Shown here: one piece after another, positions 1 through 31,620 of the stretch
Layout: every line of letters begins with the position of its first letter
Numbering within the stretch: the first letter of the stretch is position 1
Assembly (NCBI GenBank): GCA_038046765.1
Contig: JBBSVN010000020.1
Coordinates: forward strand, 1-31,620
Source of the DNA: Candidatus Micrarchaeota archaeon
Lineage (GTDB): Archaea > Micrarchaeota > Micrarchaeia > Anstonellales > Bilamarchaeaceae
Direction: 5' to 3'
DNA length: 31,620 bases
Made by a program: the position numbers and the translations under genes
The notes under the pieces: model-generated
What the model saw: the letters and a program-made list of their open reading frames with translations, nothing else
Told to the model about the DNA's origin: nothing
Database searches by the model: none

Positions 1-93
1 GCTCATAGCCAGCCTAAGAAAAGCATTAGGATTTAAGTACTTTCGGAAGTACTGGTTAAAAAACATTAATATACATATTAATACACGACTTCT

Positions 94-1935
94 ATGATTC
101 AGACTTATGATTTTCCAGCTAAAGCTAGATGGCGAGAGTGGATGGCAACACAAATAAAACAAACAAAGTTACGTGTAGCGCCAGCTTTTAGGCGAACACT
201 TGTTTTAGATCCTCAATTGTTAGAAGTAGAAATGCTTGAAGGATTAGGTTATAAACCAAAAAATATTTTAGTTGTAGAACGAGATCCTAAAGTTTTTGCA
301 GATTTACAAGAGCGAAACGAAGATCGCAAAAGAAAAGGTAAGGAACAAGTTGTTTTAGAAAACGCTGATCTTGAAGATTTATTTGTCGATATTATATTGG
401 GAAAGAAAAAGCACGGACCTTTTGAACATGTTTCGCTGGATATGCTTTGTCAGTTTTCGGATGCTTATCACGATTTATTATCTTTAATTTCAGCTGGCGG
501 ACTCTTAGCATCAGATTCAATATTTATTTCTAATTTGCAGGCTAAAAGGGAATCTACTTATGTTTTGGAAAGATATGATAAAGCTAATGTATTTCATGGT
601 CTTGCAGATAGTATAATTAAATTAAATGGCGCTCCATTGGAAGATCATAGACAAATTGTTCGAGAAACTTTATATATTCCAAGCGAAATTGAAAAGAGAA
701 AGATCGAAAGTCTAGATATAAAAGATATTAGATTCCTTAGTCGAATTGTTATGGAAATTGATCTTATTTCCACTTTTACTAATACCCTAAGATCCGGTTC
801 ATTCTTAATTAAATTTAGAAACTTTCTTTTACGCAACGGGTATTTTGCATGGGGTATTGAAAAGCTTGTTGAAAAACCCCAAAATAAAGAAGAAATAATG
901 TCATATTTTAGTGCAGAAGCAAAAATGCTACGAAGCAGATTTCAAGCAATTATAGAAGCTCAAAGACAAGCTGTAGGTGTGCTAAATCTTTTTACTGGTG
1001 TGCTTGAGCGTATATACTCTGGAGATTTTGTACCAAAAACCTGCGGGTTGTACTATTATAATTCTGTATCAAGAACCCCTATGTTAAGTGCATTTTCTCA
1101 TTTTACATACAACTCATATCGTCTTTCTTTAAATGATACTCGTTCAATTGAAGCATGGACTTTTGAGGGTTTGTATCGTTTCTACAATATCGATAAGCTA
1201 GGTTTTGGTGAACTTCCTAAACCATCTGGTAGGGAATATAGCCACGAAGTAAAAGTATTGTTAAAGGAAATAAAAAGAACCACGTTACTAAGACACGCGA
1301 TTAAAACTCAAGCAATCGCTTCAATAATATTTGATAATTGCGTAGAGGAACCCGTTTGCGAGGAATCTGCACAATCAGCTGTACAAATTGTTGCCACACA
1401 ACCACCAGAAACTGTTCTTGTTATTCAAGAACCGATAAAAACCAAATCTATTCTCACAACAAAAGAACAAGTTTACGAAGCGTTTAGCGAACACTTAGAT
1501 TGGAGCGTAAAGGAATTACAAGAACATTTTGATACACGTGCATTTACTACGGGTCAATTAGGCGCGTATCGCGCTTGGGTTACCATGCGCTCAACTGAAC
1601 TGAAAAATGGAAACGGATCTGCTAAATCAAAACCCGAATCGCTTGATCCCAAAACAAGAGATAAAATTCTCGAAGCTATACGAACGGGTTTATCAACCGA
1701 AGAAATTGTTAGTAAGTTTGAGGTTACAACTGGACAAGTTGGTGCGATAAGAGCGCATGCAACAATGAAAAGTTACGGTCCTGAAGTTGAGATCGAAGTT
1801 GCAGATGTAAAATTCTTTGGAACTGATAGGACAGAACTTGAAAGAAAAATTCGCGTGCTTCTTGCAAGGTACCAATATCCTGAAGATATTCCTGATGAAA
1901 AACTGATTGAAAGAGGGATAAGAAGAGTTTATTAA
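94..1935 (+). CDS. Hypothetical 613-aa protein: N-terminal SAM-methyltransferase-like region plus two C-terminal HTH-like repeats
   Basis: Long ORF. TLVLDP...ILVVERD...NADL...FEHVSLDM follows the strand order of a class I MTase fold. The motif TTGQxGAxRAxxTMxS occurs twice near the C-terminus. Confidence 0.55.
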   Translation: MIQTYDFPAKARWREWMATQIKQTKLRVAPAFRRTLVLDPQLLEVEMLEGLGYKPKNILVVERDPKVFADLQERNEDRKRKGKEQVVLENADLEDLFVDIILGKKKHGPFEHVSLDMLCQFSDAYHDLLSLISAGGLLASDSIFISNLQAKRESTYVLERYDKANVFHGLADSIIKLNGAPLEDHRQIVRETLYIPSEIEKRKIESLDIKDIRFLSRIVMEIDLISTFTNTLRSGSFLIKFRNFLLRNGYFAWGIEKLVEKPQNKEEIMSYFSAEAKMLRSRFQAIIEAQRQAVGVLNLFTGVLERIYSGDFVPKTCGLYYYNSVSRTPMLSAFSHFTYNSYRLSLNDTRSIEAWTFEGLYRFYNIDKLGFGELPKPSGREYSHEVKVLLKEIKRTTLLRHAIKTQAIASIIFDNCVEEPVCEESAQSAVQIVATQPPETVLVIQEPIKTKSILTTKEQVYEAFSEHLDWSVKELQEHFDTRAFTTGQLGAYRAWVTMRSTELKNGNGSAKSKPESLDPKTRDKILEAIRTGLSTEEIVSKFEVTTGQVGAIRAHATMKSYGPEVEIEVADVKFFGTDRTELERKIRVLLARYQYPEDIPDEKLIERGIRRVY

Positions 1936-1946
1936 TGTTTTTTACT

Positions 1947-1988
1947 TTGAACATTTATCGCCCTTTTTGTTCATTCTAGTGAACATTT
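1947..1988. repeat. Left copy of 42-bp direct repeat flanking the AAA ATPase gene
   Basis: ttgaacatttatcgccctttttgttcattctagtgaacattt is 38/42 identical to 3274-3315 and contains the palindrome TGTTCA-N6-TGAACA at 1968-1985. Confidence 0.9.
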
Positions 1989-1993
1989 ATAAA
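1986..1993 (+). promoter_or_regulatory. TATA box of the AAA ATPase gene
   Basis: TTTATAAA ends 22 nt before ATG 2015, the same spacing as other promoters in the window. Confidence 0.7.
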
Positions 1994-2014
1994 TATACTT
2001 CAACTAATATAATT

Positions 2015-3241
2015 ATGGTAGAAACACTAGAATTTATTAAAAATGCAATGCTTGAAAGCGAGGAAAAAGTTATTTCATATTCACGCCCTCAAAAAAGAGA
2101 CCTTTATGGAATCATTAAATTAAAGCCGAATCTAAAAGTAATTTATGGTCTTCGCGGTGGAGGAAAGACAACTCTATTGTTCCAAAGATACCTGGATTAT
2201 GAAAAGGGAAAACGTGTTTATTTTTCAGGAGATGAGCTTGTACTTTTAAAAATCTCAATTTATGAAATTTTCAAAAACTTAAAATACGCAATGGATTTAG
2301 GTAAAGATTCTGCCGTTTTTATTGATGAAATCACAAAAGTTCCAAACTGGGCCGAAGAAATAAAAATTGCATACGATTCCAATCCAAATTTACAAATTTA
2401 TATATCAGGTTCTTCTACAATCGATTTAGTACAATCAAAATCCGCATTAGCCAGGCGTGCTAGTTATCATCATCTTTTACCTATGACTTTTAGAGAATAT
2501 GTAAAATTAACAAGAAACATTGAACTTGAAAAATTCGATCTTTTTAGTGGGGATGTTTATACTCAAATCATACGTTACGACATATATTTGAAACAAAAGA
2601 TAAGTAATCCAATGGAATTATTCCATGAATATATGTCAAAGAGCCACCCATTTCTATTGGAGGCAAATCAGGATATGATTTTTGATCTTGTTGAAAAAAT
2701 AATATATGAAGATATTGCAAAATTAAATTCCTTTGATAGTTCTATATTAGAAAAATTTGAACGGCTTATTTTGGTCTTAGCCATGTCAGAAAAAACAACA
2801 TACGAAAACCTTGCAACTGATCTGCAGGTGTCTAAGGCAGTTATTGGCCAAATGCTTCGAGCATTAATTCAAAGTGGTTTAATAAAACAAGTCTTACCAT
2901 ATGGCAGCGGAAGAGTTGTCGGAAGAAAAAGTTGGAGGTATCTTTTTGTAGTTCCAGCAATTAGAGAACTTTATATGAAAAAAGGAGGCGCCGAAGCTTC
3001 TAAGATTTCTGGTTATATAAAAGAAGATGTATTTGCATCTCATTTAGATGAAATATTTTACCTTGATACTGGGCCAGATTTTATGTATAAGAATATTCAT
3101 TTTGAAGTTGGGGGGAAGAACAAAACCTTTGAGCAACTGGAGGGAGAGAAAAAAGGGTTCATCGTGTATGATGGATTTGAAGTTATCAAAAAGGATAATC
3201 TGATAAAGTTCCCATTTTATATTTTTCTAGCTCATTTATAG
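2015..3241 (+). CDS. AAA+ ATPase, AAA_14/DUF4143 (COG1373-like), with wHTH and C-terminal PD-(D/E)XK-like domain
   Basis: Walker A GLRGGGKT, Walker B VFIDE, SGSS, PMTFREY, HTH-like YENLATDLQVSKAVIGQML, and PDF...FEVGGK. Start moved from TTG 1967 to ATG 2015 using the TATA position. Confidence 0.9.
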   Translation: MVETLEFIKNAMLESEEKVISYSRPQKRDLYGIIKLKPNLKVIYGLRGGGKTTLLFQRYLDYEKGKRVYFSGDELVLLKISIYEIFKNLKYAMDLGKDSAVFIDEITKVPNWAEEIKIAYDSNPNLQIYISGSSTIDLVQSKSALARRASYHHLLPMTFREYVKLTRNIELEKFDLFSGDVYTQIIRYDIYLKQKISNPMELFHEYMSKSHPFLLEANQDMIFDLVEKIIYEDIAKLNSFDSSILEKFERLILVLAMSEKTTYENLATDLQVSKAVIGQMLRALIQSGLIKQVLPYGSGRVVGRKSWRYLFVVPAIRELYMKKGGAEASKISGYIKEDVFASHLDEIFYLDTGPDFMYKNIHFEVGGKNKTFEQLEGEKKGFIVYDGFEVIKKDNLIKFPFYIFLAHL

Positions 3242-3273
3242 TATCTAGTTTGTTCTGTTATTTGTTCACCAGA

Positions 3274-3315
3274 TTGAACATTTAAGGCCTTTTTTGTTCA
3301 TTCTAATGAACATTT
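3274..3315. repeat. Right copy of 42-bp direct repeat flanking the AAA ATPase gene
   Basis: ttgaacatttaaggccttttttgttcattctaatgaacattt. TGTTCA-N6-TGAACA palindromes lie at 3263-3280 and 3295-3312. Confidence 0.9.
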
Positions 3316-3822
3316 CTTACTTTCTTCTAATAGAAACTGCATGCAATCATCAAGCTTACCCTTCTTTTTATTCCATATTTCTACGATTTCTTTGTACGCT
3401 TTCATGTGTTTCTGGTATTCTGCAATTTTTACAGTTGGCTTTTGAATTCTAAATAATAAATTCGAAACGCTTGGGCAAAGTGGTCTTGGAATCAGTTCGC
3501 CTTCTGTACTTTTATATGGGTACATTCTGCAGCCTAAAGGCGCAAATTCGTGAATTGTACATCTATTGTCGCTGCCTAAAAAAGTACAAGGATAAGATTT
3601 TAGTGCCAAAACATATTCGCAAGGATATTTATCATCTTCTTTGACAAAACATTCTAGAACGGTATCATTATCTGTGTTTAATATGTTTGAATAAACTAAT
3701 GAGCAGAATTCTTCTGGTTTTTTGTTTGTATTCTGCATTATTCGTAAAATGTCAAAACTAGTTACAGTAATTAAATATCCTTTACAGCATTTGGCAGTAC
3801 AGAGCGAACAGGGGGAGACCAT
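3298..3822 (-). CDS. YkgJ-family cysteine-cluster protein (CxxCxxxCC, putative Fe-S/Zn)
   Basis: CSLCTAKCC at the N-terminus and PCTFL...CTIH..APLGCRMYPY. Confidence 0.85.
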   Translation of the reverse strand: MVSPCSLCTAKCCKGYLITVTSFDILRIMQNTNKKPEEFCSLVYSNILNTDNDTVLECFVKEDDKYPCEYVLALKSYPCTFLGSDNRCTIHEFAPLGCRMYPYKSTEGELIPRPLCPSVSNLLFRIQKPTVKIAEYQKHMKAYKEIVEIWNKKKGKLDDCMQFLLEESKKCSLE

Positions 3823-3825
3823 AAA

Positions 3826-3987
3826 CTAGCCACATAATTCGATTACTTCTTTTATATTTTCAAGAACTTCTGTTAGCGTCTCTCCTTGAGTATAGCAACC
3901 TTTAAGATTCGGAACTTCTGCAACAAACATTCCGTCCTCATCTTCTTCTATTATTACTGTAAAATTATTTACCTTTATTTTATCCAT
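3826..3987 (-). CDS. HicB-family (UPF0150) antitoxin-like protein, 53 aa; absent from the ORF track
   Basis: Hand translation MDKIKVNNFTVIIEEDEDGMFVAEVPNLKGCYTQGETLTEVLENIKEVIELCG* has the typical VP-L-GC-TQGET motif. AGGTA lies upstream. Confidence 0.85.
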   Translation of the reverse strand: MDKIKVNNFTVIIEEDEDGMFVAEVPNLKGCYTQGETLTEVLENIKEVIELCG

Positions 3988-4030
3988 AACTACCTATGTC
4001 TTCGCTTGTTTTTAATCTTTCTCAAGTTGT

Positions 4031-5044
4031 TTATTCTTTTTCGATTTCTTCTGCAATCGCAGCTAATGCTGGAACAAGTTCTTTTCGCGTAGTTTTTAAT
4101 TCGCTTAATTTTGCTCGTAATTCTTTAAGTTTTTGCTCTAATCTAATTGCAACTAATTCTTCTGCATCTTTTGGCTTTATTTTTTCTGGTTTTGGATTTC
4201 GTAATTTTCGATTAATTAACGAATATGCTAGTCCAGCTCCTGCAGCTGTTAATCCAACAGTTACCGATTGCGCAGCTGCTAATATTACACCGACTGTTCC
4301 AATGAGCGTACCTACGCTATCAGTTATCATAATTGGTAAGCGCGTTTTAGGTTTTTCAAGTTCAGCTAATTCCACTCTTTCTCGGTTAATTAGTGCGGTT
4401 TCTCGACTAATAATTTCTTGTTTTTGATTCGTATCTGGTATTTCTATACCTTTTAGAATTAACGATTTAACTAGTTTGGTAATATCTAAAAAATGAGTGT
4501 CACTGACATTTGATGCCACCTGAGCATCTGAAATAAAACTATGCCACGGTCTCCTGAAAAGAGTTATGGTGGTGCAACCATCATTGTTTTGTTTGCCTAA
4601 TCGTTTTCCATTTTCGAAATTCTTGTTAAACCAAGCTAAGGCATGCACCAGTATGTCTTTATTTAAGTTACTCCGTTCTATTTTGATAGGTTCATTCATT
4701 GCCATCATATCATAAACTTCTTCAGCACGAATCCTTGCATGTCTTACTAATTCTTTGGATGGAATAATACCTAGATTTTTACACATTTCAAAAAAATCAG
4801 AAATTGGTTGATCAATCATTTCAGTTCTCTTATTTTTTCCACCTTCTTTTAAAATCTGCAGATCCCCTTCTAATGCTCTGATTTCTTTTTTGATTTGATT
4901 AATTTCCCTTATAATACTATTATAAGCAGATAAAACAATTCTTCTACTTCCAAATTCATCTTCTACACTAGGAAGTTTTGTTTTAAGTGAACGTGCTAAT
5001 TCTTTGCCTGTTCTTCCAGAAGTTAATAATCGTTGAGCGGTCAT
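4031..5044 (-). CDS. Hypothetical coiled-coil protein with a hydrophobic Gly/Ala-rich segment
   Basis: Long ORF. ATG 5044 lies 23 nt from TTTATAAA (5067-5074). Heptad-rich helices flank LIGTVGVILAAAQSVTVGLTAAGAGLAYSLI. Confidence 0.7.
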   Translation of the reverse strand: MTAQRLLTSGRTGKELARSLKTKLPSVEDEFGSRRIVLSAYNSIIREINQIKKEIRALEGDLQILKEGGKNKRTEMIDQPISDFFEMCKNLGIIPSKELVRHARIRAEEVYDMMAMNEPIKIERSNLNKDILVHALAWFNKNFENGKRLGKQNNDGCTTITLFRRPWHSFISDAQVASNVSDTHFLDITKLVKSLILKGIEIPDTNQKQEIISRETALINRERVELAELEKPKTRLPIMITDSVGTLIGTVGVILAAAQSVTVGLTAAGAGLAYSLINRKLRNPKPEKIKPKDAEELVAIRLEQKLKELRAKLSELKTTRKELVPALAAIAEEIEKE

Positions 5045-5128
5045 AGGTTTATTATGATAAAAAGTGTTTATAAATGTATGTTTTAGTGTGGAACTAAAGC
5101 TTTTTAATCTATGCAACCATAAACATAT

Positions 5129-5350
5129 ATGTTGATGTCTATGATTCGAACAACTATACTAATTAGAGAGGATATATACGACGCCCTTATTCGTATGTTT
5201 GGCAAAAAGAACTTGTCTAAAGGTGTTAATGAGTCCTTATTACAGCACTTATTTAAGGAAAATAAAAAAAAGAGCATGTTCGGTGCAGACCCGTGGCTCA
5301 AAGATTCAGATTTAAGCGATTTGAGGGATCATGATGAGCATAACTTTTGA
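5129..5350 (+). CDS. Putative antitoxin (VapB-type partner of the PIN toxin)
   Basis: Small ORF overlapping the PIN gene, with an RHH-like RTTILIREDIY start and SMFGAD...DLRD end. The start could be 5129, 5135 or 5141. Confidence 0.75.
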   Translation: MLMSMIRTTILIREDIYDALIRMFGKKNLSKGVNESLLQHLFKENKKKSMFGADPWLKDSDLSDLRDHDEHNF

Positions 5351-5702
5351 TAGCTGGGCATGGATAGAATATTTTAAAGGAGATAAAAAAGGCACAATAC
5401 CAAAGAGGTACATTGAAGGTAATGATCAGATTTATACTCCTTCTATTTCGCTAATGGAAATAAAAGCAAAGTATATTCATGAAGGAAAGCCTTATCAGGA
5501 CAGAATAAAATTTATAGAAGAAAGAAGTAGTATTATTAATATCGATAAAGAAATTTCTCTAGAGGCTGCCACTCTTAAGGCAAGTGAAGGATTGCCGTCC
5601 ATAGACGCCTTAATATATGGCTGCTCTAAAAAGGTCAAGACAAATCTTTTAACTGGAGATACCCACTTTAAAGAAAAGAAAAATATAGAGTTCTTGGAAT
5701 AA
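5331..5702 (+). CDS. vapC: PIN-domain ribonuclease toxin (VapC family)
   Basis: FDSWAWIEY, SLMEI, IDALIY, LLTGDTHF: the acidic catalytic set is intact. Confidence 0.9.
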   Translation: MMSITFDSWAWIEYFKGDKKGTIPKRYIEGNDQIYTPSISLMEIKAKYIHEGKPYQDRIKFIEERSSIINIDKEISLEAATLKASEGLPSIDALIYGCSKKVKTNLLTGDTHFKEKKNIEFLE

Positions 5703-5717
5703 CTTAAATCCGCAATC

Positions 5718-6743
5718 TCATCGAAACAACCTTGAATCTCGTCTTAATGGTCTTAGTACTTCTCCGCTAAGTGAATGTATACTCGCTAGTTTATCCGCTT
5801 CTTCTGGAAGTATTGCTGCACATAAATCCGCTTCGATTAAAGGCGGTGGATACGCGTAATCTGGATTTATTGCGCAAATTGAATAAATTGTATTAGTAAT
5901 GTCGCTAAGATCTGTTTGCTCGTTTACTTGTTTCGCATTATAATATTCAATCCTTAATGGAAATTCCTGTGAATTGCACTTAATATAAAACACGCAAACT
6001 TTTTCGCTAGCGCCTTCCAAATCTTTTAGTGCAGGGGTTAAAGTAGTAGAATACTTCATTGTAAACGTTCTTTCTCCTTTTTTAAGCAGAGTATCAAGAA
6101 ACATCGTGTCATTAGTACCATTTACGTTGTAAAGATCGACAAACTTTTTTGACCTTGTGTCTTTGATAACTCCAAATAACAAAATTTCCTTTTCACTACA
6201 AAGCGAGAATAATTTTTTATAAATTTCAATAACTTCTAAATAAAGCGAATAAAGTTCGCTTTCTTTATTTGGTTTATCGCTGGGTATTGGTAAAAGCGAG
6301 CCGTCAATTAGAAGAACCTTTGGATTAAATTTAATTATGGAATCGATCGCAGTAGTAAGCTCGTACTTAAGTCTAACTAAAGACTTAAACAAATTCGCTT
6401 CGTGATCATCTAGTCCTGTTTTAAATTCAAGAACGATATTTGGGAATCTACTGGGCAAGTAGCTATGTGCAATGAGCTTTGAGTTTTCATAAATAAAATT
6501 AACTGCAACGCTTTTTACCATTACAATATCAACGCCGTGCATGTGTTGGTCAATAAATCCGGAATCTACTGCGCAAACTGAATTGTTTACGCGTAATTTT
6601 GAAAGAGAAAACGTTAGCTGTTTTTCGATCACTGCTTCATCATCTGGTATTTTAAGAGTTGAACGTATCTCATCTGAAACTTTGCTTAAACTGTTCTTAT
6701 GCTCTTTGATGTGCGAAGAAAGAGTGTATAATTTTTCTAACAT
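5718..6743 (-). CDS. nurA: NurA-family 5'-3' nuclease (DNA double-strand-break repair)
   Basis: CAVDSG, LLIDGSL, GVIKDTRS and YPPPLIEAD motifs. Alternative ATG at 6749. Confidence 0.85.
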   Translation of the reverse strand: MLEKLYTLSSHIKEHKNSLSKVSDEIRSTLKIPDDEAVIEKQLTFSLSKLRVNNSVCAVDSGFIDQHMHGVDIVMVKSVAVNFIYENSKLIAHSYLPSRFPNIVLEFKTGLDDHEANLFKSLVRLKYELTTAIDSIIKFNPKVLLIDGSLLPIPSDKPNKESELYSLYLEVIEIYKKLFSLCSEKEILLFGVIKDTRSKKFVDLYNVNGTNDTMFLDTLLKKGERTFTMKYSTTLTPALKDLEGASEKVCVFYIKCNSQEFPLRIEYYNAKQVNEQTDLSDITNTIYSICAINPDYAYPPPLIEADLCAAILPEEADKLASIHSLSGEVLRPLRRDSRLFR

Positions 6744-6789
6744 GCACATAATAGCGGGGTTTAAAATTATAATTGTAGGTGATTTACTT

Positions 6790-7245
6790 ATGAAACAAAA
6801 AATCTCTTTAGGCCAAGCAGAAGTAACTGATGTTGTAATGCCCGGACAAACAAATCATTACGGGAATTTCTTTGGTGGATTATTAGTTGCACAGATGGAT
6901 AAAACAGCTGGAATTGCTGCAACAAGATACTGTCAAACCGATAACGTTACTGCAAGTATTGGAAAAATTGTATTTACTAAACCAGTTCGGCTAGGTGAAG
7001 TTGTTGTTACGCATGCTCGGGTTACTTATGTTGGTAAAACTTCGATGTTACTTAAAGTAACTGCTCACTCTGAAAATCCAAAAGGCGAGAGAAAAGAAGT
7101 AGTCGAAAGCGCGTACATGGTTTTTGTTGCAATTGAAAAAAATGGAAAACCAAAATCTGTTCCAGAACCGGTTTTAGAAACAAAAGAAGAAAGAGAATTA
7201 TTCGAAGAAGGGCGAATGATAAAAGAAACGATGCTTAAGGATTAG
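6790..7245 (+). CDS. Acyl-CoA thioesterase (HotDog fold, YciA-like)
   Basis: VMPGQTNHYGNFFGG, MDKTAG, VTAS, VGKTSM. GGTGA SD at 6778-6782 supports ATG 6790 over 6541. Confidence 0.9.
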   Translation: MKQKISLGQAEVTDVVMPGQTNHYGNFFGGLLVAQMDKTAGIAATRYCQTDNVTASIGKIVFTKPVRLGEVVVTHARVTYVGKTSMLLKVTAHSENPKGERKEVVESAYMVFVAIEKNGKPKSVPEPVLETKEERELFEEGRMIKETMLKD

Positions 7246-7700
7246 TTTGTATCTACCATATCTGTATTTTCTTTGATTACATATAGTTTAGATTGTCCAT
7301 TTTCGTTAATATTAATCATTAAATTTGAATAACAGTTCTTAGAATCATCCCTTTGAGGGATTTTAGAAATGCCCACACATTCAATGTCCTCCGGGCTAAT
7401 TTCTCTCAATCTTTTAAAAAGATTGGATATTGATTTCTGATCATTGGCATCGATGTAGTATGTTTCATCAAAATTTCTTGGATCGTTACTGCAAACACCT
7501 GTTGCGTATACTTTCACTCCAATCTCTTTTAATAATCGAACTAAATTTTTTATTGTCCCGCCCATTTTTCTTGCACATAATGGAGGAGTAATAAATGGAT
7601 TGTCTGACCGATTCGGGTTAGTATAATGTTTAGCAACGACTCCTAGGTCAGCTAATAAAACCCCAGTCATAAATACTCCATAAATCTTTCTAAAACGCAT
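7242..7700 (-). CDS. Hypothetical membrane-anchored or secreted protein
   Basis: Basic N-terminus followed by a hydrophobic stretch. TTTATAAA lies at 7723-7730. Confidence 0.7.
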   Translation of the reverse strand: MRFRKIYGVFMTGVLLADLGVVAKHYTNPNRSDNPFITPPLCARKMGGTIKNLVRLLKEIGVKVYATGVCSNDPRNFDETYYIDANDQKSISNLFKRLREISPEDIECVGISKIPQRDDSKNCYSNLMININENGQSKLYVIKENTDMVDTN

Positions 7701-7780
7701 ATCTTTATAATAAGTACAACTATTTATAAAACCATTCTTTAATGTAAATTCGCACTTAATTGCTTACCAACTATGAAAAA

Positions 7781-8197
7781 TTAATTTCTGCTGGTAAACT
7801 CCCATCTAAACAATTGGTTTTCTTGTGTATCGTCTCTTCCAGTTGCAGTATTGGCTGTTACTGTAATTGCACTAAAACAACCTAATTCATCATTTGCGTT
7901 AAATACAAATACCATTAGGCTTGGATACTTCGAGATCTCGCGCAATATCTGATCAATCATAGTGCATTTTTCTACATCTACAATCGTTACCTTGTCAAAA
8001 CCTGAATTATTTTCGCTACCAACTAGACTATCTTGAACATTGAAAATTAGTTTGCTTTTTTGCCCTAGTTTCTCCTCTATCCTTTTCATTTTATCTGTTT
8101 GTATGTTCTCGCAAATAACTGGCGCGTTTAATTTTGCTCTAGCTGTTCGGTCTATTTGTTGTGCCCTCTCGATTCCAAAAGCAGCACCAAGTATCAT
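7781..8197 (-). CDS. Hypothetical protein, probable distant paralog of 7242-7700
   Basis: Shared motif order (PxxC, FD, LREIS, CxS). The start is uncertain; the frame stays open up to about 8230. Confidence 0.65.
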   Translation of the reverse strand: MILGAAFGIERAQQIDRTARAKLNAPVICENIQTDKMKRIEEKLGQKSKLIFNVQDSLVGSENNSGFDKVTIVDVEKCTMIDQILREISKYPSLMVFVFNANDELGCFSAITVTANTATGRDDTQENQLFRWEFTSRN

Positions 8198-8278
8198 TAC
8201 ACCATAAGTAAGACTTCCAAAAAAATATATTTATTAGCTAATATTTATAAAAACATCATTTATAACAAAATAAGTAAA

Positions 8279-9097
8279 TTATGCTATTTTTTGGTTATTG
8301 CTTTTTCGGTATAGCATATAAACTCCTGCCAAATAACTCATATATCCGATAACCTGTAAATCGCTTGGTCCAGTATCATAACCAAATAATTCCTTAAGTA
8401 CGCCTCCGATCACGCCTTTTTCACCTAAAATATCTGTTTTAGCAAAAGGGAGTGTGTAAACTTTTTCTGCAAATATTATTGGAAGAATTTTCGCTTCCTG
8501 CAATTCGTGAAGTCCTTGAGAAAATAATCCTGCTGCTAGTAAAATCAAAATCACTGTTGTTACTTTGAAAAACTTATTTATATCTACTTTTACTGCATAT
8601 TCAAAAATTAAGATACCCAAAACCACTGCAGCTACAATGCCTAGAAATCCACCAAATAAAGAGAGTCCACCTGTACTTACATATATTCCAGACATAAAAA
8701 GAACTGCTTCAATTCCCTCTCTTAAGACTGAAATAAATGCGAGAACAAATAATCCATGCATCTGTTTTTTATCGATTTTAGTCTGAACGTCTTTTTCAAG
8801 CTTTTGTACAAATCTCCTTTGATTTATCATCCAAAGTATGAACCAGGTTACAAGACCTGCCGTAATTACCATGAAGAATCCTTCAAATAATTCTTCGTTT
8901 GCCGCAAATCCGCCTTTTACAAAGCTAAATCCGTATGCCAATGCGATGCTGGATATAATACCTAAAGCTGCACCAATCCATATATGTTTTTCTGCGTGTT
9001 GGTTTTTTGTTTTATGTAAATATGCAAGCATTATTCCTATTATGAATGCAATTTCTAAACTTTCCCGAAACATTACGATAAATTCTGGAAGTGCCAT
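8279..9097 (-). CDS. FTR1-family high-affinity iron permease
   Basis: Two RExxE motifs (FRESLE, LREGIE), about 7 TM helices, and GLHELQEA. Confidence 0.93.
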   Translation of the reverse strand: MALPEFIVMFRESLEIAFIIGIMLAYLHKTKNQHAEKHIWIGAALGIISSIALAYGFSFVKGGFAANEELFEGFFMVITAGLVTWFILWMINQRRFVQKLEKDVQTKIDKKQMHGLFVLAFISVLREGIEAVLFMSGIYVSTGGLSLFGGFLGIVAAVVLGILIFEYAVKVDINKFFKVTTVILILLAAGLFSQGLHELQEAKILPIIFAEKVYTLPFAKTDILGEKGVIGGVLKELFGYDTGPSDLQVIGYMSYLAGVYMLYRKSNNQKIA

Positions 9098-9123
9098 ATA
9101 TTTCCTCTCTTAAACTGTGTATG

Positions 9124-9137
9124 TTAGGCTAACCTAA
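9124..9137. promoter_or_regulatory. DtxR/IdeR/MntR-type operator upstream of the FTR1 gene
   Basis: Palindrome TTAGG-CTAA-CCTAA resembles known DtxR-family boxes. Confidence 0.8.
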
Positions 9138-9178
9138 TTTAGTTGTGATTTTTAATTTGGTTAAAAAGGTTTAAAAAG

Positions 9179-9192
9179 TTAGGTGTACCTAA
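9179..9192. promoter_or_regulatory. DtxR-type operator downstream of the regulator's own TATA box
   Basis: TTAGG-TGTA-CCTAA directly follows TTTAAAAA (9170-9177). Confidence 0.8.
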
Positions 9193-9206
9193 ATTATTTG
9201 ATAAAC

Positions 9207-9650
9207 ATGGATAAAAAATCTTTGAACGCCTATCTGCGTATTATTTATGAGCTTGAAGAATCAGAAAAAAATATTGCTGTAAAATCCATTTCTACTTCAT
9301 TAAAAATTAAACCAGCTAGCGTAAGTGAAATGCTAAATAAACTTTCAAAAGAGGGCTACATTGTACACGCGCCCTACAAAAAAATTATTCTAACCGATAA
9401 AGGTAAAAAGGAAGGTCAATTAATTGCAAGAAGATATCGTTTATTGCAGGATTTTTTATTTCGAATTTTAAAAATTAATGAAAGTAAAATAAACGAACAG
9501 GCCGCACAAATGGAATCCTCCTTAAGTACTGAAGCTGAAATTGAACTTTGCAGATTTCTCGATAGGCCAATGCTTGACCCCTTAAATAACAAACCAATCA
9601 GTCACTGTGAACAAAAATTAACCTGTGCAAAATGTCTGTGTAAAAAGTAG
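9207..9650 (+). CDS. DtxR/MntR-family metal-dependent transcriptional regulator
   Basis: YLRIIY, KPASVSEMLNKL, LTDKG wHTH plus dimerisation helices. Divergent from FTR1. ATG 9207 is preferred over GTG 9183, which lies inside the operator. Confidence 0.88.
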   Translation: MDKKSLNAYLRIIYELEESEKNIAVKSISTSLKIKPASVSEMLNKLSKEGYIVHAPYKKIILTDKGKKEGQLIARRYRLLQDFLFRILKINESKINEQAAQMESSLSTEAEIELCRFLDRPMLDPLNNKPISHCEQKLTCAKCLCKK

Positions 9651-9654
9651 CTTG

Positions 9655-10239
9655 CTAGCTTATATTCAAATTCACCTTTGGTGCGTTTGCAACTTCTGGT
9701 GTACTTACCTGGAAGAATTGTTTTTCTTTAAATCCATTCATATTCGCAACAAAGTTTGAGGGTATTGTTTTTACTTTTGTATTCCATATCGACACTTGAT
9801 CATTGTATCTTTTTCGCTCTACAGAAATTCTATTTTCTGTACCAGATAATTCATCCATGAGTGCTAAAAAAGTCTGGTCTGATTTTAATTGAGGGTAGTT
9901 TTCAACGATTACTAAAAGTCTTGCGAGTGATCCTTCTAATTCACTTGCTGCTCCTGCCTTTTCATCGATGCTTTTAGCTCCTGCATATTTACTTCTGGCA
10001 TTGGCAATATCAGAATATACTTTTTGTTCCTGCTTTGCAAATGCTTGTACGCTGTTAACTAAATTCGGTATAAGGTCGTATCTTCTTTGGTATTGCACTT
10101 CAACTTGCGCCCATTGACTTTTTACGCTTTGGTCTGAAGATATAAAATCATTATATGTAGTGGTGTACCAAAGAACTCCAATTAATCCTAAAACAAATAT
10201 AATTCCAAGCATTCCTAAAATAATATATTTTGAATTCAT
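9655..10239 (-). CDS. lemA: LemA family protein
   Basis: N-terminal TM, QYQRRYDLIPNLV, ENYPQLKS, TENRISVERKRYN. Confidence 0.95.
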   Translation of the reverse strand: MNSKYIILGMLGIIFVLGLIGVLWYTTTYNDFISSDQSVKSQWAQVEVQYQRRYDLIPNLVNSVQAFAKQEQKVYSDIANARSKYAGAKSIDEKAGAASELEGSLARLLVIVENYPQLKSDQTFLALMDELSGTENRISVERKRYNDQVSIWNTKVKTIPSNFVANMNGFKEKQFFQVSTPEVANAPKVNLNIS

Positions 10240-10290
10240 AATTAATCATCTTGTTTTATGTTTAAAAACCTGGCTTTAACTATTGTCATG

Positions 10291-11013
10291 TTACCATTTT
10301 CCGCTCGAGCCTCCGCCCCCGCTTGATCCGCCCCCAAATCCTCCGAAACTTCCACCGCTGGATCTGCCACTTCCCCAATTAGATCCGCTCCCATAGTAGC
10401 CTCCACCCATATGGCTTCCTCTTCTTCCGCCTGCGCTCGCAATTACTATGATTAAGAAAAAAATAATAAAAATTACTAAACAAATTGTATCTATCGGAAT
10501 CTCTGTTGTTGAAAAAGAAAAATCGTTTGAGTCATTTATCGTACCATCTAAATATTTATTTATTTCATTTATCGCATTCCTTATTCCTTTTGCATACTCT
10601 TGCCGCTTAAATGCTGGCGCCATAATCTCGCGTATTATCCTTCCAGCGCGTGCGTCAGTAATCTGCGATTCTAAGCCATAACCAACTTCAATTCTCATTT
10701 CTCGGTCTTCTATTGAAATTAAAATTAGTAATCCATTATCTTTTGCTTTTTTTCCAATCTTCCAGGTGTTAAAAACCTTTTCTGCATAAGTTTCGATTGT
10801 TTCATCTTCTAAATTTGGAATTATTAAAACCGCAATTTCATTTGTTGTATTTTTTTGAATATTTACAATCATCGAAGTAATCTCTGCCTTTTCCTGTATC
10901 GTTAAGATGTTTGCATTATCGACTACGTATCCGGTAGCTGGGGGCACTGCTAATGCAGATGAAAAACCCGCAACAAGGATTAAAAATAATAAAATTAGTT
11001 TTAGTTTGTCCAA
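10291..11013 (-). CDS. TPM-domain (YgcG/DUF477) membrane protein
   Basis: Signal peptide, VVDNANIL, DNGLLILI, RIEVGYGLE, TM and Gly-rich tail GGFGGGSSGGGG. Canonical lemA neighbour. Confidence 0.93.
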   Translation of the reverse strand: MDKLKLILLFLILVAGFSSALAVPPATGYVVDNANILTIQEKAEITSMIVNIQKNTTNEIAVLIIPNLEDETIETYAEKVFNTWKIGKKAKDNGLLILISIEDREMRIEVGYGLESQITDARAGRIIREIMAPAFKRQEYAKGIRNAINEINKYLDGTINDSNDFSFSTTEIPIDTICLVIFIIFFLIIVIASAGGRRGSHMGGGYYGSGSNWGSGRSSGGSFGGFGGGSSGGGGSSGKW

Positions 11014-11015
11014 AC

Positions 11016-11366
11016 TTAACGCCTGTTCTTATTATTCTTATTATTATTAATATTTTTTCTGTTATTTTCAATTTTAATTTTGCGTTCTATCAAATAGTCT
11101 TCTTCTTCTCTTATAAATGCATAAACCAACATTTTAATCAGAATAAATCCGATAATCCCTCCGGCAGGTATTCCGAAATAATATGGATCTGGGGTTTTGA
11201 AAATATACTTGTTAGGCGGAAAGATTGTATTTCCTGGATAAAAACTCCAGTGTATATCAAAAATAAATATTGCGATCGCGCTTACTGCCATTGCAACTAC
11301 AAAGAATATTATGTCTGCGATAATTTCATTTTTGCTTATACGTAATCTTTTTAAAAAATTCATCAT
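11016..11366 (-). CDS. Hypothetical 2-TM membrane protein, first gene of the TPM-lemA unit
   Basis: Two hydrophobic helices; ends 2 nt before the TPM gene. Confidence 0.75.
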   Translation of the reverse strand: MMNFLKRLRISKNEIIADIIFFVVAMAVSAIAIFIFDIHWSFYPGNTIFPPNKYIFKTPDPYYFGIPAGGIIGFILIKMLVYAFIREEEDYLIERKIKIENNRKNINNNKNNKNRR

Positions 11367-11495
11367 AAAAATTAGATTACGTTAAAATTTATTAATCCTG
11401 TTCATGTTGTTTGTTTATTAAATACACTAAACGACACCTTTTTAAACAGTTGTGTAGTAATAAATGTATAAATAAATGTAAACTTAGTGGTTATT

Positions 11496-12476
11496 ATGGC
11501 ACTTACAGAAGTACAAAGAAAAAATTCGGAGGTCGTTCGTCCACAGCTCTATTCGAAGCTCTATGGTTCTGCTAGAAGAACTGTTTTGGAACCTTTAGTT
11601 TCAACTAAAGCAGACGTTGTTACAGCACCATCTATAATTCCGGTGAGAGTTTCTAACCCCAATCTTTATTCATATCTTAGAGGCTCAGCAAGAAAAGAAC
11701 AATCTAGATATAATCGTTTAGTTGAATCTATAAGCGAGTCATTTCCTATAAGAACAGAAGATGGAGAATATTTACCGACGTTTAATCGAATGCTTTCAGT
11801 TTTACCAGCTTTAAAAGTAGACGGGAGTTATTCACCTACATTTAGAAGAGTGATTGCTTATTTTGTAAGATTAATCGAAGCAAGAAGAGCATTAAAAATG
11901 CAACAAGAAGCTATCGAACAAGAACGACAAGATCGTTTATATTTGACTCATTTAAGATACAGTGTAATTCATGGGAGAGCTAGGTTTGCCTTAGATGACG
12001 TTGAAAGAATAAATCAGATTTGTATTGCGCAAAAATCCGATCAGGCATTAGATCTCTTGAACTTTGCTCTTTTATTTGGCTCTAGAGACTTGACATTAGA
12101 TATTGCTACAGCCATATTGACAATTTCTGATGTTATGCCAGTTTCGACTTCTTTGCTAGCATTAAACCGAATTATGCTTTCAATTGATGACTATCATCTT
12201 GCAACGCCTTTATATGAATTATATAAACAGATATCTGAAAAAACACCTGTATTTAGTTCTAAACATACACTCTCTAAAATTGCGAGTTTAACTGGAGAAT
12301 CATATGACTCAATATCAGCGGATATAGATGCTGCAATTGCAAAACTTGATGGATGGGACGGATTAGAAGATGCTGGGTTTACTTCTCCCGTGTTGGGATC
12401 AGTTGATCGCGTATCTATGGCATTTGACAAAGTCAAACAAAGCAGATGGGAACAAGATCACCTGGCAAGTGCTTAA
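11496..12476 (+). CDS. Hypothetical protein with internal repeats
   Basis: Long ORF with no recognised family. ATG at 11496, alternative GTG at 11487. Confidence 0.75.
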   Translation: MALTEVQRKNSEVVRPQLYSKLYGSARRTVLEPLVSTKADVVTAPSIIPVRVSNPNLYSYLRGSARKEQSRYNRLVESISESFPIRTEDGEYLPTFNRMLSVLPALKVDGSYSPTFRRVIAYFVRLIEARRALKMQQEAIEQERQDRLYLTHLRYSVIHGRARFALDDVERINQICIAQKSDQALDLLNFALLFGSRDLTLDIATAILTISDVMPVSTSLLALNRIMLSIDDYHLATPLYELYKQISEKTPVFSSKHTLSKIASLTGESYDSISADIDAAIAKLDGWDGLEDAGFTSPVLGSVDRVSMAFDKVKQSRWEQDHLASA

Positions 12477-12591
12477 TTTTCTTTATTTTTTTAACTTTGC
12501 CACAATCTTGCGTAAAAGCAAACATTTAAATATATGTTTTACACAATAATACATATAATAATACTCTAAAAACAAAACATCGGTGGTATCT

Positions 12592-15500
12592 ATGGTTGAA
12601 CTTCATGCAACAAGTCCGAAAATAGCTTTACATATTCCAGTTAATGGAAATAATGGTAGAAATGGTTTTGATTCAAAAACACCAAGTAAACCAACAAGAA
12701 TGGTTAGTGCTAGTGAAGCCGTTGCAATTCTTGAAAGATTATTAAGATCAGATAAAAAATCTGTAGAAGGAGTTGTTCAAGAAGCAAGAGAAACTTTAGT
12801 TGGTAGCAAATATGGAACAACCGCTGCTGCTTTTGTAAATGGTAATGTTTCTAATTTAAACGTAAGTGAAACAACAAATCCCGCTGTATTATCAGTTTTA
12901 TCCGAAATTTTATCTTCTTCTGAAAATGGAGTAAACTCAAGAGAAGATGTTACAAAAGCCAAAGCAACGTTGGCTCGTTTATCTGATGTCGGACCTATGA
13001 TCGAGTTTGAACAACTTTTTGCTGGTTTAGATGAAAGGTCAGAAATTTTAGAAGAACTAAAATCTATCCTTGCTACATCATTTGGTAAGGGTATTACTCA
13101 AAGTCAATATTCTGTTTATGCTGAACAAATTGATGAATTAAAAACTAGACTCTTTGAACTAGATACGGGAATCGTAGCAGAACTACAAACGATGCAAAGG
13201 CCTGCTCTTTTATTAGAAATAGACGGTATTAATGAAAAATTAAAAGATGATAAGTTATCTATTTTAGAGTATGGTGAATATCTTAATTCAAGATTATTAT
13301 TACAGAAAAAACTTGCACTTTTAGATCAAAGGCTTAAAGAAGCCAGAGTAGAAACAGAAGAAGTCAAGGAGCAACCTAAAGTTGCAGAGCGAGTACTAGA
13401 AAATATAAACGACTTGACAGTAAGAAGTGCATTAAGTAACGGATATATATCTGTTCAACAAGCACAAGAATTTCAAACTAGACTAGACTCTGCAGAAGAA
13501 CAAAGAATTACTGCTTACGATTCAAGTGGTTTTGTTGCGATTTATTCTGAATTAGCAGCATTAGAAAGACAGGCAAAAGAAGGTAAACGTGAAGTTGCTA
13601 AAGTTCCACAGCCAATTGCTGCGAAAGCACAAGTACCCACACCGGCAGCAGTAGCTCCAGCTTCAGAAGCTAAATCAGGTTCGATTTCAGAAATTCAACC
13701 AGGAATATTTGGACAAGTTGCACGTGCTCCTTTAGAAGTTGGTGTACCAGCTCGTGAAGTTGCACGCTCAGTTGCAGTACCAAGTACGCCAGCAGAAGCA
13801 CCTGCACAAGTTGACCCTGAATTATCTGCTAAACGAAGCGCATTTTTAAGTGCTACTCAAAGAATAGCGGAAGTTAGATCTGCAGAAGAATCTTTAGCAA
13901 ATGTTAGAGCAAGAATTATGGAACTTCCGGAAGATTTACGTACCGAACTTTCGGCTCAAAATGTAACTTTTGGTTCGGATGGTTTAACTGCACCATTCTC
14001 AGCAGTTTTTGAAGCTTTATCTAGTATGGATTTAAGAAATACCTCTGATTTAACTTCATTTAAATCTTCAGTGTCTGCACTAAACATAGCAATTTCTAAC
14101 TATGAAACTAAATTGGCTAACAAGAAAATCGCAGAACAAGGGGTTTCAGAAGAAACTATTTTATCTGTATTGCAAACTAATCTTGATCAACAAAAAGAAT
14201 TGGCTAGTATTTCAACTAGGGATATAAAAAGTCATGGTGCCGTAGTTTCCTTGCTAGATCAAGCTGGCAAGGCATATACTAAAGGTGACATAAAGCTCGC
14301 TTTGCAATTACAAAGAAAAGTTGCAACCGAGATTCAAACTCTTAAGCAGGATACTCAAGTTATGATGCCAAGTGAATACTATCTAGTTAAACGAGAATTA
14401 AAACAGTTTGGCAAGTCAGCTCGAACTATGGATGTTGATGAGTTCAGTCTCTACTCTGGAGCAAAAATATTATCGAAGCAGGCTTATGATCAGGCTAAAG
14501 TAGGAGATGCTAACGGAATGCAAGAGAAGATGGGTAAATTAGTTTTTGCAATGGCAGACCTAAGACAAAAACTTGGTGTGGTTTCACCAGCTAGTACAGT
14601 TGCAGCTGCTACAAGCGAACCAGCACAAGAAAAACGTTATCAATTAGTTTCAACTTTAATAGCGGGGATATCCGGTTCAACTTTAGATTTGGATACAAAA
14701 ACGAATTTACTTGAACGAGTAGATAGTACATATACTTTACAAAGAAAAGAAGCAATTGTAGCATTAAAACAAATTCGAGACGAATTAGATGCATTAAAAA
14801 CTGCGGCACAACCTAGCGCAACAGAATCTCGAACTGCAACAGTTCCTGGAATAGGCGCAGTTGGCGCAACAGCTCCAGGACATCTTACTCCAGAAGAAGT
14901 TGATGCACTCATGCAAGCAGTTCGTGATGGAGCAGTTCAATCTGCAGCAACATCTACTCCAGTTGAAACAGTGGGCGAAAGATACGCAAGGTTAAACGAA
15001 GCTTCAAAAGATAAATCTCTTCCAGAATCGTTAAAAGGAGAAATAATCGAAAAATTAAATCGAGCCTTAATAGTTCCTAAAGATGAGGCACCTGCAATAC
15101 TAGATGAAGTAGAAGCATTACTTGCTAAAACAAGAGTAGCCGGAACAATTGAATCAGCTCAAGCAGAATCAAAAACTGCGAGAATTCTTAGGTTAGCAAC
15201 AGAAGTTGAACTTGATACGACTTTAAGACCAGACCAAAGATCTCATCTAAAGGAAAGATTAAGAGATGCAAATTCTAATGCTACAACTCCAAACGAGTCA
15301 AAGCAAATTCTTGATGAAGTTGAAGAAATACTTAGACCACCCGCAACCCCACCATCTCGAGTAGTTGTTGCTGGATCAATGCGACCTGTCGCACGCGTAC
15401 CACCACCAGTAAGTGTTTCAGAAACAATGCAACATGCCGCAAGCGTAGGAGGAACTCCTGTTGTAACTACACAAGCAGAATCATTCCAAGACAGACACGA

Positions 15501-16416
15501 TCGATTACGCGCAGTAATTATCGCATGCAGAGATGGTGAATCGCTTGAAGCCGGTGTAAGGTTAGGTTCTTCAAGATCAAACCATCTTCTAGCAGACTTA
15601 AGACGAGCTTCGGAGCAACAAAGATTTAATGCGACAGATCAGGCAAAGCGATTGCTAGAATCTGTAGAAACTAGTCTTACTCCAAGACAACTTGCTGTTT
15701 TAAGTACAAGATCAGGTGCGACTAGGCCAACAGCTTCAGTAGCTACACCAGCTCCAAGAACTAGAGCGCGAGTATCCATTCCTGCAGTATCTGTAGCACC
15801 ACCAGCACCAAGAACAAGAGTAGCTACACCAACTTCAACACCCACAGTAGATCCACTCGCAACAAGAGGAGGAGTAATTGGAAGTACTGGTCCAGCTCCA
15901 CGAGCTAGAAACCCTACACCTGTTTCAACTCCAAGTGCAGCAACAATGCTAACTCCATTAACTTCGGGCGTTAAGGAATCAAAACTTAAAAAATTATATC
16001 GAACAAAACTAAAACAACCTCTAAAAACTTTCGCTAAAGTTGCAGCACTAGTAGTTGGTGTAAACTTAGTTGGGTTTGGGGGTTTATATGGGTACCAAGC
16101 GATTAAGACCAGGATTTCAAGTCCGTTTGCATCAGCAGTAACCCGATCTGATTCCGTTGTCAAAAATAATAACGTTAAACCAGAGCAAAAAAAGCCCGAA
16201 GATAAAAAAGAAGTCAAAGTCGAAGATAAAAAGCCGGTAAAAAAAGCAGTTGGTGTTAAAGGTACTGTTGTTGATACGCCAAAGAAAACTCAGGCGAAAA
16301 AAGACGATGGAAAAAGAGCCGAAGTAGGAGCAAAAGAAACTACTAATCCAATTGCAAAAGGAACCTACAAAGGCAAGAAAATTGCAATAAATGATGTTCG
16401 TGCAACTCTAAAATAA
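12592..16416 (+). CDS. Large (about 1275 aa) helical, Pro/Ala/Thr-rich protein with a C-terminal TM anchor
   Basis: 3.8-kb ORF of helical modules joined by low-complexity linkers, TM VAALVVGVNLVGFGGLYGY and a Lys-rich tail. Alternative GTG at 12583. Confidence 0.85.
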   Translation: MVELHATSPKIALHIPVNGNNGRNGFDSKTPSKPTRMVSASEAVAILERLLRSDKKSVEGVVQEARETLVGSKYGTTAAAFVNGNVSNLNVSETTNPAVLSVLSEILSSSENGVNSREDVTKAKATLARLSDVGPMIEFEQLFAGLDERSEILEELKSILATSFGKGITQSQYSVYAEQIDELKTRLFELDTGIVAELQTMQRPALLLEIDGINEKLKDDKLSILEYGEYLNSRLLLQKKLALLDQRLKEARVETEEVKEQPKVAERVLENINDLTVRSALSNGYISVQQAQEFQTRLDSAEEQRITAYDSSGFVAIYSELAALERQAKEGKREVAKVPQPIAAKAQVPTPAAVAPASEAKSGSISEIQPGIFGQVARAPLEVGVPAREVARSVAVPSTPAEAPAQVDPELSAKRSAFLSATQRIAEVRSAEESLANVRARIMELPEDLRTELSAQNVTFGSDGLTAPFSAVFEALSSMDLRNTSDLTSFKSSVSALNIAISNYETKLANKKIAEQGVSEETILSVLQTNLDQQKELASISTRDIKSHGAVVSLLDQAGKAYTKGDIKLALQLQRKVATEIQTLKQDTQVMMPSEYYLVKRELKQFGKSARTMDVDEFSLYSGAKILSKQAYDQAKVGDANGMQEKMGKLVFAMADLRQKLGVVSPASTVAAATSEPAQEKRYQLVSTLIAGISGSTLDLDTKTNLLERVDSTYTLQRKEAIVALKQIRDELDALKTAAQPSATESRTATVPGIGAVGATAPGHLTPEEVDALMQAVRDGAVQSAATSTPVETVGERYARLNEASKDKSLPESLKGEIIEKLNRALIVPKDEAPAILDEVEALLAKTRVAGTIESAQAESKTARILRLATEVELDTTLRPDQRSHLKERLRDANSNATTPNESKQILDEVEEILRPPATPPSRVVVAGSMRPVARVPPPVSVSETMQHAASVGGTPVVTTQAESFQDRHDRLRAVIIACRDGESLEAGVRLGSSRSNHLLADLRRASEQQRFNATDQAKRLLESVETSLTPRQLAVLSTRSGATRPTASVATPAPRTRARVSIPAVSVAPPAPRTRVATPTSTPTVDPLATRGGVIGSTGPAPRARNPTPVSTPSAATMLTPLTSGVKESKLKKLYRTKLKQPLKTFAKVAALVVGVNLVGFGGLYGYQAIKTRISSPFASAVTRSDSVVKNNNVKPEQKKPEDKKEVKVEDKKPVKKAVGVKGTVVDTPKKTQAKKDDGKRAEVGAKETTNPIAKGTYKGKKIAINDVRATLK

Positions 16417-16422
16417 TTTTTT

Positions 16423-16578
16423 ATTTTTAAAATCGTATTTTAAAAATGTCGCGACGAATCGTCGTCGCGAACATGATCGAGATGTCACGGAGAATCGTCT
16501 TTTAGAGAAGAAACGTCTTCTCTAGCATGCTCGAGAAGCGTACTCGTCTTCTCGACAGCTAGTGGCATTAGCCACTGG
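16423..16578. repeat. Intergenic array of related palindromes or hairpins
   Basis: Stems at 16423-16447, 16449-16470, 16503-16524, 16531-16555 and 16559-16578, between convergent genes. Confidence 0.85.
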
Positions 16579-16603
16579 ATTTTTCTTTAGTTAACGCTTT
16601 TTT

Positions 16604-17488
16604 TTACTTCTTAAGTTCTACTTTTAATTTTTCAATTAATTCTAATCCAATACGCGCTTGAGCTTCTTTTGTACTAGCCCCTAAATGGGGCGTAAAACAT
16701 ACATTTTCTAATTCAAGTAATTTTCCCGTATATGGTTCTTTTTTATAAACATCTAGCGTAGCACCCGCAATCTTTTTACTTTTGCAAGCATCATAAAGCG
16801 CGTCTTCATCGATTACTTCGCCACGTGATGTGTTAACAATAAATACTCCATTTTTCATTTTCGCTATATTTTCTTTACCAATTAAATCTCGAGTTTGATC
16901 AGTTAATGCTACATGGAGCGTAATTACATCTGCGCTCTTAAACAAAGTATCTAAATCAACGAACTTTACGTTTGGTAATTGACGAGGACTAGGATCAAAT
17001 GCTAAAATCGGCATTCCTAATGCATGTGCTTTTTCGCCTACCATACTACCAATTCTACCATATCCGATTACGCCTAATGTTTTACCCGATATTTCATTTC
17101 CAATAAGGTTTTGCTTATCCCAAATTTTGTTTTTCATTTGTAAGTGAGCGCGCGGAATATTTCGAAGCATAGATATCATTAAACCAATTACAAGTTCAGC
17201 AACCGCATTTCCGCTAGAGAGTGGTGTATTCATTACCTTTATTCCCTTTGCTTCGCAGGATTTTACATCGACATTATCTAAACCTACTCCAGCCCGGGCA
17301 ACAATTTTAAGCGAACTAGCGTCTTTTATCAAATCGGCTGTTACTTTTGTAGAGCTTCGAACAATGAGTACATTCGCATAGTGCAATTCACTAGATAAGT
17401 TTGCAGGTTTATAAACAACAGTTCCAAGTTTTCTTATTTCTTCTACAACTTCGCTTTCCATACTCTCAGCTATAACTATTTTAGTCAT
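16604..17488 (-). CDS. serA: D-isomer-specific 2-hydroxyacid dehydrogenase (short SerA-like, no ACT domain)
   Basis: ARAGVGLDNVD, GVIGYGRIG, VNTSRG, DVYKKEP, TPHLGAST. GAGGCGA SD upstream. Substrate specificity is not proven. Confidence 0.75.
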   Translation of the reverse strand: MTKIVIAESMESEVVEEIRKLGTVVYKPANLSSELHYANVLIVRSSTKVTADLIKDASSLKIVARAGVGLDNVDVKSCEAKGIKVMNTPLSSGNAVAELVIGLMISMLRNIPRAHLQMKNKIWDKQNLIGNEISGKTLGVIGYGRIGSMVGEKAHALGMPILAFDPSPRQLPNVKFVDLDTLFKSADVITLHVALTDQTRDLIGKENIAKMKNGVFIVNTSRGEVIDEDALYDACKSKKIAGATLDVYKKEPYTGKLLELENVCFTPHLGASTKEAQARIGLELIEKLKVELKK

Positions 17489-17541
17489 TGGTCATCGCCT
17501 CATTGTAATATACTATCTAAGTTTATTATAAAAAGAAGATT

Positions 17542-18228
17542 TTATATCTTATTCAAAGCCAGTTTTATATCCTCCAAACTAGCCTTTGTAAGTATTATTG
17601 GTATCCTTTCCTTTTCTGAAATATGCACTGCCAGTTTATCTAGTTTTTCAATATCTAAGTCATGCATTACAACCGCGCTTGGTTTTGATGGTGAAACTCT
17701 TATGACAACCATCGGAGATCTTCCAGTACTTACTCCTGTAAAAATGAAAACACGTTCATTAACATTTCCATAAAGATTTTGGAAATAGCTTAGGGGCATG
17801 TCTAAAATTACTTTCATGCTGTCTATTAAAGTGTACCCGTAAATTTTCTTATCTAACCCTTCAATATTAGATATTGCTCTACCCTTAATTAAATCAATAA
17901 AATCCTTTAACGTAATTGCCCTTGCAAATTCATGAACTTCAAAAAATTCTTCTAAAGGTTTTTGTTGTGCAGTTAATTTTTGTGTTATTTGGCCTCCTTT
18001 TTGGACATCTATTGTAAATAGTGCTTCAACCAGTCTTTTTATTACACCCGCCCCGGGCGATTTTCTTCTGTTGCTTTCATAATCGCTTATTGTTGAAACT
18101 GTAATCTGTAAATATTTGGCTAATTCTACCTGTGTTATTGTGAATATTTCGCGCCATTTTTTCATGGTTGCTCCTGGATCTTCTGAAAGAGCGATTTCGC
18201 CCGCTATCTCGAGTTTGACTTTATTCAT
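17542..18228 (-). CDS. Archaeal XRE-type HTH transcriptional regulator (COG1709-like)
   Basis: IAGEIALSEDPG, KKWREIF..TQ.ELA, ISDYE..RRKSPG, FTGVSTGRSPMV. Confidence 0.88.
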   Translation of the reverse strand: MNKVKLEIAGEIALSEDPGATMKKWREIFTITQVELAKYLQITVSTISDYESNRRKSPGAGVIKRLVEALFTIDVQKGGQITQKLTAQQKPLEEFFEVHEFARAITLKDFIDLIKGRAISNIEGLDKKIYGYTLIDSMKVILDMPLSYFQNLYGNVNERVFIFTGVSTGRSPMVVIRVSPSKPSAVVMHDLDIEKLDKLAVHISEKERIPIILTKASLEDIKLALNKI

Positions 18229-18305
18229 ATCAATACCATTAGCTTAAAGTAATCTTACAAAATACTTGTACGTTAATGTTTAAATTCGTTTCGACGGTTG
18301 TCTAA

Positions 18306-20111
18306 CTACTGTTTTCTGCACGCAACTAATGACCTATTTAGATCCCTAACTCTTCTTTCAAATACGTTTGAATCTATCTTGTCTTTATTTTCTAAAAGAT
18401 AGTTAAGTATTCCTTGAACTAATTCATATCCTTTATTATCTGGGTAAACTATAAAATTACCCGCTACATGATGCGCTATTCTTTCAATTATCTGAACATT
18501 AATATTTTTAGGAAGATCATTATTGATAGATGCAGTTTCTACTGAATCTAAAAGTTCTTTGAAATTCTTTGGTAACATTATTTCATTGTCTTGAAAAATT
18601 GTGTGGCGGTTAAATATTGATCTAGAGTATTTTAAATTCACATCTCTGAATACTCCATATAATTTTGTAAATTGCGTTTGTGTTCTAAAATAATATTTAC
18701 CCATACTTCGGGTGCAGAACCATGTTGCAACATCCATTTGAGTATCTAAACTTAATCGATCCAGTTCTTCCAATGCTCTTTCGCTTAATTGAGGGTTTAT
18801 TAAGGCCGAAAACCAGGATTTCATTGATAATGTTCCTACTAACTTTAAATCATCTAAAATTAATATTTTAAACAAAACATCCTCTCCTTCTTTACCTAGA
18901 GCCCGCAAATAAAAATAAGATGGATCCCTCAAGAAACTATCACAAACTACCTGGCTTTTTGCTATATTTGCGAGTATTTCTTGATTAGTCATATCTAAGC
19001 TAGTTATCAATTCTTTTCCTTTTTGTACTATTATATGTCTTCTTTTTTGTGCTTCTGAAGCTAAATTATGCCTATTTTGACGGACTAATTCATCAGTTAA
19101 TTGTTCATACTCAAAAGCCAGATTTGCTAGTGTAAGTAATCTGTATATTCGGTCCTTCTCTTGTTTTACTAATGTTTCCAATCCTTCAATTGAAGAAGCA
19201 TGTTTGGACACATGTTCCAATGTTTCTTTCTTTATTATTTGAAGTGAAGAAAAGTTTCCTGTTTCCTCATATTTCATTTCCGGTGCTGAATCTGAATCGA
19301 AGTCCCAACAGTCATATTCTGGTAGTTTTTCTTTTTCGGTAGACTTTATTTTCCCAACCGTACCTATCGCGTGTTCAGCGAAAAGCGGAACAGATCCTTC
19401 AAATGTATCTGTAGATGGTGGATAAACAAAACCTCCGTTTTCTATTGAATAAGCTTTAACTAAGTCTCGAATATGGATTCTTGAACCGCGTCCGTCCGAG
19501 TAATCGCCCGCAATTAAATCCCATTCTTTTCCTTCGGAGTTTATATAAGTTGCAGTTACATGCGCATAACCATTTTTGTTTGGTGCGTAATAACGAAGAT
19601 ACACCTCATTTACTCCTGCATCATAAAGTGCAGAACCTACTAAATGAGCTAAAGGTTCACAGCTTCCGCCTTTGTTTTCTATCGCGTCAAGCATTCTTAG
19701 TTTTCTTGAATTTATACTAAAATAAGTTAAATCTTTGAATACTTCCGAAGCGGCATCACCGGAGCTTTTTGTTTTTAATTCTGAAGAAAGATTTTTAACA
19801 TACGAAACGTATTCATCTGCAGTTTTTTTACTAACTTCGCGTCCTTCTTCAAAAGCATCCCATTCGTTTGCACTACTAATAAATCCTCCTGATAAAAATG
19901 TTCCATTTTTAATTCGTTCTTGTTCCCTTAGTATTAATTTCCTTCTCTCTTCTTGCACCATCTGCTTTAGCATGTTTGCCTTTTTAGTTTCAACATAATT
20001 CGAAATCGCCTTACGTATTGGTTTATCAGTTAATTCTTTAGCTACGCCAGCACCTGCGGTATGTATTACCAAGGAAAGTGCTATTGCTCTACCAAATCTA
20101 CCAATGCGCAT
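18306..20111 (-). CDS. Membrane-anchored protein with a putative transglutaminase-like Cys-His-Asp domain
   Basis: N-terminal basic plus hydrophobic anchor; GGSCEPLA...AHVTA...EWDL. Confidence 0.55.
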   Translation of the reverse strand: MRIGRFGRAIALSLVIHTAGAGVAKELTDKPIRKAISNYVETKKANMLKQMVQEERRKLILREQERIKNGTFLSGGFISSANEWDAFEEGREVSKKTADEYVSYVKNLSSELKTKSSGDAASEVFKDLTYFSINSRKLRMLDAIENKGGSCEPLAHLVGSALYDAGVNEVYLRYYAPNKNGYAHVTATYINSEGKEWDLIAGDYSDGRGSRIHIRDLVKAYSIENGGFVYPPSTDTFEGSVPLFAEHAIGTVGKIKSTEKEKLPEYDCWDFDSDSAPEMKYEETGNFSSLQIIKKETLEHVSKHASSIEGLETLVKQEKDRIYRLLTLANLAFEYEQLTDELVRQNRHNLASEAQKRRHIIVQKGKELITSLDMTNQEILANIAKSQVVCDSFLRDPSYFYLRALGKEGEDVLFKILILDDLKLVGTLSMKSWFSALINPQLSERALEELDRLSLDTQMDVATWFCTRSMGKYYFRTQTQFTKLYGVFRDVNLKYSRSIFNRHTIFQDNEIMLPKNFKELLDSVETASINNDLPKNINVQIIERIAHHVAGNFIVYPDNKGYELVQGILNYLLENKDKIDSNVFERRVRDLNRSLVACRKQ

Positions 20112-20295
20112 ATATTTGTTATGTCAGTTTGTGTTTAAAAAGATGTTGGTTTGTGTATTTTATCCTCTGTTCGCATTATTCTTACTGATTATTATCCTCT
20201 TTTCGTGGTACACCACTTCCAGGCAGGAATTATGTGTATTATCTATAATACTGTATTTGTCATAAAGTGTACTATTGACAATACATTTTCTAAAA

Positions 20296-21072
20296 TTAGA
20301 ATTTCTCTTCCAAATAATTAACTGCGTTCTTAAAAATCTTTAACCCTTGAGCTTCCGTGATATTAACGCGTGTCCAATAAGGATTTGTAACGACATCAAC
20401 AAAAGCCTCAGGATGTGGCATAAGTCCAAATATCCTACCGCTTTCATCGCAAATTCCGGCAATATTTGCTACGCTTCCATTTGGATTATATGGATACTCA
20501 GAAGTTACTCCCTTGTCGCTTGCGTATTGCGCTACGATAAGATTTTTATCAATTATATACTTTAGTTCATTCTCGTCCTTAGGCATAAATTTGCCTTCAC
20601 CATGCCTTACTGGAAGCATAATATACTCCATATCTTTAGTAAAAATACAGGGTGTTGCTTTGTTTATTTTAAGATATACCCATCTATCTTCAAATTTTCC
20701 AGAATCGTTTCTTGTTACGCTAACGCGTTGCTCGAAATCCGGAATTGGTAATAGCCCGAGTTTAACTAAAACCTGAAAACCATTGCAAATTCCTAGTACC
20801 AATTTTTTATTTTTTATAAATTCTCCGAGTTTATCTTTTAATCCAAACTTGAGTTTATTCGCTAGAACTTTACCAGAGCCTAAATCGTCTCCAAAAGAAA
20901 ATCCTCCTGGTATTAATAACATATTATATTCTTGCAAGGCTGCTGGATTTTCAATTAGTTCATTAACGTGCATAATCTGGGCTACTCCCCCTGCTTTCTC
21001 AACAGCTGCCTTACTCTCTGCCTCGCAGTTTAAGCCGTAACCAGATAAAACTAGACATTTTGCTTTTGACAT
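20296..21072 (-). CDS. purQ: Phosphoribosylformylglycinamidine synthase glutaminase subunit
   Basis: G.NCE.E, PGGFSFGD, GICNGFQ, HGEG, NPNGS, MPHPE. Confidence 0.96.
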   Translation of the reverse strand: MSKAKCLVLSGYGLNCEAESKAAVEKAGGVAQIMHVNELIENPAALQEYNMLLIPGGFSFGDDLGSGKVLANKLKFGLKDKLGEFIKNKKLVLGICNGFQVLVKLGLLPIPDFEQRVSVTRNDSGKFEDRWVYLKINKATPCIFTKDMEYIMLPVRHGEGKFMPKDENELKYIIDKNLIVAQYASDKGVTSEYPYNPNGSVANIAGICDESGRIFGLMPHPEAFVDVVTNPYWTRVNITEAQGLKIFKNAVNYLEEKF

Positions 21073-21173
21073 ATATTAATATATTAGGGAAAAAATAAAA
21101 ATCCAGTGATTGCTATCACTAGCTTTTTATTTCCTTGGAGATCCCAAAAGAAATAAAAAAGGAACTGGAAGTA

Positions 21174-21989
21174 TTACCTTCCAATTCCTATGCCTATCCC
21201 TACATTTGCAGAGCTATTTGCGTTGTCGCTAGCCGGACCGATTCTTACAAGTCCGCTTGCGTCAATTCCCAATTCTACATTATTTGCAATTCTAAGTCCT
21301 TGTGCAAAGTCTCCTTTTTCATTCATACCTATTTTTACATTGACTTTTGCATTACCCCCGTTAATTTCTACATCGCTATTTGATTTTACATTTACTGTGG
21401 CGTTTTCTCTTGTTTCAAATTTTACTACTGGTGCTAAGATATATTTACCATTGCCAGTTATATGCAAAGATTCATCTGCGATAAAATCAAAACTTGCAGT
21501 TGTCGTAGAATTTACACCAACTTCAACAGGGCCTACGAACTTAAGCATTCCTGAAGGAAGTTTTGCTTGTTGTGATCCGTTTGCATCGGTTACAATTACG
21601 TTTGATACATCCATCCTAATCTGGTTGTATGTACCTTGTTCAAGCGCTAAATCTGCTAATAGTGCTGCAGATCCTTTAGCTTTTAGTTCAAGCAAATCAT
21701 AAGTTTTAGGTGTTGAAGAAACAGTTACCCATCCTTTGGTTGCGCTTTGAACCATTACCTTATCTACAGTAATCTTAATACTGGATACAGAACCCATGTC
21801 TGCAGCAGCGTCTTTAATTATCATAACCATTCTACCATTGCTTGAAGCTGAAGAACTAGCTCCTGTTGTTCCAGTTGGATTGCTTGATCCAGTCTGATTA
21901 GAATACTGGCTCGTACATCCTACTAATAAAAAAGATAAGAATACTAAACTTAAAATTACTTTTTTGAATTCCATATCTTTCACCCCCAT
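21174..21989 (-). CDS. DUF4382-like lipoprotein
   Basis: Lipobox LLVGC, Ser/Thr/Gly linker, IKDAAAD, YDLLEL, GTYNQIR, KLPSG.LK, DF...ES, TGNGKY.L.PV. Alternative ATG at 21974. Confidence 0.8.
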   Translation of the reverse strand: MGVKDMEFKKVILSLVFLSFLLVGCTSQYSNQTGSSNPTGTTGASSSASSNGRMVMIIKDAAADMGSVSSIKITVDKVMVQSATKGWVTVSSTPKTYDLLELKAKGSAALLADLALEQGTYNQIRMDVSNVIVTDANGSQQAKLPSGMLKFVGPVEVGVNSTTTASFDFIADESLHITGNGKYILAPVVKFETRENATVNVKSNSDVEINGGNAKVNVKIGMNEKGDFAQGLRIANNVELGIDASGLVRIGPASDNANSSANVGIGIGIGR

Positions 21990-22102
21990 TTCACCTAACT
22001 CTAAACTAAATCCTAACGAGTATATAAAACTATCATGTTTGAATATTTCTTCACATAAGTCACATGTACTGTTTTATTATCTTTTATTACTAATAATAGT
22101 TT

Positions 22103-22369
22103 ATGGTAATTTCAAAAGAACAAATAATCTCAAACGGTTTTATCGAATTACAAGTCAAATTTTCAGGTGTAATCCAGAGGCATAAATTTATCGTTAAAAA
22201 GGAAAAAACAGGATTTGGGGAGGTAATATTTCTAGTTGTAAATGCTAATCTTCCTCCTGCGGAGATGGCTCGTCTTTCAAAAGAATTAGATTTTCCAATT
22301 AAATCCATTAATTCGACTGCATTCCCGCCTGGAAAAAGTGCGAAAGATTTTCAAATTTCTAAAATTTGA
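22103..22369 (+). CDS. Hypothetical 88-aa protein (paralog A)
   Basis: 49/87 identical, ungapped, to 22853-23116. Confidence 0.85.
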   Translation: MVISKEQIISNGFIELQVKFSGVIQRHKFIVKKEKTGFGEVIFLVVNANLPPAEMARLSKELDFPIKSINSTAFPPGKSAKDFQISKI

Positions 22370-22449
22370 AAAGATTTTGACAAGAAGTCAAAGGGTTTTA
22401 TCCTAACTGTTTAAATTAGTTTGTTTACACTATTCGTTTGGTGTTAATT

Positions 22450-22770
22450 ATGGCAATTCATAAATCTAAATCTATTCGTCCTATATCTGATTTTCAAAGG
22501 CAAGAAAGAGAATGGAAAAAATTATGTGCTCAACCTCCTGCAATTCCATCTGATGTCGTGAAAGAGCTTCTACAAGATGCACATCGTTCTGCATTAAGAA
22601 GTAGCTTAATGGAAGACCAAACTGCTGGAACTTTAGATCGAAGGAAGGCTCAAATTTTGAAACTGCTTCAAACTCCCAGAAGAACAGAACGTCAAGAATT
22701 AGAATTAGATTCTCTTATTGCTGAAGCAGGATTTATAGAATCAACTACTGCAGCACTACGTAGGAGATAA
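22450..22770 (+). CDS. Hypothetical helical protein
   Basis: ORF between the two paralogs; GGTG precedes ATG 22450. Confidence 0.65.
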   Translation: MAIHKSKSIRPISDFQRQEREWKKLCAQPPAIPSDVVKELLQDAHRSALRSSLMEDQTAGTLDRRKAQILKLLQTPRRTERQELELDSLIAEAGFIESTTAALRRR

Positions 22771-22852
22771 TTCTATTTTTTCGTTAATATCTTTTTCCTC
22801 ACTTTCCAAAAAAATCCCACTTCTTTATAAACTGTTCCGCTCATATATATGT

Positions 22853-23116
22853 ATGAAGATTACAAACGAAGAAATTTTAGCCAAGGGAAACATGGAATTA
22901 GCAGTCAAAGTATCTGGTGTTGCACAAAAGCATATTTTCACAGTTACAAAATACAAATCTGGTTTTGGGGAAGCAAACTATCTATTTGTTAATTTAGACC
23001 TTCCAGAAGCAGAACTCGCAAGATTATCCAAGGAACTTAATTTTCCTTTCAAATCTTCAACTAGTTCGTTTTTCCCGCCTAAGAAAAGTATAACTGATTT
23101 TATTATTAAATCTTAA
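22853..23116 (+). CDS. Hypothetical 87-aa protein (paralog B)
   Basis: Paralog of 22103-22369 with its own TTTATAAA at 22824-22831. Confidence 0.85.
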   Translation: MKITNEEILAKGNMELAVKVSGVAQKHIFTVTKYKSGFGEANYLFVNLDLPEAELARLSKELNFPFKSSTSSFFPPKKSITDFIIKS

Positions 23117-23178
23117 TTTCTTTCTTCTTTTTGCATTAAATACCCCTATTTATAAAATGTTGCATACTAAGTATAATT

Positions 23179-23589
23179 ATGGAAATGCAACAAACAATTC
23201 CCGTGCTAAACATAAGTAAGGATAATGCAATACTACTACATAACAACGTAGTTAAAGCATACTCTAAGTTTAGCCTTCTTAATCAGACTGCTATTTACAA
23301 AGAAAGTTTTCTTAGAATTAAATCTGTTTCAAAAGATATTCTTGGTATAAAGGTAAAACTTGGAAAAATTGTAAGTATAAACAAAAACACTTACGAAGGA
23401 AACGAAGTTCATACTCTTATAGAAGTTGAAGGGGGAAATAAAATCGTACTTGTAACTTTTGATGCCAAGGTAAAAAGGTTTCATTCATCAAATAATTATT
23501 TTGAATACAAAATAAAATCTTATTATGATTACATGGTAGATGAGCAGGATAAAATGGCTATTTTAGCAGGAGTTAACCTTGTTAACTAA
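23179..23589 (+). CDS. Hypothetical protein
   Basis: 136-aa ORF with TTTATAAA at 23149-23156. Confidence 0.7.
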   Translation: MEMQQTIPVLNISKDNAILLHNNVVKAYSKFSLLNQTAIYKESFLRIKSVSKDILGIKVKLGKIVSINKNTYEGNEVHTLIEVEGGNKIVLVTFDAKVKRFHSSNNYFEYKIKSYYDYMVDEQDKMAILAGVNLVN

Positions 23590-23645
23590 TTTAATAAAGT
23601 ATATTACAGGTTAAAAAAATAAATAAAAATAAATTATAAATTAAT

Positions 23646-24527
23646 TTATCTCTTTATTCTTTCAATTTCATCGACTAAACTAAATATTCCTATAGCGCAG
23701 CCATTAACTTTTGCTTTGTAAATATGTGCTCCAAAACCAGTTCTATCCAGGATTTTTTGTGCTTCGAATCCATGCATGTGTAATTCTGATCCAAAATCTT
23801 TTTCTAAATCCTGACCGCATAGAACCTGGTTGATAAACATTGCCCTTTTTTCATTATCTTTTATTTCTCGAAGTACTGTCTTAGGGGCAGCGCTGTTGAA
23901 TATATAACCCTCTATACCAACAAAGCTTCCCATCAAAGTGCCAGTTATTGTTTTTTTGGTTTTTGATTTTTCCTTTATCTCTTTTATTACGCCATCTATA
24001 TCATCTGCATCTTCAAAAATTGCTACGTAAATATTATCTTCTTGTTTTCTTACTTGTTTTCGTGCAGTTAGAAATAACATTGGGTAGATGTTTATTGGTG
24101 GTACATTTTGAGCAAAGTAAACTTTACCTCTTATCTCAGCTCTTACCATCTCTCCTCCAGGTAGCATTATCAATTCTCCTGCTCCTTCGCCGTTAAAAAA
24201 TGAAAAACCCCCTAAACCACCTACTATTTCAAACCCTTCTTTTTTTAGTAATTCTATTTTTTTAGATGCATCATACACTTCGGTATCTTTTAGTTTTGAT
24301 GGTTTTGTTTTTCTTTCTTCAAATTTGTCCTTGCTTCCAAAGACTACGAGCTTATCTAAGCATCCATTTTCTTTATTATAAATTGATAAAAGTTCGCTTA
24401 AGTATTTTAGTTTCCACGTCATTAAAGATACTAAATCATAATCTTTCTGGTTGACTTTCACTCTTTTTAATTCATCTTTCATGAATTCTCTATCCATCTT
24501 ATTAAATAATTCAAAAACTTTTGCCAT
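23646..24527 (-). CDS. Divergent alpha-acetolactate decarboxylase-like Zn protein
   Basis: GLGGF...GELI, NIYVAI, ITGTLMG and LHMHGF...DR.GFGAHI parallel the ALDC motifs GLGTF..GE, N.FYAI, GTLVG and HLHF..DR..GGHV. Confidence 0.55.
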   Translation of the reverse strand: MAKVFELFNKMDREFMKDELKRVKVNQKDYDLVSLMTWKLKYLSELLSIYNKENGCLDKLVVFGSKDKFEERKTKPSKLKDTEVYDASKKIELLKKEGFEIVGGLGGFSFFNGEGAGELIMLPGGEMVRAEIRGKVYFAQNVPPINIYPMLFLTARKQVRKQEDNIYVAIFEDADDIDGVIKEIKEKSKTKKTITGTLMGSFVGIEGYIFNSAAPKTVLREIKDNEKRAMFINQVLCGQDLEKDFGSELHMHGFEAQKILDRTGFGAHIYKAKVNGCAIGIFSLVDEIERIKR

Positions 24528-24601
24528 GGGAAGACCTCGTCTAGATAAATTTCTTAAACAATAATGTTTGAAACGATATTAGTTTAATTGTTTTGGTAAT
24601 C

Positions 24602-25063
24602 TTACATACCTACCCAGTAAAGAATAACTTCCGCGATTAGTATTTCAAGATCTATGTATGTTATTATACTTGCAGTCATGACATAAATTACTGCTCTTAT
24701 GAATTCAACAAAGGTCAAAGACAAAGGTACATCAATTTTTCTAAGGTAATAATCATTTCTAAGTGGGTTCTTATCTATATAACTACCTACTTTTTTGTCA
24801 ATGTAATTAGACAATAATAAAAATAGAAAAGACCCCAGAATCAAAGCAATAGTTAAATCATACCAAAATCCAGTGAGTCCCAGCTTATTTTTTGCATATG
24901 GTAAACTAAAAATCGCAAAACTGGCTAATAATATAAGTGCCTCGAGTTTTCGTTTATCAATAAGCGTAGAAAACTTTCTACCAATTGAGTCTAGAAATGG
25001 TTTGATGAAAATTTGCAGGATTCGTTCGTTTAGTCTAAGCTCTAGTTTAAACATTCGTTTCAC
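24602..25063 (-). CDS. Hypothetical membrane protein
   Basis: 3-4 hydrophobic segments; the GTG start overlaps the upstream stop. Confidence 0.65.
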   Translation of the reverse strand: MKRMFKLELRLNERILQIFIKPFLDSIGRKFSTLIDKRKLEALILLASFAIFSLPYAKNKLGLTGFWYDLTIALILGSFLFLLLSNYIDKKVGSYIDKNPLRNDYYLRKIDVPLSLTFVEFIRAVIYVMTASIITYIDLEILIAEVILYWVGM

Positions 25064-25968
25064 TACTTTTTCGTTCCTTTTAGGTAAACTTTAACCATTT
25101 CTTTTATTCCATCTTCTGTTGTTCTTGGTTTAAAGTTTAATTCGCGTCTTGCTTTTGAAGAATCAAACATTCTATCATGCGCTAAGATGCTTAGATGTTC
25201 AACTGTAAGGAAATCTCCAGCTTTGAATAGTTTTCTTAAGAACTTGGTAGCTTGAAGAAGAAACGAAGCTAAAGCATGACTTATCTTGTATATTGGAGTC
25301 GAAATTTTCAATTCTCTACAAACAATCTCAAATATTTCTCTTTGCGTTAGTGCATTAGCGCTTATTAGATAAACTCCGCTTTTTGCATTTATTGCATTCT
25401 TCAAAGCTTTTGCAACATCTTTGATGTGGACAAATGGTACATGATTATTTCCTTCTCCAATTAGCATCATTTTTCCTTTATGTAAAATTTTTATCATTTT
25501 TAAATAATCTTTTATTTGCGGCCCATAAATTGCAGCAATTCGCAGAGCTACCGCGTTTTTATGCGTTAGTATCTCTTTTTCTGCTTCGTATTTAGTTTTA
25601 GCGTAATCGCTGTCTGGGTGGCAAGCGGTTTTTTCATTAGCCGGAATTTGCGCTAATTTCTTGCCATAAACAGAAATTGAACTAGCGTAAACAATCTTCG
25701 CATTTTTAGGAGTTGCGCTAACGATCTTTCTAGTAAGTTCAACATTGCCTTCGTATAATTTTTTCTTGTTATCAAAGTCTAAGCATGCTGCCAAATGCAC
25801 GACAACATTTGCTTCTTTGAGAATTCGTTTAAGTTCGCTCGAACTAAAATTAGTAACAATTTCTCTTTTAATTCCGGATTTTCTTCGAACAAGCGGTATA
25901 GCCTTAGGAACTAATTTCATAAACTCTTTTCCAAGCCTGCCGTTTGCTCCTGTTACGTAAATATTCAT
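25063..25968 (-). CDS. NAD-dependent epimerase/dehydratase (extended SDR)
   Basis: VTGANGRLG, VVHLAA, ASSISVYG, YAKTK (YxxxK), IYGP, FVHIKDVA. Confidence 0.92.
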   Translation of the reverse strand: MNIYVTGANGRLGKEFMKLVPKAIPLVRRKSGIKREIVTNFSSSELKRILKEANVVVHLAACLDFDNKKKLYEGNVELTRKIVSATPKNAKIVYASSISVYGKKLAQIPANEKTACHPDSDYAKTKYEAEKEILTHKNAVALRIAAIYGPQIKDYLKMIKILHKGKMMLIGEGNNHVPFVHIKDVAKALKNAINAKSGVYLISANALTQREIFEIVCRELKISTPIYKISHALASFLLQATKFLRKLFKAGDFLTVEHLSILAHDRMFDSSKARRELNFKPRTTEDGIKEMVKVYLKGTKK

Positions 25969-25998
25969 AAAAAGAATAAGCAAAGCGGATTAAAAAGC

Positions 25999-26748
25999 TT
26001 ATTTAGTGCTGGTATCAATACCTAATGATATAATTTGGTCGTTAGGTAAAATTATTCCACTTCCACTAGTTCGAATAATTCGCGCGTACCATCCGCTTCT
26101 TCCGTATTTCGGGTGATGTATGTCTTTTGTAAATCCCAATTCCTTGACCAGATTTAGCTTCGCTTTCTGTTCCAAGTTATCTAACAAGTTAACTATTTCT
26201 GCTAATGGTTGTATTGTCATGCAAGGCGTTCTTGGTTCTGTTATCTGTATTATCATCCCTCTGTCTCTAGTACCTATACGTAATATTTATCCTATTTCTA
26301 TCTTTGAACTGTTCAAATCTATTGTCGTTATATTTTCTCCAAGCGCACCTGGAAATAATCTATATCCAAGTTCATTAAGTTCGTTTATTAATTCGACGCA
26401 AAACAAGCAAATTGTCTTTTCTGAATTGTCTTGTCCAATCGGTGAATTAGGTGAATGGTGAAATTTTTTATCGTCCCGGTCATTTACTATTTCGATAAGT
26501 TTTCGTTCTCTTTTTTGTCTACCATGACTCCCCCAGTCTCCTGTTTTTAATTCTCCTAACTTCATTCCTTCAAGTTCTTCGTTAGTTACTTCCCTAGCTC
26601 CTGGTATTTTCATTTGCCAAGAATCAGCTGAAGCTAAAAGATAACCTGCAAGTACTTTCCTGCTTTGCCTTTCGATCGCTCTTGCAAAGATTGCAGCTGG
26701 TGTCGGTACTCCTCCTGGTGAAACATTTAATTGAAAAATTCGTGCCAT
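25999..26748 (-). pseudogene. MOSC-domain (YiiM-like) gene interrupted by one in-frame TAA at 26287-26289
   Basis: PGALGENITT...IEIG*ILRIG...IQITEPRTPC...GRSGWYARII..G reads in one frame. Confidence 0.8.
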
Positions 26749-26791
26749 AATTAGTTATCTTAACTAACAAATAAAAAGCCTGCGAAAAGTG

Positions 26792-26829
26792 AATTCTGGT
26801 CTAACCTTTAAATACTCTTCACCAGAATT
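26792..26829. promoter_or_regulatory. Inverted repeat bracketing the TATA box of the ArsR-ccdA operon
   Basis: AATTCTGGT-N20-ACCAGAATT with TTTAAATA (26807-26814) in the spacer. Confidence 0.6.
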
Positions 26830-26834
26830 AATAC

Positions 26835-27131
26835 GTGGCGTTTGAAGTTGCGGACAATATTCTTTGGCATCTTATATCTGGAACCAAAGGTGGACCGAAT
26901 CGATTGCAGATTCTTTTTATTCTCTCTAGTAGCCCTGCTAATGCAAATGAATTATCTAAAGAAACTGGCTTAGATTACAAAACAATAACTCATCATTTGG
27001 AAATACTTGTACAAAACGGGCTTGTAATTGTTTCAAAAGAGAAAAAATACGGGGAGTTATATTCGCTAACTGAATTTGCAAAATCAAAAATTAAAATGTT
27101 TGAGAAATATTTAGCGAAAATAAGGGAATAA
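26835..27131 (+). CDS. ArsR-like winged-helix transcriptional regulator
   Basis: LWHLISGTKGGPNR.QI, PANANELS...LDYKTITHHL..L, YG.LY. Confidence 0.88.
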   Translation: MAFEVADNILWHLISGTKGGPNRLQILFILSSSPANANELSKETGLDYKTITHHLEILVQNGLVIVSKEKKYGELYSLTEFAKSKIKMFEKYLAKIRE

Positions 27132-27184
27132 TCAATTAGTTAATTTGGGAAAAAGTTAATAAAGGAAAAAAAGGTGTATCTACT

Positions 27185-27472
27185 ATGAATGACATTCTCT
27201 TTGCAATTGCGATTAGTATTGTTAACGCATTGCTATCATTAGCTTTGCTTTCAATATACTATAAAAACTACACAAAAATGAAATCTAAGTTTTCACTTGG
27301 TTTATTATTCTTCGCAGGGTTTTTTGTATTGCAAGGATTAGTTGCAGCATATTTGCAATTTTTTATGTCAGGCTCATGTGCTAGGGAAATGACTGATATT
27401 GCAGTCACACTCAATCTAATCGAAGCTTTAGGGCTAAGCGCACTTCTGGTTGTTACAGTAAGTCCATGTTAA
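27185..27472 (+). CDS. Small 3-TM membrane protein
   Basis: Three hydrophobic helices with YYKNY..MKSKF.LGL; in operon with the regulator. Confidence 0.8.
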   Translation: MNDILFAIAISIVNALLSLALLSIYYKNYTKMKSKFSLGLLFFAGFFVLQGLVAAYLQFFMSGSCAREMTDIAVTLNLIEALGLSALLVVTVSPC

Positions 27473-27482
27473 GGGTAAAAAT

Positions 27483-28205
27483 ATGGTCGAACTAACTTTA
27501 ATCGCAGCATTTTTCGCAGGATTAGCTTCTTTTGTGTCTCCATGCGTTTTACCTCTTGTACCAGCTTATTTATCCTATCTAGCCGGAGTTAGCCTAAATG
27601 GAGGAATTGATGATAAAAATGCTAAACAAAAAATTTTTCTTAATTCACTATTCTTCGTGATGGGATTTGTAATTATTTTTGCGCTATTTGGTGTAATTAT
27701 CAACAGCTTACTTTCAAACATTTCCTATGACCTAACCCAGGTAATTTCAAAAATTGGGGGCGTAATAATAATCATCTTCGGCCTTTTTACCCTGGGGATC
27801 GTAAAATTAGATTTTCTAGAGCGAGAATACAAACTTAAACCAACAGAAACACGTTACGCATATTTAACTTCATTTATTTTTGGTGCAACATTTGCCGTTG
27901 GATGGACTCCTTGCGTTGGTGCAATACTAGGAGCTATTTTAACCTTGGCATTTACTACTCCAAGTAGTGCCTTTGCTCTGTTATTTACGTACGGGCTTGG
28001 ACTAGGGATTCCGTTTTTAATCGTAGGCGCTTTTACTGCGCAAGCGACATCGATCATAAAAAAACATGGTCGAGCAATGAGCTATCTAAATAAAGCAATG
28101 GGTGTTGTACTGATAATTATCGGTATTTTAGTATTTACTGGCAACTTGGTAAAATTAGCCAACTTTACTTTTGCAGGAATTTTTATGCCTTTTGGTAGTG
28201 GGTAG
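27483..28205 (+). CDS. ccdA: CcdA/DsbD-type transmembrane electron transporter
   Basis: SFVSPCVLPLVPAY and GWTPCVGAIL redox Cys motifs; 6 TM helices. Confidence 0.93.
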   Translation: MVELTLIAAFFAGLASFVSPCVLPLVPAYLSYLAGVSLNGGIDDKNAKQKIFLNSLFFVMGFVIIFALFGVIINSLLSNISYDLTQVISKIGGVIIIIFGLFTLGIVKLDFLEREYKLKPTETRYAYLTSFIFGATFAVGWTPCVGAILGAILTLAFTTPSSAFALLFTYGLGLGIPFLIVGAFTAQATSIIKKHGRAMSYLNKAMGVVLIIIGILVFTGNLVKLANFTFAGIFMPFGSG

Positions 28206-28208
28206 ATT

Positions 28209-29258
28209 ATGAAAACTTCTGATATAATTATCATTATTTTTGCATTGCTGCTAGTTGTTGCAATTGTATTTGTAATTACTCTTCCGACAAAACAACAAAC
28301 CTTTAATGGCATTAATTCGACGCAAAATAGCCTTAATCCAAGTGCACCCGAATTAGCTGGAATTTCAGGATACATAAATACGAATAACGAATCGATAAAG
28401 CTGTCGAATTATTTTGGCAAAAAAGTTATCCTAATAGATTTTTGGACTTATACATGCATTAACTGTATCAGGACAATTCCCTACTTAAAAATTTGGGATG
28501 AAAAATATCTCGATTCTGGGCTACAAATAATCGGGGTGCACACTCCTGAATTCGATTTTGAAAAGAATTATACTAATGTTCAATCTGCCGTAAAAGAACT
28601 TGGCATAAAATATCCTGTAGTTCAAGATAACGAGTTTTCAACATGGAATGCATATAATAATCGTTACTGGCCTGCAAAATATTTAATTGATAAAAATGGC
28701 AATGTCGTTTACACTCATTTTGGCGAAGGAAATTATGAAGAAATGGAAATGAAAATAATCGAATTGTTGAAGGATCTAAATAGTGATATGCTTCTTAAAA
28801 ACGTAAGCAGTGTAAATGCCACTTCAGTTGACTTTTATCAGATTGGAACACCGGAAATATATTTTGGATATAATTTTAGACGAGATTATATCGGTAATGA
28901 ACTTACTAGTTTGACTCCTTTGGGAATTTATAATTTTACAATTAACAAGCAAACCAAGATCGAACCAAACAAGCCCTATTTAGAGGGTAGTTGGAAAAAC
29001 AATGCCGGGGATTTCGAATTACTAAGCGATTCTGGCAGAATAATCTTATACTACAAGGCAAAAGTTGTCAATATCGTAGCTGGAAGTGATAGCGTTAGCA
29101 CCGTAGTTTCGAGCGTTAACAATGTACTACAAAAAGAAATCAACGTAAGTTCATCTACGCTCTATAATGTTGTTTCTGCAAATGATTACTCTCCCAAAAC
29201 CTTAGAATTAAACATAACTGGAAAGGGATTTAAGATTTATACATTTACTTTTGGCTAG
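28209..29258 (+). CDS. Membrane-anchored TlpA/DipZ-like thioredoxin with DipZ C-terminal domain
   Basis: DFWTYTCINCIRT, GVHTPEF, NRYWPAKYLID, HFGEG.Y, TPEIY.GY. Confidence 0.9.
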   Translation: MKTSDIIIIIFALLLVVAIVFVITLPTKQQTFNGINSTQNSLNPSAPELAGISGYINTNNESIKLSNYFGKKVILIDFWTYTCINCIRTIPYLKIWDEKYLDSGLQIIGVHTPEFDFEKNYTNVQSAVKELGIKYPVVQDNEFSTWNAYNNRYWPAKYLIDKNGNVVYTHFGEGNYEEMEMKIIELLKDLNSDMLLKNVSSVNATSVDFYQIGTPEIYFGYNFRRDYIGNELTSLTPLGIYNFTINKQTKIEPNKPYLEGSWKNNAGDFELLSDSGRIILYYKAKVVNIVAGSDSVSTVVSSVNNVLQKEINVSSSTLYNVVSANDYSPKTLELNITGKGFKIYTFTFG

Positions 29259-29296
29259 CTGCCATATTTTTATATTTAATCTTACAAAATATTAAT

Positions 29297-30115
29297 ATGA
29301 CTACCAGATTTAGGTACAGCGCTACTTTTGACATTTGCACAGAAAGAGGAATTAGAAAATCAATTGTGTTCGCTAGTTCAAGATCTGTTGAAGACGGCAG
29401 ATTAAGAGCCTTAACTGTTGCAAGAAAATTAAGAAGAAAAGAACAAGTAAAAACTCAGACCTTAAAAAGATTTTTCTGTTTGTTTGATAACGATGGATTT
29501 ACCGACGAATTAGCCTCAGTAAAAACACCCATAATCTCCACAGAAAATAAAATAGATGCTCACGAAAAGTTCCACAGAGATTTTAGGGGGATGTATAAAA
29601 GGGAACCCCACCGGCTAGGGGTGGTAGAAGAAGGCTCGGCTTTAGCTCTTGAAGATCCCAAAGGTGCCATGAGGATTGAACACTTTTTTGCAAAGCACGT
29701 TTCTTTTTTCTTAAGAAGTATTTCTAAGCACAGTGCTTCTAACGACGAATTAAGAAAACTATTAAGATTGATAAGGGAGAATTGCGGCGTAGTTTCTGGA
29801 AATAACCTTGCTGTAGCTTATTCATTGGCAAGAGATTATGCTTTATTTTTAGAGTGCAGGCAAATCCTTAAAGTCCATGGATTGGACAAAGGAAGAGATT
29901 TACTAATGCAAGCCTCGCACATAGAATTAGATGAAAACTTCGAGGAAGCCAAACGATTTTTAATCAGTCATTTATCCATTCTTGCAATAAGAAGAATAGA
30001 AAGAATTAAAGGAAATTTGGATTTGCCAAAATATCCATATGAACCACATGCAAAATGTGAGATATGGGACATTGACCAACCTTTTTCAAAAATGCCCCTA
30101 TACCAAACCAAGTAA
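29297..30115 (+). CDS. Hypothetical protein
   Basis: 272-aa ORF with a TATA-like TTTTTATA at 29267-29274; no family recognised. Confidence 0.7.
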   Translation: MTTRFRYSATFDICTERGIRKSIVFASSRSVEDGRLRALTVARKLRRKEQVKTQTLKRFFCLFDNDGFTDELASVKTPIISTENKIDAHEKFHRDFRGMYKREPHRLGVVEEGSALALEDPKGAMRIEHFFAKHVSFFLRSISKHSASNDELRKLLRLIRENCGVVSGNNLAVAYSLARDYALFLECRQILKVHGLDKGRDLLMQASHIELDENFEEAKRFLISHLSILAIRRIERIKGNLDLPKYPYEPHAKCEIWDIDQPFSKMPLYQTK

Positions 30116-30125
30116 ATGCAGTATA

Positions 30126-30142
30126 CGAATGTATTACATTCG
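30126..30142. other. Perfect 8-bp inverted repeat between convergent genes
   Basis: CGAATGTA-T-TACATTCG followed by an A-tract (a T-tract on the minus strand). Confidence 0.5.
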
Positions 30143-30204
30143 AGACAAAAAAAATATTTTGGTCTGAGGATAGTACGAATTAGTTGTTCTGATATAAGTG
30201 AAGA

Positions 30205-30804
30205 TTAATTCGAGATTTCTTTTTGCAATACGATCTTTTGATCCTTAATCAGCATTACAAATTTATCTGTTTTTTCAATTATACAATGTTCACAATTACC
30301 TAATCTGTACTTCCTTGCTTCTTCTGTTTCAAGGTTAAATAGTATCTTTAGTACCGCATTAAAAACGCCTCCATGGGCTACAATTAAAATGTCCTCGTGC
30401 TTCTCATCAAGGTTTTCAAAAAACTCCTTTATTCTTTTTCTAAATTCAACCCTGCTTTCTCCACCTTTAGGTATAAAATCTTCATTTTCTTTTATTAATT
30501 CCCTGTATTGTTCATAAGGTGATCCTTCAAATTCACCATATCCTCTTTCTTTAAGACGATGATCTAGAACTATTAAATTTGCCTTAGCTTTTACAACAAT
30601 TTTTGCAGTATCTAAGGCACGCTTTAACGGACTAACATAGACAATATTAAACTGTTTCCCATGCATAAATTCTGCGATTGAATTAGCCTGCGCAATCCCG
30701 TTTTCATTAAGCGGGATGTCAGAGTGTCCCTGCATCATTCCGTTTTTGTTCCAGTCCGTTTCACCATGGCGTAGGAAATATATTTTCATTTTTTCACTCT
30801 TCAT
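30205..30804 (-). CDS. Histidine phosphatase (phosphoglycerate mutase family)
   Basis: LRHGET.WN, SPLKRA, LKERGYG.FEG, GGES, VAHGG. Confidence 0.93.
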   Translation of the reverse strand: MKSEKMKIYFLRHGETDWNKNGMMQGHSDIPLNENGIAQANSIAEFMHGKQFNIVYVSPLKRALDTAKIVVKAKANLIVLDHRLKERGYGEFEGSPYEQYRELIKENEDFIPKGGESRVEFRKRIKEFFENLDEKHEDILIVAHGGVFNAVLKILFNLETEEARKYRLGNCEHCIIEKTDKFVMLIKDQKIVLQKEISN

Positions 30805-31457
30805 ACTGCTCTTGTTTTTCTAAGTTCTGTTCCTTTACTTGATTTTAGGTACAAAAAGTCCCCTAGTCTTTCAATAATGCAATAATCACCATATGCTAGA
30901 TGAAACCCTGCAAGTTCGCCAGAGTGTATTCCAAAAAGCTCTGCTATTGCGGCCTTATATATACTGCTATGCGTAACCATTAGAAAATTTTCAAATCTTT
31001 CACTCCAGTTTAGATAAGACCTTCGGAATCTTCTTTGTACAATTACTCTTTCTTCTATATCTTCTGGTAAGTGGCTACTATGTCTAAGAACTTTTTTCAC
31101 TATTTTCTTAGATTGCCCGGCTAATGCTCCCAAATCCCTTTCTGTTATTCGTCTATCAGTAAAAAGCTCAAGTTGTGATTCTTCTAATATTTTTTCTTTC
31201 TTTTTCTTCTTGGGTTTTTTATTTTTCTTAGTTTTCTCATTTTTTATTTTTATTTCCGCTAAGATTATTTGCGCTGTTTCCATCGCTCTTCTTTTAGGGC
31301 TGGTAATTATTGCTTCTATCTGAAGTTGTACGAGATCTTTTGCTCTTTTTCTTATATTTTCTCTACCCTCTCTTGTTAGAGGAGTGCTTGATCTACCATG
31401 TACTTTTCCTGCATCTGATTCCTGAGTTGGTCCATGACGAATTAAGTATAGCCTCAT
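30801..31457 (-). CDS. Histidine phosphatase family protein with a Lys-rich insertion
   Basis: IRHGPT, SPKRRA.ETA, ERDLG, VTHS; 4-bp ATGA overlap with the next gene. Confidence 0.85.
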   Translation of the reverse strand: MRLYLIRHGPTQESDAGKVHGRSSTPLTREGRENIRKRAKDLVQLQIEAIITSPKRRAMETAQIILAEIKIKNEKTKKNKKPKKKKKEKILEESQLELFTDRRITERDLGALAGQSKKIVKKVLRHSSHLPEDIEERVIVQRRFRRSYLNWSERFENFLMVTHSSIYKAAIAELFGIHSGELAGFHLAYGDYCIIERLGDFLYLKSSKGTELRKTRAV

Positions 31458-31524
31458 TTATCCACAAATATACATATATACGCAAGTTATTAAAACCCTT
31501 ATTGTTCTATTATACCTGGTCTAT

Positions 31525-31620
31525 ATGTCTAGTCTGGAAACTCAATTCTTAGGTTTATCACTAAAAAATCCATTATTTCTTGCTAGCGGTATTCAGGGAG
31601 TCACAAAAGCCAATTTAGAA
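31525..31620 (+). CDS. pyrD: Dihydroorotate dehydrogenase, 5' fragment (runs off the window)
   Basis: Hand translation MSSLETQFLGLSLKNPLFLASGIQG matches the family-1 DHOD N-terminal L...GL.LKNP..LASG motif. Confidence 0.75.
   Translation, partial: MSSLETQFLGLSLKNPLFLASGIQGVTKANLE

Follow-up and report, generated by a model that had tools for sequence, protein, structure and literature searches.

A single gene for an ATPase-nuclease protein stands between two copies of a palindromic operator module in the genome (G000; 1.5 Mb, 89.7% complete) of a tiny groundwater archaeon. Positions given without a contig name are those of the window, the whole stretch of 31,620 nucleotides that was analysed; the features of the locus are collected in Table 1. 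The 42-bp direct repeat reported in the initial annotation (1947-1988 and 3274-3315) is present, with 90% identity and a distance of 1327 bp between its copies, as are the four boxes beginning at 1936, 1968, 3263 and 3295, which keep a 32-bp step on each side and include one box with 2 mismatches. The right arms of all four boxes read TGAACATTT. The repeat unit had been drawn somewhat differently from its probable biological extent: the 42-bp repeat stands, but the unit is rather a 50-bp module of two boxes, of which the 42 bp are the best-matching part. The left module adjoins the stop codon of a 613-aa host gene and overlaps the BRE position, and on the other side the final five codons and the stop of a YkgJ-like gene fall within the right repeat. 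Intergenic host DNA at the cassette edges thus amounts to zero on both sides. The GC content of the cassette equals that of its flanks. Among 24 loci homologous to the YkgJ-like neighbour, none has a box at that end and none has the ATPase gene nearby.

Table 1. Coordinates of the cassette and its host neighbours in the window.
Feature	Position	Strand	Remarks
Left host neighbour	94..1935	+	613 aa; no Pfam family; stop directly before box 1
Left operator module	1936..1985	+	two boxes 32 bp apart; limits from the 48-element profile
Left box 1	1936-1953	+	outer arm degenerate, 2 mismatches
Left box 2	1968-1985	+	palindromic box
TATA-like box TTTATAAA	1986-1993	+	centre ~26 bp upstream of ATG; no downstream repeat
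ATPase-nuclease gene	2015..3241	+	ATG at 2015; 408 aa; PDC-S01-like
Predicted recognition helix of winged helix	2831..2854	+	helix in model; top-correlating 8-residue window
C-terminal nuclease-fold domain	2939..3238	+	conserved D, E, K (PD...EVGGxxK)
Right operator module	3263..3312	+	all four arms perfect; 21 bp past the stop of the gene
Right boxes	3263-3280 (box 1), 3295-3312 (box 2)	+	32 bp apart
Right host neighbour, YkgJ-like CxxCxxCC protein	3298..3822	-	convergent to the cassette gene

The repeat layout is real and no artefact of assembly, an origin that had been named as a possible refutation, because contigs bridge the junctions: contigs of three studies cross one or both with zero differences. 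Two further contig sets, possible sources of the assembly, span the entire stretch. The proposed scan for TGTTCA-N6-TGAACA found the perfect motif three times in the 1.5-Mb genome, each time at the window locus, and spacers of 0-5 and 7-12 bp between the same arms gave one perfect match in all over the whole genome. Records that carry the box type of the window are named Micrarchaeota.

Other parts of the window have features of their own. The protein encoded at 94-1935 is an orphan, with Atlas look-alikes among unnamed archaeal and viral proteins, weaker methyltransferase-like leads (<0.9) and two similar short motifs near its C-terminus. The first 53-55 bases of the window (1-54) also start contigs C1, C11, C12, C13, C16 and C20, and five other contigs terminate in a related sequence; a 1375-base contig with this sequence has a depth of 56 compared with 9-10, and the segment is likely the end of a collapsed multicopy element, an insertion sequence of about six copies. 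Positions 5129-5702 hold an antitoxin-like gene and a PIN toxin, and the part at 5264-5353 has a second copy, 88% identical, on another contig of equal depth.

The 408-aa protein matches AAA_14 (E 5e-26), six PDC-S01 models of PADLOC (best E 3e-24) and HTH models. Its predicted structure comprises an AAA+ ATPase, a helical domain, a winged helix and, at the C-terminus, a small further domain. Among solved structures the nearest in fold are SSO1545 and PAB2304 (Z 11.5-11.6; 236-243 residues aligned at an rmsd of 4.7-4.9), and the Foldseek list for the protein is headed by Orc1-DNA complexes (TM about 0.25). Modelled alone, the C-terminal domain reaches a pLDDT of 92.6. Its structure matches are mostly PD-(D/E)xK nucleases of middling Z, up to 6.1, and a Foldseek search with this domain returned no nuclease at E 0.001. 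The catalytic-type residues are conserved across elements (D and E in 47 of 47, K in 43 of 47) in a non-canonical motif, ExGGxxK, and the Walker motifs are conserved as well. The gene had been labelled AAA_14/DUF4143; DUF4143 scores under the Pfam cut-off in this protein (E 0.018), with weak matches in six of eight close relatives. In the accessible part of one source, DUF4143 is listed as PD-(D/E)xK, with no function assigned (PMC3424549). The protein is described here as a candidate antiviral PDC-S01-like protein of AAA+, winged-helix and PD-(D/E)xK-type domains. Pfam and NCBIfam scans gave no known transposase family.

Whether homologues have flanking repeats of their own, a question raised by the initial annotation, can be answered with yes for many. 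Homologue matches occur in 40 of 61 genomes, at 0-28 per genome; a related-locus search of genome contigs with the single protein as query gave no hit. The locus sample was made up of 36 loci and 40 more regions chosen among the higher-ranking of the 150 matches listed; it held 84 distinct genes, and 79 remained after three without a start call, one with a short flank and one artefact row were left out. With a repeat counted at an upstream/downstream score of at least 40, 55 of the 79 genes have one, against 1.5% of 6400 cross pairs. At least three of the 55 are not of the operator type, and 24 of the 79 are without a repeat. A second homologue sample scored in 8 of 19 cases, two of which are coding-end repeats. 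Two plasmid homologues, of Thermococcus and Aliarcobacter, looked at out of 27 plasmid records, have no repeat; the box pattern is absent from the viral contigs searched, and phage records gave one weak match. Within G000 itself, 8 of 12 family genes score compared with 4 of 867 other genes, the latter being three Schlafen-ATPase-HTH genes and one tandem pair, and each of the eight cassettes has a different site. The flanking repeat is thus a common, though not universal, trait of the family.

Some loci of the sample are peculiar in their arrangement. L011, L020 and L008 each show modules from different clades separated by no more than a few bases, an arrangement that looks like a stacking of cassettes along their module edges. 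In the clade of L026, L041, L059, L060, L061 and L063, the downstream module codes the last residues and the stop of the protein itself, and this module junction is common to six different host sites.

The extent of the module emerges from 48 elements set in unrelated sequences. Counted from the dyad centre, positions -24 to +25 show an identity of 0.81-1.0 between the two copies; identity then drops sharply, to background past about 30, and is about 0.3 beyond +/-35. Of 40 elements, 33 have a TATA-like word behind the upstream copy, and a single one has it behind the downstream copy. No target duplication was found in 40 elements; the longest is 4 bp, with a mean of 1.7 as against 1.9 in cross pairs. 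Each module can form a hairpin (z -3.4 to -5.2), as any palindrome would be expected to. Between related elements 17 positions are variable (selected for an agreement under 0.6; mean 0.50), and at these positions the copies within an element agree at 0.93 (34 elements). The copies must therefore have been copied from each other, or homogenised, after the elements diverged.

No sequence is common to all modules, and module sequence follows the clade of the protein. When overall relatedness is removed, the 8-residue window whose partial correlation with operator similarity is highest is the predicted recognition helix (r 0.34), in comparison with a mean of -0.005 +/- 0.10 and a maximum of 0.275 in 345 windows outside the HTH; the element pairs are related rather than independent, so that the correlation does not amount to a formal test, but the position of the peak is not built in. 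Because this helix tracks module similarity best, the winged helix of the encoded protein likely binds the module, as judged from sequence comparison.

Evidence for gain and loss comes from sites that are empty and from modules that stand alone. Syntenic empty sites were obtained for 3 of 11 loci queried, and the six orthologous sites found in congeners (for L077, L045 and L017) have neither gene nor module, which indicates that the module is borne by the element and is not a duplicated target. At no more than 73-86% identity, and with intergenic DNA that varies, these congeners do not allow exact deletions to be read, and an old module could have decayed in them; one of the empty sites has a 7-base match to the module end, within host coding sequence. 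No usable syntenic empty site was available for L059, L064, L046, L043, L063, L058, L082 and the window. For the last of these, the single-copy empty site that had been predicted was found neither in contigs nor among 176 genomes of the order. A cassette of the L045 type occurs at a different site in a second congener (L181) with an identical left end; the two have seven common bases past the right module, which a circle with one operator would not carry.

A protein-blind scan with the box of the window clade returned ten contigs, of which seven have the box beside a homologue of 54-57% identity and three have a lone module. Five of the seven contain both copies, whereas in the other two the contig stops short; two among the seven are near-identical strains. 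Among the lone sites, L079 has a homologue of another clade nearby, pointing away, and the contig of L086 ends 228 bp away from the module; no tRNA was called beside L079, L086 or L126. Five more lone modules are found in G000 (C3:31579, C3:62759, C3:85603, C3:127060 and C7:109476), between host genes and with no family gene adjoining, and belong to clades known from other genomes; a reversed-genome control gave none. The eight lone modules are probable scars of the solo-LTR type. The circle junctions that had been proposed as a check were absent, together with any empty allele, from the contigs of 8 runs, mostly of low depth, in which rare circles could escape; remnants of operator-to-operator circle junctions show no excess over cross pairs. 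Because sites in neighbouring species are without a module and lone modules are without a gene, these genes likely move as integrase-free units with their own control sites as ends. As a separate observation, the lone module of L079 lies at a leuS end, and at L080 a region with a small antitoxin-like gene (540-1260) lies between two copies of a leuS 3' end, beside a module.

The window's own copy is the most divergent case. Its modules differ at 10 of 50 positions, the most of 47 elements, where the median is 2. The differences concentrate in spacers and linkers (8 of 18 positions), with 2 of 32 in arms and tracts (Fisher p 0.002), and the box-1 spacers differ at four of six. At the 18 free positions the copies agree at 10, and different elements agree at 5-14, once at 16. 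Either the cassette is old, with both copies selected for binding, or a related element's lone module took up a circle; in either case the protein has to recognise the two ends. In left box 1, the outer half, which is degenerate (1936-1945), is identical to the first ten bases of a box of a sister-clade element, L011. This match may mark a hybrid junction or may be chance in AT-rich DNA.

Another family with the same bracket is formed by unrelated genes of the Schlafen(AlbA_2)-HATPase-HTH type, in which the box geometry is different. The bracket was scored at 16 of 29 loci, and at 13 of 28 once one artefact and two coding-end repeats are dropped. The layout as such therefore needs no PDC-S01-type nuclease. 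Over the 879 genes of G000, every protein found with the layout nevertheless combines a nuclease fold with an ATPase and an HTH. In the same genome, a DUF4258 gene and a zinc-ribbon/MazE-like antitoxin form a pair between Schlafen-type modules with a 49-bp repeat (L232; C2:95214-95912); none of six homologues of this toxin-antitoxin pair has such a site, and the pair is a probable passenger, possibly a non-autonomous one. A different kind of insert in G000 is the nucleotidyltransferase/HEPN-like pair (judged by eye) at C5:129185-130021, which is bracketed by a 63-bp duplication of a host gene 3'-end and is of the long-target-duplication type.

The locus is best explained, with a probability above even, as an autorepressed cassette that has its ends set by the operators when bound, enters box-free sites and leaves by recombination between its copies. 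The window cassette would have been inserted whole into the chromosome at a box-free site, with bound protein defining both ends. Two dimers on the upstream module would cover the BRE and repress the gene. The AAA+ domain would bring together the protein on both modules, with nicking beside the module, and host repair would connect the ends with AT-rich DNA close to where host genes terminate. Recombination between the copies would then release a 1327-bp circle and leave one module, and the same process would keep the copies alike. The cutting may be the work of the protein's own nuclease, a serious candidate that stays short of an even chance, or, somewhat less probably, of host enzymes acting at the protein footprint. 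An RNA intermediate was considered and rejected: the TATA box is outside the repeat, and an RNA copy could therefore not rebuild the promoter. A wider and tentative proposal is that in Micrarchaeota the PDC-S01-type proteins could be transposases of an undescribed class of one-gene elements, which would bind their own operator copies at both ends, nick beside them and insert without target duplication, and that the Schlafen-ATPase-HTH genes could follow the same life cycle independently, with passengers.

The main competitor of the autorepressed cassette, unlikely but deserving attention, is host recombination alone, by which copy-derived circles would re-enter at lone modules or microhomology, the protein would shield the ends, and the ATPase and nuclease would serve in defence. 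Such a process would account for the same layout in an unrelated Schlafen family, for the toxin-antitoxin pair bracketed by the 63-bp host gene-end duplication, and for the degree of likeness between the window copies at free positions, which is the outcome expected if a circle had entered a foreign lone module; lone modules occur commonly, and PDC-S01 is a defence candidate in the available text of its description (PMC12988326). The median copy difference of 2 in 50 is, however, too low for foreign-module entry as a rule, the empty sites lack modules, and scores among the other genes of G000 are confined to the Schlafen-ATPase-HTH genes and the tandem pair. It is still less probable that the downstream copy is purely regulatory, causing gene looping or blocking convergent transcription, with the repeat kept by selection and not by movement. 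Arms are indeed better kept than spacers in both copies (mismatches of 5.2% vs 8.2%), the upstream copy overlaps the BRE position, and 11 of 40 elements have the end of a convergent host gene no more than 40 bp from the right copy, a count without a control. Yet spacer and linker bases are copied too (0.93 vs 0.50), both outer limits are module edges at unrelated sites, lone modules exist without the gene, and the toxin-antitoxin pair enclosed by two Schlafen-type modules has relatives that lack sites of this kind.

Two further readings are very improbable. Insertion with a long duplication of the host target, as for restriction-modification genes, fits the repeat length of 40-90 bp and the lack of a mobility gene described in the consulted portion of PMC2853133, but a single copy was present at none of six informative empty sites (three related cassettes), and the repeat follows the clade of the element and not the host site. 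The other, which was part of the initial annotation, holds that the boxes are Xer/dif-like sites on which a tyrosine recombinase acts in trans. In its favour are the inverted arms with 6 bp between them and the hairpin folding of the modules, a property of any palindrome. PF00589, however, has no match in G000 (89.7% complete) and matches in 14 of 14 control genomes; the modules share no common sequence, vary by clade and track the helix of the protein, the spacers of the two copies differ, as in box 1 of the window, and empty sites lack the site. Xer-type recombination is thus unlikely because no tyrosine recombinase was found and the box changes with the protein. What survives of the cassette reading in that annotation is a minimal cassette with a likely winged-helix site and, as the lone modules suggest, loss as a unit.

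LTR elements also have element-specific direct repeats that are alike within and different between elements, and leave lone copies (solo LTRs). The cassette resembles them in its element-specific repeats and lone copies, but it has no reverse transcriptase or integrase, its TATA box is outside the repeat and there is no target duplication. pdif (Xer-flanked) modules and integron cassettes are single genes with short palindromic sites, which are served by one recombinase of the host or the element and have a common site consensus. The cassette is likewise a single gene between palindromic sites, but here the sites follow the cargo protein and a tyrosine recombinase was not found. With SSO1545, PAB2304 and Orc1/Cdc6 the encoded protein has AAA+, helical and winged-helix domains in common; it differs in an added C-terminal nuclease-fold domain and in sites that flank its own gene. 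For restriction-modification genes with direct repeats of 40-90 bp, amplification and release through the repeats have been proposed (Furuta et al. 2010, PMC2853133, as far as its text was available). There too a nuclease gene lies between direct repeats of >30 bp with no mobility gene inside, but the repeat is a host target that is present once at the empty site, whereas here it is the element's own two-box site.

PDC-S01 is given as the fourth most common candidate defence system, with about 39,000 detected copies (9986 archaeal and 29,494 bacterial), in the accessible portion of its description (PMC12988326); S01 is not named in the main text of the PDC preprint, as available in part (10.1101/2024.01.29.577857). 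PDC-S01/COG1373 (AAA_14 + DUF4143) likewise has an ATPase fused to a PD-(D/E)xK-type domain, although in the protein studied here DUF4143 is below the cut-off. In the parts available, the description of PDC-S01 mentions no operator, flanking repeat or mode of movement (PMC12988326), in contrast to the operators and repeat of the window cassette. No description of an operator-gene-operator layout was found in the literature covered, which includes few subscription papers. These findings give each PDC-S01-type protein a predicted 50-bp binding site, and the natural series of helix and box pairs makes the biochemistry testable. They also offer a gain-and-loss cycle for defence genes that needs no integrase, a question since long-repeat-flanked restriction systems were described. 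Lone modules would then be a record of the cassettes that a genome formerly held.
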